This document shows, piece by piece, positions 1 through 53,627 of a stretch of 53,627 bases of DNA. The first letter of the stretch is position 1. Every line of letters begins with the position of its first letter. Source of the stretch: a virus (taxonomy: Duplodnaviria; Caudoviricetes). The notes below the pieces were generated by a model, which was not told where the DNA came from, made no database searches, and saw nothing but the letters and a program-made list of their open reading frames with translations. The stretch lies in the IMG/VR virus record IMGVR_UViG_3300044951_001798, positions 1 to 53,627 of that record. The stretch is one strand, 5' to 3'. A program made the translations under genes and the position numbers.

Positions 1-985
1 CGTGGTATTCTTGCGCGATCTGCGACCAGGAAACAAAACCTAATGGGGAAAGTAACCCGCTGATGTGATACCCTCTTTTTTTTCGATTCGGTTGAGATGG
101 TATCCATTGCCCAGCTTCGAGCATTTCTGTTTTATGATGTTCGTAAATTTTTTCCTGGCAGTTCTTGCATGTGTACCAAGTGTCGGTTACGTTCCCGTTT
201 TGTTCAGTGTAATGGAGGCCATGTTCTTGTCCGTCAGTGGAAAAGATTAAGATTTGGAGAGTGGCACAAAAAGGACAAGGGACGTGGTAAAACCTTTGAT
301 CTGATTTCTGGAATTCTTTCTCAATCAGGGACCCGCCTTTCTGTGTAGGCGTGCTGATTTTCAATATCTTTTTTTTGCTTGAATATGTGTCAGTACGTCT
401 CTCTGCGAGGCTGATCGGGCTACCCTCACCGCCAATGTCTGGCGAGAAACCATCAATATCGTCGAGTATAAGATATCGGATGGAAACGTTTCTGAAAGAA
501 GCGCCAGAATTACTGCCGGCCATGAACAGTGCGCCACCAGTGAAATTCTTTGTCGTGATGGTGTTCCCTGATTTACGGCTTTTCTCAGTAACGGTTTTCG
601 CGAGAATACTGGGGGTGTTGTTGATCATTGGAGTTATACGTGTCTTACTGTGACGTTCAGCAAGTTCAACAGTGGGGAGCATATAGAGGATGGGACCGGG
701 GACACAGTCCATGATATACCCGATAAAATTATTGGCGACTTCTGACAATCCGATCTGGGTGGCTTTCATAACAACAACGTCATTGACGGTTGTTTCAGTG
801 ACCGAGAGTGACTGCATTATTTCTTTCAAATATGGCGTGCGGCTTGTACGATAGTTGCCTGACTCCCTTGTTGAGACTGAATCAAGGAGCCTATTTTGAT
901 CAGCCCATTCGTCGACTGTGGTGATGGTATCAAGTTCAAGTGCATCAAGACAGGCTTTGACATAAATGTTATGTCCATTGTTCAT
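1..985 (-). CDS. Phage terminase large subunit, lambda gpA family (5' part; truncated by window start)
   Basis: Hand translation from ATG at 985: MNNGHNIYVKACL..TVDEWADQNR..RTSRTPYLKEIM..MKATQIGLSE..RYLILDDIDGF..EGSPISLAERRTDTY..ISTPT..YHVPCPFC; open to position 1. Not in the ORF track because it has no stop in the window. Confidence 0.95.
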   Translation of the reverse strand, partial: MNNGHNIYVKACLDALELDTITTVDEWADQNRLLDSVSTRESGNYRTSRTPYLKEIMQSLSVTETTVNDVVVMKATQIGLSEVANNFIGYIMDCVPGPILYMLPTVELAERHSKTRITPMINNTPSILAKTVTEKSRKSGNTITTKNFTGGALFMAGSNSGASFRNVSIRYLILDDIDGFSPDIGGEGSPISLAERRTDTYSSKKKILKISTPTQKGGSLIEKEFQKSDQRFYHVPCPFCATLQILIFSTDGQEHGLHYTEQNGNVTDTWYTCKNCQEKIYEHHKTEMLEAGQWIPSQPNRKKRGYHISGLLSPLGFVSWSQIAQEYH

Positions 986-1649
986 TCAAGCTCACGCGGA
1001 TATGGTTTATTGCATTCTTAATTTCTGTTTCGAGAATTAATCTGATTTTGAATTCGTCGTTTTCCACGGACAACTGCGAACTGATTCGATCAACGATATT
1101 CAGCAAGCTATCCCGGGCCTGACGGTACATTTCGAAAGCGCCTTTTGTTACATCTTCTTCCCTTAAGAGATTTCCAGCTCTCTCCTCATAATCCATCTTT
1201 TTCATTTCTGCGGTGTATTGTTCTTTTATGGTTCTCGCTTCGTTGAAAGACAGGACCTTGAAGTCATCTGATTTAGGGTGTTTAATTATTGTATCTGTGT
1301 CCTCATGATCGGTTATTGGAGAGGATTCTGTTGTGTGATTAAGTACTTTGTTTTTAAATCCTCTCTGCCTTGGATCTGATGAATCCTTTGCTTTTTGGAC
1401 TGCTGCCTCGATGTCAAACAGGTAAGCACCATCTGTCTTGGTAAAAGTTCCTTCGAAAACACCTTTCTTTATAAGAAGGGAGAGAGTTGTTTTGTTAATA
1501 CCAAGTCTTTTCGCTAAAACAGTGGTATTGCCGAAGCCTTCTGGGGGTGGTATCTTCCGTGGCATCGGTTCGCCAGTTTTTTTACGATGTTCGTACATTC
1601 GTTGATATTCGGCTCGCTTTTTTTTCTTTTGTTTTTCTGTCATTGACAT
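969..1649 (-). CDS. Terminase small subunit (Nu1-like, HTH plus coiled coil)
   Basis: Overlaps the terL start; HTH LAKRLGINKTTLSLLIKKG; C-terminal FNEARTIKEQY..YEERAGNLLREEDV..RDSLLNIVDRISSQL typical of TerS of gpA phages. Likely start MSM/MTEK at 1649/1643. Confidence 0.8.
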   Translation of the reverse strand: MSMTEKQKKKKRAEYQRMYEHRKKTGEPMPRKIPPPEGFGNTTVLAKRLGINKTTLSLLIKKGVFEGTFTKTDGAYLFDIEAAVQKAKDSSDPRQRGFKNKVLNHTTESSPITDHEDTDTIIKHPKSDDFKVLSFNEARTIKEQYTAEMKKMDYEERAGNLLREEDVTKGAFEMYRQARDSLLNIVDRISSQLSVENDEFKIRLILETEIKNAINHIRVSLNEQWT

Positions 1650-1737
1650 GAAACAGATTCCTTTAATTGATCTCCTAAAGTGAACACCTAACATATTAAT
1701 ATTGCAACGAAATAAATTTTCAACTGGTAAAGACGGG

Positions 1738-2541
1738 CTAAAATAATCCCATTTGGCATGCTCCCTTTGGTATTGATTTATCCGACATCCACCAGTCGAA
1801 CAATTCGTCGGAATTCTTAAAAGGTCGTTTTGCTTTTGATTGCATTTTTGTCGAATCCACCAAATCCCATCTTGATTTTGCAGCACTGCGCCATCGCTTT
1901 TCCATGTGCGGCCATCTTTCAAAATCTTTCTTTCTGTTACCCATAGGACACCCTATGCACCCAATTCTTTTTTTGCCTTCATCGTATAAACTACAGTATG
2001 GTATATGGTTGGCCCGTATATATTGCCATATCTCTTTATCTGTCCAAGAAAGTATTGGATTAATAACCCATGTTTTATCTTTTTTATCACTCCATTCCGT
2101 AACTGATTGCCATGCCTTTGCTCGGCGCGGTGATTCCGCCGACCTGATACCCATTATCTTGACTTGTCCTGCCCCCCCATTCTCTTTGTATAAGGCACAG
2201 CACCATCGCCTTCTACGTGTCGGTATTCCTTTCTTTTCAACCATCTTCAGCATCGGCACCTTCGGTCTATGCCATATTACATCTGGATGATGGTGTTTGA
2301 TGAAACGTGTCAATTCTGGCGGATCAATCGTTGTCACAGAATAATTTGACGTGAATTTAACACCAGCTCTGATTGCAATGTCCTTCACGACAACAGAATC
2401 CTTCCCGCCTGAAAAACAGAGATAGTATCCATCTTGAGAGTATTCCAATGCGGATGATTCAAATTCTTGCAAAAGCAGGATACCGTCTGCAATTTTTTGC
2501 TCATGAGTAATGCCAACGTGATTAAGTGGTGTCTGATTCAT
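1738..2541 (-). CDS. Phosphoadenosine phosphosulfate reductase-family protein (PP-loop, 4Fe-4S)
   Basis: FSGGKDS PP-loop, RWCC, GIRSAESPRR, NPILSWT, RIGCIGCP; ends in QMGLF. Confidence 0.9.
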   Translation of the reverse strand: MNQTPLNHVGITHEQKIADGILLLQEFESSALEYSQDGYYLCFSGGKDSVVVKDIAIRAGVKFTSNYSVTTIDPPELTRFIKHHHPDVIWHRPKVPMLKMVEKKGIPTRRRRWCCALYKENGGAGQVKIMGIRSAESPRRAKAWQSVTEWSDKKDKTWVINPILSWTDKEIWQYIRANHIPYCSLYDEGKKRIGCIGCPMGNRKKDFERWPHMEKRWRSAAKSRWDLVDSTKMQSKAKRPFKNSDELFDWWMSDKSIPKGACQMGLF

Positions 2542-2547
2542 TGGCTG

Positions 2548-3066
2548 CTATTCCTTTTCATCGTAAATCAACTGAATCCCCAAATCCGCATACAGTGAAA
2601 GCATCGCCATTTCCACCTCCCCACGAAAGTCACAATTCAAATTCCGTGTTCCATCGTCAACCAGGTAATCATGATCGTTAATCGTTCGGAAGTGGACTTC
2701 CTTGTATGCCGTCTTTGCGTACTGTGCGGCGATTTCACGCATAGCATAAGCGAGGCTATACATACCAGCAGCAGCGGTATATGCGATTGTATCAATAACT
2801 GTTCTATCTGATACGACTACCCCGTATCTTCGTACAGCGTTTAGCTCGGCTTGTAATTGAGCGCTGTATATCCAAAGTTGTGAATCTTTTGTTGTTGTAG
2901 AGCTTCCTTTGTTGATTATCGGATATGGACATTGCCGAGCAATTTCGAGTATGACACCGACTTCTGATCTTTGATTGAGTTTTAACTGGTGCGCCGTTAA
3001 GTACGTTGCACTGGTTTTGCCGGTGCCGTGCGCTCCACTGAAAGCGATTATTTTTGGTTCTTCCAA
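2548..3066 (-). CDS. P-loop NTPase / nucleotide kinase-like (AAA_28/NadR-like)
   Basis: Walker A GAHGTGKT, EIAR, VVSDRTVID..AY. Confidence 0.75.
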   Translation of the reverse strand: MEEPKIIAFSGAHGTGKTSATYLTAHQLKLNQRSEVGVILEIARQCPYPIINKGSSTTTKDSQLWIYSAQLQAELNAVRRYGVVVSDRTVIDTIAYTAAAGMYSLAYAMREIAAQYAKTAYKEVHFRTINDHDYLVDDGTRNLNCDFRGEVEMAMLSLYADLGIQLIYDEKE

Positions 3067-3309
3067 TTATTATCCTTGCGTTTTGATATTTTTATGTAAT
3101 TATTTTGGGCGTTTCGGCTTCGCCGCCGGTTGTCCTCTGGCTACGCTCCGCTTCGGTCTCGCCATAAAGCCGGCGAGACTACCCGCCGGCCCCCCTAACG
3201 CTTAACAACACAAGCACAAGCAAAAAAAAGAAATCCAGTGCGAGCCACGATCCTGGATCACCGACCGCGAAAGGGGAGAGCACAACGAAACCCTGGCTCT
3301 GAACACGTT

Positions 3310-3654
3310 TTAAGCCACGATGTCCTCAGCGATGTGGTGATAAACGCCATCGGAATTAGCAGGCAGCCATTTTCGAGATTGCAATACCCGGAACTTGTCT
3401 GCCGAAACAAGCATTAGATCGAAATCCATTCTATGTGCGACACCAAGAAGGAGGATAAAAACATCTGCTATCTCGGTTTGAAATTCTTTTTTGTTATCTA
3501 TGGTTGGATTGTTAAAATAATTAGTTGCGGCTTCTTGAACTTCACATATCTCCAAATCGAGATGCGCCATTTGGCCAGATAAAGTAGATTCTGGAAACGT
3601 ATCTTGTCCCCAGGTGCCGATGTAACGTTGGAATCCAGATAACTTGGTTGTCAT
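3310..3654 (-). CDS. dATP/dGTP pyrophosphohydrolase-like (DUF550/MazG fold)
   Basis: WGQDTFP..HLDLEICEV..EIADVFILL..KFRVLQSRKW. Confidence 0.7.
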   Translation of the reverse strand: MTTKLSGFQRYIGTWGQDTFPESTLSGQMAHLDLEICEVQEAATNYFNNPTIDNKKEFQTEIADVFILLLGVAHRMDFDLMLVSADKFRVLQSRKWLPANSDGVYHHIAEDIVA

Positions 3655-3794
3655 GTTTCACCCTTTTAAAGCAGCCATTAAAAACATCATGGCTGCTCTG
3701 GTTGCAATCAACAAGGTTTTGGCTTCCCCTTGGGTTTACCACCCTTCTTAACTGGTTTTGTTGCTTTCTTTGTCATAGTAATCACCTCCTTTTT

Positions 3795-4004
3795 TCACAT
3801 ATTGTCAATTAAATCGTCGAACCGACTGCCTTGCACATTATGCTTGAATATTTTATAGAAATCTTCTGCGTTCAGATGGCGAACCTTTGAATACCGTTCA
3901 TGTCCGATTCGTAAGTCTTTGATCTTAGGCACTAAATACGCTATCTTGGATGTTGTTTCAACCCCCATAGCAGTGCAAATATCATATAAAATATCAGTCT
4001 GCAT
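3795..4004 (-). CDS. Hypothetical phage protein
   Basis: ORF overlapping the HU stop, co-oriented. Confidence 0.5.
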   Translation of the reverse strand: MQTDILYDICTAMGVETTSKIAYLVPKIKDLRIGHERYSKVRHLNAEDFYKIFKHNVQGSRFDDLIDNM

Positions 4005-4254
4005 ACGTTTTCAGTCCGTTGGAGACTTTGAATGTCAAAATCTTGCTTTCAGGAACGTCAACTGTACCACCGGTATGCGGATTCCGGCACTGTCTGGCCG
4101 GCCTGGTCTTCCACTCGAACGTGCCGAACTCTTTGATTGAAACTTTATCTTGTTCAATAAGGGTGGAGAGCATTATTTCAACCACATCAGATACGATTGA
4201 CTTCGTGACTTTCGTCTTTTCAGCGATTGTTGTTATGAGTTCTGTTTTATTCAT
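3994..4254 (-). CDS. hup: HU/IHF-family DNA-binding protein
   Basis: MNKTELI..IAEKT..VSIKEFGTFE..RPARQCRNPHTG..VDVP..FKVS. Confidence 0.93.
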   Translation of the reverse strand: MNKTELITTIAEKTKVTKSIVSDVVEIMLSTLIEQDKVSIKEFGTFEWKTRPARQCRNPHTGGTVDVPESKILTFKVSNGLKTYAD

Positions 4255-4564
4255 TTTCCATTCCTTTCTTTATGGTTACCGTGTCAATTAGATTGTAAAT
4301 CATCGTCAAAGCTGCGTTCCAGCTTGCCTTGGCCAATTGCCTTTCTCTTTCAGTTTTCAACACAAATTCTTTTTCATTTTCGAGCCACTCTTCAAATTTT
4401 GTCATTGTGTTTTTCCTTTTCATTTTCACTTTGGTTTTAATCCCACGTTTGTACCCGTCCAAATACTCTGACCGGTTACACGGCACCCCAGGTGGCCATT
4501 CAGGAGCAATCCAACACAAAGCCTCGCAATATCCTTTCCGATAATACATCGAAAGTCTTTCCAT
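4247..4564 (-). CDS. Hypothetical phage protein
   Basis: Overlapping start/stop within operon. Confidence 0.45.
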   Translation of the reverse strand: MERLSMYYRKGYCEALCWIAPEWPPGVPCNRSEYLDGYKRGIKTKVKMKRKNTMTKFEEWLENEKEFVLKTERERQLAKASWNAALTMIYNLIDTVTIKKGMENE

Positions 4565-4770
4565 TAGAAGAAAGATCGTTGTTCCCTGATATCAGATTGG
4601 AGCTGCCGGATCCTGAGTTTTCTATCAACTGATATTGCCTCTTCTCTTTCAATGATATTCAGCAGCAGAGTTAAATCCGCCATTGTAATCACCGGGTATC
4701 CTTCGGGATCGTGATCCAGTCCAAGCAACCTGAGCCGTTTGATAGTAGTTTTTTCTTCATTGTCAATCAT
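4564..4770 (-). CDS. Hypothetical phage protein
   Basis: ATGA-coupled start MIDNEEK at 4770. Confidence 0.5.
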   Translation of the reverse strand: MIDNEEKTTIKRLRLLGLDHDPEGYPVITMADLTLLLNIIEREEAISVDRKLRIRQLQSDIREQRSFF

Positions 4771-4955
4771 TTTTTCACCGTTGAAATGGCTGCCTGCCAG
4801 CAGTCCCAATAACTCGGGATACTGCCATTGATGCTGTTGTTCCATTCAAGAAATCTATTGATATCTGTTGATGTCAGAGCTTTTTCTTTTTGTGATGCAA
4901 CAGATACATGTAAATCAATATCAGTTTCACATACTGGACATTTGATAATCGCCAT
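4767..4955 (-). CDS. Small protein with CxxC
   Basis: MAIIKCPVCE; coupled to neighbours. Confidence 0.5.
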   Translation of the reverse strand: MAIIKCPVCETDIDLHVSVASQKEKALTSTDINRFLEWNNSINGSIPSYWDCWQAAISTVKK

Positions 4956-5299
4956 TATTTGCCTTTTTTCTTCACGGACTTCTTCACAACAGAATCTCTG
5001 CGAACGATTGTACAGATATCCGTGTCAGCAATTTTTTTGCACCCAGAAACATCCTGCACGGTAGGATAATTTCGTATTTGTTCGAACAACACGGATTCTT
5101 CTTCAGGTTTATCAACGGCGATAAGCACGTCGATGGATGCACAAAAATACTCGCCGGCTGGACGTAAAAGACCGGTAATAGTCATCGGGTCTTCATCCAT
5201 GAGTTTGAATCTGTCCGTGATCCTGATTTCGTCAAGATATACCCCGAGAGATTCGATTGATGATATTTTTTCAGCCAATTTAATAAGCAGATTTTGCAT
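4955..5299 (-). CDS. Hypothetical phage protein
   Basis: AAGGA RBS before MQNLLIK at 5299. Confidence 0.5.
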   Translation of the reverse strand: MQNLLIKLAEKISSIESLGVYLDEIRITDRFKLMDEDPMTITGLLRPAGEYFCASIDVLIAVDKPEEESVLFEQIRNYPTVQDVSGCKKIADTDICTIVRRDSVVKKSVKKKGK

Positions 5300-5318
5300 T
5301 GATTTTCCTTTCTGTTGT

Positions 5319-5537
5319 TTACGGTTTTGGTTCATCGAGGATGAGCAGCATTTTTTCAAACGTGCAGCAGACAAACTCGCTGCATGTTTCTGCTCCGTCT
5401 GCATCGTTGTCATTATCCACCTCAAGCAGCGTGTAAAGCTCCACAGGCGGTGACTGGAGCATTGCGTTATGTACAGGCGCAATGAAAAGAAAAAATACAG
5501 CCAGAACGATTACAGCGGATTTGAGTGACTTTTTCAT
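5319..5537 (-). CDS. Small membrane/exported protein
   Basis: Basic N-terminus plus hydrophobic stretch. Confidence 0.45.
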   Translation of the reverse strand: MKKSLKSAVIVLAVFFLFIAPVHNAMLQSPPVELYTLLEVDNDNDADGAETCSEFVCCTFEKMLLILDEPKP

Positions 5538-5707
5538 AATTCGTGTTCCCAGTATTTCGCGAAACAGGTCTCAAAGAAGCAGTCTTTTTGATTGATACTG
5601 CATTCGTAACTGCACCACAAATTGCTTACTCGCGCCGGACACCGCTTTGATTTAGCAAGCCAGCGATCAAATTCAATTCGTTGAAAGTCTTTCTCTGTTT
5701 CGCTCAT
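5534..5707 (-). CDS. Small Cys-rich protein (57 aa, below ORF-track cutoff)
   Basis: GGAGG RBS; MSETEKDFQRIEFDRWLAKSKRCPARVSNLWCSYECSINQKDCFFETCFAKYWEHEL; ATGA overlaps. Confidence 0.5.
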   Translation of the reverse strand: MSETEKDFQRIEFDRWLAKSKRCPARVSNLWCSYECSINQKDCFFETCFAKYWEHEL

Positions 5708-5948
5708 TTAAGCCTCCAAGGCTGTCTTTTAAGTTTCTTTGAAAGAATTACACGGCGAAACCCGGACATTGTAAGCACTGCACACTCCCAGGCATCGGGG
5801 AGGCTATCTCCTTGGCAATAGAATTTCAGCGTTAAGAACCATCGACGAATGAACTTAAACATCAATCACCTCAGTTGTGGATCATGAAATAGATACAAAG
5901 TGGTTTGTGGCTCATGCTTTACGTTTCGTGAGCCAAGAAAGAATTTTG

Positions 5949-6410
5949 TCAGACACCAGTGACTTCGCGCAACACCAGTTCAGTCCGTGGTTCAGTACCA
6001 GGCTCCGCATAGCGTTTCCTTGCATCAATCCCAATCACGAAAGAATCATCCTGCCACACATCGCAATGATTCAGAACATCCAGCGTCCATTTAATCCCAT
6101 TGTCCAAGTCGATCTTTGTGACAGGTGCAGCAGGTGCAGAAGCTTTGAGGACGCCAGCATTTTTACCAGAACCGAAATGGCCAGCAGGACGCTTCATCCA
6201 GAAGACAATTTTCATGGCCACAGCGCCACTGAAATGACGTACAGCGAGTTCTTTGAGTTGTTGCCGTACAACCATCACCCAGAGTTGCTCTTCGTCGCCT
6301 TGATCACTATACGTTCTGACACCCTTACCGACGCGCGTGAACCGAGGCCGGTTTTTACCAACAGGTTGTCCGGGGATGAGCAGGGTGATTGTGTTTGGTT
6401 CGGGAATCAT
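5949..6410 (-). CDS. rusA: RusA-family Holliday junction resolvase
   Basis: IPGQPVGKNRPRF..KIDLDNGIKWTLDVLN..WQDDSFV..PRTELVL. Confidence 0.9.
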   Translation of the reverse strand: MIPEPNTITLLIPGQPVGKNRPRFTRVGKGVRTYSDQGDEEQLWVMVVRQQLKELAVRHFSGAVAMKIVFWMKRPAGHFGSGKNAGVLKASAPAAPVTKIDLDNGIKWTLDVLNHCDVWQDDSFVIGIDARKRYAEPGTEPRTELVLREVTGV

Positions 6411-7051
6411 ATCATTGCTCCATTCGCCAAACATAAGAGTTCAGTTTCAGGACCGGCTTTGCCTTTGTATTTGCGAGTTATTAATTTGCCAGATGCGAAT
6501 AATCCATCGAGCAAGAATTTCGTATATTCTTTTGGTATTTTCAAATATTGGCCAAAAAGAACTGCTTTTGATATGCCTGGTTTCTCTGGTGTTGCTTTGG
6601 ATTTAATAATTCTGAGAATTCTTTCTTCTGTTGCGTTTGTATGAATGCCAATTATATTTTTTAGATTTGGACTGATATTTAAAGCTGGTTTAATAAATTT
6701 GTTTCTGACTTTAGGATCAATGGCTATGGTTTTCTCTGTCAGTTCACCAAAGTCCTTGAACAGATTCTCCAGGATTTCGATAAGTGCGGGTACGGCTTCA
6801 ATTGGACACCTATGCCATTCACCACAAGCTCGTACCATGATGTGAGATTTTTTATGCAGGATCGGCCTGTACTGATCGAAGAGAGATAAAATTTTTGCAT
6901 CGTGACCATTGTCTTCTGCAATATCGTTCATCTTCCATAACGTCATGTCGTTTACCATCCAGTCATTCCACTCCACATAGATGGATTTTTGACGTTCCCA
7001 CATCTTGATATAGGCGATTCTGCTGTAATCAATCGTAGTGTTTTTTTTCAT
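6407..7051 (-). CDS. Hypothetical protein whose C-terminus is paralogous to the primase-helicase C-terminal (winged-helix-like) domain
   Basis: KATPEKPGISKAVLFGQ..GLFASGKL..KGKAGPETELLCL versus primase KATPSKPGVSSAVLFGQ..GLLSTGQI..KGKAGPETDILCL. Confidence 0.7.
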   Translation of the reverse strand: MKKNTTIDYSRIAYIKMWERQKSIYVEWNDWMVNDMTLWKMNDIAEDNGHDAKILSLFDQYRPILHKKSHIMVRACGEWHRCPIEAVPALIEILENLFKDFGELTEKTIAIDPKVRNKFIKPALNISPNLKNIIGIHTNATEERILRIIKSKATPEKPGISKAVLFGQYLKIPKEYTKFLLDGLFASGKLITRKYKGKAGPETELLCLANGAMI

Positions 7052-7079
7052 GTGTTCACCGTATGAACTTTGAATTATG

Positions 7080-7489
7080 ATAAATGATAATAAAATCAAG
7101 TATTTAAAGGTTATTTATTATATAATAGTATATATTATATAATAAATACAATAACTTATAATAATAACAATATAAACATTAGACAACTTTAGACATGCCT
7201 ATATAAGGTTATTGTGTTTAATATGTAATAAATACATATAGATAATAAACTATACTAACTTTAGACGGGGTAGGCATATATTCGGATAAAATCATCTGTT
7301 CACGCTAAACACAGGTGAGCCACCCCCGTCTATTGTCTAACGTTTAATTATTTTTATCGTAAGTTCTTGTTTTCATTAGTTAGTTTTCCTTAAAAAACTT
7401 TATACAAGTTTTTTTTGAAAGTTTGTAAGTTATTGTTTTAATTGATTATATCTATTCAAATAACTTTATACACGCTGTATAAAGTTATT
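7080..7489. promoter_or_regulatory. Putative replication origin
   Basis: Very AT-rich intergenic tract directly downstream of the primase; repeated AACTTTA(G/T)AC; perfect 14-bp inverted repeat AATAACTTTATACA-CGC-TGTATAAAGTTATT (7459-7489); imperfect IR TAGACGGGGTAGGC/GCCACCCCCGTCTA (7262-7332). Confidence 0.65.
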
Positions 7490-9734
7490 CTTCATCTGCA
7501 AGTTGGGATAGGCAAAGTATGTCAGTTTCGGGACCAGCTTTGCCTTTATGCTTTTTTGTGTAAATCTGTCCGGTACTGAGGAGGCCAGTCAGTAAATGTT
7601 TCCTGTCTCGTTCAGGTATCCGGACAAGCTGACCAAAAAGAACCGCAGAAGACACACCTGGTTTGCTTGGAGTAGCTTTTCCTTTAATTGCTCGGATAAC
7701 TTTTTGCTCCATTGCGTGCCAGTCGTTCTCTGAAACATAATTGCCAGCCATGCTGAGGATATGTTCATCAAGAAAGTCAATAAGCGATAGGCCATATTGG
7801 TATGAATCTATACCAAGTGGAAGGCTGATACATCGTTTTCCGAATTTACTTAGGTGGTGATCATGTGCGTATTTTTCGCCTGTTTCTCGTGCGCGGTTGT
7901 AAATATATCCCTGCCATTTACCTTTAAATAAACACTGCTTTTTATTGATTTCTGCATCCCAATATTTCAGATATTCAAGAGCCTCGCCGGTTCTTGTTAA
8001 TTTAAAAGGTACATATTTTTTCATGGTTGGTGCATTTGTTTCGATATTCCCAACGCAATCAGAATCGAACTGCATTTCGATATTGGCGATTTCAATTAGT
8101 TTTTTAATGAGCTGGCGAGGCTTGTTTTCGTAATACATCGGCATTTCATATCCAGCCGAGACAGGATCATGGTGGGACTCAAAGACTTGAAGCCGTGCAA
8201 TAAAACCATCCTGGAGATCGGTTGGTGTTATCTGCGCCCATAAATCGTCGGGTGTTGCGCTACCGATCATGGAGACATGTTGCCAGGGATATTTTTTATT
8301 ATTTGACGCATCTGCATAAGATTTTTCACCGGAAGCTCCAGAATATAATTCAAGAAAGGCAGAGCCTACAGTTTCAGCAGTATTGTTTTTTGCTCGTTCA
8401 CGCTTCAATATTTTTGCAAATTCATCAAGAAAGAAAATCTTTGAATACTTGTCAGGGATTAGTGATATGGCTGAATAAATGGCTGCGCCTCCGGTGAATT
8501 TTGACCCACCCATGAAGTGCATTAAGTCTGGTGTATCGGATAAAATTTGTTTCACGATTGCCGGGGCGCCGTCTTTACCTGAACCAGAATGTCCCAGGAG
8601 AAGACAATAAAGGTTTGTTCTGATACCTGTTGGCCCACAGATTTTATGTCCACCAACAGCGCCAAGTAAAGCAAGTGAACAACCCAGGTTAAATATCGGC
8701 ACTGACACCGGACACATCTTGTCCATGTAATCCAGCGTTTCTTGCAATATACCACCAGGATTTAAAAGAATATTTGGGATTGGCTTTATTGAACATCTAT
8801 CAAATTTTTCGATAGATGTTGGTGTTATTATAGAGAGTATTGTATGTTTTAATTCTGTAAACATTTTCAAAACTGCATTATCACCGGATTCATTCGCCAG
8901 ATCGTTAAAATCAGATCCGGATGTTTCAGGCAAAAACACTTTTGCACTAATAACTTCTCCAGCGATAGTGGCCTTTGTTGCGCCGATGTTATCCTGTTTT
9001 TTGATGTCATTATCGCCACATATAATAATGGTTGACTCAAGGTTTTTGGATTTAACAATTTGAGCAACAGACAGGATGTTTCCTGCTGAAAAAGCACAAT
9101 AAACAGTATGTCCGGTACACCTATGGAGAGTTGCGCCGGTTGCGTATCCCTCGCAGATTAAAATGGTTGAACTGCCTTGGATGATGAAAAAGCCGCCTTT
9201 CATTTTACCTTTGGGTAGGTTTTTCTTATCACCTGATGGCCTGATGTATTGTAAAGACTGGACTTGAAAAGATTCTGAGAGAACGGGAATTACGAGCGAA
9301 TTACCAGCCTGTTTAACGCCGGGATACGCTGCAATGTTCTTCTTAATAAGGTACGCATGTTCGGTTGGACTCTTTGATGCTGCATAAATTTCTTTCGCTG
9401 ATTCGGCAGCTCTTGCATATTCAGCATCCTGTTGATTTTTACGATTTATCTCTGCCTGCGCCATAAATGCAGTGGCCTGCATTTGATCCAGATACCCAAG
9501 GTTTGAGTATTCGTCAGATACCCACTTGACACTAGTGCCTTTCCTCCAATCGCCAAAAAATCCAACTGGTACAGGGCCATCAGTATGGAAACAATACCAT
9601 CCAGATTTCCCATGTATCTTTCCTGTTCCGTTTTCAACCGGATACCGGTGAATAACACCATCTGCAATGATGGATTTAGGAGGTGTTTGTCCGGCCTGTA
9701 TCATGGCGGATGTTATGTTAGATAAATTCAGCAT
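7485..9734 (-). CDS. DNA primase (TOPRIM)-helicase (DUF3987-like) replication protein
   Basis: HAYLIKK, SLQYI, ICEGYATGATL, ICGDND (TOPRIM); Walker A GHSGSGKD; Walker B FFLDEF; GFIARL. Confidence 0.9.
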   Translation of the reverse strand: MLNLSNITSAMIQAGQTPPKSIIADGVIHRYPVENGTGKIHGKSGWYCFHTDGPVPVGFFGDWRKGTSVKWVSDEYSNLGYLDQMQATAFMAQAEINRKNQQDAEYARAAESAKEIYAASKSPTEHAYLIKKNIAAYPGVKQAGNSLVIPVLSESFQVQSLQYIRPSGDKKNLPKGKMKGGFFIIQGSSTILICEGYATGATLHRCTGHTVYCAFSAGNILSVAQIVKSKNLESTIIICGDNDIKKQDNIGATKATIAGEVISAKVFLPETSGSDFNDLANESGDNAVLKMFTELKHTILSIITPTSIEKFDRCSIKPIPNILLNPGGILQETLDYMDKMCPVSVPIFNLGCSLALLGAVGGHKICGPTGIRTNLYCLLLGHSGSGKDGAPAIVKQILSDTPDLMHFMGGSKFTGGAAIYSAISLIPDKYSKIFFLDEFAKILKRERAKNNTAETVGSAFLELYSGASGEKSYADASNNKKYPWQHVSMIGSATPDDLWAQITPTDLQDGFIARLQVFESHHDPVSAGYEMPMYYENKPRQLIKKLIEIANIEMQFDSDCVGNIETNAPTMKKYVPFKLTRTGEALEYLKYWDAEINKKQCLFKGKWQGYIYNRARETGEKYAHDHHLSKFGKRCISLPLGIDSYQYGLSLIDFLDEHILSMAGNYVSENDWHAMEQKVIRAIKGKATPSKPGVSSAVLFGQLVRIPERDRKHLLTGLLSTGQIYTKKHKGKAGPETDILCLSQLADEE

Positions 9735-10387
9735 GAACGCCTTATTTCACTTAGGTTTGCACGTGCAGAAACGAGACGTAAAACAGCTCTTTCATTATGA
9801 AAGGTGACAAAGTTTTCAGCAAAAACAGTATCATTAAAACTATCACCTATTTCAGCATCAGAACTGTTTAAAATGACGTGTTCAGGATTGATTGAATTGG
9901 TAGTAATAAAATCAGTTACGATACTGTCAAACGTGTTTGGTGGGGAATGATCAACATGACAATTATAAACATTTAATGCAATTCCGGTTATCGGACACAC
10001 AGAATCACCGTCAAGGTTGTTCACTCTAAAAACAAATACATCACCTGAAATTGCTTGACGGCAGGCATTTTTAAACTTTCTAAGTGGATCTGTTGGTTTG
10101 AGGCATTCAAGAAAACTGAAATCTGTTTCGGTGCCATCGGTGCGTTTAATCCAGAACCCACGGTTTCTTTTGTGAACTGGATTTTGCCGGACGAATATGG
10201 TTGAAACACCACAACCAATTTTGACATCAGCAGATGGGTGCATGGCAAGAATCGCGTTCATGAATTTGAGATTGATGTCATTCAAACCTTGTTCAAATTC
10301 ATACGCATAAAGGATATCACGAACCTTATCAGTTAAAGCCGATTTGGTTTTGAAATGCTCGCCATCCACCACATAACTTTTTGCCAT
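9728..10387 (-). CDS. DCL-family (DUF3223) protein with C-terminal HNH-like segment
   Basis: HPSADVKIGCGV..GFWIKRTDGTETDFSFLECL; CPITG..HVDH. Confidence 0.7.
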   Translation of the reverse strand: MAKSYVVDGEHFKTKSALTDKVRDILYAYEFEQGLNDINLKFMNAILAMHPSADVKIGCGVSTIFVRQNPVHKRNRGFWIKRTDGTETDFSFLECLKPTDPLRKFKNACRQAISGDVFVFRVNNLDGDSVCPITGIALNVYNCHVDHSPPNTFDSIVTDFITTNSINPEHVILNSSDAEIGDSFNDTVFAENFVTFHNERAVLRLVSARANLSEIRRSC

Positions 10388-10405
10388 TGTAATAAATCCT
10401 TTGCT

Positions 10406-10606
10406 TTACGACTGTGGTGTTAAGTTCTCAGCAGAGTGTGGCAATAACTGTATCAGGTAGGGATGACGTTCAATCTGGGGGCCGGCGAGGTGGATACACG
10501 TCCTGATGAATTCGGACTGTGTACAGTCGATACTGGTTATGATCTTGCCGAGATACCTGGCCATTTTCTCGTCAATTTTGATATTTACGGCATTGTCAAA
10601 TTTCAT
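10406..10606 (-). CDS. Small ribbon-helix-helix-like regulator (cII position)
   Basis: VNIKIDEKM..TQSEFIRTCI. Confidence 0.55.
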   Translation of the reverse strand: MKFDNAVNIKIDEKMARYLGKIITSIDCTQSEFIRTCIHLAGPQIERHPYLIQLLPHSAENLTPQS

Positions 10607-10646
10607 CAGGTGGCCTCGTTTCGGTTGACGGATATTTTTTGAGGTG

Positions 10647-10883
10647 TTATTCGGTTAGGTTGTTTGATTTTTGGGTGTCGGTGGTGGCGTACAGTTCGGG
10701 GTACAGCATCATATCTCTGGTAACTTGTCCACCGGTGGCTTGTTCGATACGAAGAGCGAGGCGGGGAGATGGACGGCGCAAATGTACGACGAGTAAATTG
10801 ACGTAATTTTTCGTGGTTCCTATGCTGTGAGCAAAGGATTCTCGACTTTTACCTTTTAAATATTTTTTAAGTGTTTCAGACAT
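10647..10883 (-). CDS. cro: Cro-like (YdaS-type) HTH regulator
   Basis: SFAHSIGTTKNYVN..RRPSPRLALRIEQATGGQVT; divergent from the repressor. Confidence 0.85.
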   Translation of the reverse strand: MSETLKKYLKGKSRESFAHSIGTTKNYVNLLVVHLRRPSPRLALRIEQATGGQVTRDMMLYPELYATTDTQKSNNLTE

Positions 10884-10917
10884 GGTTAAGTTAATCACAT
10901 AGATGAAATGAAGTCAA
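10884..10917 (-). promoter_or_regulatory. PR-like promoter with embedded operator
   Basis: Minus strand TTGACT-N18-TAACTT-AACC-ATG; spacer contains ATTTCATCTATGTGATTAA. Confidence 0.65.
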
Positions 10918-10933
10918 GAGGAAATTATCCTAT

Positions 10934-11449
10934 ATGAGAAACCCAACAATTTCAGAAATAATACGGGTAAATTTACTCAGAATTATGGCGGAAAAGATGT
11001 TAAAAAATAAAGACTTGGCTAAAATCTTGGACGTTTCGCCATCTTATGTTACGAATATTTTAAAGGAATTTGGAAATACAAAACGAGGGATCGGGCAGGT
11101 AACTCTTGATAAATTATGTAAAGGATTAAATATAAATCAAGATGAATTTTATAAAGGAATATATGTTGGAGAGAAACAAGAGCATGATGTCTGTGAGATA
11201 AAATTTAAAACGATTGAAACAAAAACACAGGAAATTGTCAATACAGATACTTCTCTTCTTGGCATAGCAAAATATGTAATTGAACATGGAACAGTCGCTC
11301 AGTATGAAAGATTCAGATCGTTTGGTGAAACGATAAAACGAGAAATTGAATCAACAAAAAAAGGAACATTATTGAAAAATACGAATGCGTCGGATTCCCC
11401 ACCTATAAATCAACTCAATGGTCTGAAGGTCGTAAATGGATCGAAATAA
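10934..11449 (+). CDS. CI-like XRE HTH repressor (no obvious S24 peptidase domain)
   Basis: LKNKDLAKILDVSPSYVTNIL..LDKLCKGLNI. Confidence 0.85.
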   Translation: MRNPTISEIIRVNLLRIMAEKMLKNKDLAKILDVSPSYVTNILKEFGNTKRGIGQVTLDKLCKGLNINQDEFYKGIYVGEKQEHDVCEIKFKTIETKTQEIVNTDTSLLGIAKYVIEHGTVAQYERFRSFGETIKREIESTKKGTLLKNTNASDSPPINQLNGLKVVNGSK

Positions 11450-11519
11450 CAAGTAATGGACGTAGGATGTGTTTTAGGTTGATGATAACGTAATAAACAA
11501 AACGTACCATTATTATAAG

Positions 11520-11557
11520 AGGCTCGTTCAACTTCGGTTGATCGGGCCTTTTTTTTG
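11520..11557 (+). terminator. Rho-independent terminator after cI
   Basis: AGGCTCGTTCAAC-TTCG-GTTGATCGGGCCT hairpin followed by a T run. Confidence 0.85.
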
Positions 11558-11564
11558 TCCAAAA

Positions 11565-11640
11565 TTTTATCACTTAGAAAAAATTCATCATTAAGAGTGA
11601 TAAAATATCTTGACAATAATTCATCTTATTGATTAATATA
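11565..11640 (+). promoter_or_regulatory. PL-like promoter and operators
   Basis: TTGACA (11610)-N18-TAATAT; spacer AATTCATCTTATTGATTAA matches the PR operator at 15/19; flanking IR TTTTATCACT..AGTGATAAAA. Confidence 0.7.
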
Positions 11641-11792
11641 TATCCAACATAACAACACCCCAACCGGCAACCCCGAGCGACCTTGACCGGCGCATATGAC
11701 GGGAAGCTGGTTTTTCACGGATGAAGCTGCGGATGCGGTGAGGCGTCAAGGAATATCGGCGGATAGGGAAGCGCAAAGAACGACAAGGAAAT

Positions 11793-12587
11793 ATGAAAAT
11801 GGACGAACTGATTCAACAGAAAGCGTTTGATTACAGCGTGATTGACGAAAAAGACCGGGACTTCCCATCATTTACGGTATCTGAAGAACTTGAAATTATC
11901 AGAAAAAGCAACGACGGGATTCTCGATGCTGAGAAAGTTGTAGTTTATGCCAGCAATACCAAAACATCTTTGCATGGCAGATTCCAGTGGGCGGATACCA
12001 TAGCAGCAGATGCGTACCGCTTGAACCAGGCGAGGCAGGTCATTAGACTTGATCTTACCATTATAAAACATGATTCAGATAACATGATGTTCCTACCAGA
12101 TAATTCAATGGATAGCGATGGCGTTACGCTGAGAAAATACGTTTCACTTTCACATGATAGGTCAAACAATGGAGGGTATAGACTATTAAGCGAAGTTTTA
12201 GACAATTCGGATATGCGTAAACAGCTCGTCCGTGATGCTAAAAAGGATATGCAAACTTTTCGTAAAAAGTATAGCGCACTGGAAGAGCTTTCATCTGTAA
12301 TGGACGGAATGGATAATAGTATATCGCTTTGCTCTATGGATATGTTGTCGGAAGAAAGAATTAAGTTCGCAATAAGAAAAATACGCAGTCTTCTCTGCGG
12401 GATATTTGAAACACTTGGCCATGTACGCGATATCCGAATAACTGAACCCGAAAGAGACTCTCTTATAATGATGTCAGATGTAATGGCGCAATTGGGTGAA
12501 GCGATTAAATCTCGGATTAATGGTGATCAAACAATTAATTTCGATTCGATAATAACTCGGTTGAAGAACATTGAAATTTACAATTGA
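11793..12587 (+). CDS. Conserved phage early protein (putative DNA-binding)
   Basis: LHGRFQWAD..AADAYRLNQARQVIR..AKKDMQTFRKKYSALEEL pattern common in temperate phages. Confidence 0.6.
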   Translation: MKMDELIQQKAFDYSVIDEKDRDFPSFTVSEELEIIRKSNDGILDAEKVVVYASNTKTSLHGRFQWADTIAADAYRLNQARQVIRLDLTIIKHDSDNMMFLPDNSMDSDGVTLRKYVSLSHDRSNNGGYRLLSEVLDNSDMRKQLVRDAKKDMQTFRKKYSALEELSSVMDGMDNSISLCSMDMLSEERIKFAIRKIRSLLCGIFETLGHVRDIRITEPERDSLIMMSDVMAQLGEAIKSRINGDQTINFDSIITRLKNIEIYN

Positions 12588-12831
12588 ACCGGAGACGATT
12601 ATGAGATTCCATAAATTAAAACCATCATCGGCCTACCACCGGCCAGCACCCGCGCCAATAGCTGACACTGGCATCTGCCAGATATGCAACACCCGGCCAA
12701 TTGCCGGGTATGTCCTGGGCAGTGGGCAGTATCTCAGCCGGACGTGCCTTAGATGCTACCGGGCAGCCGACACCGACACTTATGACCGCGCATTTAAAGC
12801 GCACGGGGCTTATAAACAATCACGCAGTTGA
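12571..12831 (+). CDS. Small Zn-finger protein
   Basis: CQIC..CLRC. Confidence 0.45.
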   Translation: MKFTIEPETIMRFHKLKPSSAYHRPAPAPIADTGICQICNTRPIAGYVLGSGQYLSRTCLRCYRAADTDTYDRAFKAHGAYKQSRS

Positions 12832-12985
12832 CATCCAGCCCGGATCTCCAAGCGCCTCCCCGACCAGGTGCAGTAAACCAATCCAGCTCGTTTGCCGGGC
12901 GTCAGATTCTATCTGATATTGGTTAGAAAGCTGGTCAAGGTCGGGATTCTTTTCAACCACGAAGAAATTATCAGGAGAACTAAAA

Positions 12986-13162
12986 ATGATACGAACCACA
13001 GGAAAGTTTTTATGGCTTTGGAGTAGATTTGAAGACATCCAGAGCCGCTGGATTTTGTTCTGCGAATGGCTAATGGTCACAGAGTTGATTGATGAACGTT
13101 TCGACCTTGAAACCAGAATTGATTTAGGAGGGCCAGATGGAGCAGCCATACGGACACTCTGA
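12986..13162 (+). CDS. Small hypothetical protein (58 aa)
   Basis: AGGAG RBS; MIRTTGKFLWLWSRFEDIQSRW... Confidence 0.4.
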   Translation: MIRTTGKFLWLWSRFEDIQSRWILFCEWLMVTELIDERFDLETRIDLGGPDGAAIRTL

Positions 13163-13257
13163 TAAGAGCCGCCTCGCAGTCCAGAGCTTCGAGGCATCGG
13201 GTTGGAAAAGGTTTAAAACATTACCCCGCCTGGGTCGCTGGATAGTGTGCCGGAAAA

Positions 13258-13308
13258 GTCAACGACCCCTACCCTGAAGGGATAGGGGTTTTACGCCATT
13301 CTTATAAA
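13258..13308 (+). mobile_element. Minimal IS200/IS605 (IscB-type) end remnant / palindromic element
   Basis: GTCAACGACCCCTACCCTGAAGGGATAGGGGTTTTACGCCATTCTTATAAA: GTCAAC start and CCC-TGAA-GGG hairpin, as recalled for IscB element ends. Confidence 0.55.
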
Positions 13309-13330
13309 TATCCAAGAAAGGAGCAGGTTT

Positions 13331-13738
13331 ATGGTCACTAAAGTGTTAATAGTCAGAGGTTCTGAATTGAAAATTCAGATACAGGCAATGACAGAGGAAT
13401 TACGCGGTATCAATCTCGAACTGTCGAGAGCCGCTGAATACAGAAACGGAAGCAAAACCGGCCATCTGTTGGAAGCCGGTATCAAAGTCACAGTGCAGTT
13501 GAAGGAGAATATCAAATGGTATCAGGATCGGTTGGCGCAGGTGAAAACACTGCTCCCTGATGTGTTTAACGACACTTTCGTCTATGAGTTCAAGCCATCA
13601 TCCACAAAAGCACTTGAATCGGCCATGAAAGAAAATGCGGAGTTTGCAAAGGCCATCGCATGGAGCAGGGAGATTAAGCCAGGCGCGCCGCAAGTAATTT
13701 TCGAGAAAATTGAGGATGAAAGCGATATCCCGTTTTAA
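13331..13738 (+). CDS. Phage recombination-module protein with acidic DIPF tail
   Basis: AAGGAG RBS; precedes Sak4; ends EDESDIPF. Confidence 0.6.
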   Translation: MVTKVLIVRGSELKIQIQAMTEELRGINLELSRAAEYRNGSKTGHLLEAGIKVTVQLKENIKWYQDRLAQVKTLLPDVFNDTFVYEFKPSSTKALESAMKENAEFAKAIAWSREIKPGAPQVIFEKIEDESDIPF

Positions 13739-13760
13739 ACAATAAACAAGGAGATAACCA

Positions 13761-14462
13761 ATGTTAAAACCAATAGGCGTTCAGTCCGTCAATAGGTTCA
13801 GTGCGTTAGTCTTGGGGAATACTGGATCAGGAAAAACATCTTTGCTCAGGACGATACCAGATGGTGAAAGAGTGTGCTGTCTATCGGCAGAAGCTGGCCT
13901 TTTAAGCGTCAAGGATATTGTCGAATCAGGGAAAGTCGAAGGATTTGAAATTAGCTCGTTTGCTGATCTCAAAGAGGTATATCAATTGTTTTTATCACCT
14001 GACTTCAAGAGTAAATATTCTTGGATTTTCTTGGACTCTTTAACAGAGATATCTGGCAGGTGTAATGAGAGTATGCAGGCAAAATATACAAAAGGAGAAG
14101 ATGCATTCAAGCGTTGGAATGATTATGGTGATTCGATGTTATCAATCATTAAAGGATTCAGAGATTTATCATCTTATTCGGTTGTCTTTACCTGCTTGCC
14201 TACCGTTCAATTAGATGATTTAAATCGTCGATATATCGGAGCGGATATCGCAGGGAAACAGCTCAAAGAACGTTTACCGAGTTATTTTGATCTTGTTCTT
14301 TATCTTGTAACTCAAACCACTGATGACGGAACACCATATCGGTGTTTTTTGACTTCTAACTCGGATCGTTATCCGGGGAAAGACCGTTCTGGTAAGCTGG
14401 CCCCAGTTGAAAAACCGGATTTAGGTTACTTACGAAACAAAATTTTAGAAGGAGGAATTTAA
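13761..14462 (+). CDS. Sak4-like AAA_24 ssDNA-annealing ATPase
   Basis: GNTGSGKT, SAEAGLLS, IFLDSLTEI, LPSYFDLVLY, GKDRSGKL. Confidence 0.88.
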   Translation: MLKPIGVQSVNRFSALVLGNTGSGKTSLLRTIPDGERVCCLSAEAGLLSVKDIVESGKVEGFEISSFADLKEVYQLFLSPDFKSKYSWIFLDSLTEISGRCNESMQAKYTKGEDAFKRWNDYGDSMLSIIKGFRDLSSYSVVFTCLPTVQLDDLNRRYIGADIAGKQLKERLPSYFDLVLYLVTQTTDDGTPYRCFLTSNSDRYPGKDRSGKLAPVEKPDLGYLRNKILEGGI

Positions 14463-14464
14463 CT

Positions 14465-14941
14465 ATGGCTCAAATTTCAGTAGATTTAACGCAGTACGAA
14501 GCACAGGATTCCTTAGATCTCCTTCCGCCAGGCTGGTACCCGGCAGAGATCATCAACTCGGAGATCAAGGAAGGCAAGAAAGGTCCTTACATCAACTGGA
14601 CTTTTCAGGTTATCGGGAAACCGAATCACATCTGGACTATCACCAGCCTCGGAAACGAAGTTTCAATGAAGATACTCAAGACAATGGCCACCTGCTGTGG
14701 TCACCGGAACCCAAACTACATTGCCGACACCGAGGAACTGCACGGGAAGAAGTGCCAGATCAGAGTGAAGATCAAAACCGATGAGAACGGTGATTACGAG
14801 CCGAAGAACGAAATCAGCGGTTATAAACCACTGGATGGCGCAAAGGTGGCAGCGGCAGTCAACAACATACCACCAGCACACGTCGCGGCTGCGGCGATGG
14901 CTGCAATACCGGCAGATACAAAAATGCCGTGGCAAATTTAA
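14465..14941 (+). CDS. DUF669-family phage single-stranded DNA-binding protein
   Basis: LLPPGWYPAEI..EELHGK..KNEISGYKP..MPW; adjacent to Sak4. Confidence 0.8.
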   Translation: MAQISVDLTQYEAQDSLDLLPPGWYPAEIINSEIKEGKKGPYINWTFQVIGKPNHIWTITSLGNEVSMKILKTMATCCGHRNPNYIADTEELHGKKCQIRVKIKTDENGDYEPKNEISGYKPLDGAKVAAAVNNIPPAHVAAAAMAAIPADTKMPWQI

Positions 14942-14990
14942 GACATTGAACCCCTGGGGGATCCCCAGGGGGATTTGAGCAAAGGTAGAA

Positions 14991-16700
14991 ATGGATTATA
15001 CATTACGACCATACCAAGAAGAAGTTTTAAAGGTGATTTGGGACGCTATACCAACGGATCAATTTATATTGGTTCAAGCGGCGACCGGAGCCGGGAAAAC
15101 TTTAATTTTCTCAGAACTCATCAAACGACTTCTTACACAATGGCCTAATTTAAGAATCGGAATATTGGCGCATCGTCGGGAGCTGATTACACAGGCGCAA
15201 GACAAACTTCTCAAAACATGGCCGGTGGCTCCTATAGGCATAGCCTGTGCCTCTATATCAAATGATATTGATACGGATAAGTCTATTGTGATTGGTAGCA
15301 TACAAACGCTATCAAGACGTACAGGAACAACCGTCCCGTTTGATTTGGTAGTAGTTGATGAAGCGCACAAAATACCAGGCATGAATATCAAAAGCCAATA
15401 TAAGACATGGATTGAAACCATGATCCAATATAATCCTAAAGTTAGAATATTAGGTATGACAGCGACACCATTTAGACTTTCTCAGGGATATATTTATGGG
15501 ACTGCTTGTAAACCAGGCAATATTAATCTTTTCCCTGATCTACATTATCGAATATCAATCTCTGATCTTCAAAAAGATGGATATCTTTGTGGGTACCGAG
15601 CAAAAACAACAACCGATATCTCGTCTGATTTAGCCGGTGTACGGAAAACAGGAGATTATAATGTGGGTGATTTATCGGCAGTAATGAGTAAACAACAGCA
15701 CGTCGGGTCTGCGGTGGCTGCGCTGGATGAACATGCCTCAGATCGAAAGCATGTTATTGTTTTTGCTGTAACAATTGCTCATGCAGAAAAACTTCGTGAA
15801 GCGTTCGGAGAACAGGCAACCATTATTCATTCAGAATTAAATGACGATGCCAGGTATCAAGCTCTTTCTGACTTTGAATCAGGTAAAATCAGGATAATCG
15901 TGAATGTGACAATACTTTCAGAGGGCTTCGATTCACCGGCAGTTGACTGTATTATCATGTGCCGTCCAACAATGTCCCCTGGACTTTTCATTCAAATGAC
16001 AGGCCGTGGCCTCCGTCCGCATCCAGACAAAAAAGACGTGTTGATTCTTGATTTGGCTAATAACTGCCAGACTCATGGAGACCCAGATTCACCGCGTGTG
16101 GAGATACCAGGGAGATCGAAAAAGAAGGAGCTTTTGGTTGAGGAAAAGAAAATTAAAACCTGTCCAAACTGTGACGAAGTGGTTGAGCCGAGAGCAACAA
16201 TTTGCATGGTGTGCGGTTGGGAGTTTGTAACCGAACGTAACGATCCGGTGGCGCTGACCGACTACAAGTTTGAAAAGGTAAAATCAGCTTCGATGGTTGC
16301 GGAGATTTCGAACATTGAAATGAGTAAGTACGTCAGTAAAGCAGGAGGGTTGATGGTTAAGGCCGTGATAACCGCTTGGGTGCCAGGTAGTATCAACCCA
16401 CATTTTATAAATCACTTTATGATCATGGGTGACGGCGGGCATCCTTACGCTATTTCCCGCAGTCGAGCTGCCTGGCGTAAAGTTACTGGAGATGATCCTC
16501 CAACCAGCGCTCAGGAGGCTATAGAAAGAAAAGAGGAATTCGAGAGCGCATTGGGAAAGAATGGCTGGGTTTCTATTTGTGAAGAAAATAAATTTATGAA
16601 AATAGAAAAATGGTGTGTGCCAGAACCGATGATTATTAGAGTAATAGGTGAAGATAAGGAAGTTAAAGAAACTCTGGTTTTTGATCAAATACCATTTTAA
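14991..16700 (+). CDS. SF2 DEAH helicase (RadD/YejH-like) with Zn ribbon
   Basis: LRPYQ, ATGAGKT, DEAH, TATP, EGFD, QMTGRGLR, CPNC..CMVC. Confidence 0.92.
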   Translation: MDYTLRPYQEEVLKVIWDAIPTDQFILVQAATGAGKTLIFSELIKRLLTQWPNLRIGILAHRRELITQAQDKLLKTWPVAPIGIACASISNDIDTDKSIVIGSIQTLSRRTGTTVPFDLVVVDEAHKIPGMNIKSQYKTWIETMIQYNPKVRILGMTATPFRLSQGYIYGTACKPGNINLFPDLHYRISISDLQKDGYLCGYRAKTTTDISSDLAGVRKTGDYNVGDLSAVMSKQQHVGSAVAALDEHASDRKHVIVFAVTIAHAEKLREAFGEQATIIHSELNDDARYQALSDFESGKIRIIVNVTILSEGFDSPAVDCIIMCRPTMSPGLFIQMTGRGLRPHPDKKDVLILDLANNCQTHGDPDSPRVEIPGRSKKKELLVEEKKIKTCPNCDEVVEPRATICMVCGWEFVTERNDPVALTDYKFEKVKSASMVAEISNIEMSKYVSKAGGLMVKAVITAWVPGSINPHFINHFMIMGDGGHPYAISRSRAAWRKVTGDDPPTSAQEAIERKEEFESALGKNGWVSICEENKFMKIEKWCVPEPMIIRVIGEDKEVKETLVFDQIPF

Positions 16701-16716
16701 AAAAAAAGGAGTCATA

Positions 16717-18168
16717 ATGAGCGAAGTTATTTCTATCATAGTCAGCGAAGTTGTTTTTAACAAAGATTTTTATACCCGTACTGAGTCACAAAGTCCGGCC
16801 AAAGTACAAGAATACGCAATGTCTATTGCAGGTGGAGAATTCCCGCCAATTCTGTTGAATCAAGACAATATTCTTTTAGACGGATGGCATCGTTGGATGG
16901 CGCATAAGGAATGCGGTCTTAAAACGATTGATGTGGAATATCTGGATACCAGCGGATTTATATTTGATGGCAAGTTAGATGTTCACGCTATTAAGCGCAA
17001 ATCGGCACGTTCCAATTTCCGGCATGGTCAACCGCAAACCGAAAAGGAACTCAAGAAGCTGATCCGTGATGAGTACCGAGCAAAAATGGAAAGCCTTGAC
17101 CAGAAAGACAGAGCCAATCTCAAGAAGGATATGGCAAAAGATTATAGCAGGTCTGAGCGGTATATCAGGGAGACCACCAGCCGCATCGACAAGGATTTGA
17201 AAATTGAATTGCGGGAAACGGCGTTTAATATGTGGATGGGGTGTTATTCGCAGGATGAAATATCTATTGAAATAGGATTTTCAAGACAGGCTATCGGTGA
17301 GTTCCTTAATTCTCTACAAGACGCCAAAAATGGCACAGATTCCGAAATTGGCGACCCGTCGGAAAATACCGAACTCGCTCAAGACAGTGAAAATAGGCAG
17401 TTTGAGGATGATGGACAAGATGACTCCAATAGCTTAGGCGTTTACAAACTCGACAAACGGTTGTTGATTAAGGCAAACCACATGGATGAGTATTTCAAAC
17501 CGCCGATTTACAATATTTGGAAGCAGCAGAAACGCAGTGATCAAGTGAATCACTTTGGGAATAGTGAAATCAGCTTTGTCGATAACCTGCTGTATCTATA
17601 TACAAAGCCATTTGATATCGTGATTGACCCGTTTGGTGGTGGAGGTTCTACAATTGATTTATGCAAAACCAGGTTGCGCCGTTATCTGGTTTCTGACCGC
17701 AAACCTGTTGATATTCGTTCGGATATTCGTCAACACGATATTAAAGATGGCGTTCTATCTCCGTCAACATGGAAGGATGTTAAGCTGGTTTATCTTGATC
17801 CGCCGTATTGGTTGCAGGCGCAAGGCCAATACAGCCAAGACGCTGATGATTTGGCAAATATGGAATTGGATACTTTTAATGAAAAGTTGTCAAGTCTTGT
17901 AAAAATGTATGCCGAAAAACTCAAACGTGCAAGAGCAGAAAACGCTTATATCGCACTGATCATCCAGCCTACCCAATGGAAAACCAATGAAACACACGAT
18001 TACACTGATCATGTTGGTGATATGCTAAAAATGGTAAAATTGCCAGTCGAGATGAGATATTCTGTTCCTTACGAAAGCCAACAGAATAACGCGCAAATGG
18101 TTATCTGGGCGAAGGAAAACAAAAAATGCCTTGTCCTCACTCGTGAAATAATCGTTTGGAGGATTTGA
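16717..18168 (+). CDS. ParB-like N-terminal domain fused to amino-DNA methyltransferase
   Basis: FPPILL..LLDGWHR (ParB); DPFGGGGST (motif I) then YLDPPYW (motif IV). Confidence 0.8.
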   Translation: MSEVISIIVSEVVFNKDFYTRTESQSPAKVQEYAMSIAGGEFPPILLNQDNILLDGWHRWMAHKECGLKTIDVEYLDTSGFIFDGKLDVHAIKRKSARSNFRHGQPQTEKELKKLIRDEYRAKMESLDQKDRANLKKDMAKDYSRSERYIRETTSRIDKDLKIELRETAFNMWMGCYSQDEISIEIGFSRQAIGEFLNSLQDAKNGTDSEIGDPSENTELAQDSENRQFEDDGQDDSNSLGVYKLDKRLLIKANHMDEYFKPPIYNIWKQQKRSDQVNHFGNSEISFVDNLLYLYTKPFDIVIDPFGGGGSTIDLCKTRLRRYLVSDRKPVDIRSDIRQHDIKDGVLSPSTWKDVKLVYLDPPYWLQAQGQYSQDADDLANMELDTFNEKLSSLVKMYAEKLKRARAENAYIALIIQPTQWKTNETHDYTDHVGDMLKMVKLPVEMRYSVPYESQQNNAQMVIWAKENKKCLVLTREIIVWRI

Positions 18169-18707
18169 TGCAAAAGGAAATGTATGGTACGCGCGATTTA
18201 TCATTTTCTGCTTGGCATAGACGAGATTCTATAAAACGATTTATTGATTACAAAGACGCTGAAAAACTGTCTATGATTGATTTGGATTCAGCATGTTTTA
18301 TCGAATGGGAAGACAATTTTAAAGAACCTATTGCTATCATAGAGGCAGCGATTGATCATGGACAATACAAACATGCGCGAATCATACAACGCCTCGCAGA
18401 GAAAGCAGATATATATGGACTTCTTTTGTTGTACAAATTATCGAACGAACGAAACCCAGTAGATAAAACAGTTTTTGATATTATGCGGTTTAAAGTCAAG
18501 GTTTTGTATCCTAAAGAAAGTGATGGGTTTGCTATTTTTACTCCAAAGCAATGGGCTGAATCTTTGGTAGAAATGCGTAAATATGCGTTATCGCAAATTC
18601 ACAACCAAATAGCCAATCACGAAAAAACAAACTTTTCAGCATCGAAAGAAAAGGATTTAAAGAGTGAAACTACAGCCAATAGACAATATGGCACTGGCCT
18701 TGTATGA
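18168..18707 (+). CDS. Hypothetical protein, possible PD-(D/E)xK nuclease fold
   Basis: TGATG-coupled to the MTase; FSAWHR..MIDLD..IE..PIAIIE. Confidence 0.45.
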   Translation: MQKEMYGTRDLSFSAWHRRDSIKRFIDYKDAEKLSMIDLDSACFIEWEDNFKEPIAIIEAAIDHGQYKHARIIQRLAEKADIYGLLLLYKLSNERNPVDKTVFDIMRFKVKVLYPKESDGFAIFTPKQWAESLVEMRKYALSQIHNQIANHEKTNFSASKEKDLKSETTANRQYGTGLV

Positions 18708-19488
18708 AGCCGCCGCCAGAGCCAACAGCACTAAGCAGCGCCGAGCGTACCTGGGGATGTCTGCTATTGGAGACCCATGTATCAGGAAGCTATGGTTATC
18801 TTTCCGTGGATACACGCCGCTTCCACTTGATGGACGTGTCTTAATGTTGTTCAGATTTGGCGACCGTGTAGAAGAGGAAATCATTTACCATATACGCCTC
18901 GCTGGGTATAGTGTGGAAGGCCAACAGGAATCTTTTTCAGATCATGACAACTGGTTCTCCGGACATTGTGACGGTATTATTCACGGAGTTACAAGGCAAA
19001 GACATATCCTTGAAATCAAGTCATGCAATGCTAACAAATTCAAGGCATTTCAGCAGTACGGCGTACAGAAAACTTATCAGATATACTATGATCAAGCTAT
19101 CTGTTACTGCGGTTATGCCGGCCTCGAACGTGCTTTGTTCGTCATTCAGAACAAAAACAATTCTGAAATCTATACTGAGAGGATATATTTTGATGCAGAA
19201 GTGTTTGAAGCACTCAAACAAAAAGCATATCAGATTATCACGGCAAACGATCCGGCGCCGCAACCTTTTGCAGAAGACTCTCAGACATGCAGTTGGTGCG
19301 ACTACCGAATAACGTGCTGGATGCCGTCAGAGGCGATACAATCGTTAAGAGATTGTATGACTTGTGAGTATTTAAAATGGACTGGACTTGTGCGGAGCTG
19401 TCTGCATAAAGATCATCCGTATGAAATCAAGCAACGGATAGGAGTCTGCGGTGATTTTATTTTAAAAAACATCGAGGGGGAGCTATGA
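18664..19488 (+). CDS. Cas4-like/PD-(D/E)xK phage exonuclease
   Basis: YLGMSAIGDPCIRKLW..GHCDG..LEIKS..QAICY..CSWCDY..C. Confidence 0.8.
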   Translation: MKLQPIDNMALALYEAAARANSTKQRRAYLGMSAIGDPCIRKLWLSFRGYTPLPLDGRVLMLFRFGDRVEEEIIYHIRLAGYSVEGQQESFSDHDNWFSGHCDGIIHGVTRQRHILEIKSCNANKFKAFQQYGVQKTYQIYYDQAICYCGYAGLERALFVIQNKNNSEIYTERIYFDAEVFEALKQKAYQIITANDPAPQPFAEDSQTCSWCDYRITCWMPSEAIQSLRDCMTCEYLKWTGLVRSCLHKDHPYEIKQRIGVCGDFILKNIEGEL

Positions 19489-19661
19489 CACGATCAAGAA
19501 TAACAAGTGCATTAAATGATTTACAGAAACAGGTTAAGACAAAAACAACTATAGGAGAAGCTCTTGAAATTTGCAACCAGTGGACTGCTGATCTAATGGC
19601 GGTGTGCAAAAAAGAAGAAATTGACGGTTATCGAAACGGTGTTAAAAATACAAGGAAATGA
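19485..19661 (+). CDS. Small hypothetical protein (58 aa)
   Basis: ATGA overlap, GAGGGG RBS; MTRSRITSALNDLQKQV... Confidence 0.45.
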   Translation: MTRSRITSALNDLQKQVKTKTTIGEALEICNQWTADLMAVCKKEEIDGYRNGVKNTRK

Positions 19662-19665
19662 TACT

Positions 19666-19839
19666 GTGAAGGCAACTATAGAGATTGAACTGAAAATGGA
19701 CGGCGAATACCGAAAAACGGACGATCAGAATATTGTGGATGCAATACTGTTGTCTTTAGATAATACGTGGTTAATTAAGGATGATAGATTGGTTGTGATT
19801 GCAAAGTCGGCAACATGCAGGCTGAAAGGAAAACCATGA
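19666..19839 (+). CDS. Small hypothetical protein
   Basis: GTG start after AAGGA; coupled to next gene. Confidence 0.4.
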   Translation: MKATIEIELKMDGEYRKTDDQNIVDAILLSLDNTWLIKDDRLVVIAKSATCRLKGKP

Positions 19840-20261
19840 TTGATAACGACAATGGTACAGTCACCGATGAATCCACCGGTCTAATGTGGCAGCAGGAAAC
19901 ACCTGGTAAACCGATGGACTGGAGACCATCATCAGAACATTGTAAATATTTGAGATTGGCAGGCTATACCGACTGGAGACTGCCTACCATTAAAGAATTG
20001 ATGAGCCTGGTGGATTACAACAGATATACACCTGCGATAGATATCACATATTTCCCAAATACGGTTCCGTCATTTTACTGGTCTGCGACAGAACTCGCTT
20101 ATGGGATGGGTACAATATGGGGTGTGAACTTTGGATATGGGGAGTCTTACGGGCATGATAACTATACCAGTTACTATGTTCGGGCAGTTCGGACTTTTTA
20201 TCGGGTCGTCACACGGGCTAAAATAAGAGCAATTAACACTGTTTTAAAGGAATTTTTTTAA
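19836..20261 (+). CDS. DUF1566 (Lcl C-terminal, C-type lectin fold) protein
   Basis: DNGTVTD..TGLMWQ..GYTDWRLPTIKEL..YWS..YYVRAVR. Confidence 0.9.
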   Translation: MIDNDNGTVTDESTGLMWQQETPGKPMDWRPSSEHCKYLRLAGYTDWRLPTIKELMSLVDYNRYTPAIDITYFPNTVPSFYWSATELAYGMGTIWGVNFGYGESYGHDNYTSYYVRAVRTFYRVVTRAKIRAINTVLKEFF

Positions 20262-20263
20262 TT

Positions 20264-20911
20264 ATGAAGAAATGCCTTTTTTGTGAAGAAGAAATACCAG
20301 AAACAAGCGCAAGAACAAAATTCTGTTCGGACGCATGCACATGCAAAGATAGAAAAAATAGGTACAGAAAACCGATTGTAGCTTATGAAGCAATACCATG
20401 TAAAAACTGCGGAAAAATGTTTACACCAAAACAATCAAATTCTGTTGCTTGTGGCAGACCAGGATGCAAGGCTGTCCGAATACCGGTGCTGAAATTAAAA
20501 AAATGCCTTATTTGTGGGACGGAAATAACAGCTAAACACGGAATGAAATATTGTTCAGATATATGTGTGAGAAAACATAGGAAAAAGAAATATGATGACA
20601 GGCAATGTCTCTATTGTGGGAAAATGTTTACTCCAACAAAAAGCATTTCTAAAACCTGTGGCAATGAAGATTGTTTGAAATCTCACTGCATAGCGCTAAA
20701 TAAGGCCAGAGATTTCGCTGATAGTGGGCAGGAGTATGAAATCTCAAGGGAAAGCGTCTTAACGAAATGCCCAAGGTGTGAAAGGTTGTATCAACGAATA
20801 TATGAACCAGCATGGATTGGGAGGGGAATGCCACGGGTATTCTGTAACAATTGCAATTTTGGATTTATAGCCAACCAACCATCATATAATGAATATGAGA
20901 TAAGGATTTAA
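20264..20911 (+). CDS. Multi-CxxC zinc-ribbon repeat protein
   Basis: Repeated CxxC..FCSxxC / CGKMFTP units. Confidence 0.7.
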   Translation: MKKCLFCEEEIPETSARTKFCSDACTCKDRKNRYRKPIVAYEAIPCKNCGKMFTPKQSNSVACGRPGCKAVRIPVLKLKKCLICGTEITAKHGMKYCSDICVRKHRKKKYDDRQCLYCGKMFTPTKSISKTCGNEDCLKSHCIALNKARDFADSGQEYEISRESVLTKCPRCERLYQRIYEPAWIGRGMPRVFCNNCNFGFIANQPSYNEYEIRI

Positions 20912-20914
20912 AAA

Positions 20915-21373
20915 TTGAGGCCATTAATAAAGATTGTATCGAGGTTGGCAATGGCTTCCGCCATTGCCTCCAAAGCTATAGAAGCCTCCACTGATAATAG
21001 CGAAGCATTAAAGGCATACCAAAATATGGACAATGCGGCAATGGACGCGCTTAAAGCATTTCCTGGTGCGCTGAGTCAGAAAGAATATGCTTTTGTACAA
21101 GATAGATTAGTTAAATTCTGCGATGCAATGGATTGGGAAAACAAATACCATGATGTAAGAAAATTTATGGTTTTTTCTTCAGAACAGCTCTCCGGGATTA
21201 GGTATGAACTGAAGGCGCATAATGCAGATGCACGCAAAGTGGCAGCAATTGATAGGCTAATTTCGATTGAGGCTGATATTTATGATAGATATTCAGACGG
21301 AGGGGAATGCACGGGATGTGCAAAAGAAGGAATTATAGCTCATGACACCTGGGATCAAATCTTTAGTTCATAA
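20915..21373 (+). CDS. Hypothetical phage protein
   Basis: ORF in operon. Confidence 0.55.
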   Translation: MRPLIKIVSRLAMASAIASKAIEASTDNSEALKAYQNMDNAAMDALKAFPGALSQKEYAFVQDRLVKFCDAMDWENKYHDVRKFMVFSSEQLSGIRYELKAHNADARKVAAIDRLISIEADIYDRYSDGGECTGCAKEGIIAHDTWDQIFSS

Positions 21374-22001
21374 AAAAACATTGCCAGCCATACATTACGA
21401 CTGGTTCTGTGAAATATACCATTGCAAGATGTTACGTTCTGCCTGCGAACGTCGCCAAGAACTGGCTAAATACACAGGCGTAAACCAATACCGGTCGCAG
21501 TATTCTGATACCTGTAGCAATTGCAGTCAAATTAAAAAAGGAGTTAAAATGATAGAAGAAGGAGTTTTCACGATAGGGCCGACAGAAGCCGAAAATCAAG
21601 AATCTGAAACGACAAGAGTGTGTCGGAACTGCAAAGAAGTATTACCAATGGAAGATTTTTATAAAAGTATTGATCACATTGGGGGCAGGGAGCGGACGTG
21701 TAAAAAATGTCAGGCAGTGAGAAAAAGAATAACAGCAGCAGCGAAGAAATTCACGGTAAAGATTAAAGCTGAACCGCCGAAATTGCCGGTGGGATTACCG
21801 CCAGGTGTTTCAATAAATCCAGTTTCTGGGAGTGACGATTTTCCGCTCACAAAAGATTTCATCTGTAATAATGACCATTCGGTAACGTTAGATTTTTCAT
21901 ATCATCCAGACATGTTAAAATCGGTTTTAGACGCCGCAAAAAGGGAGTTCAGGACACCACAAATGCAAATTCTTTATATGCTATCGAAACATGTTGATTA
22001 A
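21342..22001 (+). CDS. Zn-finger hypothetical protein
   Basis: CRNCKE..DFYK..CKKC. Confidence 0.55.
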   Translation: MTPGIKSLVHKKTLPAIHYDWFCEIYHCKMLRSACERRQELAKYTGVNQYRSQYSDTCSNCSQIKKGVKMIEEGVFTIGPTEAENQESETTRVCRNCKEVLPMEDFYKSIDHIGGRERTCKKCQAVRKRITAAAKKFTVKIKAEPPKLPVGLPPGVSINPVSGSDDFPLTKDFICNNDHSVTLDFSYHPDMLKSVLDAAKREFRTPQMQILYMLSKHVD

Positions 22002-22013
22002 AAGCGAGGCACC

Positions 22014-22262
22014 ATGGAAATAAATTGTATAGATGCAATGGCGGATAAATGGCCATCAACAATTTGCGCTCGGGGAGCAATCAGTGAGTTTACTGGTGGA
22101 GTATATTCTCCGAGATTTCTTGCGAATGAAGATTGTGCTCGGAGAGGGCCTGTTGGGAAAATATTAATCGGTGGGCAAGTCTGTTATCCAGTGACAGAAT
22201 TGATCGAATGGTTGAAGTCAAGATCGTCAAGTTCATGGTCAACGCGTAAAAAAACCAAATAA
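22014..22262 (+). CDS. Excisionase / recombination directionality factor-like
   Basis: Small basic wHTH (FTGG..SPRFLANED..GP..YPVTELIEWL) immediately upstream of attP. Confidence 0.7.
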   Translation: MEINCIDAMADKWPSTICARGAISEFTGGVYSPRFLANEDCARRGPVGKILIGGQVCYPVTELIEWLKSRSSSSWSTRKKTK

Positions 22263-22336
22263 CGATATCATGGATATTTTTTACCCATTGGATGATAAAT
22301 GGGGACAGAGTGGGGACAAAAAAAATAACCAAAGAA

Positions 22337-22375
22337 AAAGGGTTACAGTTATTCGCTGTAACCCTTTTATTTTAT
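22337..22375. terminator. Bidirectional terminator hairpin (replacement tRNA terminator)
   Basis: AAAAGGGTTACAG-TTATTCG-CTGTAACCCTTTT. Confidence 0.75.
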
Positions 22376-22422
22376 TGGTGCCCCCGAGGTGAATCGAACA
22401 CCTGGCCAATGGATTAGGAATC
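22376..22422 (-). tRNA. 3' half of tRNA-Arg(CCT) = att core (not a full tRNA)
   Basis: Reverse complement GATTCCTAATCCATTGGCCAGGTGTTCGATTCACCTCGGGGGCACCA: anticodon loop TTCCTAA, T-loop TTCGATT, CCA end; no 5' half. Confidence 0.88.
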
Positions 22423-22589
22423 TAATTCGGAGCATTTCACAATGTTTCACAACTCTTCACAAACTGAAAATAACCACTTGACTTTCCAAACGATTTGGCA
22501 TTATATCCCATCCTAAACTTTACTTATATTTACCCCTGCGTAGGACAAAAAATGGGGACAGAGTGGGGACTGGAAAATGGGGGTTTGGG

Positions 22590-23801
22590 ATGGTTGGTTG
22601 GCAAAGATCAGATTATAGAGGTGTCCGTTTTCGTGAACATAACACCAGAACGCATGGTATTACGAAGGATAGATATTTTGTAATACGATACCAATTTAAT
22701 GGAAAACGATATGGGGAATCGTTAGGTTGGGCATCGGAGGGCATGAGCGCAAAAAAAGCGTTTCTGATACTGGCTGAGCTGAAACAAAATCAGGCCACAA
22801 GTACACCACCATTTACACTAAGAGAAAAACTGTCTATCGAACATGCGCGACGTGATTATGAAGAACGAGAAAAGATTCAGACAGAAACCATAAATATTAC
22901 ATTCAAAACATTTTTTGAAAATTCTTATTTGCCTATCCAGAGAACCCATAAGCGCAACAGATCCTTAGTACCTGAAACGGGACAAGCCGAGAACTGGATT
23001 TTTCCGGTTGTTGGGTATATTCCGATGAAAGATATATCCAGTTTCCATATCGAACGAATAAAAAAGAACTTGCTTGACGCTGGCAGGTCACCACGAACAA
23101 TACAGTATTGCCTAGCCACAATCCGGCAGGTTTGGAACCATGCACGGCGAGCCGGGGTTGTTTCAGGAGATTCACCAACACTGAATGTTAAAATCCCGAA
23201 ATTTGATAACAAGAGGGAGAGATATCTTAATCCGGCTGAATGTGACAGCCTGCTTGAAGAATTGAAAAAACATTCTGTAACTACATACCATTTAGCGACT
23301 GTATCCCTGGATACTGGGATGAGGTTCTCGGAAATTGCAGGGCTTCAATGGCAGAATATTGATCTCGTCCGGGAGTCGATATCTATCATGGATACTAAAT
23401 CCGGTAGAAACCGCACTGTTTATATGACTGAACGAGTTAAGTCTTTGTTCTATGATATACCAAAATCCGAATCTGATATGCTGGTATTTCCTGATCAAAA
23501 TGGAGGAATGATCAAACAGGTCAGTAATATTTTTGATAGAGTAGTGCTTACTCTGGGACTGAATACCGGCATTGATGATGACAGGCTGAAATGTGTCTTT
23601 CATTCTCTGCGGCATACGCATGCCAGCCGATTACTCGAATCTGGAGCTGATATCTACCGAGTAAAGGAGTTATTGGGACATGCAAGCGTTACCACCACTG
23701 AACGCTACAGCCATATCACTGCGGATAGGCTGCGGAGCGCGATTAAAGATATGGAAAAAATGAATCTTTCTAATGTCATACAAATAAAAAAAATTGTGTG
23801 A
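22590..23801 (+). CDS. int: Tyrosine integrase
   Basis: Arm-binding N-terminus; TGMRFSEI, TKSG, FHSLRHTHAS, LLGH, TERYSH. Confidence 0.96.
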   Translation: MVGWQRSDYRGVRFREHNTRTHGITKDRYFVIRYQFNGKRYGESLGWASEGMSAKKAFLILAELKQNQATSTPPFTLREKLSIEHARRDYEEREKIQTETINITFKTFFENSYLPIQRTHKRNRSLVPETGQAENWIFPVVGYIPMKDISSFHIERIKKNLLDAGRSPRTIQYCLATIRQVWNHARRAGVVSGDSPTLNVKIPKFDNKRERYLNPAECDSLLEELKKHSVTTYHLATVSLDTGMRFSEIAGLQWQNIDLVRESISIMDTKSGRNRTVYMTERVKSLFYDIPKSESDMLVFPDQNGGMIKQVSNIFDRVVLTLGLNTGIDDDRLKCVFHSLRHTHASRLLESGADIYRVKELLGHASVTTTERYSHITADRLRSAIKDMEKMNLSNVIQIKKIV

Positions 23802-23862
23802 CTGTTTCAATAATTTATGGTATTTACAGAATATACCCCCTGTGGTTTCGACCCAGGGCTGC

Positions 23863-23900
23863 GGGGCTACTTCGGTGGCCCCTGCTTAAAAAAAAGCAGG
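23863..23900. terminator. Hairpins between convergent int and lysis transcripts
   Basis: GGGGCTAC-TTCG-GTGGCCCC followed by an A run. Confidence 0.5.
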
Positions 23901-24162
23901 ACGAACGGTCCACCATGAATAATGATCAACAGGCTCAGTTTTTAGATGCAAACAACCTTCAAACCTTTGTCAGTAATGAATTGATGGGGATGATCAACTT
24001 TTGATTTTCCATTGACTATTTACTGAGTTGTCATCCGTTATTTTTTTTGGCCATTTTTTCTTTTCTCAACCAAAGCACAATGCGGATTCACAGGCGCAAC
24101 CGCCTGTAATGCTCGCCACGGCGTTTAAAATGGAAACGAATGGTATAGGTTGGGTGAATTAT

Positions 24163-24402
24163 TTACTTCACTTTGAAAATCGCCAGGCAATCAACGATAA
24201 TCCCGAATAATCCCCTGACTTTCTCCCAGACGGCATCATCCCCCACGATAGTCGCAAGGCTCTCCAGTACTGTCGCCTTTTTTGCTTCGCCAGAATTTGC
24301 AGGGAATTCCTGCTGGCAGATAATCATTATTTCTCTGACTAACCTCACAAAACTTACAATCCCAGTCAGAACCATTAGCACATTCGTTGCAATTAACGGC
24401 AT
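24163..24402 (-). CDS. Small membrane protein (holin-like)
   Basis: GAGG RBS; hydrophobic N-terminus; GEAKKATVL motif; end of lysis module. Confidence 0.5.
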   Translation of the reverse strand: MPLIATNVLMVLTGIVSFVRLVREIMIICQQEFPANSGEAKKATVLESLATIVGDDAVWEKVRGLFGIIVDCLAIFKVK

Positions 24403-24745
24403 TGAGTTTATCCTCGTACTTCTTAATTTTTTCAAGACTGCGTTTCAACCGCCAGTCTTTTTAAAAATTGATAAGCGGCTGTGATATTTACAAAGAAAGC
24501 TTTTTCATTCTCAGGCGGTTCGTTTCGGTTTATCGGCATCGTTTTGCCCATTTGGCTTCCTGATCTTCGCAATATCCCGAGCTATATCAACATCCCGATA
24601 TATCCGATATGCTCTTGCAAAGTCTAAGAGATATTCTGGTGGAGGCTCATCTTTCTTCATAATTTATGCCTGAAACAACCGCCAATCACAATACCGTTGA
24701 TGACACCCAGCAGGAAATAAGCGATAATCAATATGTCTTTGTCTG

Positions 24746-24931
24746 TCATTTGTCTTCCAGTGATTCTGGTACTTTGCCTGTTCGGAGCGAGTTATAAACA
24801 TTTGAGAACATTGTCATTATTTTATCATCAACCGTAGATTTCGATAGCAATGCCAGTCCTTTAAGCAAAGTTAAGATCAAATATAAAGACATCCAATTTT
24901 CACCGACGATTTTTAAAAGCCATGCGTCCAT
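24746..24931 (-). CDS. Small membrane protein (holin-like)
   Basis: One TM segment, STVDDKI motif. Confidence 0.5.
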   Translation of the reverse strand: MDAWLLKIVGENWMSLYLILTLLKGLALLSKSTVDDKIMTMFSNVYNSLRTGKVPESLEDK

Positions 24932-24937
24932 AATGCC

Positions 24938-25264
24938 TCAATGAACCAGATAGGTAATTGGTTTAAAAACGAGATAAGTCGGCGGAATGAAAGTCAGAAC
25001 GTCGGTAGGACTTTGATAAAATACCCCTATCTCCCCCAGATTAACAATCGAATCACCTGAATTTTGGTGATAACCGTAGATATAATGTACAACATTATCA
25101 ACCGATATGTACATAAAGCCGTTGCTTCCTGGTTCTAAAATAGACTGCTGAAATGTTATGACAGTACTATCGTTATCTCTCAGATAGTACGATTTGTTAT
25201 TTACATCAAGTGCATAAGCATTTGATGTTAACATAAGCAATATTGTAAATAGTATTCTTTTCAT
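24938..25264 (-). CDS. Secreted hypothetical protein
   Basis: Signal peptide MKRILFTILLMLTSNAYA. Confidence 0.55.
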   Translation of the reverse strand: MKRILFTILLMLTSNAYALDVNNKSYYLRDNDSTVITFQQSILEPGSNGFMYISVDNVVHYIYGYHQNSGDSIVNLGEIGVFYQSPTDVLTFIPPTYLVFKPITYLVH

Positions 25265-25268
25265 GTTA

Positions 25269-25487
25269 TTAATCCTTCATTTCCCTTGGAGATAGTCGCA
25301 ATTTAGCGAACCCATCCGTGTAGCTTGTATTAACATATCTATGTCTGGCGGGTTGCTCGCATGTTTCAACCGAAGGGTAACTTGTCGTATAGTATCCTAT
25401 GGGATAAGACAATTCGACAGGAGCCGTAGAGTTATCCTCGTAAATTTCAATACACGTTTCGTGCTTTTTGATTGTTTGTAAAATCAT
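25269..25487 (-). CDS. Hypothetical protein
   Basis: ORF directly after endolysin. Confidence 0.4.
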   Translation of the reverse strand: MILQTIKKHETCIEIYEDNSTAPVELSYPIGYYTTSYPSVETCEQPARHRYVNTSYTDGFAKLRLSPREMKD

Positions 25488-25488
25488 A

Positions 25489-25929
25489 TCACCAATCCAG
25501 TATCATTTGGTAGAGACGCAACACCCTGAATAAATGCCCCTTAACGTAAATATCCTTGGAGTGTTTTTTATAATGCAACATTCTCATCAAAAGAAGATCA
25601 TGAAAAGAATATTGATTCATAAATTCTCTAAGATCGCCATTTATGAGAGTTTTTAACGTTCCTGGCCCTTGATTGACGCAAGTGTCGAAGCATACCAGAT
25701 CAAATGGAAAAGGTAGGTCGTCACATCCTGCTTTATCCCAATACTTTGTCTTGTAGATAATCGCAGCCTTTTCGATTGACATATCTCGTGTTACCTCAGG
25801 ATTATACCTTGACGATAACCCCCACACAGTAAATCCACCACCTGCATTCCCAGGATCGTGTTGATCGGTAGAAAGTTTCCCCTCCAGTTCCAGTACTGCT
25901 CTCAGCGAGCGGTCGAAATTACGCTTCAT
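25489..25929 (-). CDS. Endolysin, glycosyl hydrolase family 108
   Basis: LEG..HDPG..T.WG..AAIIYKTKYW..FDTCVNQG. Confidence 0.88.
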   Translation of the reverse strand: MKRNFDRSLRAVLELEGKLSTDQHDPGNAGGGFTVWGLSSRYNPEVTRDMSIEKAAIIYKTKYWDKAGCDDLPFPFDLVCFDTCVNQGPGTLKTLINGDLREFMNQYSFHDLLLMRMLHYKKHSKDIYVKGHLFRVLRLYQMILDW

Positions 25930-26482
25930 CACATTCTCCTTTTTTATCAGTAGCTCTACGGCCAAATGGCGCTGAAATTATTGCACTGTTTGCTCGTAAT
26001 TTCAATGCTTTTTCCAACTCATTAATCCTATCTGTATGATCAGATCGTTCTCTCAAAACCAAATCGTGGATGCTGAACATGGCTTTATTTGATTCCTGAT
26101 TAGCCATAATTGTAGCAAGTTTCTCATGGATTTCAAGCCAGCAAGCATGCGTTTTGTTGTTAGCTTCATGCCGTTTTAAATCCTGCAAATTTATGCACGC
26201 TTGTATTTCATCAATTTTTTTTTCTAAAGAATCCCTTACTTTATCTCTGCTTTTAATACAGTGCGCTGTTTCTTCTTCACACATTGTCTTTGTCATAACA
26301 TGCTTCATGTCCTTGATATAATAATCCTCCATGCTTTCGACTTTAGTTTCAAGTTTTTCAATTACTTTCCTAAGTTCGTCGAGAACTCTGATGTTATTTT
26401 TGAATACGAATGCTGCACCACCAAAAGCAAATGAGAACGTAATAAGCGGTATCAGAATGTCAATGTGGTCGAAGATGTTCAT
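25919..26482 (-). CDS. N-terminal TM plus coiled-coil protein (lysis-associated)
   Basis: Single TM then heptad-rich region; overlaps endolysin start. Confidence 0.55.
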   Translation of the reverse strand: MNIFDHIDILIPLITFSFAFGGAAFVFKNNIRVLDELRKVIEKLETKVESMEDYYIKDMKHVMTKTMCEEETAHCIKSRDKVRDSLEKKIDEIQACINLQDLKRHEANNKTHACWLEIHEKLATIMANQESNKAMFSIHDLVLRERSDHTDRINELEKALKLRANSAIISAPFGRRATDKKGECDEA

Positions 26483-26493
26483 GAGTTTTTTCC

Positions 26494-26847
26494 TTAAGGA
26501 TGGACGGTCATTGATTCGACTGCAAATGTCTTTCGAGATTTCCACTCAGCTTTTTTGCCTGGATTGAAATTATTCACAGGTCTGTAATAGCCAACTGAAC
26601 GCGAATACACCTCCGTTCGAGGATTAAACACCGGAGACTTTGCGTAGCAGCCATCGCATTTCATCAGATACTCAGTCGGTGAGTGCCAGTCTGCCGGTGG
26701 CTGGAATACTGCGCCGCCAATGATAGTTGTTTCATTGCTGTCCTGAGCTGCCGTGACAATGACAGATGAATGACAGTCCATACATTCACCCTCGAAAATG
26801 AAAGGATTCTGTATTCTAAGCAATTCTTTTAGTCTTTCAAGTTTCAA
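26494..26847 (-). CDS. Stand-alone NrdD-type zinc-ribbon / glycyl-radical domain protein
   Basis: CMDC..CDGC..TEVYSRSVGYYRPVNNFNPGKKAEWKSRKTF matches the class III RNR C-terminus; GGGAGG RBS before TTG at 26847. Confidence 0.8.
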   Translation of the reverse strand: MKLERLKELLRIQNPFIFEGECMDCHSSVIVTAAQDSNETTIIGGAVFQPPADWHSPTEYLMKCDGCYAKSPVFNPRTEVYSRSVGYYRPVNNFNPGKKAEWKSRKTFAVESMTVHP

Positions 26848-26849
26848 AT

Positions 26850-27074
26850 TTAAAAGCCTCCCTTGATGTTCGCCCACATTCTCACCCCAATCCATGCCAG
26901 CATTGCCATTGCAGGATGCCCTTTACTCGCTATACAGCGTCTTAACTCACGATCCGCTGCAAGACGTATAGCTGCTGATTTACTTTCCAAAGCAAGCACA
27001 CAGCCCGCATCATGCGCCTGTCAGCACTCTATCCAGTTTCCGTTTGGGAATCCTGTACAGCGGTTATCCTGCAT
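26850..27074 (-). CDS. PLA2-like CCxxHD protein with in-frame TGA (candidate selenoprotein, or pseudogene)
   Basis: MQDNRCTGFPNGNWIEC*QAHDAGCVLALESKSAAIRLAADRELRRCIASKGHPAMAMLAWIGVRMWANIKGGF; TGA at 27021-27023; fills the gap between coupled neighbours exactly. Confidence 0.7.
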
Positions 27075-27693
27075 TGATAATATCTTTCTTCGCCCAGGTA
27101 TCCGCAAGGAACATCTGTCCCCACACAAAAACCTCGGCAATCATCTGACTTGCGGCTGCAAGTGAAACATCATGGACTGCATTATCATAATCCCTGATTG
27201 ATACAGTCGAAGGTTGAAACGCTGATAACCCTACCATTAATTGAGTCCATCGAACTAACGATGTCTCGTCAACTTGCAACTTGATCCCATTCGAGCAAGT
27301 CATTCCTGCGTCCTGAATTGCTTTTTGGGATATTGCAAGATTCGCAAGAGCCTTTTGCTTGTTGATCTCAATTATCTCTTCTGGAGTTTTTCCATAAAGT
27401 GGATCACGTTTTAACTCTTCCAAAGCATCTCGCTCAGCACGATTAAGATACTCAGGATTCTCTATGTATTCTTCATCTCCAGTATCATCGCTTCTCCCAA
27501 TAGAGATATATTTTGCATCAAAATACTCTTGACGGTATTTATTGATTTTCTCTTGAATAGCAAATTCAAGATTATTGGCTATAGCATTGTCAATCCAGGC
27601 TTGTGGGTCAACTATGCAGTGAGCGAGGATCGCGTTGTCTTCTGCAATCTGCTCAGGTGTTTTTGTGACTATGATCGGTTCTTCTATTGGCAT
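27064..27693 (-). CDS. Tail-fibre assembly / DUF4376-like protein
   Basis: C-terminal GIKLQVDETS..IRDYDNAVHDVS; follows a fibre gene. Confidence 0.6.
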   Translation of the reverse strand: MPIEEPIIVTKTPEQIAEDNAILAHCIVDPQAWIDNAIANNLEFAIQEKINKYRQEYFDAKYISIGRSDDTGDEEYIENPEYLNRAERDALEELKRDPLYGKTPEEIIEINKQKALANLAISQKAIQDAGMTCSNGIKLQVDETSLVRWTQLMVGLSAFQPSTVSIRDYDNAVHDVSLAAASQMIAEVFVWGQMFLADTWAKKDIINAG

Positions 27694-27708
27694 TTATTTT
27701 GCTCCTTT

Positions 27709-29397
27709 TTAGCAGACGAGATGGCCGGAAAAATAAGACTCGTCACCTATGTCAACTTGTTGAGTTCCAGAACCTTGATAAACTTCTATCTGTGCGGTAT
27801 CTCCAATATCCATATCAGCTAAAATCAAAAATGGAATATTCCATCGAACCAAAGCTCCCAAATCTACTGCAAATGAATGTCTGCGATTCGATGTTACCAA
27901 CTCAATAAGATAATACGTACTGACAGTATTGTTTAAATAAATAGCACCAAAAAGTGCATATTTACCAGTCATTGGTGCAGTAAGAGCATTTGAGGCAAAA
28001 TTATTAGATTGATCAAAAATTTCTGTCCCCCACACCACAACTACGCGTGATCCAACTGCGATATTTTCCTGGACCGACGCTGGTTTCACCAAAAACGCCG
28101 GTTGAGCAGTATTCACCCTCGGCACATTCAACTTCCTCGTCAAACTCCAACCAGTAGCAGGGTAACTCGCATTTAAAGCATTGGAGGATGAGTCATACCA
28201 AAGATTATTTTGAATTCCCTCTGGCTCCAGTGCGAGAGTTGCTCCTATTTTCACCAAAGAACTTGAATGCGCCCAATGAGTAGGAGTTGTTCCAGTCGCA
28301 ATGAATTCATTTCCTGTAACATTTGTACCACCAATATTAGTAAAATCGTCATCAGACACATAAGTATTGATTCTGTATTTGTAACCAACTACCAGTGTCC
28401 CACTTGTGATAGCTGTTTGTGATCCCCATTTGTCAGAATAACTAATCCCATTCCTGTACAAAGCAAGCACTTCCGCTGCTGTTAATGCTCGGTTGTAAGT
28501 GGCGGCGAAGGAGCAGGTTCCGGCATTCCTGGCATCGGAGTCTCCCATAACATATAAAGGATTTGTACTACTTAAACTTCCATGAGTATTTGCTTGAATA
28601 GTCAATGAAGTATCTAATACTCCATTAATATATAAAGAAGCATTTCCAGCGTTACTAACAGTCTCGCGCGTTATAGACCAAACAATTTCTGCAATAGTGG
28701 CATCTGGAATAGTATTAGCATTAGATTGTTGATAATAAAATGCACTTCCCACACCAGCAGGAAGAAACGTTGCCATTTTATTTGTGGTCAACACATATAA
28801 AACAAAATTGCCCTTTCCCAATAGTAATATTGATATTCCAGGTGTCCAATCCGGCAAGCTTCCTCTCCACACCAGAGTAAAGTTACCAGTCCCAAAATCA
28901 ATATTATCATTATCAGCAACCGTAATCCCACTACTCCCACTCGCAGCATAAGTCATATTCACCGCTTGATCTGGAAGTCTCGCAAGTACTGCATCCTGTG
29001 ACTTTGCATATGCTGTGGTTGCAAGTGCTGTTGTAGCAGTGTTATCTGCTGCTGTTGCTGTTGTGCAAGCTGTGAGGACACCAGCACTTGGTGTACCTAA
29101 GTTCGGTGTAATCAGCGCAGGAGACGTTAAAGGAGCCTTTGCGCTCAAAGCCACTGTTTCATCAACAGTCAGCGTTTTTGAAGTTGTTCCTCCAGCGAGG
29201 GTAAAGCCTATACTCAAAGCAGTTGGTGTTAAAGCATTCACTGTAGCTCCTGTAAGAGTTGCCCCTGATAACGATGCTTTAAGAGCCAGTGCGTCAAACA
29301 CACTATTCCCATTTGGAGCATGAGTAGTATCACCATCTGAAATACTCGAAGCAATTGAAATAGTCGAAGAGCCATATATACTGGATAGTATTGTCAT
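27709..29397 (-). CDS. Tail fibre / receptor-binding protein with LamG-like and C1q-like domains
   Basis: Thr/Ala-rich shaft; DFGTGNFT..LYING..YNRALTAAEV (LamG); PAF..FDQSNNF..TAPMTGKY..SYFSGHLV (C1q). Confidence 0.75.
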   Translation of the reverse strand: MTILSSIYGSSTISIASSISDGDTTHAPNGNSVFDALALKASLSGATLTGATVNALTPTALSIGFTLAGGTTSKTLTVDETVALSAKAPLTSPALITPNLGTPSAGVLTACTTATAADNTATTALATTAYAKSQDAVLARLPDQAVNMTYAASGSSGITVADNDNIDFGTGNFTLVWRGSLPDWTPGISILLLGKGNFVLYVLTTNKMATFLPAGVGSAFYYQQSNANTIPDATIAEIVWSITRETVSNAGNASLYINGVLDTSLTIQANTHGSLSSTNPLYVMGDSDARNAGTCSFAATYNRALTAAEVLALYRNGISYSDKWGSQTAITSGTLVVGYKYRINTYVSDDDFTNIGGTNVTGNEFIATGTTPTHWAHSSSLVKIGATLALEPEGIQNNLWYDSSSNALNASYPATGWSLTRKLNVPRVNTAQPAFLVKPASVQENIAVGSRVVVVWGTEIFDQSNNFASNALTAPMTGKYALFGAIYLNNTVSTYYLIELVTSNRRHSFAVDLGALVRWNIPFLILADMDIGDTAQIEVYQGSGTQQVDIGDESYFSGHLVC

Positions 29398-29408
29398 CTT
29401 ATTTCCTT

Positions 29409-31532
29409 TTAAAATGTAGAAGAACTCTGGACTGTACACGGATCAAATAAAGCATAAGAACTCCCACTTGCTCGCTTTGCGCAAATCCTGAAAACCAATA
29501 ACATATCGTCTGCTTTGGTATAGGATAAAGCTGATGATTGCCAGTCAGAACTATCAACCGCAATCCACTCTGCAAGTGGTGTATTCGACACAGAAACAAG
29601 CGGATCAGCAGCCAAACTAATAATCTGGAAATGTAGTCTTTGATCCGCTGTCAAGCCTGTCGCATCATGCTTTGCAAACACAGGAAACTGTAAATAATTA
29701 CTTCCTGTCCTGGATATTTCCCAGTCAAAGACATTCCAAAACCCGCCATCAACGTAATTGAATTTATGACTATACGCATGATTAGCAGGGACTACAGTTG
29801 TTTCATGGGTTAGTGTGCCACCAGCAGACCAGCCACGGGTATCGTTTGCAATCCCACCGTACTTGAATGCTCTTCCTCTGATCAGCGGCCCTGCGGTTAT
29901 GCCAGAGTATGTCACATCAGTTGTGTTGCCTGAAAATGAACCAAGAAATAAAAATCCTGCGTAGTTAACGCCGGAGGAACATCCAGAAATAACACCTGAT
30001 ACAGTATGGCCAGAGCCAGAGTTAACGCCGGAGGAACATCCAGAAATAACACCTGATACAGTATGGCCAGAGCCAAAGTTAACGCCGTAGGAACATCCAG
30101 AAATAACACCTGATACAGTATGGCCAGAACCATAGTTAACGCCGTTGAAACATCCAGAAATAACACCTGATACAGTATGGGCAGAGCCAGAGCTAACGCC
30201 GTAGGAACATCCAGAAATAACACCTGAGATAGTGTGACCAGAGCCAGAATTAACGCCGATGGTACAGCCAGAAACAACACCTGAGACGGTGTGACCAGAG
30301 CCAGTGTTAACGCCGGAGGAACATCCAGAAATAACACCTGATACAGTATGGCCAGAACCATAGTTAACGCCGGAGAAACATCCAGAAATAACACCTGATA
30401 CAGTATGGCCAGAACCACTATAAATAGCACTGTCTGCTCCAGAAATAGTCCCTGAAAAAGTATGGCCATAACCTTGGTTAACACAACGGGAATAAAAAGT
30501 TACACCAGTTCCACTACTATTTCTTAGCTCACAACCTATTTTATTCCCCGTGAACGTGCTTACCCCATAATCTATTATTGCCTGAGATGCGGAAGTGCCA
30601 GCAGATCGTACAGATACATTCCGGCTGATTAAGTGTATCTTTGCACCAGGATATTGAACAGAGTCCACATTCGCTGATAAAACAATTGTTCCAGCATTAA
30701 TTGTGGTTAGCTGTAATCTTTGCTGGTCATAATTTTGCGGCCCAGCGTTAGCCAGAACGACGTGATCGTGACCATCAGTTGTTACCCATCCTGTGACAGC
30801 CGTAACGTCATCCAGAACATTTATAGTGGCTGTACTGGTGCTGGTATGGCCGGTATAAACATCTATATCACCAGTGCCATCAGTGGTTAAATCAATTACC
30901 AGTCCCGCTGAATATGCAGCCAGCTTAAACGTATCAGTTGCGGTACTCACTACAAAGTATATCGTATCTGGTTGCAGCGGCGCAGGAAGTGTCCCAGATG
31001 ACATAATCATTACAGCCGTTGCATTCGCTAAGCCGTGACTGGTTTTGGTTAGGGTGTCAGCAGAAGCCGATCCCGTGACTCTGTGCTTAACGCCATAAGT
31101 TCTTACAGACTTGACCGACGGTTCATAATCATAGAGCATCAAGTCAAGATACAGAGCATCAATCTTGGATGTCCCCTGTAAATCAATTATTGCTTTATCT
31201 GCATACGGAAGTGCTGTTGTTCCTGCAAAGGTTCCTTCCGCATTAGCAACTAATTGTCCTCGATTCGCAAAGTTTGTTCCGACTAAATTATAACCAGTCC
31301 TGATTTTAAGATGTCCTGATGTTCCTGCCTTAAAATACAGCATTCCCGGAGTTGTGGCATGTCCTGATATTGTAACTGTTTGTAGTCCCGTGTATGCACT
31401 TAAGTCGTCATTCATCAGGACTTCATGACCTGCTGCAATCACAACAGCATCATTATCAGCAGGCTTAACCCCTCCTACCCAAGTTGCTCCTGTTGCCCAC
31501 GCTCCAGAGGCATTTGAAGTTATAGTCGCCAT
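29409..31532 (-). CDS. Tailspike-like protein with G8-like N-terminus and beta-helix repeats
   Basis: SGAW..ATWVGGVKP..DAVVIAAGH; HGL..GTLP..L..YFV..FKLA insert; 19-aa repeats. Confidence 0.7.
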   Translation of the reverse strand: MATITSNASGAWATGATWVGGVKPADNDAVVIAAGHEVLMNDDLSAYTGLQTVTISGHATTPGMLYFKAGTSGHLKIRTGYNLVGTNFANRGQLVANAEGTFAGTTALPYADKAIIDLQGTSKIDALYLDLMLYDYEPSVKSVRTYGVKHRVTGSASADTLTKTSHGLANATAVMIMSSGTLPAPLQPDTIYFVVSTATDTFKLAAYSAGLVIDLTTDGTGDIDVYTGHTSTSTATINVLDDVTAVTGWVTTDGHDHVVLANAGPQNYDQQRLQLTTINAGTIVLSANVDSVQYPGAKIHLISRNVSVRSAGTSASQAIIDYGVSTFTGNKIGCELRNSSGTGVTFYSRCVNQGYGHTFSGTISGADSAIYSGSGHTVSGVISGCFSGVNYGSGHTVSGVISGCSSGVNTGSGHTVSGVVSGCTIGVNSGSGHTISGVISGCSYGVSSGSAHTVSGVISGCFNGVNYGSGHTVSGVISGCSYGVNFGSGHTVSGVISGCSSGVNSGSGHTVSGVISGCSSGVNYAGFLFLGSFSGNTTDVTYSGITAGPLIRGRAFKYGGIANDTRGWSAGGTLTHETTVVPANHAYSHKFNYVDGGFWNVFDWEISRTGSNYLQFPVFAKHDATGLTADQRLHFQIISLAADPLVSVSNTPLAEWIAVDSSDWQSSALSYTKADDMLLVFRICAKRASGSSYALFDPCTVQSSSTF
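29958..30413 (-). repeat. Eight tandem 57-bp coding repeats (SGHTVSGVISGCxxGVNxG)
   Basis: GTTAACGCC recurs every 57 bp (29964, 30021, ...). Confidence 0.95.
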
Positions 31533-31542
31533 TTCAGCCTCC

Positions 31543-32268
31543 TTATTGAATGATTAACCCAGCAGAAACCCAGGTGATTGATGTTGCAAGAGCATTGACA
31601 TTAAGGCAAATAACATCCCCTGCTGTTACTGTTTTTGTCCACCCTGTCAAAGTCAAATCCTCAACCGTTTGAGCAGAGGAAAGAGTGATGGGCGCCGAAG
31701 CAGATATAATATCCGCAATAGTCGGGGGAAAGTTTGCAAAAGTATCTTTCCAAACTGCTATTTCTATGCTGCCTGAAACATCCGCCATTGCGTAAGCACC
31801 AATAATAGTTCCTGAATTTGCCACTCTGAAAAATGCTTTCTTCCCAGCGACTATTGGAAGTCCTCCACCATCAAAGACAACCCCTCTATATTTATTTTCT
31901 ACTGTAGTTACAGGCAAACCAATTTCTGAAACTATATCCCATCCGCGAGTACTGTCAACATACACAAGCTCAAATCCTGCGCCATTTAAATCAATCACAA
32001 GGTCTTCAGCAGCTCCCTCAATCTTATTCCCGTTCCTTGCAATAGTAATAACATTGGTTGTTGCTTTATTGTAAACATCACAAGCACTTACAGTGTCACC
32101 AGCACTGGGAGTCGCGGGCAAAGTTAACGTAACATTCCCTGCACTTGCATTTATTAAGTACCCATTTCCCGTGACAGCGTCCGTGTTACCTGTGATTATA
32201 CTCCATGTAATCCCGCCACCAGCATGAGTATGATCTGAATATGCCAGTTTCTTCCATGTAACAGCCAT
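31543..32268 (-). CDS. Fibre/baseplate-type structural protein starting MAVTWKKLAY
   Basis: TLTLPATPSAGDTV..TIARNGNKIEG..LVYVDSTRGW domain plus C-terminal jelly-roll. Confidence 0.65.
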   Translation of the reverse strand: MAVTWKKLAYSDHTHAGGGITWSIITGNTDAVTGNGYLINASAGNVTLTLPATPSAGDTVSACDVYNKATTNVITIARNGNKIEGAAEDLVIDLNGAGFELVYVDSTRGWDIVSEIGLPVTTVENKYRGVVFDGGGLPIVAGKKAFFRVANSGTIIGAYAMADVSGSIEIAVWKDTFANFPPTIADIISASAPITLSSAQTVEDLTLTGWTKTVTAGDVICLNVNALATSITWVSAGLIIQ

Positions 32269-32480
32269 CAGTCACCTCCAATAAACTTCTGATTAGCCAT
32301 TTCCACAGCCTCAGTTAAAAGCAATTGGAGAACAGTAATGACATGAGTGATAGGAAGTTTTGCCTCAGAAATAAATCCCACGAATCTATTATGAAGATTT
32401 CCCATTGTCTCAGAATTCTTATCCTCATAATTTTTAAGGATCATCTCCACAATTTCATTTGGTATTTGTCTTTCTTGCAT
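32268..32480 (-). CDS. Small helical protein (possible chaperone)
   Basis: GGAGG RBS; TGATG coupling. Confidence 0.5.
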   Translation of the reverse strand: MQERQIPNEIVEMILKNYEDKNSETMGNLHNRFVGFISEAKLPITHVITVLQLLLTEAVEMANQKFIGGD

Positions 32481-32589
32481 TCTCTTCCTCCTGCAATCTT
32501 CTCTGTTCTCGCAATTCTTTTAAGGACATTGGGGGTTTCACATCTTCTTTCTTCTTTTGTTCTTCCTCAAGAAGCTTTCCCCTCAACAT
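32455..32589 (-). CDS. Small charged protein (44 aa)
   Basis: AAGGAGG RBS; MLRGKLLEEEQKKKEDVKPPMSLKELREQRRLQEEENARKTNTK. Confidence 0.55.
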   Translation of the reverse strand: MLRGKLLEEEQKKKEDVKPPMSLKELREQRRLQEEENARKTNTK

Positions 32590-32598
32590 AAATCCTCC

Positions 32599-33129
32599 TT
32601 AAACAGCCACAGTGCAAATATGAAAAGTCAGTTCTGATGTTGCAAAGAGAATCTTCCCCACTACAGGAGTTGCATAAGCAGATACAGCCGCTTCGTTTGC
32701 CACAGCTTGAACAACGAAGTCTGTTCCTGAAGCTGCTTGTGTAGCCCACTCAAGCGCAGTTGCTCCTGTGTTTACTCTCAAAATCTGAAGTCCGGTTCCT
32801 TTGGCGAGTGTAGTCGCTGTCCCACTACCTGAACCAACAACCAGCATTCCAGCCGCAGTAAAATCACTCTCCATAACAGCGCCAGCAGCCGCTACATTGG
32901 TTGCATCAGTGACATCCGCTCCAGCCTCCACGTTAAGAATTGTAAGCGCCTCAGCAGCCGATAAAGCCACAATACCATCAGTTGATTTTCTACCCACTAT
33001 CGTTGATGCTGCCACAGTCAGAACTGTAGGAGTATTATCTGAATCTGCTCTCAAAATCGAATAAGCATCATAATCTGCTTTTGCTACCACATCCCCAGCA
33101 TACGCTAATTTTTTCCAAGTAACGGCCAT
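32599..33129 (-). CDS. Fibre-like structural protein starting MAVTWKKLAY
   Basis: EAGADVTDATNVAAAGAVM and GTGLQILRVNTGATALEW fibre motifs. Confidence 0.65.
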   Translation of the reverse strand: MAVTWKKLAYAGDVVAKADYDAYSILRADSDNTPTVLTVAASTIVGRKSTDGIVALSAAEALTILNVEAGADVTDATNVAAAGAVMESDFTAAGMLVVGSGSGTATTLAKGTGLQILRVNTGATALEWATQAASGTDFVVQAVANEAAVSAYATPVVGKILFATSELTFHICTVAV

Positions 33130-33148
33130 TTTCTTTAATTCCTTTTAT

Positions 33149-33505
33149 TTAAACACCAGTACAAACCATCACGCTTTTATCAACTGAATCATACCAAAGT
33201 CCGCCTTCTATATCCAAAATTGCAGCAATCGCTGGTGTCAACACAATCTGATTAAATTGAATCGGTTCGCTTTTGACTTCCCAAGCATTTTCAGTTTCAT
33301 TCCATCTAAGAAAATCTCCGGTTAGGTCTCCAGGGATAGCCCCAACTGCATCAACACCAGGAAGGCCGTCAATGCCTATGACTCCATTTATACCTGGGAT
33401 TCCTTGAGGCCCCCTTTCAATCACGCTTAAAACTGTAACGTCCCCTACAGTTGTAATGATCACATCGGGATTTGTTGTTGTACTTGTAATGAGTATATCA
33501 CTCAT
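33149..33505 (-). CDS. Short collagen-like fibre protein
   Basis: GPQGIPGINGVIGIDGLPG; GDFLRWN; GGLWYDS. Confidence 0.6.
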   Translation of the reverse strand: MSDILITSTTTNPDVIITTVGDVTVLSVIERGPQGIPGINGVIGIDGLPGVDAVGAIPGDLTGDFLRWNETENAWEVKSEPIQFNQIVLTPAIAAILDIEGGLWYDSVDKSVMVCTGV

Positions 33506-33513
33506 AAATCACC

Positions 33514-33912
33514 TCATCTAACGTTCGCCGCAACCAGGTTTGCGACTCCATATTGTTTAAAAACCGATTCCCCTGCGGGCGAAGTCAAAAACAAATCATA
33601 AGACGATATTAAATTTTTGTGCAGTGCGCATATCCCTGTTGTGTCTGTGTCGTTGACGTAAACCCTGTATTTTCCCTCGTCCGCCTCGTCAAGGTAAACC
33701 GCAGAATCACCGTCCGCCACCCAGGGACCCAGAGATTCCTCAATGGTAATCAACGCGGCTGTGTCTGTTATTTTCGCTCGGACGATCATTTTGGCGGAAA
33801 AACCTGTTAGGTCCACTTCAACGGCGGGATCACCGGTTTTCCACTGGAATGTCTGATCAAACGTGCCTGACTCGTAGATTGTAATCGGTACGTCAACGGC
33901 TATGCAGGTCAT
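33514..33912 (-). CDS. Baseplate upper / fibre-attachment (BppU-like) protein
   Basis: GTFDQTFQW..VDLTGFSAKMIVR..YDLFL. Confidence 0.6.
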   Translation of the reverse strand: MTCIAVDVPITIYESGTFDQTFQWKTGDPAVEVDLTGFSAKMIVRAKITDTAALITIEESLGPWVADGDSAVYLDEADEGKYRVYVNDTDTTGICALHKNLISSYDLFLTSPAGESVFKQYGVANLVAANVR

Positions 33913-33924
33913 CTAACTCTCCTT

Positions 33925-36195
33925 TTAACAATGAAAATAATCACAGACATAAACTTTAATCAAACCACGCTGATCAGCTGGTATGGTAACCTGTGACCCC
34001 AGGTATGTGAACGATTCACAGGTATATGGAAACGTCGCCACGCCGAGTCCCACACCTTCAATATCCTTAAATTCAGACCAGGGGACGAACAGCTTCACAA
34101 ATTTAGCATATTCTTCGGTTGGAGTTTCTGAGACAACATACGCGAGAAGCTCTCCACCCCAAAATATCCCAAATTCTCTCAGACGTTCATTAACATCAAT
34201 AGAATTCTCATTAAATTCTATTTTAGAATTGGCGACACACCAGTCTGCATGTTCTTGTGCTGCTCTCGCGGCTGCGAGGCTGTAAGATACCGGTTTCGGT
34301 GTAGAAGACTGTGTGCGTCTGAAAACATTTAACGCCCAGATAAAAGCATTGAATGTCGGCCTGTTTGTGGCCGCAAGTGTCGTGCGAGCAATGCTGTTAG
34401 ATGTTTCAGTTGAACCAGGTATAACGACAGAATAGACTTCATCAAGTGTGTCTATATCGTAAAAACGAACCGGTGATTTATAACTACGCCCAGAATACCA
34501 TTGCGCACAAAGCACCATTTTCTCGTTATAATTCAAAATATACGGCTTTGTACATCCCACTGGTTCATCTGGTAATGAGATCATCGCTAACAGCTCACCG
34601 TACATGTCATAGAGTTCTAACGTAGTTGGAAAACCTTTAAAGATAAACATCCTGCCGTCATAACAGATAATCCGAACTATCCTTTCAAAATCTGCAATGG
34701 TGGCAATATCGAAAACGACACGCTCCAGATATTTGTCAATCCAACTTTCGCCAACCACACCAGTATCTAAATACCATGTTTGGTCTGGATAACCACCGTT
34801 ATAGATTGGTCCAGTGAACACGCCAACATAACAGTCAACCATCGCGGCATCAGAATAGGGAGCAGTGTGGTTAATATCAGAAACAGCATCATACCCACGA
34901 AAAACCGCCATTATCAATTCGCCATTATGCCATGCTACGGCTCTGATTCTTGTCTCTCGACGTTTATAATCCGATGGATAGGCTTCACCAGGGTCTATAT
35001 TTAAATCATTGTCTGTATCAACCCAAGTATATGGAGTCACCTCAAAATTAACAGTTCCGGCAGGCTGCTCAATTCTCCATCCGATCAACGTCCCAAGAGA
35101 CGACGGACTGACGGAATAACCTCCAGCTGCCATCATCGAACCAGATGATATACCATACGGACTATCATCAGAACGAAAACCGGGTATCTCATGGATGTTA
35201 TCTTCAATCCACGTCCAAATAATAGGATAGCGATAGCAACATTGTAGCCACATAGGAACAGACGGCGCTGGGAAATTATAGTATTTCGAACCAGTAACTA
35301 TAAGTGTGTTGAGATCAGCATTAACACTATCTGCATAAACAGGATTGTCAAAGGGAGCACCAAACAATGCATTAATATCGTAAGCTAAAACGCATACCCC
35401 ATTTATGTTATAAACACCTAAAAAATTGCTTGTTCCGATTGAATATGGCTGGAAGAAAAAGATACTACTCTCGCACGGCTTCGGGAACTCTTCAAAACCG
35501 ATAACTTTTGGCTTTTCAAAATCCTGCTCGACGAACTGCACAATCACCCTATCGCCAGTCTCGAACGCTGATCCGTTGCAGTCCATGTATTCGATGTCAA
35601 CGTCTGTCAAATCCCATGCCTGGTTGATGTTATACTCGGCGCCTTTGAGTGAACTGGTTGCGTCGTTAAGCGTAATACTACATGTATCACCGCTGATACT
35701 GGTTATTTCACCAATGCGGTATGTTGGCTTCCATTTCTGCCAGCCAGGAGTCATCGCCAGAAAATAAAAAGCCTGTGCCGGAGTCAGCGCTCTAATGTTT
35801 ATAACCTGCCCGTCGCGCGCTGGTATATACTCTGCATTGTCGGTATATCCTGGACGAATGTTTACAGCAGGGTATTGAGGATCCCCGTTGATCTCAATCG
35901 TGGCAACCACGCCAGACAGTTCATCGGATAAATCTGCACACCAGGCGTCTGCAATTGCGTCCTGTGGTATCAGCAAAAGGTATTCCTTTTGTTTCGAAAG
36001 CGAGGCCATGGATAATTTAAGCATCGGCAATTTGTGTTCTGGATCACCTGGTGGTAGCGCATCCTGCAAGGCTTGATTCGAGTCAATCCAAGTATCAATC
36101 AGAGCAAGCGTCTGATCCGAATTCTCTCGGTTTTGCAGTAATTTGACAGCATATCTGCCATTGCCGAAATTGTTAATTATTTGCCCCTTGCCCAT
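33925..36195 (-). CDS. Large tail-tip protein with C-terminal CAP/SCP-like domain
   Basis: AWCAD..V..IEING..PGWQKWKPTYR.G.I..YMDCNG.AF..GDRV.V N-terminus; LNVFRR..LAAARAAQEHADW. Confidence 0.6.
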   Translation of the reverse strand: MGKGQIINNFGNGRYAVKLLQNRENSDQTLALIDTWIDSNQALQDALPPGDPEHKLPMLKLSMASLSKQKEYLLLIPQDAIADAWCADLSDELSGVVATIEINGDPQYPAVNIRPGYTDNAEYIPARDGQVINIRALTPAQAFYFLAMTPGWQKWKPTYRIGEITSISGDTCSITLNDATSSLKGAEYNINQAWDLTDVDIEYMDCNGSAFETGDRVIVQFVEQDFEKPKVIGFEEFPKPCESSIFFFQPYSIGTSNFLGVYNINGVCVLAYDINALFGAPFDNPVYADSVNADLNTLIVTGSKYYNFPAPSVPMWLQCCYRYPIIWTWIEDNIHEIPGFRSDDSPYGISSGSMMAAGGYSVSPSSLGTLIGWRIEQPAGTVNFEVTPYTWVDTDNDLNIDPGEAYPSDYKRRETRIRAVAWHNGELIMAVFRGYDAVSDINHTAPYSDAAMVDCYVGVFTGPIYNGGYPDQTWYLDTGVVGESWIDKYLERVVFDIATIADFERIVRIICYDGRMFIFKGFPTTLELYDMYGELLAMISLPDEPVGCTKPYILNYNEKMVLCAQWYSGRSYKSPVRFYDIDTLDEVYSVVIPGSTETSNSIARTTLAATNRPTFNAFIWALNVFRRTQSSTPKPVSYSLAAARAAQEHADWCVANSKIEFNENSIDVNERLREFGIFWGGELLAYVVSETPTEEYAKFVKLFVPWSEFKDIEGVGLGVATFPYTCESFTYLGSQVTIPADQRGLIKVYVCDYFHC

Positions 36196-36196
36196 A

Positions 36197-37018
36197 TTAT
36201 AACGCCTGCACATCCATTTGATGATTACTCGTTGAAACAGAATATGACACAGTATCTACAGTAAAAATGTCCTCACCATCAATGGCAGTATCCCCAGGTT
36301 TCAGGTATGTGTCCGGAATAGACGTCCTAATTGATTTTGGATCGCTATTCCGATATACCACTCCATCGAGCAAAACCTCCTGACTCGCTGAAACATTAGT
36401 GCCATAACCGCTTAATACAACAGATTGATTTCGAGAACCCTCGTAAATACTGATATTATCTATGTCCGCCATTGCAATTATTTCTGCTTGTAGTTCAACA
36501 CTGTTTTCTGACATTATCTTGGATACCACAAGGTCGCCATTTGTTCGTGTGGATATATCCAATGCTTGATTGATAGATGGAATTGATACGCTTAGATAAC
36601 TTCGTACGGTGTTGTTTACAATCGGCTCGCAAACACCGACTGACAGTTCCTTCCACACACCAGGTTCACTCATTTTCATTGACATATACCATGTATAAGG
36701 CGCTTCTTCCCATGGACTGAGCAATGGACGTCTGTAGTCAAGCATATACCCATCTACCATGCACACCAAGTGTCCTTCACCAGTTTCTACATCGCAGACA
36801 ACGAGACGTATCGTTTCTGCTGGGATCGCTCTCCGAACAAGCAGCTCGGCAATCGTCATTGCGAACCCGTCGCAGTCATCCTGGAAAGCGATGCCTTGCT
36901 CTACTTGGTCCGCATAGCTTCGCCAGTCATCCAGTATCTCGGGGAACTGTGTTGTATCGAGAAGATATGTGAATAGCTCGAATACCTGATTATATGTTGT
37001 TTCGAGGATCGGGTTCAT
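36197..37018 (-). CDS. Tail protein with N-terminal transglutaminase-like cysteine peptidase (BTLCP/C93-like)
   Basis: DDW..DDCDGFA..RLVVC..GEGHLVCMVDG..LD (Cys-His-Asp). Confidence 0.65.
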   Translation of the reverse strand: MNPILETTYNQVFELFTYLLDTTQFPEILDDWRSYADQVEQGIAFQDDCDGFAMTIAELLVRRAIPAETIRLVVCDVETGEGHLVCMVDGYMLDYRRPLLSPWEEAPYTWYMSMKMSEPGVWKELSVGVCEPIVNNTVRSYLSVSIPSINQALDISTRTNGDLVVSKIMSENSVELQAEIIAMADIDNISIYEGSRNQSVVLSGYGTNVSASQEVLLDGVVYRNSDPKSIRTSIPDTYLKPGDTAIDGEDIFTVDTVSYSVSTSNHQMDVQAL

Positions 37019-37019
37019 G

Positions 37020-40000
37020 TTAGATAACCTTGCAAAAAATAGACTCTGGATTCAATTCACAAAATCTTGCGTATCCATAAGGTATCGGTGTGATCTCGCC
37101 ATCGACAACAGGTTTAGGAGAACGTGGTATCGAACTGGATGATACCAATGTTTTTCGTACCTGAAAGCTGGATATTGGGATCGTGATATCTGGTAGTTCA
37201 TCGGCGGTACCTGTTAAAACGCATCTGTAAGTAGTGACAGGGTACGATGTCTTACATGTTCCGATTGTCGGGATCAGTGGTTGTGTGGTTATTTCGGCCA
37301 ACACAGATTGGATTGTAGTCCTGCCAAAATCAAGCGCATTAAATTCGAATGACACCGCAATACCAATATTTGGGATACTGACATCCATAACAATCGGTTC
37401 ATTATTAATGATTCTGTTTGTCCACAGGCCGACTCCACCGGCAAACATAACTAATCCATCTGCACTGACTGCACATACTTCCCAATCCGCAGGAATTGGC
37501 ATTGTCGCCGAGAATGCTTGTTCTATCCAGGTTGTGCCAGAATCTTCGCTTAAAAACACCTTGCCAGACAGTCCACCGGTTACCGCACGAGTACAAGCCA
37601 GAATGACTGCGCCATCATCGCTTACAGCGCAGGCATTCCACGCCATATCAACATCGCCATTGGGCAGTAGCTCTACCCAATCAACTCCATAATTTATGGA
37701 TTTATAAAGTCTGCCGAGAACTCCGCCACCCTGATATGCTCCTTTACCAGCAATCATTATATCGCCGATGCGGTTAATGGCGACTGCGTAAGAACCTGAT
37801 GAAAGACAAGGAGTCCAGGTACCACCAACCTTTCTGAGCAAAGAATATGTGTCACACGCAAGCATAACAGAACCGGTGTAATTAATTTTTATCGTGTTGA
37901 TGCCGGTGACTGTCACTAATCCATCTCCACTAATCCCACACCCGCAGAGAAGCAAATTTGAACAATTGGTATATCCGTCAATTCCCAAGTCCAGGAGGCT
38001 ATCAAGAAATGCGTGACTGACATCTTCCCCGTTGTTATCCGACCTGAAAACGACTTCCTGTGTCGTTGACTGTGGCGCGGTGGCGACGGATACGAAAGAA
38101 GACCCGTCATCACTTATTGCACAAGCACGGAAAGCTAATTCTATAAAATCGTCAGATCGTGATTGCCAGGTGAATCCTTTATTCAGCGAATGATAAAGAT
38201 AACCAGTTCCGGCAATCATTGTTTGTCCAGAACTATCCATGGCGAACCGGCCCCATCTACCATCGCCGATGGTGTCATAAGTTCTGACCGGATTAATGAT
38301 ATTCCAGGTAGCGTGATCATTCGATTCGTAATAGACGCCATTCAATACCACAATCAATGTGCAGCCATCACTTGATATCCTACATTCATTTATTCCCCAC
38401 TGTTGATCGGTATTGCCAAGAACATATAATTCTGTCCAGGTAGCCAACGAATCAATGGATAAATAACAGCGGCCACCGGTGATCGTTACTAATCCGATTG
38501 CGCCGTTATCTGAAATTTTTAACGTCCAGTACAGATAGGTACTGCTGCCATACTGGGTATCGGTGATAAGCGTTTCAATCGGAGGAAGCACTTCACTCCA
38601 TGCGCCACCTGAATTTATGGTGATGTAGTACCGGGTTTTATTTCCGTGACTAACCCCGTCAGGTAACAATTCGCTGGTTGTGCCGCTAACCAACATAATC
38701 GAACCATCCAAACTCACGAAACCGCTGCTATACAATACGTCATCAAAATTAATATCAACAACTGTATGCGAAACGCCGTAATCAGAGGATATGTAAACCT
38801 TCGGTCCTGTGTTTTGCCATCCAGCCACAGGATCATTGAACCAACTATCACGAGACGCAGCAATGATACTACCTGATCCGTTACCGACAAGCATTTCCCA
38901 TTGTAATCCGTAACCAATACCTGCTCCGGTAGGATATATGACATCTGTAAATATTTGTATTTTTGTTATACCGCCATCCATGGATACATAGAGAAATTCA
39001 CCTTCACCCATTTGATGGACCATGTAATATATCACAGACTCGTTGAGTGTATTGATTTGCTCCCATATATCAAATAGATAAGAGTGATAATCCTCCCATG
39101 TACCACCCGCATTATATGAAATCTGTATCTGGTTAGCTTCTGGAAGATAGATTTTATATCCTGCTATAAATGTCTGGCCGTCTTCACTAATGTAAAGCGC
39201 CTGCACTGGATAAAACGTATCAATCGGAACCCCAATAAAAACCTCTACCCATGAACTCCCAGAGTCAATTGACTTAAATAAGCGGTTTTCCGAACTGCAT
39301 AACTGGTTTACCATGTTTGCAGATGAAACCATTGTCATGAAAGATACTATCGGCTGATCTGGATGAACCAGGTACAACGGGGGTTTATACTCAACAAACA
39401 CAGTATTGTTTATTACTATTTCTGGAGTCTGTATCTTCGATCCAAGAAACACATCGGCAACCAACAACGCTTCACAGATAAGAATTTCAGGAATTACCAG
39501 CCTGTCAATTACCTCAATTATCCTGAGATTCAATGAATTTGAGGTCAGAATATTGCTATGCAAAATGATATTCTGGACAAAAATCAGCTCGGGAATGATT
39601 GAAATGTCCGGAACAAGTAACGTCCACCCAGGGGGACTTATTTCTTTGGTTGAAAATGATGAAACAGTTTCAATCTCTGGTATCGTGAGTGGTGGTGGCA
39701 GTATCGCAACTCTTACCGCCGGAACAATATTTACTGTAACGACAGGAACAATTACAGTCCTGTCAGTAAACGCTGCGATATACGGCACGTCTGGAACTAT
39801 GAAGTCCGTAACCCACCTTGAGACTCCACTCGATACTCGAAATTCATTCAGCATCATGCCGTTTCCGCTTGCATACTCGGGAATATTCGGCATTCCAATT
39901 ACTGTGTTTAGGCAGGTAGTCGGCTTGTAATAAGCACCGGTGGCGCTGTCTTTTAAAACACCATTTATAAAAAGTCTCGTCGTGGTACCATCAAATGTTA

Positions 40001-41327
40001 CTGCAATGTGATACCAGTATGGAGCAATATAGGGGATATAGTTGTTTAACCATTGCAGCGACGTAAACGCTCCGCCGCCGTTGTTGAACCGAAACGCTAT
40101 ACCGGTGGATGTTCTGTGCAGTCGATACATTATTCCGGTAGCAGAGTTCCAGTCATTGCAAGCTACCCCTGTCCGGATAAGATAATTATCTTCCTCATTG
40201 CGGATATTGTCGTTAGAGCGCATTCGCGCCCATAAATCTATACAAAATGGGGTGTTCGATAATCCGAGATCAAATAAAGGAGAATTGGCGATAAATATCC
40301 CAGTGCTGTAGGAGGACGGGAAATAACAGGCAGCGTCAAATCCTGGTAGGTCGTATTCAGTGAATCCTTTTATGAGTCCTGGACGCTCTGAACCATATCC
40401 AGCTTGTGTAATCACATTATCGTAGGCGGATGAATCAACTATCACCGTGCTTGCGTTATCACCGTCGAAATGGAGCATAAGGACGGTATCGGCATCTATC
40501 CCGAGATACTGTCCATATACTGTTGATGAAATAGACTCATTGATAATTACAGCGGGGACCGTTATACCGTCTATGAAAATACGATGGTTTTGCTCGTAGT
40601 TTACGCAGGCGGTGATTTCTGGAACAAAAATAACTTCACTTCCTTCTGGAACCGCAGCTTCTTCGATAAATCGTAGTTCTGAAACAGCCGCTGAATTGGT
40701 TCCATATACCCACTCTTCATCAACTGTCCACGGTGTGTCGTACTCCGCTTGATTCGCGATAGCACTTTCCGAACACCCAAACATCACACGGTAATAACGA
40801 TAGGCCGTGGTACTTTGCCAGCAAAAATATTCTTCGCGCCAGCTTCCATAAGACCACTCGGGAGCTGGATCAACGAGCGTGTATGATCCTATCTCAGGAT
40901 CAACCGCATAATACATCTCGATAAAACTCTTAAAAAGTGTATCCCAGTTAGACGCCGTTATGTCATCCGTTACGCTGCTGACTCCAACTGAATTTGATCC
41001 CTGAATTATGATCCGAGAAGGAAACCAAGAACCAGACGTGTAAGCGGATTTGGCAAAGGTGAACTTATCAAAACATTTCTCGTTCAATTCCCCGAGATCA
41101 ACCATGATCCCGCACTTACTCTCCCCTCCAATATTGATATACTCCAAATCGGACGGATCGTTAGAACTCGCCTCGCCAATTGCAGGTAGTTGATCAAACA
41201 CTTTCCACGCAGGTCCGCCGCCGTACTCAAACAGCGTCCCAACATCAGTTAAAATGTACGGAGAGCTGTTGCTGGTGGCCGGAAGCATCCCAGACGCAGT
41301 ATTCGGATTGGTTGCACCGTTACCCAT
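37020..41327 (-). CDS. Large tail adhesin: discoidin-like, LamG and BNR/beta-propeller domains
   Basis: IQGSN..AYRYYR; LMLHFDG..WYHIAVTFDG..LFING; many SxDxGxTW Asp-boxes. Confidence 0.75.
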   Translation of the reverse strand: MGNGATNPNTASGMLPATSNSSPYILTDVGTLFEYGGGPAWKVFDQLPAIGEASSNDPSDLEYINIGGESKCGIMVDLGELNEKCFDKFTFAKSAYTSGSWFPSRIIIQGSNSVGVSSVTDDITASNWDTLFKSFIEMYYAVDPEIGSYTLVDPAPEWSYGSWREEYFCWQSTTAYRYYRVMFGCSESAIANQAEYDTPWTVDEEWVYGTNSAAVSELRFIEEAAVPEGSEVIFVPEITACVNYEQNHRIFIDGITVPAVIINESISSTVYGQYLGIDADTVLMLHFDGDNASTVIVDSSAYDNVITQAGYGSERPGLIKGFTEYDLPGFDAACYFPSSYSTGIFIANSPLFDLGLSNTPFCIDLWARMRSNDNIRNEEDNYLIRTGVACNDWNSATGIMYRLHRTSTGIAFRFNNGGGAFTSLQWLNNYIPYIAPYWYHIAVTFDGTTTRLFINGVLKDSATGAYYKPTTCLNTVIGMPNIPEYASGNGMMLNEFRVSSGVSRWVTDFIVPDVPYIAAFTDRTVIVPVVTVNIVPAVRVAILPPPLTIPEIETVSSFSTKEISPPGWTLLVPDISIIPELIFVQNIILHSNILTSNSLNLRIIEVIDRLVIPEILICEALLVADVFLGSKIQTPEIVINNTVFVEYKPPLYLVHPDQPIVSFMTMVSSANMVNQLCSSENRLFKSIDSGSSWVEVFIGVPIDTFYPVQALYISEDGQTFIAGYKIYLPEANQIQISYNAGGTWEDYHSYLFDIWEQINTLNESVIYYMVHQMGEGEFLYVSMDGGITKIQIFTDVIYPTGAGIGYGLQWEMLVGNGSGSIIAASRDSWFNDPVAGWQNTGPKVYISSDYGVSHTVVDINFDDVLYSSGFVSLDGSIMLVSGTTSELLPDGVSHGNKTRYYITINSGGAWSEVLPPIETLITDTQYGSSTYLYWTLKISDNGAIGLVTITGGRCYLSIDSLATWTELYVLGNTDQQWGINECRISSDGCTLIVVLNGVYYESNDHATWNIINPVRTYDTIGDGRWGRFAMDSSGQTMIAGTGYLYHSLNKGFTWQSRSDDFIELAFRACAISDDGSSFVSVATAPQSTTQEVVFRSDNNGEDVSHAFLDSLLDLGIDGYTNCSNLLLCGCGISGDGLVTVTGINTIKINYTGSVMLACDTYSLLRKVGGTWTPCLSSGSYAVAINRIGDIMIAGKGAYQGGGVLGRLYKSINYGVDWVELLPNGDVDMAWNACAVSDDGAVILACTRAVTGGLSGKVFLSEDSGTTWIEQAFSATMPIPADWEVCAVSADGLVMFAGGVGLWTNRIINNEPIVMDVSIPNIGIAVSFEFNALDFGRTTIQSVLAEITTQPLIPTIGTCKTSYPVTTYRCVLTGTADELPDITIPISSFQVRKTLVSSSSIPRSPKPVVDGEITPIPYGYARFCELNPESIFCKVI

Positions 41328-41336
41328 GATATCCTC

Positions 41337-41768
41337 TTACGTTGTTTTACCAATAAGCGTCTGAAACTGAAAACTGGCTGTATCAGGGATCGTGTAGTCC
41401 GTCCCAAAATCAATGCAGCAATACACGGTGTCATCACTGGTGGTGTCATCATAAATAATCGCTGATCCAGTCGGGCCGATGTCCCCAGCAGCCGCCGTCC
41501 AGATCACGTCATCCCACACGGTTTTACCGCAATCAAGCGCGTCATCCTCTGTGACAACAGAGTTTGTCAGCGCCTTGTCGTTCTGGGTATATCCGTAATT
41601 TGTAGCAAGCTGATCCGCCGTAACATCCGCCAATGTCGCATGAGCGTCTTTGTCGAATGCAAATGTAGTATTCATCAATATGGCCTTAAAAACATCTGTG
41701 TCCATATTGATCAAAGCCTTGTCTTTTTGGTATTTAAAATGATTTGATACTGTAACTACGACTGCCAT
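41337..41768 (-). CDS. Tail structural protein (paralog 1)
   Basis: QLATNYGYTQNDK.L..WTA..IGP. Confidence 0.65.
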   Translation of the reverse strand: MAVVVTVSNHFKYQKDKALINMDTDVFKAILMNTTFAFDKDAHATLADVTADQLATNYGYTQNDKALTNSVVTEDDALDCGKTVWDDVIWTAAAGDIGPTGSAIIYDDTTSDDTVYCCIDFGTDYTIPDTASFQFQTLIGKTT

Positions 41769-41780
41769 AATAACCTCCTT

Positions 41781-42212
41781 TTATGCTGATAAATTAATCC
41801 CGATTGTCTTTATTTGCAGGATAAAACCATTGGGAGCTGTGTATTCCGTCCCGAAGTCAATGCACATCACCACGGGTTTTTCAGTGACTGTGTTGTTGTA
41901 CACAATCGCGGCTCCTGCAGGGCCGATGATACCTCCTGATGCTGTCCAGGACACGTCAGCCCAGGTAGTGCTTGCAACACCGGTGATACGATTTTCAATA
42001 AGGGTGACACCGGACAATGTTTTGCCATTTTGCGTATATCCGAATCCTGTCGCCAACTGACTGGCCGCCACTGCCGCCAGGTTGACATGAGTTGCCGGGT
42101 TGAATATGAACGCAGGATTCATCAGGATAATGACGAACACGTCACTGGACTCGTCTATGGCTTTGGTTTTGAGCAAATACCTGTAATGGGTGGGGACGGT
42201 GACTGAAACCAT
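41781..42212 (-). CDS. Tail structural protein (paralog 2)
   Basis: Same length (143 aa) and motifs as neighbour: QLATGFGYTQNGK.L..WTASGG.IGP..CIDFGT. Confidence 0.65.
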   Translation of the reverse strand: MVSVTVPTHYRYLLKTKAIDESSDVFVIILMNPAFIFNPATHVNLAAVAASQLATGFGYTQNGKTLSGVTLIENRITGVASTTWADVSWTASGGIIGPAGAAIVYNNTVTEKPVVMCIDFGTEYTAPNGFILQIKTIGINLSA

Positions 42213-42215
42213 GTA

Positions 42216-42557
42216 TCAATCCTCTGTTAATTTTTCTTTCACCAAAAACGTTAATTTCAATTCTCCATTTTGGCATTTCAACCGACTGATCGCACCGGTG
42301 AAGACCCCCTCGCTATTTGCAAGCTGCACGAGAACTGCTTGCATAGTCATCCGGCGAAGGATAGCCTCCTGAGCAGGTGATATGCCGCTTGCAACAATCT
42401 CGATGGTGCGGTCGGAGTGGGAACAGCCGGAAGATGTGATTACACTGCCGCCGTCGAGGGTGGCGGAGCGGCTGATTCGGGGGAGGATAACACCACGATC
42501 TGATAAAAGTGATTCATTTATATCAACAGTTTCAGTGGTACTTGTTAAAGAAATCAT
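42216..42557 (-). CDS. Distal tail-like protein
   Basis: RISRSATLDGG..DRTI; follows TMP. Confidence 0.5.
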   Translation of the reverse strand: MISLTSTTETVDINESLLSDRGVILPRISRSATLDGGSVITSSGCSHSDRTIEIVASGISPAQEAILRRMTMQAVLVQLANSEGVFTGAISRLKCQNGELKLTFLVKEKLTED

Positions 42558-43120
42558 GCAACCCCTAATAAGAACGCATTGCCGTCTGCATTTGCCTTTA
42601 ATTGAACTTTTTCAACGACTTGCCACATTAGCATATCAAGAGCAGGCTCAAGACCAGTGGAATCAATCTTAATAAGTCCTTCACCTGATGCAACCGCCAA
42701 TCTTTTTTCTTCGAGGAGATCAATCTTAGACTGTATTTCTCTGCCTATATTATTATCTTGAAACTCCATATCAATTGATACTTCGTCTGGCAATGATTCA
42801 ATATCATTAGATAATGTCTCGACATCTCCAATCGCAGTCCCTGCATCTACGTCTATTTGTATTGTCTCCATATCAGTTAAAGTACTTACGGATTCTTCAA
42901 TGGCTTCAATGTCATTGGCGTAATCGCCAATGACTTCTACATCTATATCGAGTTCTGCAGGAACACTGGTGATGGACTCGCCGAGACCTGTTGCTTCTAC
43001 AGCCGCTATTTCTGCGCTATCACCAAAACCAGAAAGTGAGGATGACATATCTAATAATGGGCCGGTGAGGCTGTCAACAGCTTCGAAAATAATTTGTACA
43101 GTTCGCTCAAGGTCTGCCAT
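42554..43120 (-). CDS. Very short tape measure-like protein
   Basis: Position after the G/GT chaperones; TMP-like N-terminus MADLERTVQIIFEAVD and C-terminus IKIDSTGLEPAL. Confidence 0.6.
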   Translation of the reverse strand: MADLERTVQIIFEAVDSLTGPLLDMSSSLSGFGDSAEIAAVEATGLGESITSVPAELDIDVEVIGDYANDIEAIEESVSTLTDMETIQIDVDAGTAIGDVETLSNDIESLPDEVSIDMEFQDNNIGREIQSKIDLLEEKRLAVASGEGLIKIDSTGLEPALDMLMWQVVEKVQLKANADGNAFLLGVA

Positions 43121-43298
43121 GTTTATTACTCCTTTGCTTGCTTGCGTAGTAAATAGACCATAAACGTATCTCGTCTTCTGTTAAAAAACCTTGTGGGAAG
43201 ATGTCTGGCCTGGCTTCAAATAAAAAACGCCCTTTGGAATCTGATAATTTTAATGAAAGTCTTATATCGTTTTTGTTCCAAAGGGCTTCTATTTTCCC
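43107..43298 (-). CDS. Tail assembly chaperone GT extension via -1 frameshift
   Basis: Slippery G-GGA-AAA (43292-43298) just before the G stop; the -1 frame continues IEALWNK..RFLFEARPDIFP..EIRLW. Confidence 0.75.
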   Translation of the reverse strand, partial: GKIEALWNKNDIRLSLKLSDSKGRFLFEARPDIFPQGFLTEDEIRLWSIYYASKQRSNKHGRP

Positions 43299-43726
43299 GG
43301 CTCGTACCCGAGGCCAGTCAATCTCAATATCTTTTTGGTTAGAATCTGGAATTCTGTTGGAAATGCCATGTTTAACTTGACGGCCAACTCTGTATCGCAT
43401 ACTGGATCGATACTGCCTGCAATCAGCAATTCGATCCGTAATGCAATATCCATAGGGACGCTCCCGTCAAGTCCGGTGAAATACTCAACCGTGTTTATTA
43501 CGCCTTCTGTTGATTCTTTTGATAACGTATCTACGAGCGCATTGATGGTTTTTCGGTTACGTTCAGCCATTTCCTTGCATCGGCCAAGTTCATTACCATT
43601 GAGACCCTTAACAATCCATTCTGCAGAACCATCGAACCATTGATTAAGATCAGTGTTTGGTAAATGCACTGCTTCTGTACGATAAGCGAATTTGGTTTTT
43701 TTAAATTCTTTTGTTTTGAAAGACAT
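43289..43726 (-). CDS. Tail assembly chaperone (gpG-like)
   Basis: Between tail tube and TMP; ends EPGK with a slippery site. Confidence 0.75.
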   Translation of the reverse strand: MSFKTKEFKKTKFAYRTEAVHLPNTDLNQWFDGSAEWIVKGLNGNELGRCKEMAERNRKTINALVDTLSKESTEGVINTVEYFTGLDGSVPMDIALRIELLIAGSIDPVCDTELAVKLNMAFPTEFQILTKKILRLTGLGYEPGK

Positions 43727-43735
43727 GACATACCT

Positions 43736-44749
43736 CTATCCGGTGATTCTCTTCCCAGGGTCATTTGCATTTATGGTGAAATCGGCAACTATGCTGCTGC
43801 TTGCCGGAAATGTTGTGGTTATACCAAGGAAACCATGGGTTAAAATGTATTTGTCTGACTGGAGCCTATCAACAAAATATTTAAACCAGATTTTCTTGCC
43901 TTCTTTGCGTAGAATTTGGTCTGAAATACCATTGATAAGGAAAGCTCTGAATTTTCCTGATTTCAGCGATGTGCTTACTTCGCCGATTACACCACCATAA
44001 TACTGTTTCGAAGAAGTTGACATGCTGTTTGACGCTGGTTGAAAATCGGTAGCCTTGCTCACTTCAACGAATTCCGGCTCATAATATTGTGCATAAACCT
44101 TCTTGGGAATGTTACCTGTGTGACTGCGTGTCATTGCCGGACTGAATGTGGCTCCTGCATATCCGATTATGGTATCTGTTTCCCTTGCGAATTCAGTCTT
44201 TAGGATAACTGGATAACTTGACAACTCGCGGTGTTGATTCGGGGTGGAATATATTTCAGATGTGGCGATGGCGGAAGATGTGACGGATGATAACCGTACT
44301 TGTGCAACCTCAATACTTCCGATTGGTATGAACGGAGGACCACCAGAAGCTCCACGGGTCTCAGAAAAAGCTGTATGATCAGTGCCACTCAGGACAGCAA
44401 TTGCGCCAGCGGATGTGATGGTTATGGAATTGATACGACATATATCTGTTGTGGCGCCTCGTAAGCATGTTGCGTCTGTACTTGCTGTCATGGTTACGAT
44501 CACACCTGCGAGGTTAATCGTACCAGCGGATATATCAACCTTATCACTTGTTCCGGATACTGCAGGAGTTACAACCAGGCCCATAATGACACCATCTGGT
44601 TTAATAACAGGTGAGAAACCAGCCTCATCAGACCAGATTTCTGCTAAGGAATTGAATACCATGGAATCACCAGAATCAGATAACGCAGACATCGGAACAA
44701 ATGTTTGACCACTTTCGTAATAAAGCAAAGAATTTTCTGCGGTTGGCAT
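43736..44749 (-). CDS. Major tail (tube) protein with inserted domain
   Basis: Position after the tail terminator; beta-rich. Confidence 0.6.
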   Translation of the reverse strand: MPTAENSLLYYESGQTFVPMSALSDSGDSMVFNSLAEIWSDEAGFSPVIKPDGVIMGLVVTPAVSGTSDKVDISAGTINLAGVIVTMTASTDATCLRGATTDICRINSITITSAGAIAVLSGTDHTAFSETRGASGGPPFIPIGSIEVAQVRLSSVTSSAIATSEIYSTPNQHRELSSYPVILKTEFARETDTIIGYAGATFSPAMTRSHTGNIPKKVYAQYYEPEFVEVSKATDFQPASNSMSTSSKQYYGGVIGEVSTSLKSGKFRAFLINGISDQILRKEGKKIWFKYFVDRLQSDKYILTHGFLGITTTFPASSSIVADFTINANDPGKRITG

Positions 44750-44758
44750 GGATACACC

Positions 44759-45208
44759 TTATGAATATAAATATGGATTTGTGATAGTTGAAAAATATTT
44801 TACTGTGAGATTAACCAGAACTAAAACTGTGTCATTCTTCGAGTAGTCGTTTGTTCCGCCATTTATGTATGATATTTCCTCGATAAGTGACGAAATAGGT
44901 GATCCGAAAAAAGCTTGTCTCATATCACCCAGGATGATCTCTGAGAGAACTGATGTGTTTATTATGCCAGTCATGGACACAGCTTCGACTCGCACTGGCA
45001 TAGTGCAAAGATACTCTGAACCTCCTATGCGTTCTGCTGTTTCAACAAGAGGGAAAATGACACATGACGGCAATCGGTTGGGATCTATTTTTGAAACGGC
45101 GCGGTATGTGTTTTCTCCGATATTCGTGTTGTACCCATTGCCAATGGTTATCTCCGCTGCACGTTCGAGAAATGACCTGATAATTAAGTCTCGTTTGGTG
45201 TTAGGCAT
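44759..45208 (-). CDS. Tail terminator-like protein
   Basis: ITIGNGYNTNIG motif; synteny. Confidence 0.65.
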   Translation of the reverse strand: MPNTKRDLIIRSFLERAAEITIGNGYNTNIGENTYRAVSKIDPNRLPSCVIFPLVETAERIGGSEYLCTMPVRVEAVSMTGIINTSVLSEIILGDMRQAFFGSPISSLIEEISYINGGTNDYSKNDTVLVLVNLTVKYFSTITNPYLYS

Positions 45209-45803
45209 TTAGAAACTCGTCTGTTTTTTCAAAGAAAACCCTGGATACTTCATCGGCGCCTTCTTCGGTAATTGGGTCTATGAAATATTCCTGCGCCTGG
45301 ATATCTTGTACGCGAACTGACATAAGAAATTTAGCTTTACGTAGATACTTTATTGGAAACGGAGTACCATCTGAATAATAAGATTGTCCTAATTTCCGCT
45401 CGCGTATTTGTCCCATGGTTCTAAACACATGCCGAAATTCGTGATTTTCACGATCCTTGAAAATCTGTACATGTATCCGAGGGTAACCTCGTTTCTTCCA
45501 GTTTGCTGAATCATTCGGAAACTCAACCAGTTTAATTGGCTTTCCTTTTGATATAACTTTAGGCTTGTAATTTGATAAGGTCGAAAAACCCGGATCATTT
45601 ATTTCTATTTCAGATTTGGTGCGGGACTCGTCTACAAGCAATACTTCTGTAACGCCTTCTATCATTTTGTTATTGACGAGAACTGAACCTTCAAGCATTG
45701 AGTTACCAGCCGCCTGAGGAAGCCTGTGACGTAAGACTTCAAGCATGGTTTTGACGATACCAAAGGATGCTTCGTCAACCGTTATAGTGATGCTATCTGC
45801 CAT
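45201..45803 (-). CDS. Tail completion (gpZ-like) protein
   Basis: Synteny; size. Confidence 0.5.
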   Translation of the reverse strand: MADSITITVDEASFGIVKTMLEVLRHRLPQAAGNSMLEGSVLVNNKMIEGVTEVLLVDESRTKSEIEINDPGFSTLSNYKPKVISKGKPIKLVEFPNDSANWKKRGYPRIHVQIFKDRENHEFRHVFRTMGQIRERKLGQSYYSDGTPFPIKYLRKAKFLMSVRVQDIQAQEYFIDPITEEGADEVSRVFFEKTDEFLNA

Positions 45804-46113
45804 CTACTGAAACCCTTACAACGTACCCATCGTTCGTGAGAACAGATACAACTGCATAAGATATTCCTGCTATGACAAACACATCTCCTATCTCGGCCTC
45901 GCGGGACAAGTCAGACAATGAATAATCAATCGTCTTTCCCTGAAGCCATGTTTGTGCGCGGCCTTCTGGTTGTGATTGTGAGAATTCAGAGAATATTACC
46001 TTGAAACACGATACGTCACCAACCAGTGGGGTAAATACAGCATCTACCCCACCAAGATTGGTTGAAATATCACGCCATAACGTTGCTTGTAACTCGTTAA
46101 AATCAACAGCCAT
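45793..46113 (-). CDS. Head-tail joining (gpFII-like) protein
   Basis: Follows the capsid gene; GDVFVIAGISY.V..DG. Confidence 0.6.
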   Translation of the reverse strand: MAVDFNELQATLWRDISTNLGGVDAVFTPLVGDVSCFKVIFSEFSQSQPEGRAQTWLQGKTIDYSLSDLSREAEIGDVFVIAGISYAVVSVLTNDGYVVRVSVDGR

Positions 46114-46122
46114 TTTCTTGCC

Positions 46123-47130
46123 CTACTCCACCAACTTGACAAGTACACCTGGTCTAAAGCACATTGGAAGAGGATTTGACTGCATGTGGAGATTGATACC
46201 ACGGTTGAAGTCTCTGACTTCCTGTTTTGCGTAAAGTGGAATACCGATGGTGTTTACGGTTTCGAGAAAGTCAGCCGGTGCGTAAATGGTTTTGAAGGTA
46301 TTCATGGTGCCCTGCGGATAGCAATGGCCTTCTCCGTCTGCGATGAATTTTCTTGCAGTTCCGGTAGCGTCGGTCGCCGTCCCACGGTATTCTTCAAACA
46401 TAATACCGCCATAAGCAAAACCCTTTCTAATATCGCCACCCATGGCCTGCGCTGCAAGGATGGTGTTATCAAAAGTAGCCTTAACGGTTGTATGGCTGGT
46501 GAGCGCATCGAAGAAACTGGCTGATACAAGCGCTCTGGGCATGGTCATTACTTCACCCATGAGATTATCCTCCATGAGACGAAGCACCTGCATACACTTG
46601 CCACGGACATCTGTGGTGGTTGTGGACAGATCGAAATCGACGTATTTCTGATCGATTCCAAATTCAGTGTAAAGATTATACAGAAGGGACCCGTCTGCAT
46701 CCAGGATGATCCCCTTCAATGCGCCCATTCTGAGATATTCGAGGGTGATTGCGTACTTATCCTTGGCGGCTTGCATATGGTTGTTCATGACACTTGCGAG
46801 CGTCTGTACCTGATTATCTGTACCGAATTGACGGACAGATTCAAATTCAGATGCAAGAATAACGTCACCAAGGGGAATGTGGGGTACCGCGAACGCTCTG
46901 ACCTTGCGTTTGCCCATTCGGTTCTGTTGTTCGGGAGACCCGACAGGCTGGGTTGAAAGCAAATTGAGAACGCCGTTTTGTTCCTCGACGAGTGCGACGC
47001 GGGTTGTTATGCCTTTGTCGGTGAAAATACCAAGCTCTCTCAGCCGACCGTAGGTATTAGGCAGGATATTGATTGCGTTCGAAAGCGAAACAAGATTAAA
47101 CGCATCTGTTTCAAAAGGGTTAAGTATCAT
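46123..47130 (-). CDS. Major capsid protein (lambda gpE family)
   Basis: AINILPN.YG..TLEYLRMGALKG.ILDADG..QSNPLPMC.RP. Confidence 0.93.
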   Translation of the reverse strand: MILNPFETDAFNLVSLSNAINILPNTYGRLRELGIFTDKGITTRVALVEEQNGVLNLLSTQPVGSPEQQNRMGKRKVRAFAVPHIPLGDVILASEFESVRQFGTDNQVQTLASVMNNHMQAAKDKYAITLEYLRMGALKGIILDADGSLLYNLYTEFGIDQKYVDFDLSTTTTDVRGKCMQVLRLMEDNLMGEVMTMPRALVSASFFDALTSHTTVKATFDNTILAAQAMGGDIRKGFAYGGIMFEEYRGTATDATGTARKFIADGEGHCYPQGTMNTFKTIYAPADFLETVNTIGIPLYAKQEVRDFNRGINLHMQSNPLPMCFRPGVLVKLVE

Positions 47131-47148
47131 TTTATCACACTCCTTTGA

Positions 47149-48360
47149 TTAAACATCGGTTCTTTCGACGATGCCGTTATTGCGAAGCTGAACAAGCGCA
47201 GCGGCGATTTGCGCAGCGGAAGCACCTGTAGGCCATGTTAGATAATCAGCTACAATCTGTGCGTCACGGACGATTGCAACTGCTTCCCTGTCTGGGTAAT
47301 AAACAGCGGTATTCGCTCCGATGGTGCAGATATTCAACTGATTTGCGCTATCAAGATTTTCTGATTGGAAAGTACCAACCTGGGAATCAACTACGAGAAC
47401 ACCGGCAGCGTCTCCGCCTGCGAAGGTTCCTGATGTAATGGTGAACGATACTACCTGCGCGGTGGCGGCACTGGTTGCGCCAGTGAGTGTTTCGCCTGCC
47501 AACAACGAAAGAACGCCACCAGAAGTATAAGCGATGTAACGCTGTGTCGTATCGGTTGTGTCTGCTCCGGATACCATCAAGCCATAGGCATCCTGAGAGC
47601 CATCAACACCACTGAGATTAAGTTCTTTGACTTTGCCAGAACCAGCGGCGACGGTTACTGTGAATGTATCACCAACAGCAAAGTTGGTACCTGAATCGTT
47701 GATTGTGAAGTTGATGTAATCGGACGTATAACCAGTTCCAGTTACAGCCTGGTCGGCAAGCTTAATTCCTGTCGGAGCTTTTACGTCCCATTTTGCGCCT
47801 GCACCGGTAGTGGCCGGGGCTACGGTGATGTTAAAACCATCGCCAACGATATAATCTGTTGCATCTGCAATTGTAAAAGTAAGTCCGCCGCCGATGAACT
47901 CTACGGTTGCTTCACCTTGTCCGCAATATGACCCATCGGGATACCGAACAACAAAAGCGCCTTTGTTTGTGACTGCTTTTTCAAACTCAAGAGTGTAAAC
48001 TCCGATTTTTGCGGTTGCTCCAACAACAATGGTACCCATTGCACCAGAGCCAGTATTGTGCGCCCAGGCTGCGGCGGTGGCAGGTGTGGCAGGAGTACCA
48101 ACAGATGCGTCAACCAGTGTGGCAAGGTATGCACCAAGTGTGGTTCGAACACCACCAGTTACTCCGGTCATTGTTCCACCACCAGTGTTCGACCCAGCAA
48201 CTCCAGTCGTGGGAGTGGCGAGCGCTATCTTGCCAATCACCGAACCCATTGCGAGGTCCTGACCAGATAACACGGTGACTTGCTCGCGGGATTGATAATT
48301 CTCCATTTCCCATTTGAGCAGATCGTTAAGATAATTTGATTCTGTTAATACGATTGACAT
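47149..48360 (-). CDS. Head decoration protein (gpD family) with large insertions
   Basis: SREQVTV..G.VIGKI N-terminus; DGSQDAYG; AIVRDAQI..L.W..LRNNGI C-terminus. Confidence 0.8.
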   Translation of the reverse strand: MSIVLTESNYLNDLLKWEMENYQSREQVTVLSGQDLAMGSVIGKIALATPTTGVAGSNTGGGTMTGVTGGVRTTLGAYLATLVDASVGTPATPATAAAWAHNTGSGAMGTIVVGATAKIGVYTLEFEKAVTNKGAFVVRYPDGSYCGQGEATVEFIGGGLTFTIADATDYIVGDGFNITVAPATTGAGAKWDVKAPTGIKLADQAVTGTGYTSDYINFTINDSGTNFAVGDTFTVTVAAGSGKVKELNLSGVDGSQDAYGLMVSGADTTDTTQRYIAYTSGGVLSLLAGETLTGATSAATAQVVSFTITSGTFAGGDAAGVLVVDSQVGTFQSENLDSANQLNICTIGANTAVYYPDREAVAIVRDAQIVADYLTWPTGASAAQIAAALVQLRNNGIVERTDV

Positions 48361-48373
48361 GTTGATCCTCCTA

Positions 48374-48892
48374 TTATTTATTCTTTAAAATGGACTCTGC
48401 TCGTTTCTTTGCATCTTCCATAAGTGGATTGGCGTCTGTGGTCGCAAGTGCGCCGACTGTTGATACAATCGTTACCTGTTCTGATACTTTGGCCTTTGCA
48501 TCGAGGATAACCTGTTTTGCCTGATCAAGAGACAAACCATCACGAATCATGGTTCCTGCGAGCGCTGGCATTCCCATAGACTCGCACAAATCAACAATGT
48601 CGGTTATCGCCGTTACTTGTTCAGCTTTTTGTGCAGCAAGTATCTGTTCGACAGTGGCTTCTGTAGCTTGCTCTGGTTCTATCGGATCTACGATAAAACC
48701 ACCAAATGTTGCTCGATTTTGCAAATCAGCCGGAGGGACACCGACAGCAGTACTTTCAGCAAAGGTTCCTTGGGGTAAAAGTGATTCAATACGAGAAAGC
48801 AAAAGACTTTGTTCGGTAAGTATCTTTTTAACTTCATCCATATTGTCGGCTATTGCCTGTGTGACGACTTCCTTTACTTCGTTAAGATTCAT
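48374..48892 (-). CDS. Internal in-frame scaffold protein (Nu3-like)
   Basis: GGAGG 7 nt before the internal ATG of MNLNEVKEVV. Confidence 0.55.
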   Translation of the reverse strand: MNLNEVKEVVTQAIADNMDEVKKILTEQSLLLSRIESLLPQGTFAESTAVGVPPADLQNRATFGGFIVDPIEPEQATEATVEQILAAQKAEQVTAITDIVDLCESMGMPALAGTMIRDGLSLDQAKQVILDAKAKVSEQVTIVSTVGALATTDANPLMEDAKKRAESILKNK

Positions 48893-49753
48893 GCTAACGC
48901 CTCCAGTTTTTAAAATCATATTTTTAACGATATTATCTATGGATAGAATGCCGTCCGCAAAACCAATATCAACTGCTTCCTTACCCATGAAGAACCCTGC
49001 CTGTGTCGCCACAACTGCTTCCTGTGACATGTTCCTGTTGCGAGCAACGACAGCAGTGAATTTGTCGTAAAGCTTATCAACGTGTGCCTGTAATATTCCT
49101 TTGCATTCTGGCTTCAATGATTCGTGCGGACTGAAATCATTCTTGTGCCCACCGGCGAAGATGGTTGTGTATTCAACTCCGATTTTCTTATCAAAATCAG
49201 CTTGGTTAATGTGAATTGCTATCACGCCAACTGATCCAACGGAAGCAGTGTCAGAAAGATAAATCTCGCTTGCAGCGGAAGCGATTGCATAAGCAGCGGA
49301 ATAAGCGGATTCTGCGGCCACGGCTATAATTGGTTTAATCTCTCTGGATTTATAAATTTCTTCTGCAAGATCAAACAAACCGGCGACTTCTCCGCCAGGT
49401 GAATCAATAAGCAATAAGATGCTTTTGACTCGTTCATCGGATAAAGCAGCACGAAAAGTGTCACGGATATCAAGATATGATGTAATCCACCATTCATAAG
49501 CTCGATAAGTAAGACCGCCTGAGATCTCCAAAACTGCGACGTCACCTGTTATTGCGTATCCATTGTCAGATCGTAAAACTACAATGCCAGAATCAGCGTA
49601 AGCTTGAACATCGTTGACGTGTTTTTTTTCTGTATCGGGCGGTGGCGGTTTTGATCCAGTCGCTTTAACTGACAGAATTTCGTTGACTGATTGTGGCGCA
49701 ACCATCAATGCTGAATTAAAAAGTCTTGTTGGTATTTCCAATATTCCCTCCAT
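48374..49753 (-). CDS. S49 head maturation protease / scaffold (gpC)
   Basis: IDSPGG, SAAYAIAS, GSVGV, EAVDIGFAD. Confidence 0.92.
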   Translation of the reverse strand: MEGILEIPTRLFNSALMVAPQSVNEILSVKATGSKPPPPDTEKKHVNDVQAYADSGIVVLRSDNGYAITGDVAVLEISGGLTYRAYEWWITSYLDIRDTFRAALSDERVKSILLLIDSPGGEVAGLFDLAEEIYKSREIKPIIAVAAESAYSAAYAIASAASEIYLSDTASVGSVGVIAIHINQADFDKKIGVEYTTIFAGGHKNDFSPHESLKPECKGILQAHVDKLYDKFTAVVARNRNMSQEAVVATQAGFFMGKEAVDIGFADGILSIDNIVKNMILKTGGVSMNLNEVKEVVTQAIADNMDEVKKILTEQSLLLSRIESLLPQGTFAESTAVGVPPADLQNRATFGGFIVDPIEPEQATEATVEQILAAQKAEQVTAITDIVDLCESMGMPALAGTMIRDGLSLDQAKQVILDAKAKVSEQVTIVSTVGALATTDANPLMEDAKKRAESILKNK

Positions 49754-51194
49754 TTTGTGGCCTTGAGTCAGAATCAAATACCAGACCTAACTTGTCAGCA
49801 CGTTCGTTATCTGCCTGGATTTCTTCTTCGAGCGCCTCCACGTCTATTCCTCGTTCAGCAACTTCCTGTGTCCGTGAAGAAAACCCGGATCGAACAAGGC
49901 CAGATGATGCCTTTAAGTCTTTCAATGGATCGACCCATGGCCAGCCGTCGATTGTCCATTTGATCCTCATGTATGATTTTGGGTCTTTTGTGTATCCCGG
50001 TAACCGCATGGCATTTGATAACTCGACCTGAGAAAGCCAATACTTGGCAACCGGTCTGCATATCTGATATGCCATGACATTGAAAATAAACTGCTTGCAT
50101 TGCCGTTGAAATTCGAGATTGCCGGCACGGATAGAGGAATAAGTCACTCCGGACAGATCTCCGGTGAATTTCTCGTAAGTTAAGCCGCCGATGCCACGAG
50201 CAGCACGTTGTTCTTGGTGTTTGATGAAAGACCCGTAATTACCGCCGACATCTGCTGGTTGTGAAAATGTCACGTTGTAACCAGGAGGAAGTGATGGGAA
50301 TGTACCGGGTTCCATCTGTATTTGAAGAGCACCTGTATCATCGGTGCCATCGTCACTACCAAAGAACGGTACTGCATTTAAATCCTCTGCTGGCTGTGTG
50401 ATAAAACCACCAAACATGGCAGCAGTCTTCTTGCGTACCAATTCTGCATCGTTGAATTGATTAAGTTCGTGCATTGTCAATATAAGGGATGCAAGCCATG
50501 GGCGACCTCGTTGTTGTCCTGGACGAAGTGGGTGAAAAACATGAAGTATCTCCGATGCTGGGATCCGAACCCTGTCGAACTGATCCTTGAGAGTCATGAA
50601 TACTTCGCCTGGATGTTCTTTAAATATCCAGTAGGCGACACGTTTACCTGATTTATCAAACTCTATGCCCATGCGTATTTCGTTACCGTTTGGAGCGATG
50701 GTGTTGTAAGTTTCATCAAGGTGATCAGCCTCAAGTATTTGCAATTGAAGAGGAACCAAAAGACCCCCAGACCGCTTTGGACAAAACCGGATAAGAACTT
50801 CTCCGGATTCGATAATTGACCGGGCTATAAGAGACTGTAATCCATAAAAATCAAGGAAACCACCTGCGTCAGCTTCCTGTGTCCAGTCAGACCAGAGTTG
50901 TTGTATTCTCTTTTTGAGTTTGGAATCAGTCAATTGCCATCGGGGAGAGATACCTGTCCCAACGATGTTGGAGACCAGGCAATCAATCGCGCCACATATC
51001 TGAGGATCATTACGAGATAACTCACGAGAACGAGACCGCAGAAGAGATAGTGATGAATAAATTGTTGCATTAGGACCTGCGGATGACGTGCCCCAATTTG
51101 ACAATCGCCTGCCATTCCCTGCGCCTTCGAAAGGTGGGGAAGATCGCATATCAATTTTGCGGCCCTTACTGTCAAGTATTCTCAGAAAAGACAT
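49716..51194 (-). CDS. Portal protein, lambda family
   Basis: LRSRSRELSRND..RPGQQRG.P..TGDLSGVTYSSIRAG..WVDPLKD. Confidence 0.95.
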   Translation of the reverse strand: MSFLRILDSKGRKIDMRSSPPFEGAGNGRRLSNWGTSSAGPNATIYSSLSLLRSRSRELSRNDPQICGAIDCLVSNIVGTGISPRWQLTDSKLKKRIQQLWSDWTQEADAGGFLDFYGLQSLIARSIIESGEVLIRFCPKRSGGLLVPLQLQILEADHLDETYNTIAPNGNEIRMGIEFDKSGKRVAYWIFKEHPGEVFMTLKDQFDRVRIPASEILHVFHPLRPGQQRGRPWLASLILTMHELNQFNDAELVRKKTAAMFGGFITQPAEDLNAVPFFGSDDGTDDTGALQIQMEPGTFPSLPPGYNVTFSQPADVGGNYGSFIKHQEQRAARGIGGLTYEKFTGDLSGVTYSSIRAGNLEFQRQCKQFIFNVMAYQICRPVAKYWLSQVELSNAMRLPGYTKDPKSYMRIKWTIDGWPWVDPLKDLKASSGLVRSGFSSRTQEVAERGIDVEALEEEIQADNERADKLGLVFDSDSRPQNGGNIGNTNKTF

Positions 51195-51424
51195 TACACC
51201 CCTTTACTGGTTGATATGCGGCAGTAACGCGGCCTGCGGTTTAATAAATTCAAAGACGTTGTAAGGCTTGACTTGTATGCCTGTAGTTCGATAAGACTTG
51301 ACTGACCATATTCAACCATGCGGTCACCATTGGAAACGCGCACGACTCGTTCCCCGAGCATCAGTTTGCTTATGGCGAGTTCAACGGAAGTCAGAGATGT
51401 GGTTAATTCAGATATTGTTGGCAT
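51194..51424 (-). CDS. gpW-like head-tail adaptor
   Basis: LMLGERVVRV..DRMVEY..L..Y; upstream of portal. Confidence 0.85.
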   Translation of the reverse strand: MPTISELTTSLTSVELAISKLMLGERVVRVSNGDRMVEYGQSSLIELQAYKSSLTTSLNLLNRRPRYCRISTSKGV

Positions 51425-51451
51425 AATACCATATAGAGTATATGAGTATAT

Positions 51452-51460
51452 AGTATAACA
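51452..51460 (-). promoter_or_regulatory. Possible extended -10 promoter for the head operon
   Basis: TG-T-TATACT on minus strand about 30 nt upstream of gpW. Confidence 0.35.
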
Positions 51461-51523
51461 CAAGGGGTAGCGGTACAGTGTTCCGTTAATTTATAAATTA
51501 ATGATTTTTAATAGGGGGGATAG

Positions 51524-52195
51524 ATGAAAACTGCCGGTCGTTTAATCGTTTTTGTTTTAACTTTTTGGATTGGTATCGTACATGCTGGTTATATAATATC
51601 TGGAAAAGTCGTCTCTATTTCTGATGGAGACACAATTACGATACTGGATGGGAACATGACACAGCACAAAATAAGGATTTATGGCGTGGATTGTCCTGAA
51701 AGCCATCAGGATTATGGACAGAAGGCAAAGCAGTTAACGTCTGATCTGGTATTCGGGAAAACGATTGAAGTCAAAGTTATGGACACGGACAGGTATGGCC
51801 GCACGGTTGGGATAGTTAATGTCGATGGGAAATGTCTGAATGAAGAATTGGTGAAGAATGGCATGGCATGGCTTTATGGCCAATACTGTAAAGCATCATT
51901 ATGTTCTCAGTGGAAACAATACCAGGAGGAAGCCAGAAGCGGAAAGATCGGATTGTGGTCGACGCAGAACCACATACCGCCGTGGGAATTCCGGCATGGA
52001 CCACCAAAGACGGCTCCGACTACAACAACCAACGCCACCCAAAACGCTGGTGCATATCATGGCAACAGCAAGTCCATGGTATTCCATTCATCAAAATGCA
52101 GATTTTATGACTGCAAAAATTGCACAGTGATTTTCCCTGGTAGTGACGTAGCGATAAAGTATGGATTTAGGCCGTGTGGAGAATGCAGACCATGA
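51524..52195 (+). CDS. Secreted thermonuclease (SNase) with C-terminal Ada-like metal-binding motif
   Basis: Signal peptide; DGDT, IRIYGVDCPE, DRYGR, GMAW, GLW; GN..S..FH..C..C..GFRPCGEC. Confidence 0.92.
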   Translation: MKTAGRLIVFVLTFWIGIVHAGYIISGKVVSISDGDTITILDGNMTQHKIRIYGVDCPESHQDYGQKAKQLTSDLVFGKTIEVKVMDTDRYGRTVGIVNVDGKCLNEELVKNGMAWLYGQYCKASLCSQWKQYQEEARSGKIGLWSTQNHIPPWEFRHGPPKTAPTTTTNATQNAGAYHGNSKSMVFHSSKCRFYDCKNCTVIFPGSDVAIKYGFRPCGECRP

Positions 52196-52391
52196 CGAGA
52201 TTGGAGCTATCTGCCTGTTTGCATTGCATATTTTTGAAAAACGAGGGACGCGAAGCGGGTTGGACACCGTTAGGTATTGCGAGATGTTGAAAAGTACCTT
52301 TTTTTATTTGTTGATACTATATGTAGTATGTTGTTTTTTTTATACCACAATATGTTGTGGTGTTGCAATATATTGGAAAGGAAATGAATTT

Positions 52392-52658
52392 ATGAAAGTA
52401 AATATTGAAAGAACAATTGAATTTGCACCAAACTTTCCATCACATAATTTAAATATTCCTGTAAAGTATAATACTTACAATGCTTATTTGCATATTGTTG
52501 ATGAATGGGTAGAAGATAGGATTGAAATTTCAATCAATTTTGAATTTATGGATGAACTCCAGAATATTGTAGAAGATGGAACGCAGACATTTAAGTTGGG
52601 TGATTATAATAAGGTAGAATTCAAATCGATGCTGTCGAGAATTTTAAATTCATTGTGA
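52392..52658 (+). CDS. Hypothetical AT-rich protein
   Basis: AAGGA RBS before MKVNIERT. Confidence 0.4.
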   Translation: MKVNIERTIEFAPNFPSHNLNIPVKYNTYNAYLHIVDEWVEDRIEISINFEFMDELQNIVEDGTQTFKLGDYNKVEFKSMLSRILNSL

Positions 52659-52676
52659 GATTGATAATTGGGGAGA

Positions 52677-52813
52677 CAGATTTAAGGCAGATTAGGCAGA
52701 TTTAAGGCAGATTTAAGGCAGATTTAAGGCAGATTAGGCAGATTAGGCAGATTTAAGGCAAATTTAAGGCAGATTTAAGGCAGATTTAAGGCAGATTTAA
52801 GGCAAATTTAAGG
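52677..52813. repeat. Tandem minisatellite, 13 units
   Basis: 10 x CA(G/A)ATTTAAGG plus 3 x CAGATTAGG = 137 bp. Confidence 0.95.
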
Positions 52814-52838
52814 AATCTTGGCCATGGATAGCTGGTGA

Positions 52839-53060
52839 TCATGCCCTGTGCAGAAAAAGCACAGGCCACGCCACTGAACTGCCATTTGTAAATTGCAAAT
52901 TCTCGCCAGGATAAAAAACCATTTTGATTTTGGTTAGGTTCATCATGTTCAGCTTGCTCGTTCTGTGTTGGCGTTCATGCCTTTTGCAGAAAAGCAAAAG
53001 TCACGCCGCTGGACTGCCAGTTTAAGCCTGAGATTTCTTGCCAGGATAAAAAACCATTTT
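52839..53060. repeat. Diverged direct repeat pair with compensatory hairpin changes
   Basis: 52839-52925 versus 52975-53060, both ending GCCAGGATAAAAAACCATTTT. Confidence 0.85.
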
Positions 53061-53327
53061 AATATTCGGTTCAGCTTGCAGTTGACATGTGTTGTTACGC
53101 CTATTATCAGCATCCTGGCGCGCAGTTGGTGTAGTTTTAACGAAGCAGCACAAGCAGTTCAGTGTGCCCGTTGTGCACCCCCAAGGGAGTGCAAAACGGG
53201 TGCGCAATCCAAGCAGTTTGGTAGAAACAGCACAAACGCAAGCTTTACCAGCACAAGCCACAGCTTTTTTTTAGGGTTACTTCGTGTGTAGCTTGCTGCT
53301 GATGAGCATTTATAATTTTATCCACTC

Positions 53328-53627
53328 GCATTCTCGCTCCACTCGGTCGCTACGCTCCCCCGTGGAGCTTCGAGATCAGGCACGATTTTTCTACGCAAAA
53401 ACCACCTTCCGGTCAGTGCTGCTGTCAGCACGCTCCCTCACGGGAGCGTGCCACAGGCCCGGTATGCGTAGCTTGGTAGAAACAGCACAAGCTACATACT
53501 GCATTCTCGCTCCACTCGGTCGCTACGCTCCCCCGTGGAGCTTCGAGATCAGGCACGATTTTTCTACGCAAAAACCACCTTCCGGTCAGTGCTGCTGTCA
53601 GCACGCTCCCTCACGGGAGCGTGCCAC
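53328..53627. repeat. Exact 127-bp direct repeat, 173-bp period, multi-hairpin
   Basis: 53328-53454 identical to 53501-53627. Confidence 0.95.

Follow-up and report, generated by a model that had tools for sequence, protein, structure and literature searches.

An unannotated phage gene for a phospholipase A2-like protein with an in-frame UGA that is most likely read as selenocysteine

The window analysed in this study is the complete 53,627-nt stretch of IMG/VR virus record IMGVR_UViG_3300044951_001798 (Duplodnaviria; Caudoviricetes). Its minus strand contains a 74-codon frame with one internal TGA at codon 18, located between putative fibre genes and the lysis module. The features of the locus are as follows.

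27064..27693, minus strand: upstream gene of 209 aa with a weak DUF4376 match (PF14301, E 1.1e-4, 23 bits, under the 25-bit cut-off); its last 11 nt overlap the start of the hidden gene, so that translational coupling is likely
26850..27074, minus strand: hidden 74-codon gene for a phospholipase A2 (PLA2)-like protein, read with TGA as selenocysteine (Sec); ATG at 27074..27072, stop TAA at 26852..26850
27021..27023, minus strand: in-frame TGA, codon 18, at the second Cys of a CCxxHD motif (family column C18); candidate Sec codon
26993..27020, minus strand: 10-bp stem with 4 G.U pairs that starts directly after the TGA and excludes the following hairpin
26988..27012, minus strand: candidate SECIS hairpin with core stem GCGGGC (27008..27003) / GCTTGC (26997..26992) and loop UGUGU (27002..26998); a 3-bp extension UGA (27012..27010) / UUG (26990..26988) lies across a 1x1 internal loop
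26494..26847, minus strand: downstream gene with a TTG start 2 nt after the stop of the hidden gene, a stand-alone C-terminal glycyl-radical piece of anaerobic ribonucleotide reductase NrdD (PF13597, positions 520-562 of 562, 33 bits, over cut-off)
25489..25965, minus strand: endolysin of glycoside hydrolase family 108 (phrog_315, E 4.4e-19; PF05838, E 2.1e-15), marking the lysis module two genes downstream

The hidden gene had been recognized in a first-pass annotation made from the sequence alone, and we confirm this observation: every statement on the sequence holds. The ATG lies within the overlap with the upstream gene, whose stop TAA is at 27066..27064, and the frame reads MQDNRCTGFPNGNWIEC-TGA-QAHDAGCVLALESKSAAIRLAADRELRRCIASKGHPAMAMLAWIGVRMWANIKGGF. 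The hairpin begins twelve nt after the TGA, and the alternative stem exists as well. The frame is absent from a table-11 ORF list except as two pieces of 39 and 49 aa, and it fills the only 168-nt gap in this part of a densely coding map. Its placement between fibre and lysis genes is also correct, although the large upstream proteins are taken for tail fibres by position only, as no family matched them. The NrdD piece is a conserved neighbour of the PLA2-like gene and was found next to it in the related loci L001, L014 and L023. L023 shares the upstream arrangement as well.

Read through the TGA, the protein belongs to a large family of small phage and prophage proteins related to group XIV PLA2. 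It matches phrog_6098, a phage protein family of unknown function, at E 1.6e-13 across the TGA (residues 4-66 on profile positions 5-65 of 78) and finds 187 proteins at E<=1e-3 among 1.84 billion cluster representatives. In contrast, a megablast of 26400..27700 against phage records gave no match, and a tblastn search of these records with the read-through protein, a test proposed beforehand, returned only 4 weak matches in 2 phages with 33-41% identity. Two further scans of viral sequences with the L014 and L001 proteins returned only their own contigs.

The PLA2-like assignment of the first-pass annotation is borne out. A profile of 81 family members hits the solved group XIV PLA2s 7ygk, 4aup, 8k1w and 1faz at E 6e-5 to 4e-3, with C6 and C18 aligned to PLA2 cysteines. 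An AF2 model (pLDDT 91) predicts three helices spanning residues 15-31, 34-50 and 54-71. Among 78 chains aligned to it, the top three are these PLA2s (Z 7.1, 6.8 and 6.7; rmsd 2.4-2.6 over 68-70 of 74 residues). However, unrelated helical proteins follow at Z 6.0, and Foldseek against PDB gave no match at E<=0.001, with E-values above 1, so that the structural comparison does not settle whether the fold is shared. The His-Asp dyad lies in the first long helix and a supporting Asp in the second: H21 is invariant, and D22 and D41 are present in 143 and 145 of 150 representatives.

Group XIV secreted PLA2s (Streptomyces violaceoruber PLA2, 1faz/1lwb; Tuber borchii TbSP1, 4aup; PF09056) have two conserved structural disulfides (PMC11525133). 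They are about 120 aa long, compared to about 74 aa here. The phage-borne protein has an extra CC doublet and no room for a signal peptide, since only five residues (MQDNR) precede the first conserved Cys; no signal predictor was run. The window protein itself matches no Pfam model at E<=1, whereas 6 of 81 family members match PF09056 at E<=0.01. Likewise, 6 of 81 match DUF1353 (PF07087) at E<=0.01, but the window protein does not. The DUF1353 protein TtaP is a verified small PLA2 of the typhoid-toxin islet, distantly related to group XIV and with relatives common in prophages, but it lacks the four disulfide cysteines (PMC11525133). The present family, whose phospholipase activity was not assayed here, has invariant C6/C18 and near-invariant C17/C47. 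Among the 150 representatives, C6 is Cys in 143 of 143 and C18 in 145 of 145 that have a residue there. C17 is Ala in 3, and 2 of those 3 have Asp at C47. This pairs C17 with C47 and leaves C6 with C18, the inferred disulfide partners; the distance between residues 6 and 18 was not measured in the model.

Is the TGA real? A sequencing or assembly error, for which we found no support, is the least likely of all explanations considered. Support for the TGA in the reads had been named in advance as a test. The TGA stands with 0 differences in contigs of other runs: DNA run X18 (record 7), which was not flagged as a possible source, and the RNA-library runs X19 (record 13) and X20 (record 17). The stretch is identical in contigs of the four runs compared, and no variant was listed at 27021..27023. 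RNA-library contigs can come from carried-over DNA, but the TGA is also present in the diverged L001.

An inactivating nonsense mutation, the alternative named in the first-pass annotation, would require only a single base change from TGY to TGA and would leave a pseudogene or short fragments. One condition set beforehand for rejecting the Sec reading was that all close relatives carry TGC/TGT without a conserved hairpin. The closest relative, L001 (80% amino acid identity in alignments A2/A3; 79% by tblastn), has a different N-terminus and different flanks but the same TGA. It also keeps the hairpin through four pair-preserving changes (G.U to A-U twice, G.U to G-C and U.G to U-A). In codons 19-74, dN/dS between the window and L001 is 0.17, with 16.5 synonymous differences on 38 sites against 13.5 non-synonymous on 130 (Fisher p 4e-5), and differences by codon position are 6/6/18. 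No in-frame restart codon is shared, as the GTG of the window is GCG in L001 and the ATG of L001 is ATA in the window. Moreover, the catalytic His-Asp lies after the TGA, so a fragment would lack either it or the N-terminal loop. The TGA is retained in genomes with different flanks, and there are four events at two Cys columns. The pseudogene reading is contradicted for the window clade by the dN/dS test, and overall we consider it very unlikely.

In-frame TGA recurs at invariant Cys columns in three other lineages of the family. Loci L012 and L014 have TGA at the first invariant Cys, column C6; dN/dS after it is 0.35 (p 0.014). Locus L088 has TGA at C18, while its 57% relative L141 has TGT. 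A chromosomal prophage-like gene in genome G008 has TGA at C18 as well. This gene is a singleton on a very long branch without a close relative in 301 genomes of its order, which precluded a selection test, and it alone could be decaying. On a 49-row tree the Sec label needs 4 changes, and well-supported branches force at least 3. Among the 14 rows compared at DNA level, the window and L001 have TGA at C18 where the other 12 have TGC/TGT. Of 62 pattern matches in viral contigs, 59 were chance matches scoring at most 19 bits, which the pattern itself explains. Genome hits flagged with one TGA in genomes G085 and G609 proved to be terminal stops, and the G609 gene is DUF1353-like.

Each of the in-frame TGA codons at C6 or C18 is followed by a 6-7 bp hairpin with G[G/U] early in the loop, 15-22 nt downstream. 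The published bacterial SECIS model (PMC13188914) asks for a loop of 3-9 nt, a stem of 4-16 bp, G in the first two loop positions (mostly G[G|U]), a spacing of 16-37 nt and an MFE <= -7.5 kcal/mol. The window hairpin (loop UGUGU, 6 bp, spacing 18) fits this model with -8.4 kcal/mol in context, but reaches only -7.2 in isolation. The hairpin of L001 (UGUGC, 6 bp, 18) has -9.0, that of L012/L014 (GGUCA, 7 bp, 22) -6.1 in context and -5.6 in isolation, and that of L088 (AGGU, 7 bp, 22) a region MFE of -7.8. The G008 hairpin (CGGUACA, 7 Watson-Crick bp) starts its loop 15 nt after the UGA, one short of the limit, and with the strict limit our scan finds no qualifying hairpin there. In this geometry-specific scan, as good a hairpin occurs at 1.3% (window), 1.2% (L001), 3.1% (L012/L014), 4.3% (L088) and 2.8% (G008) of positions in the respective loci. 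At the same columns, the 12 rows with a Cys codon score only 0 to -4.7 kcal/mol, although at column C6 the L012/L014 hairpin (-5.6) is barely stronger than the best of them (-4.7).

The hairpins are short, and several observations do not favour them. Folding energies of the 48-60 nt after each TGA are not unusual against shuffles (z = -0.6 for the window, -1.9 for L001, +0.1 and +0.3 for L012/L014). The minimum-energy fold of the window prefers other pairings (-11.4 kcal/mol for 48 nt, -15.5 for 60 nt). The competing stem has -11.4 kcal/mol in the window, whereas in L001 it has one mismatch and -8.0; its loop begins 10 nt after the UGA, outside the range of the model. Covariation rests on two sequences per clade. 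A search of 26700..27200 against Rfam at E<=10 gave two chance-level rows and no SECIS family, and bSECISearch was not run.

A general reassignment of TGA in this phage or its host, as in code 4 or 25, is contradicted by the use of TGA as an ordinary stop and is highly improbable. Phages with recoded stop codons in late genes exist, and the record, estimated to be only 56% complete, could lack a suppressor tRNA. However, the window is densely coding under table 11, and 20 of 64 chosen ORFs of 80 aa or more end in TGA, often with the next gene starting at once. No tRNA gene was found in the window. L088 uses TGA both inside and at the end of the same gene, and no other gap in this part of the map needs TGA read-through. 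Like stop-codon-recoded phages, the window has an in-frame stop in a gene next to the lysis module, but only one codon is affected, at a Cys column. Many in-frame copies of the recoded stop in late genes, a stop not used as a terminator and a suppressor tRNA would mark such a phage, and the window does not show them.

Absence of Sec machinery from the host had likewise been set in advance as grounds for rejection. No SelA was found in the window record itself. The major head protein of the window is 98% identical to one in a MAG, G001 (C329), and 55-65% identical to genes on contigs that reach 78 kb to over 1.15 Mb in other genomes of that class. G001 also holds L023, a syntenic Cys-form locus. 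This MAG has SelA (partial), SelB (369 bits), tRNA-Sec (77 bits) and a SelD with its own in-frame TGA. G008 has SelA, SelB and tRNA-Sec, and SelA is present in 5 of 5 further genomes with head-protein relatives. As the link rests on short contigs binned into a MAG and on more distant integrated relatives, these data leave it undecided whether the true host of the window phage possesses the machinery.

The best explanation, which we hold with good though not full confidence, is SelB/SECIS-dependent Sec insertion. In this view, the gene encodes a 74-residue, three-helix, PLA2-like protein with a His21-Asp22 dyad, and UGA at codon 18 is read by host SelB with Sec-tRNA(Sec), SelB being recruited by the small hairpin 12 nt downstream. 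The interpretation of the first-pass annotation, a Cys-to-Sec phage protein with a bacterial-type SECIS, is supported, and none of the conditions it had set for rejection was fulfilled, the one on the host being judged from the linked lineage. Our analysis demonstrates the frame and its family, the conservation of the UGA under purifying selection, its recurrence at the two invariant Cys columns, a hairpin of SECIS geometry after each UGA, the ordinary use of TGA as a stop elsewhere and Sec machinery in the linked host lineage. That Sec rather than another residue is inserted is inferred, as there is no protein-level evidence and selenium incorporation was not measured. It is also inferred that Sec18 forms a selenylsulfide with Cys6, replacing the invariant disulfide of the family. 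If so, production of this late-module protein depends on host selenium and on the low efficiency of Sec decoding. An enzymatic role in membrane phospholipid hydrolysis during lysis or entry is inferred from homology and gene position only.

Programmed leaky termination is the main competitor, but we regard it as unlikely. Here, the UGA would be read at low frequency by a near-cognate tRNA (Trp or Cys), perhaps helped by the hairpin, keeping the amount of a membrane-damaging protein low without involvement of selenium. Purifying selection after the UGA implies that some read-through must occur, the hairpins are weak, that of G008 breaks the spacing rule, and an over-produced phospholipase would, by our inference, be toxic. 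On the other hand, an attenuator could sit at any codon, whereas all four independent UGAs sit at the two invariant Cys columns. Trp, the usual bacterial UGA misreading, would replace a residue that never varies in 143-145 representatives. Furthermore, the loops share G[G/U] at the start and lie 15-22 nt from the UGA, as SelB-binding elements do, and the linked hosts have the Sec machinery.

Bacterial selenoprotein genes such as those of formate dehydrogenase H and SelD likewise have an in-frame UGA, here aligned with Cys in homologues, and an immediately downstream SECIS hairpin bound by SelB, which here lies inside the coding sequence. In SelD of the linked host, the UGA is followed by 13 nt and an 8-bp stem with loop GCUC. 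The phage and prophage stems are shorter and weaker than this element (6-7 bp against 8 GC-rich bp). Sec in known bacterial selenoproteins mostly sits in redox-active sites and not in structural disulfides, whereas the Sec position here is one half of a predicted structural disulfide. The family is not named in the selenoproteome review or the deep-Sep paper that we searched, in which 'phospholipase' and 'phage' have 0 occurrences each. Virus-encoded selenoproteins turned up in the literature searched only in poxviruses and none in bacteriophages, although lists of predicted families in the supplements of PMC12013277 or PMC13326102 could contain the present one. The poxvirus glutathione peroxidases (molluscum contagiosum, fowlpox) also depend on the Sec machinery of the host, and in fowlpox the SECIS lies in the coding region (PMC8310308). 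Those genes, however, belong to eukaryotic viruses, have a eukaryotic SECIS and were captured from cellular redox enzymes. In our case the element is bacterial in type, the family is phage-typical, and Sec arose repeatedly from Cys within it.

A more far-reaching reading is possible but tentative, and we consider it somewhat less likely than not. The family may have replaced one partner or the other of the single invariant disulfide C6-C18 with Sec at least three or four separate times. The resulting selenylsulfide cross-link would hold a tiny three-helix enzyme together in the reducing, anoxic cells of selenium-using hosts. These would be the first natural bacteriophage selenoproteins and a case of structural rather than catalytic Sec, and the output of a late, membrane-directed phage protein would depend on host selenium supply and SelB.

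If Sec is indeed inserted, several things follow. Gene callers systematically miss such genes, as seen here from the two pieces into which the frame was split. The family would add a new selenoprotein family with four very small natural SECIS elements that can be tested in reporters. Repeated Cys-to-Sec replacement at both halves of one predicted disulfide gives a natural test of what Sec offers outside catalytic redox sites. Finally, phages of selenium-using anaerobes can exploit the Sec machinery of the host, and a phage late-module gene is tied to host selenium status.

The 53,627-bp viral record, estimated at 56% complete, carries on its minus strand a 74-codon frame whose ATG lies inside the last 11 nt of the upstream gene and which is interrupted only by a single TGA. 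The features of this block are as follows.

27074 to 26852..26850, minus strand: the 74-codon frame, from its ATG at 27074 to its TAA at 26852..26850
27023..27021, minus strand: the in-frame TGA
26494..26847, minus strand: the next gene, opening with a TTG two nt after the stop, a 117-aa NrdD-like protein
26494..26895, minus strand: the same gene as it appears in the table-11 ORF list, starting at ATG 26895 inside the 74-codon frame
29409..31532, minus strand: a 707-aa protein with about eleven tandem copies of a 16-residue unit (SGHTVSGVISGC[SF][SYN]GVN[YSTF]G), without a PHROG match, which we take by its position for a tail fibre or spike

A table-11 ORF list shows the frame only as two fragments of 39 and 49 aa, whereas in a greedy gene map it fills a 168-nt gap in an otherwise tightly packed minus-strand block. 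As the syntenic gene of locus L023 (see below) starts at the TTG directly after the stop, the longer call beginning at 26895 is probably an artefact that helps to hide the 74-codon gene. The hairpin GCGGGC-TGTGT-GCTTGC starts 12 nt after the TGA, and the alternative stem mentioned in the first-pass annotation is also present. Thus, what the first-pass annotation had observed at this locus was confirmed in every detail.

The downstream gene consists only of the C-terminal zinc-ribbon and glycyl-radical piece of anaerobic ribonucleotide reductase NrdD (PF13597 positions 520-562 of 562, 33 bits). It is the constant downstream neighbour of the PLA2-like gene, being found also in L023 (5226..5576) and in the viral contigs L001 (about 3222..3689) and L014 (about 3225..3743), where it carries an extra N-terminal CxxC...CxxC extension in L001 and L014. 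It might serve as a 'spare part' for a damaged host NrdD, and it points to an anaerobic host.

Read through, the protein matches phrog_6098 at E 1.6e-13 over residues 4-66, across the TGA, but no Pfam model. An exhaustive HMMER search of 1.84 billion cluster representatives returned 187 relatives at E<=1e-3, mostly of 70-120 aa. An alignment of 81 rows revealed the family signature C[TS]xFPxGxWxxCCxxHD ... RxxADxxLxxC ... GVR, in which C6, C18 and H21 are invariant and C17, D22, D41, L44 and C47 nearly so. A profile of this alignment reached solved group XIV phospholipases A2 (7ygk, 4aup, 8k1w, 1faz) at E 6e-5 to 4e-3, with C6 and C18 falling on PLA2 cysteines, and 6 of 81 members match Pfam Phospholip_A2_3 and 6 match DUF1353. 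An AlphaFold2 model (pLDDT 91) has three helices, and its three best structural matches are those same PLA2s (Z 7.1, 6.8, 6.7; rmsd 2.4-2.6 over 68-70 residues). Unrelated helical proteins follow within about one Z unit, so that the fold match alone would not decide the assignment. DUF1353 was recently shown to include a real PLA2, TtaP, which is distantly related to the group XIV enzymes, lacks their two structural disulfides and has prophage DUF1353 proteins as relatives (PMC11525133). The present family therefore lies between the two as a minimal, phage-borne, disulfide-bearing PLA2-like protein.

The first-pass annotation had named a simple TGY-to-TGA nonsense mutation as the alternative to a selenocysteine codon, and had listed lack of support in the sequencing data among the outcomes that would speak against its proposal. 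Contigs of a DNA run not flagged as the possible source, and of two RNA libraries, cover 27021..27023 without any difference, showing that the TGA is real. The two RNA libraries (X19 and X20) are freshwater metatranscriptomes whose contigs cover most of the block 26400..27700 with 0 differences. This is compatible with transcription of the tail-fibre-to-lysis region in nature, although these contigs could still derive from carried-over DNA. The closest relative found, L001 (79-80% aa identity; an 11.5-kb viral contig), has a different N-terminus and different flanking genes but the same TGA. Moreover, selection acts on the frame. Between the window and L001 the 56 codons after the TGA differ at 16.5 synonymous sites of 38 and 13.5 non-synonymous sites of 130 (dN/dS 0.17, Fisher p 4e-5), with differences by codon position of 6/6/18, and the 13 aligned codons before the TGA show 2/2/8. 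No restart codon is shared, as the in-frame GTG of the window is GCG in L001 and the in-frame ATG of L001 is ATA in the window. Thus, the TGA is not a defect, and ribosomes must pass it.

TGA is not generally a sense codon here. The window is densely coding under table 11, 20 of 64 chosen ORFs of 80 aa or more end in TGA, and no tRNA gene is present in the window. In a further viral contig, L088, the candidate gene (4891..5148) starts in an ATGA overlap with the upstream stop, contains one internal TGA and also ends in TGA, so that one gene uses this codon both internally and as its terminator.

Whether homologues carry TGA at this column beside Cys forms had likewise been proposed in advance as a check. 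A metagenome scan gave 18 loci, which were translated. Of these, L005 is the L001 contig, and L012 and L014 have TGA at the first conserved Cys (MKTKY-TGA-TGF..NWSDCCRIHD), whereas the other 15 have Cys codons at both columns. L012 and L014 share 90% of the gene's bases but have unrelated downstream flanks, and dN/dS is 0.35 (p 0.014). Two degenerate DNA patterns run over the viral collection gave 62 stretches, of which an HMM screen kept three, namely the L001 and L014 contigs again and the new L088, which has TGA at column C18 in a different subclade while its 57% relative L141 has TGT. Among the pattern matches, an identical 38-residue read-through frame (SICVGKFRGTWKTC-TGA-SDHDK...) recurs in 13 viral contigs (L086, L092, L093, L099, L104, L106, L117, L124, L126, L129, L130, L131 and L134) and with one residue changed in a 14th (L103). 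With 19 bits it is not a family member, matches the pattern by chance and is probably an off-frame reading of a conserved gene.

A search of 401 genomes of the class of a linked MAG found the family in 60 of them. One member had TGA at column C18, a chromosomal gene in a 5.7-Mb contig of the genome G008 (locus L071, G008:C3 about 4698595..4698873). It lies directly after a gene whose C-terminus resembles, by eye only, the weakly DUF4376-like protein upstream of the window's gene, and just downstream a sequence looks, again by inspection, like a tRNA gene on the other strand, which would suit a prophage remnant at an integration site. Neither resemblance was tested. A second sample of 401 genomes from the phylum added no further case. 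On a 49-row tree the Sec-bearing rows need four changes of state, and well-supported branches force at least three.

Among 150 representatives, C6 is Cys in 143 of 143 and C18 in 145 of 145 that have a residue there. C17 is Ala in three, two of which have Asp instead of C47. This co-loss pairs C17 with C47 and leaves C6 with C18, in agreement with the pairing in classical PLA2s (29-45 and 44-105). The two columns that carry TGA are thus inferred to be the two halves of one predicted disulfide, distances in the model not having been measured. 

The consensus bacterial SECIS model, as quoted in a 2026 review (PMC13188914), asks for a loop of 3-9 nt, an upper stem of 4-16 bp, G in the first two loop positions (mostly G followed by G or U), 16-37 nt between UGA and loop, and an MFE <= -7.5 kcal/mol. 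The elements observed after each TGA were the following.

Window: 6 bp (two G.U), loop UGUGU, spacing 18, -8.4 in context
L001: 6 Watson-Crick bp, loop UGUGC, spacing 18, -9.0
L012/L014: 7 bp, loop GGUCA, spacing 22, -6.1
L088: 7 bp, loop AGGU, spacing 22, region MFE -7.8
G008: 7 Watson-Crick bp, loop CGGUACA, spacing 15

Conservation of the hairpin in relatives had been part of the same prior check. Between the window and L001, four of the nine pairs of the extended stem differ and all four keep pairing, by changes of G.U to A-U twice, G.U to G-C, and U.G to U-A, the last two coming through a Leu-to-Ser codon change. In a simple scan for contiguous-stem hairpins with this geometry, as good a hairpin followed 1.3% (window), 1.2% (L001), 3.1% (L012), 4.3% (L014) and 2.8% (L088) of all positions in the respective loci, and 2.1% for G008, but there only if the lower spacing limit was relaxed to 15. 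Whole-segment folding energies, in contrast, were ordinary against shuffles, and the window RNA can adopt competing folds of lower energy. The isolated energies of -7.2 (window) and -5.6 (L012/L014) miss the -7.5 threshold, Rfam returned nothing, and bSECISearch was not applied. At column C18 the 12 rows with a Cys codon score 0 to -4.6, against -7.2 and -7.6 for the two TGA rows, whereas at column C6 the contrast is small, the 12 Cys-codon rows scoring 0 to -4.7 against -5.6.

[quoted passage not shown] One genome-collection hit, L023, lies in a MAG titled 'Deltaproteobacteria bacterium' (G001) and is syntenic with the window. The upstream gene ends in the same ..IINAG with an overlapping ATG, followed by a 74-aa Cys form, the TTG-start NrdD-like gene, a coiled-coil protein and an endolysin. 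The major head protein of the window is 98% identical to a gene on another G001 contig, 85% identical to one in the genome G031, and 55-65% identical to genes on contigs that reach 78 kb to over 1.15 Mb in other genomes of the class, 15 of 401 genomes matching at E<=1e-10. The link of this very phage to G001 rests, however, on binning of short contigs, which leaves its actual host undecided. G001 has a partial SelA, SelB (369 bits), tRNA-Sec (77 bits) and a SelD, and G008 has SelA, SelB and tRNA-Sec. SelA is also present in 5 of 5 further genomes that hold head-protein relatives. The SelD genes of G001 (L047) and of a second linked MAG, G002 (L046), carry an in-frame TGA (…G-TGA-A…KIGP) followed by a GC-rich hairpin, of 8 bp in G001, so that these hosts make SelD as a selenoprotein and offer native SECIS elements for comparison. 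The linked host lineage is thus Sec-competent.

The literature searched describes neither a natural bacteriophage selenoprotein nor a PLA2-like selenoprotein family, although supplements and subscription journals were not covered and this is not proof of absence. A review of viral recoding names only the glutathione peroxidases of molluscum contagiosum and fowlpox (PMC8310308), a prokaryotic selenoproteome review has no occurrence of phage, virus or phospholipase (PMC13188914), and the deep-Sep paper has none of phage, viral or phospholipase (PMC12013277). A marine trace-element study states that its other families have few or no viral sequences (PMC9402790). The decoding mechanism considered here is the known bacterial one, whereas the carrier (a phage), the family, and the position of Sec in a predicted structural disulfide are new.

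Taken together, the interpretation offered in the first-pass annotation, a phage selenoprotein, is supported, and the computational case for it is strong. The reality of the TGA, selection on the frame after it and its recurrence at two invariant Cys columns are shown by the sequences, whereas insertion of Sec, the C6-C18 bond and enzyme activity are inferred, neither selenium incorporation nor phospholipase activity having been assayed. In the reading that we consider likely, the mRNA is translated during late expression from an ATG coupled to the upstream gene. At UGA-18, SelB with GTP and Sec-tRNA(Sec) would bind the hairpin 12 nt downstream and insert Sec, and the product would fold as a three-helix PLA2-like enzyme in which Sec18 bonds to Cys6. 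The task of the protein, whether attacking host membrane lipids at lysis or at entry, follows only from homology and from its place between putative tail-fibre genes and a GH108 endolysin. As to why Sec is used, our preferred but unproven idea is that a selenylsulfide holds better than a disulfide in a reducing anoxic cell, as Se-S bonds have lower reduction potentials. Alternatively, the inefficiency and selenium dependence of Sec decoding might throttle a membrane-damaging protein. The fact that either partner of the same predicted bond has been replaced favours the cross-link idea over a catalytic role.

Follow-up and report, generated by a model that had tools for sequence, protein, structure and literature searches.

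Three genes on the minus strand of the window, that is, of the whole 53,627-nt stretch of DNA that was analysed and which is an entire virus record, carry related features at their ends. Gene A (33149..33505) encodes a 118-aa candidate fibre base with an acceptor end only, as judged from phrog_1806 and an alignment of its family; gene B (32599..33129) encodes a 176-aa candidate shaft that has an acceptor end in addition to a donor start, as judged from a family search and repeat mapping; and gene C (31543..32268) encodes a 241-aa candidate distal protein with a donor start only, as judged from PHROG, PDB and Foldseek searches. We refer to the donor start as the plug and to the acceptor end as the socket. 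Two small genes, a 44-aa charged open reading frame (ORF) and the 70-aa gene X, lie between B and C, and all of the features given below are on this same strand. A Shine-Dalgarno-like stretch, read from the sequence, precedes the start of each gene of the cassette. The cassette belongs to a phage structural module whose first genes are those for the portal, the protease and the major head protein.

Gene A consists of a variable N-terminal part, seven G-X-Y triplets and a conserved C-terminal part of ~60 aa, and it is matched weakly by phrog_1806 (collagen-like minor tail; E 0.0021). The collagen-like stretch, taken from the translation (residues 32-52; 33350..33412), reads GPQ GIP GIN GVI GID GLP GVD, seven unbroken triplets, and this short run of G-X-Y suggests that A forms a trimer. 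In B, repeat mapping placed the shaft at residues ~12-135 (32725..33096), where it is built from a ~70-aa repeat module that is common to many long phage tail fibres. The C-terminal end of A is GGLWYDSVDKSVMVCTGV and that of B is GKILFATSELTFHICTVAV; the similarity of these two segments, pointed out in the initial annotation, holds up as a shared tail of the form ...G..φ.[YF]......φ.φCT.. in both proteins. The acceptor module of A (residues 88-118, VLTPAIAAILDIEGGLWYDSVDKSVMVCTGV; 33152..33244) was delimited by hhalign and by the complex-model interface described below, and that of B (residues 151-176, AYATPVVGKILFATSELTFHICTVAV; 32602..32679) by hhalign and the monomer model, in which it is predicted to be a beta hairpin made of strands 160-163 and 168-171. 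A Foldseek search of the PDB with the B monomer model returned no match at E ≤ 0.001. The stop of A and the start of B are separated by 19 nt and lie in different frames, so that, as had been noted, simple readthrough would not fuse the two products. Fusion of A to B by read-through or frameshift was rejected on the basis of this gap, the out-of-frame junction and the ribosome-binding stretch that B possesses of its own, and it is further contradicted by the range of A-B gaps found in relatives (2 to 659 nt).

Proteins B and C both start with MAVTWKKLAY, and beyond this decapeptide they are unrelated, B continuing into the shaft repeat and C into two beta domains. The donor peptide of B (residues 1-11, MAVTWKKLAYA; 33097..33129) was defined from the complex-model interface and from conservation in 44 relatives, and that of C (residues 1-11, MAVTWKKLAYS; 32236..32268) from sequence and monomer pLDDT. 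The translations confirm the earlier observation that two otherwise unrelated genes encode the same decapeptide with different codons, as 6 of its 30 nt differ between B and C and every change is synonymous. A degenerate 20-nt pattern for MAVTWKK, allowing ≤2 mismatches, matched exactly two places in the window, two or more matches occurred in 0 of 100 dinucleotide shuffles of the window, and no further copy of the decapeptide was found elsewhere in it. A six-frame regex scan of the window likewise gave exactly two donor-type starts and two acceptor-type ORF ends, and found no copy of the uncut module that is described below; a third regex match, on the plus strand, was spurious, with a stop codon inside. 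Among the 44 relatives of B, residues W5 and A9 of the plug are invariant and M1, K6, K7, L8 and Y10 are conserved in at least 90%, while the mean column identity is 52%. Variant plugs were also seen, namely MPATWKKLAY, MAVEWKKLAY and MATWKSLAY. Because B and C have one and the same peptide despite the 6/30 synonymous differences, and because W5 and A9 are conserved, the donor peptide is, on sequence grounds, under selection at the protein level. In models of the isolated proteins, residues 1-17 of C have pLDDT <50 and residues 1-16 of B are coil with pLDDT 56, the N-terminus of B not being placed against its own acceptor, a result that is neutral as to plug and socket; as modelled, the donor ends of B and C are without structure when alone.

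One and the same peptide on two otherwise unrelated proteins could reflect a shared baseplate anchor, through which MAVTWKKLAY docks B and C separately at one site of the tail or baseplate, the similar C-terminal ends then being a common fibre-terminating motif. Adenovirus fibre tails and the N-termini of T7 gp17 dock in such a way. Shared N-terminal anchors are also common among the receptor-binding proteins of a single phage, according to the introduction of PMC12143355, and TSP4 offers an example of an anchor domain. On the other hand, the window has as many acceptors as donors, and the evidence from other viruses, considered next, ties the peptide to the acceptor ends.

The initial annotation had cited a contiguous knob motif from phage fibres, and such a motif proved to be real and abundant, both in viral sequences and in cultured Klebsiella phages and cyanophages. 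We sought the uncut module among viral stretches with a DNA pattern for Y.CT-xxx-TWK[KR].A and found it in at least 120 of them. All but one of the 120 matches listed (119/120) lie 16-19 residues from the C-terminal end of the ORF, in proteins of 73-1583 aa, the exception being an internal copy situated 325 residues from the end (L061). The consensus at the C-terminal end is ...TP.S.S..G..G.I.WD..YIYVCT...TWKRVA...W. This module forms the C-terminal end of phrog_17312 ('tail protein'), phrog_21017 and phrog_37350; it ends tail fiber proteins of Klebsiella phages, including one from a Webervirus, with phage MagicalPorter (WWD15170.1) as an example, and cyanophage structural proteins end in it likewise. 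In one relative, P0145, the same shaft repeats as in B are joined to the uncut module. When a profile of 40 uncut tails was compared by hhalign with the two families, 28 columns aligned to A as far as residue 117 (E 5.1e-4) and 22 columns to B as far as residue 174 (E 3.3e-4), at modest probabilities of 31% and 38%, respectively. The two alignments share one register (TP...A...G..G, strand, turn, Y.YVCT) and halt at 'CT', where the TWK strand ought to come. The acceptors of A and B thus resemble the first two thirds of the contiguous module without the last strand, and the chains of A and B end 2-3 residues past CT. Whereas the contiguous module carries its last strand in the same chain, here the TWK[KR].A strand, which is the sequence of the donor peptide, instead opens the product of the next fibre gene. 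That the peptide corresponds to the strand lacking here, in a module found uncut in other proteins, argues against its being a baseplate anchor.

The acceptor motif is, from these alignments, looser than the version first described, because the Cys is replaced by A or G at the end of many A-type proteins (YVATE, YVAVE, YVGVA). The recommended search for homologues in which the parts are fused was successful with respect to the uncut module at C-terminal ends, but an internal fusion of socket followed by plug was absent from the 120 longer relatives listed, among which the only uncut copy is the terminal one of P0145. Neither the uncut module nor the shaft repeat nor gene X was assigned a Pfam family at or above the cut-off.

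The arrangement of plugs and sockets recurs in other viruses. Related loci (25, in addition to the window) were found solely through the DNA pattern of the donor decapeptide; because they were chosen by the exact plug pattern, their plugs hardly vary, and because they were chosen by the donor only, their acceptors constitute an independent observation. The window and the 25 loci contain 41 donor-start genes, and a gene with a truncated tail lies upstream of every one of them (41/41); an acceptor-ended ORF on the same strand within ≤1300 nt was identified by regex in 37 cases and by eye in the other four. Many of the loci are near duplicates (L002/L023/L024, L003/L011/L013, L004/L025 and L006/L012), and about 19-20 systems are distinct. 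The division of roles that had been suggested, acceptor only, donor plus acceptor, and donor only, therefore stands as a gene order that recurs in unrelated viral contigs. Such regular pairing of a donor gene with an acceptor-ended gene upstream is a further point against separate docking at the baseplate. When A and B were compared by tblastn with 50,697 phage records, there was no match, and no cultured relative of the split system was found among these.

The recurrence also bears on whether the ends have any role in assembly, as opposed to being boundaries of recombination modules, or relics of a single fibre gene broken by mutation or by assembly error. Genes for tail fibres have a mosaic make-up, and many other architectures contain the shaft repeat, the XD1-like domain of C or its second domain, as would be expected of such boundaries. 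However, the peptide is conserved at the protein level with different codons, the split is present in about 19-20 distinct viral systems, in which every gene has a start of its own and A and B lie 2 to 659 nt apart, and the A-B junction of the window is out of frame and is followed by a gene with its own ribosome-binding stretch. We regard an origin of the ends as mere boundaries or relics as very improbable.

The A-B joint was modelled as a complex of three copies of A residues 56-118 with three copies of B residues 1-91, a trimeric 3+3 design that is an assumption drawn from the G-X-Y triplets and from the trimeric relatives of C. The complex scored 0.92, 0.92 and 0.91, versus 0.14 for the best of three controls, and the runs shared at least 97% of contacts, with partner pLDDT of at least 89. 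Of 80 solved complexes, 58 attained the same mark, as did 2 of 110 mismatched pairs, a comparison that is only rough, as the use of our own alignments and the 3+3 design fall outside the calibration. In the model, A residues 111-116 pair in antiparallel orientation with B residues 4-8 (A:B contacts 112:8, 114:6 and 116:4), and the predicted interface comprises residues 95, 98, 106, 109 and 111-118 of A and residues 1, 3-8 and 10-11 of the B plug. The idea of a knob completed in trans, for which multimer prediction of trimers with the peptide had been proposed as a check, is supported to the extent that the model sets the N-terminal peptide alongside the last strand of A, as an edge strand running antiparallel to it. 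It is unlikely that the model passed from a memorised structure, because sequence searches of the PDB turned up no solved relative of either the uncut module or P0145: P0145 had no match, and the uncut-module profile matched only designed beta-propellers (E 0.006-0.8), which were judged to be chance. Pairing of the peptide with the last strand of A, at a score well separated from the controls, is another result that runs counter to a shared baseplate anchor, and we consider that explanation quite improbable.

We propose that A, B and C are probably segments of one trimeric tail fibre, joined end to end by a domain that is completed in trans. Assembly would follow gene order, from A as the base through B as the shaft to C as the distal piece. 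The A and B modules stop just after 'CT', and the missing strand would come from the N-terminus (~10 residues, MAVTWKKLAY) of the protein that follows, the plug lying antiparallel to the ...VMVCT strand, like a beta hairpin that has been cut at its turn. A would provide a collagen-like stalk with a socket only, B a shaft of the ~70-aa repeat with both plug and socket, and C a plug linked by GGG to an XD1-like domain, after which comes a second beta-sandwich. The motifs with their conservation, the gene order and the uncut module were observed by sequence comparison, and the A-B joint is modelled; the B-C joint, the trimeric state, the position in the virion and the roles of C and X are what we infer around it.

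Because B and C share all 10 residues of the plug, the order A-B-C rests on gene order, and nothing in the donor peptide bars B from plugging into B. It is therefore conceivable, if unlikely, that B adds to B, yielding beaded fibres that vary in length and have C as their cap, as in a chaperone-usher pilus. At one locus (L025), a donor-only protein comes directly after an A-type gene with no B in between, which implies that sockets accept different plugs, and the conserved gene X could govern the order of assembly. Polymerisation of B is countered by differences between the two acceptors at the modelled contacts, A having D98, D106 and D109 where B has P155, T163 and L166, and by the lengths of shafts in other members of the B family. 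Of 1592 candidates, 227 belong to this family at E ≤ 0.001. Both ends match strict regexes in 93 of the 120 B relatives listed, and in a further 19 of these both are slight variants, recognised by eye; of the remainder, two have one end only and six have neither. Relatives that share both ends encode shafts of 108-257 aa, 417 aa (P0122) and 1450 aa (P0121), which suggests that the length of the fibre is set by the gene, and because shaft length is carried in the gene there is no sign that polymerisation is needed. A still more permissive arrangement, whose chances appear to us similarly slim, would allow any MAVTWKKLAY-type start to enter any ...CT socket, with B on B or C directly on A, while X controls or terminates growth. 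If this were the case, fibres of varied lengths and tips would be obtained from three genes, a viral counterpart of pili assembled by donor-strand exchange.

Of the small genes between B and C, the 44-aa charged ORF (32455..32589) is preceded by a strong Shine-Dalgarno sequence, AAGGAGG, and overlaps gene X by 26 nt; a similar ORF is arranged alike at another locus (L009). Gene X (32268..32480) encodes a small conserved protein with a conserved position between shaft and tip, an X-like ORF ending ≤12 nt from the start of the tip gene at 14 of 16 shaft-to-tip junctions. Searches with X yielded no Pfam family, no PHROG match (0 of 12 members tested) and, in the atlas search, a best score of 0.86, which is below the lead level. 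The suggestion that the two small genes encode chaperones thus retains the conservation of the 70-aa gene in its favour, but with no recognisable family a chaperone role for it is a guess.

In chaperone-usher pili, the N-terminal extension of the next subunit supplies a missing beta strand, creating non-covalent head-to-tail joints. The likeness to the fibre proposed here is that the N-terminus of the next protein provides the missing strand, although in our case this is modelled only; in contrast to pili, the partners are probably trimers and the added strand restores a hairpin interrupted at the turn, and no Pfam family for a pilin or Ig-like fold, a chaperone or an usher was found on A, B, X or C. 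The T4 long tail fibre (gp34-gp35-gp36-gp37) likewise places the products of several neighbouring genes end to end (10.64898/2026.03.06.709160, PMC12143355), as is proposed here from the gene order and the A-B model. In T4, the monomeric kneecap gp35 joins the rods (10.64898/2026.03.06.709160); the T4 fibre has no sequence relation to A or B, and the available portions of these sources describe no shared plug peptide or split terminal module. According to PMC13266070, sheath subunits in contractile tails and in injection systems, assemblies of phage origin, exchange strands, the N- and C-termini of one completing the sheet of a neighbour; the sheath, however, belongs to another protein family and has the geometry of a helical mesh, unlike the linear joint of a fibre. 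Full-text literature, with few subscription journals and without supplements, contained no mention of TWKKLAY, of TWKRVA or of relevant strand complementation in fibres.

Should the modelled joint be correct, the plug of ten residues and the socket of ~30 would constitute a portable connector, recognisable in sequence, in many uncultured phages. It would account for many short phage genes annotated as 'hypothetical', the shaft family alone comprising 227 proteins, and would allow annotators to predict the set of genes behind a single fibre, together with their order. For phage engineers it would be a minimal natural handle with which to swap tips or lengthen shafts without redesigning an interface. 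Furthermore, a module that is whole in some proteins and split between two genes in others would be direct evidence on how multi-protein fibres evolve.

Protein C, for which the monomer model has a mean pLDDT of 88.4, had been described as a cap; it is indeed donor-only, but it is not a plain cap. After the GGG linker it has an XD1-like domain (residues 16-120; 31909..32223), identified by PDB search by sequence and by Foldseek. By sequence, this domain matches residues 76-182 of CBA120 TSP4 (E 5.3e-15), residues 46-147 of T4 gp10 (E 1.2e-5) and, weakly, T4 gp34 (E 0.017), and Foldseek of the C model returned TSP4 (7rfv, E 2.8e-12), T4 gp10 (5iv5, E 5.1e-7) and T4 gp9 (1qex, E 2.9e-6). The second beta-sandwich (residues 124-241; 31546..31899), assigned through phrog_35197 and phrog_10330, is a widespread C-terminal module that ends many other proteins and has weak Foldseek matches to CBM4/6/35 modules; it probably binds a receptor or further receptor-binding proteins. 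Because it combines the donor peptide, the GGG linker, the XD1-like domain and this second beta-sandwich, C is, as far as sequence can tell, a distal adaptor or binding module of the XD1/gp10-like kind. In CBA120 TSP4, part of a branched tailspike complex, an anchor and a glycine linker (GGGG) likewise precede XD1, but the anchor is a triple beta-helix domain of ~80 residues in place of the 10-residue peptide of C; C also lacks the tailspike body of TSP4. XD1 itself is viewed as a spacer in PMC8825819. Partner trimers are bound by XD2 and XD3. By analogy with these proteins, C may serve as a hub on which other trimeric fibres or spikes dock.

Two larger genes lie downstream of C. The first encodes a 707-aa protein (29409..31532) whose translation contains about ten SGHTVSGVISGC-type repeats, with a match to the G8 domain that is below the cut-off (E 3e-4), and this candidate receptor-binding protein may dock on C. 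The second encodes a lectin-like fibre protein, listed as 576 aa (27709..29439), with a match to Laminin_G_3 just below the cut-off (E 8.7e-6), and its true start is more likely to be the ATG at 29397.

Two genes of the fibre cassette, encoding the 176-aa shaft protein B (32599-33129, minus strand) and the 241-aa tip protein C (31543-32268, minus strand), begin with the identical decapeptide MAVTWKKLAY, which we term the plug. As the initial annotation had stated, the two copies use different codons; their 30-nt coding stretches carry 6 base differences, none of which changes an amino acid. A degenerate pattern for the plug's coding sequence matches exactly two places in the window, and two or more matches were obtained in none of 100 shuffles. 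The C-terminal segments quoted in that annotation, here called sockets, likewise read as described: the 118-aa collagen-like base protein A (33149-33505, minus strand), which contains 7 G-X-Y triplets, terminates in GGLWYDSVDKSVMVCTGV, and B terminates in GKILFATSELTFHICTVAV. The A and B genes are indeed 19 nt apart, in different reading frames, and each cassette gene possesses its own ribosome-binding stretch.

Plug and socket had been suggested to be parts of one contiguous motif found in many phage fibres, and this uncut form exists. The DNA pattern Y.CT-xxx-TWK[KR].A matches at least 120 viral stretches; all 120 listed translate to the same module, which in 119 of them lies 16-19 residues from the ORF end (ORFs of 73-1583 aa). 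A homologue with the parts fused, the existence of which had been raised as a check, was recovered by protein searches: P0145 comprises three shaft repeats and a CBM-like domain, followed by a C-terminal end reading ...GKAGQVCWDTSYIYVCTATDTWKRVAIATW. The uncut module forms the C-terminal end of phrog_17312 "tail protein", and also ends a Klebsiella Webervirus "tail fiber protein" and structural proteins of T4-like cyanophages; it matched no Pfam family, and sequence search found no solved relative. Profile alignment places the uncut module on the final residues of both the A family (E 5.1e-4) and the B family (E 3.3e-4), in one shared register, and each alignment ends at "CT". In these alignments the part absent from A and B is exactly the TWK strand, which opens B and C. 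Upstream of the socket, residues 64-80 of A (33265-33316, minus strand) read GDFLRWNETENAWEVKS, which by eye resembles a small, complete hairpin-plus-strand of broadly similar type, G..L.W.....W; related motifs may be present in the base protein twice, once closed and once open.

The junction of A and B was modelled as a complex of three copies of A residues 56-118 and three copies of B residues 1-91. This multimer check of the A acceptor with the B plug, which the initial annotation had called for, gave scores of 0.92, 0.92 and 0.91 vs 0.14 for the best of three controls, these values being model confidence and no measurement. Among solved complexes 58 of 80 attain such a score, as do 2 of 110 mismatched pairs, a benchmark that holds only roughly here because our own alignments and a multi-copy design were used. 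At least 97% of contacts agree among the runs, and partner pLDDT is at least 89. The modelled interface involves A residues 95, 98, 106, 109 and 111-118 and B residues 1, 3-8 and 10-11. In the closest A:B pairs (112:8, 114:6, 115:5 and 116:4) the residue numbers have a constant sum, and the strands are therefore paired antiparallel in the model. The predicted pairing would be expected of a hairpin severed at its turn and matches C...W in the uncut YVCT...TWK. The modelled Y10 of B also contacts a neighbouring A chain.

Conservation of B is strongest at its two ends. Among 44 aligned relatives no variation is seen at W5, A9, C172 and T173, and conservation reaches at least 90% at M1, K6, K7, L8 and Y10. 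From 1592 candidates, 227 proteins fall in the metagenomic B family at E<=0.001; in the best 120 of these, which were inspected, both ends pass strict regexes in 93, 19 have slight variants of both ends by eye, one end is present in 2 and neither in 6. The central part of B (residues ~11-135) consists of a ~70-aa repeat, found in 293 of 7999 candidate proteins at E<=0.001 and often present in many copies in long tail fibres with T7 tail-fibre N-terminal, S74 or Mtd_N domains. The two ends of B flank more repeats in P0122 (417 aa) and P0121 (1450 aa). Three other relatives (P0101, P0103 and P0106) have one shaft repeat after a DUF2190 domain (PF09956) where the plug would be, and a socket end is absent; the repeat may also be used outside the plug-socket connector system.

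A search of viral contigs for the decapeptide alone yielded 25 stretches, which, given near duplicates, represent about 19-20 distinct systems. Together with the window they hold 41 plug-started genes (two with GTG or TTG starts), for 37 of which a regex finds a socket-ended ORF on the same strand no more than 1300 nt upstream; the other four (the B-type genes of L001 and L015 and the C-type genes of L001 and L020) have such an upstream end by eye. In many A-type ends Ala or Gly replaces Cys. The usual gene order is A-type, B-type, small gene, C-type, and at 14 of 16 shaft-to-tip junctions an ORF resembling X, the 70-aa small gene product of the window (32268-32480, minus strand), immediately precedes the tip gene. 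L025 and L004 each have a 196-aa A-type gene and, 18 nt further on, a gene for a plug-started protein; the L025 protein has 330 aa and is without a socket end. The L025 layout reads as a two-part version of the fibre without a shaft gene, and suggests that A-type sockets may accept tip proteins directly. At L015 a 325-aa ORF between the B-type and X-like genes widens the gap to 1196 nt.

Between B and X in the window lies a charged 44-aa ORF (32455-32589, minus strand), which overlaps X by 26 nt, X being one base ahead in frame. The B-C gap of L009 has the same two-ORF layout and 26-nt overlap, with the motif PP[ML]SL[KR]E common to both; L010, L021 and L001 instead have a single longer ORF with a charged N-terminal part. 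The overlap could reflect translational coupling or a programmed +1 shift.

The conserved C-terminal ~60 residues of A are common to otherwise different proteins. The model of C has a mean pLDDT of 88.4, with residues 1-17 below 50. By sequence, residues 16-120 resemble the XD1 domain of CBA120 TSP4 (E 5.3e-15) and T4 gp10 (E 1.2e-5), and by fold 7rfv (E 2.8e-12) as well as T4 gp10 and gp9; the second domain is a beta-sandwich that is also the C-terminal end of many other proteins. The two domains are promiscuous, with 16,263 matching proteins at E<=0.001, and only 3 of the best 150 C-matching representatives, C included, have the plug start.

We propose that A, B and C would form one fibre, plug into socket, following gene order. 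Alongside the observed motifs, conservation, gene order and uncut form, the A-B joint is modelled as plug-socket pairing; a corresponding B-C joint would be expected because C has the same plug and B a homologous socket. The fibre would be trimeric, with A attached to the tail, and C would serve as a distal piece for binding or docking, as the analogy to TSP4-N and gp10 suggests (PMC8825819), possibly docking the 707-aa and 576-aa proteins encoded after it. Since B and C share the same plug over 10 residues, specificity, if any, would reside from residue 11 onward, within the sockets, or within X.

Strand exchange is a known feature of pili. Published accounts describe it in contractile sheaths (PMC13266070), and also describe fibres built of several proteins, such as T4 gp34-37 (10.64898/2026.03.06.709160; PMC12143355), and branched spike complexes (PMC8825819). 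No account of a terminal fibre module that is split and shares a plug peptide was found in the part of the literature that was searched; the split module put forward here is a computational proposal.

The window (53,627 bases) is the entire virus record, with an estimated completeness of 56%, and its structural module is encoded on the minus strand, portal first (49716-51194), with a protease-like protein (48374-49777) and the major head protein (46123-47130). Large tail proteins (1435, 273 and 762 aa), also on the minus strand, lie between the head genes and A. Within the tail module, two adjacent 143-aa genes (41337-41768 and 41781-42212, minus strand) are tandem duplicates, each matching phrog_644, a family of unknown function, at E about 1e-11. 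The 707-aa (29409-31532) and 576-aa proteins after C, both on the minus strand, are large and fibre- or spike-like. The former has an N-terminal Pfam G8 match under the cut-off (E 3e-4) and, at residues ~365-520, about ten tandem ~16-residue units, GSGHTVSGVISGCxxGVNx, which give rise to a spurious long ORF (29912-30484) in a different frame; the protein probably forms the beta-helical body of a spike or fibre. The last protein of the fibre module, after these two, has 209 aa (27064-27693, minus strand) and a DUF4376-like C-terminal end (E 1.1e-4, just under the Pfam cut-off). Lysis-type genes come next, including an ORF (25489-25965) that is lysozyme-like by eye only.
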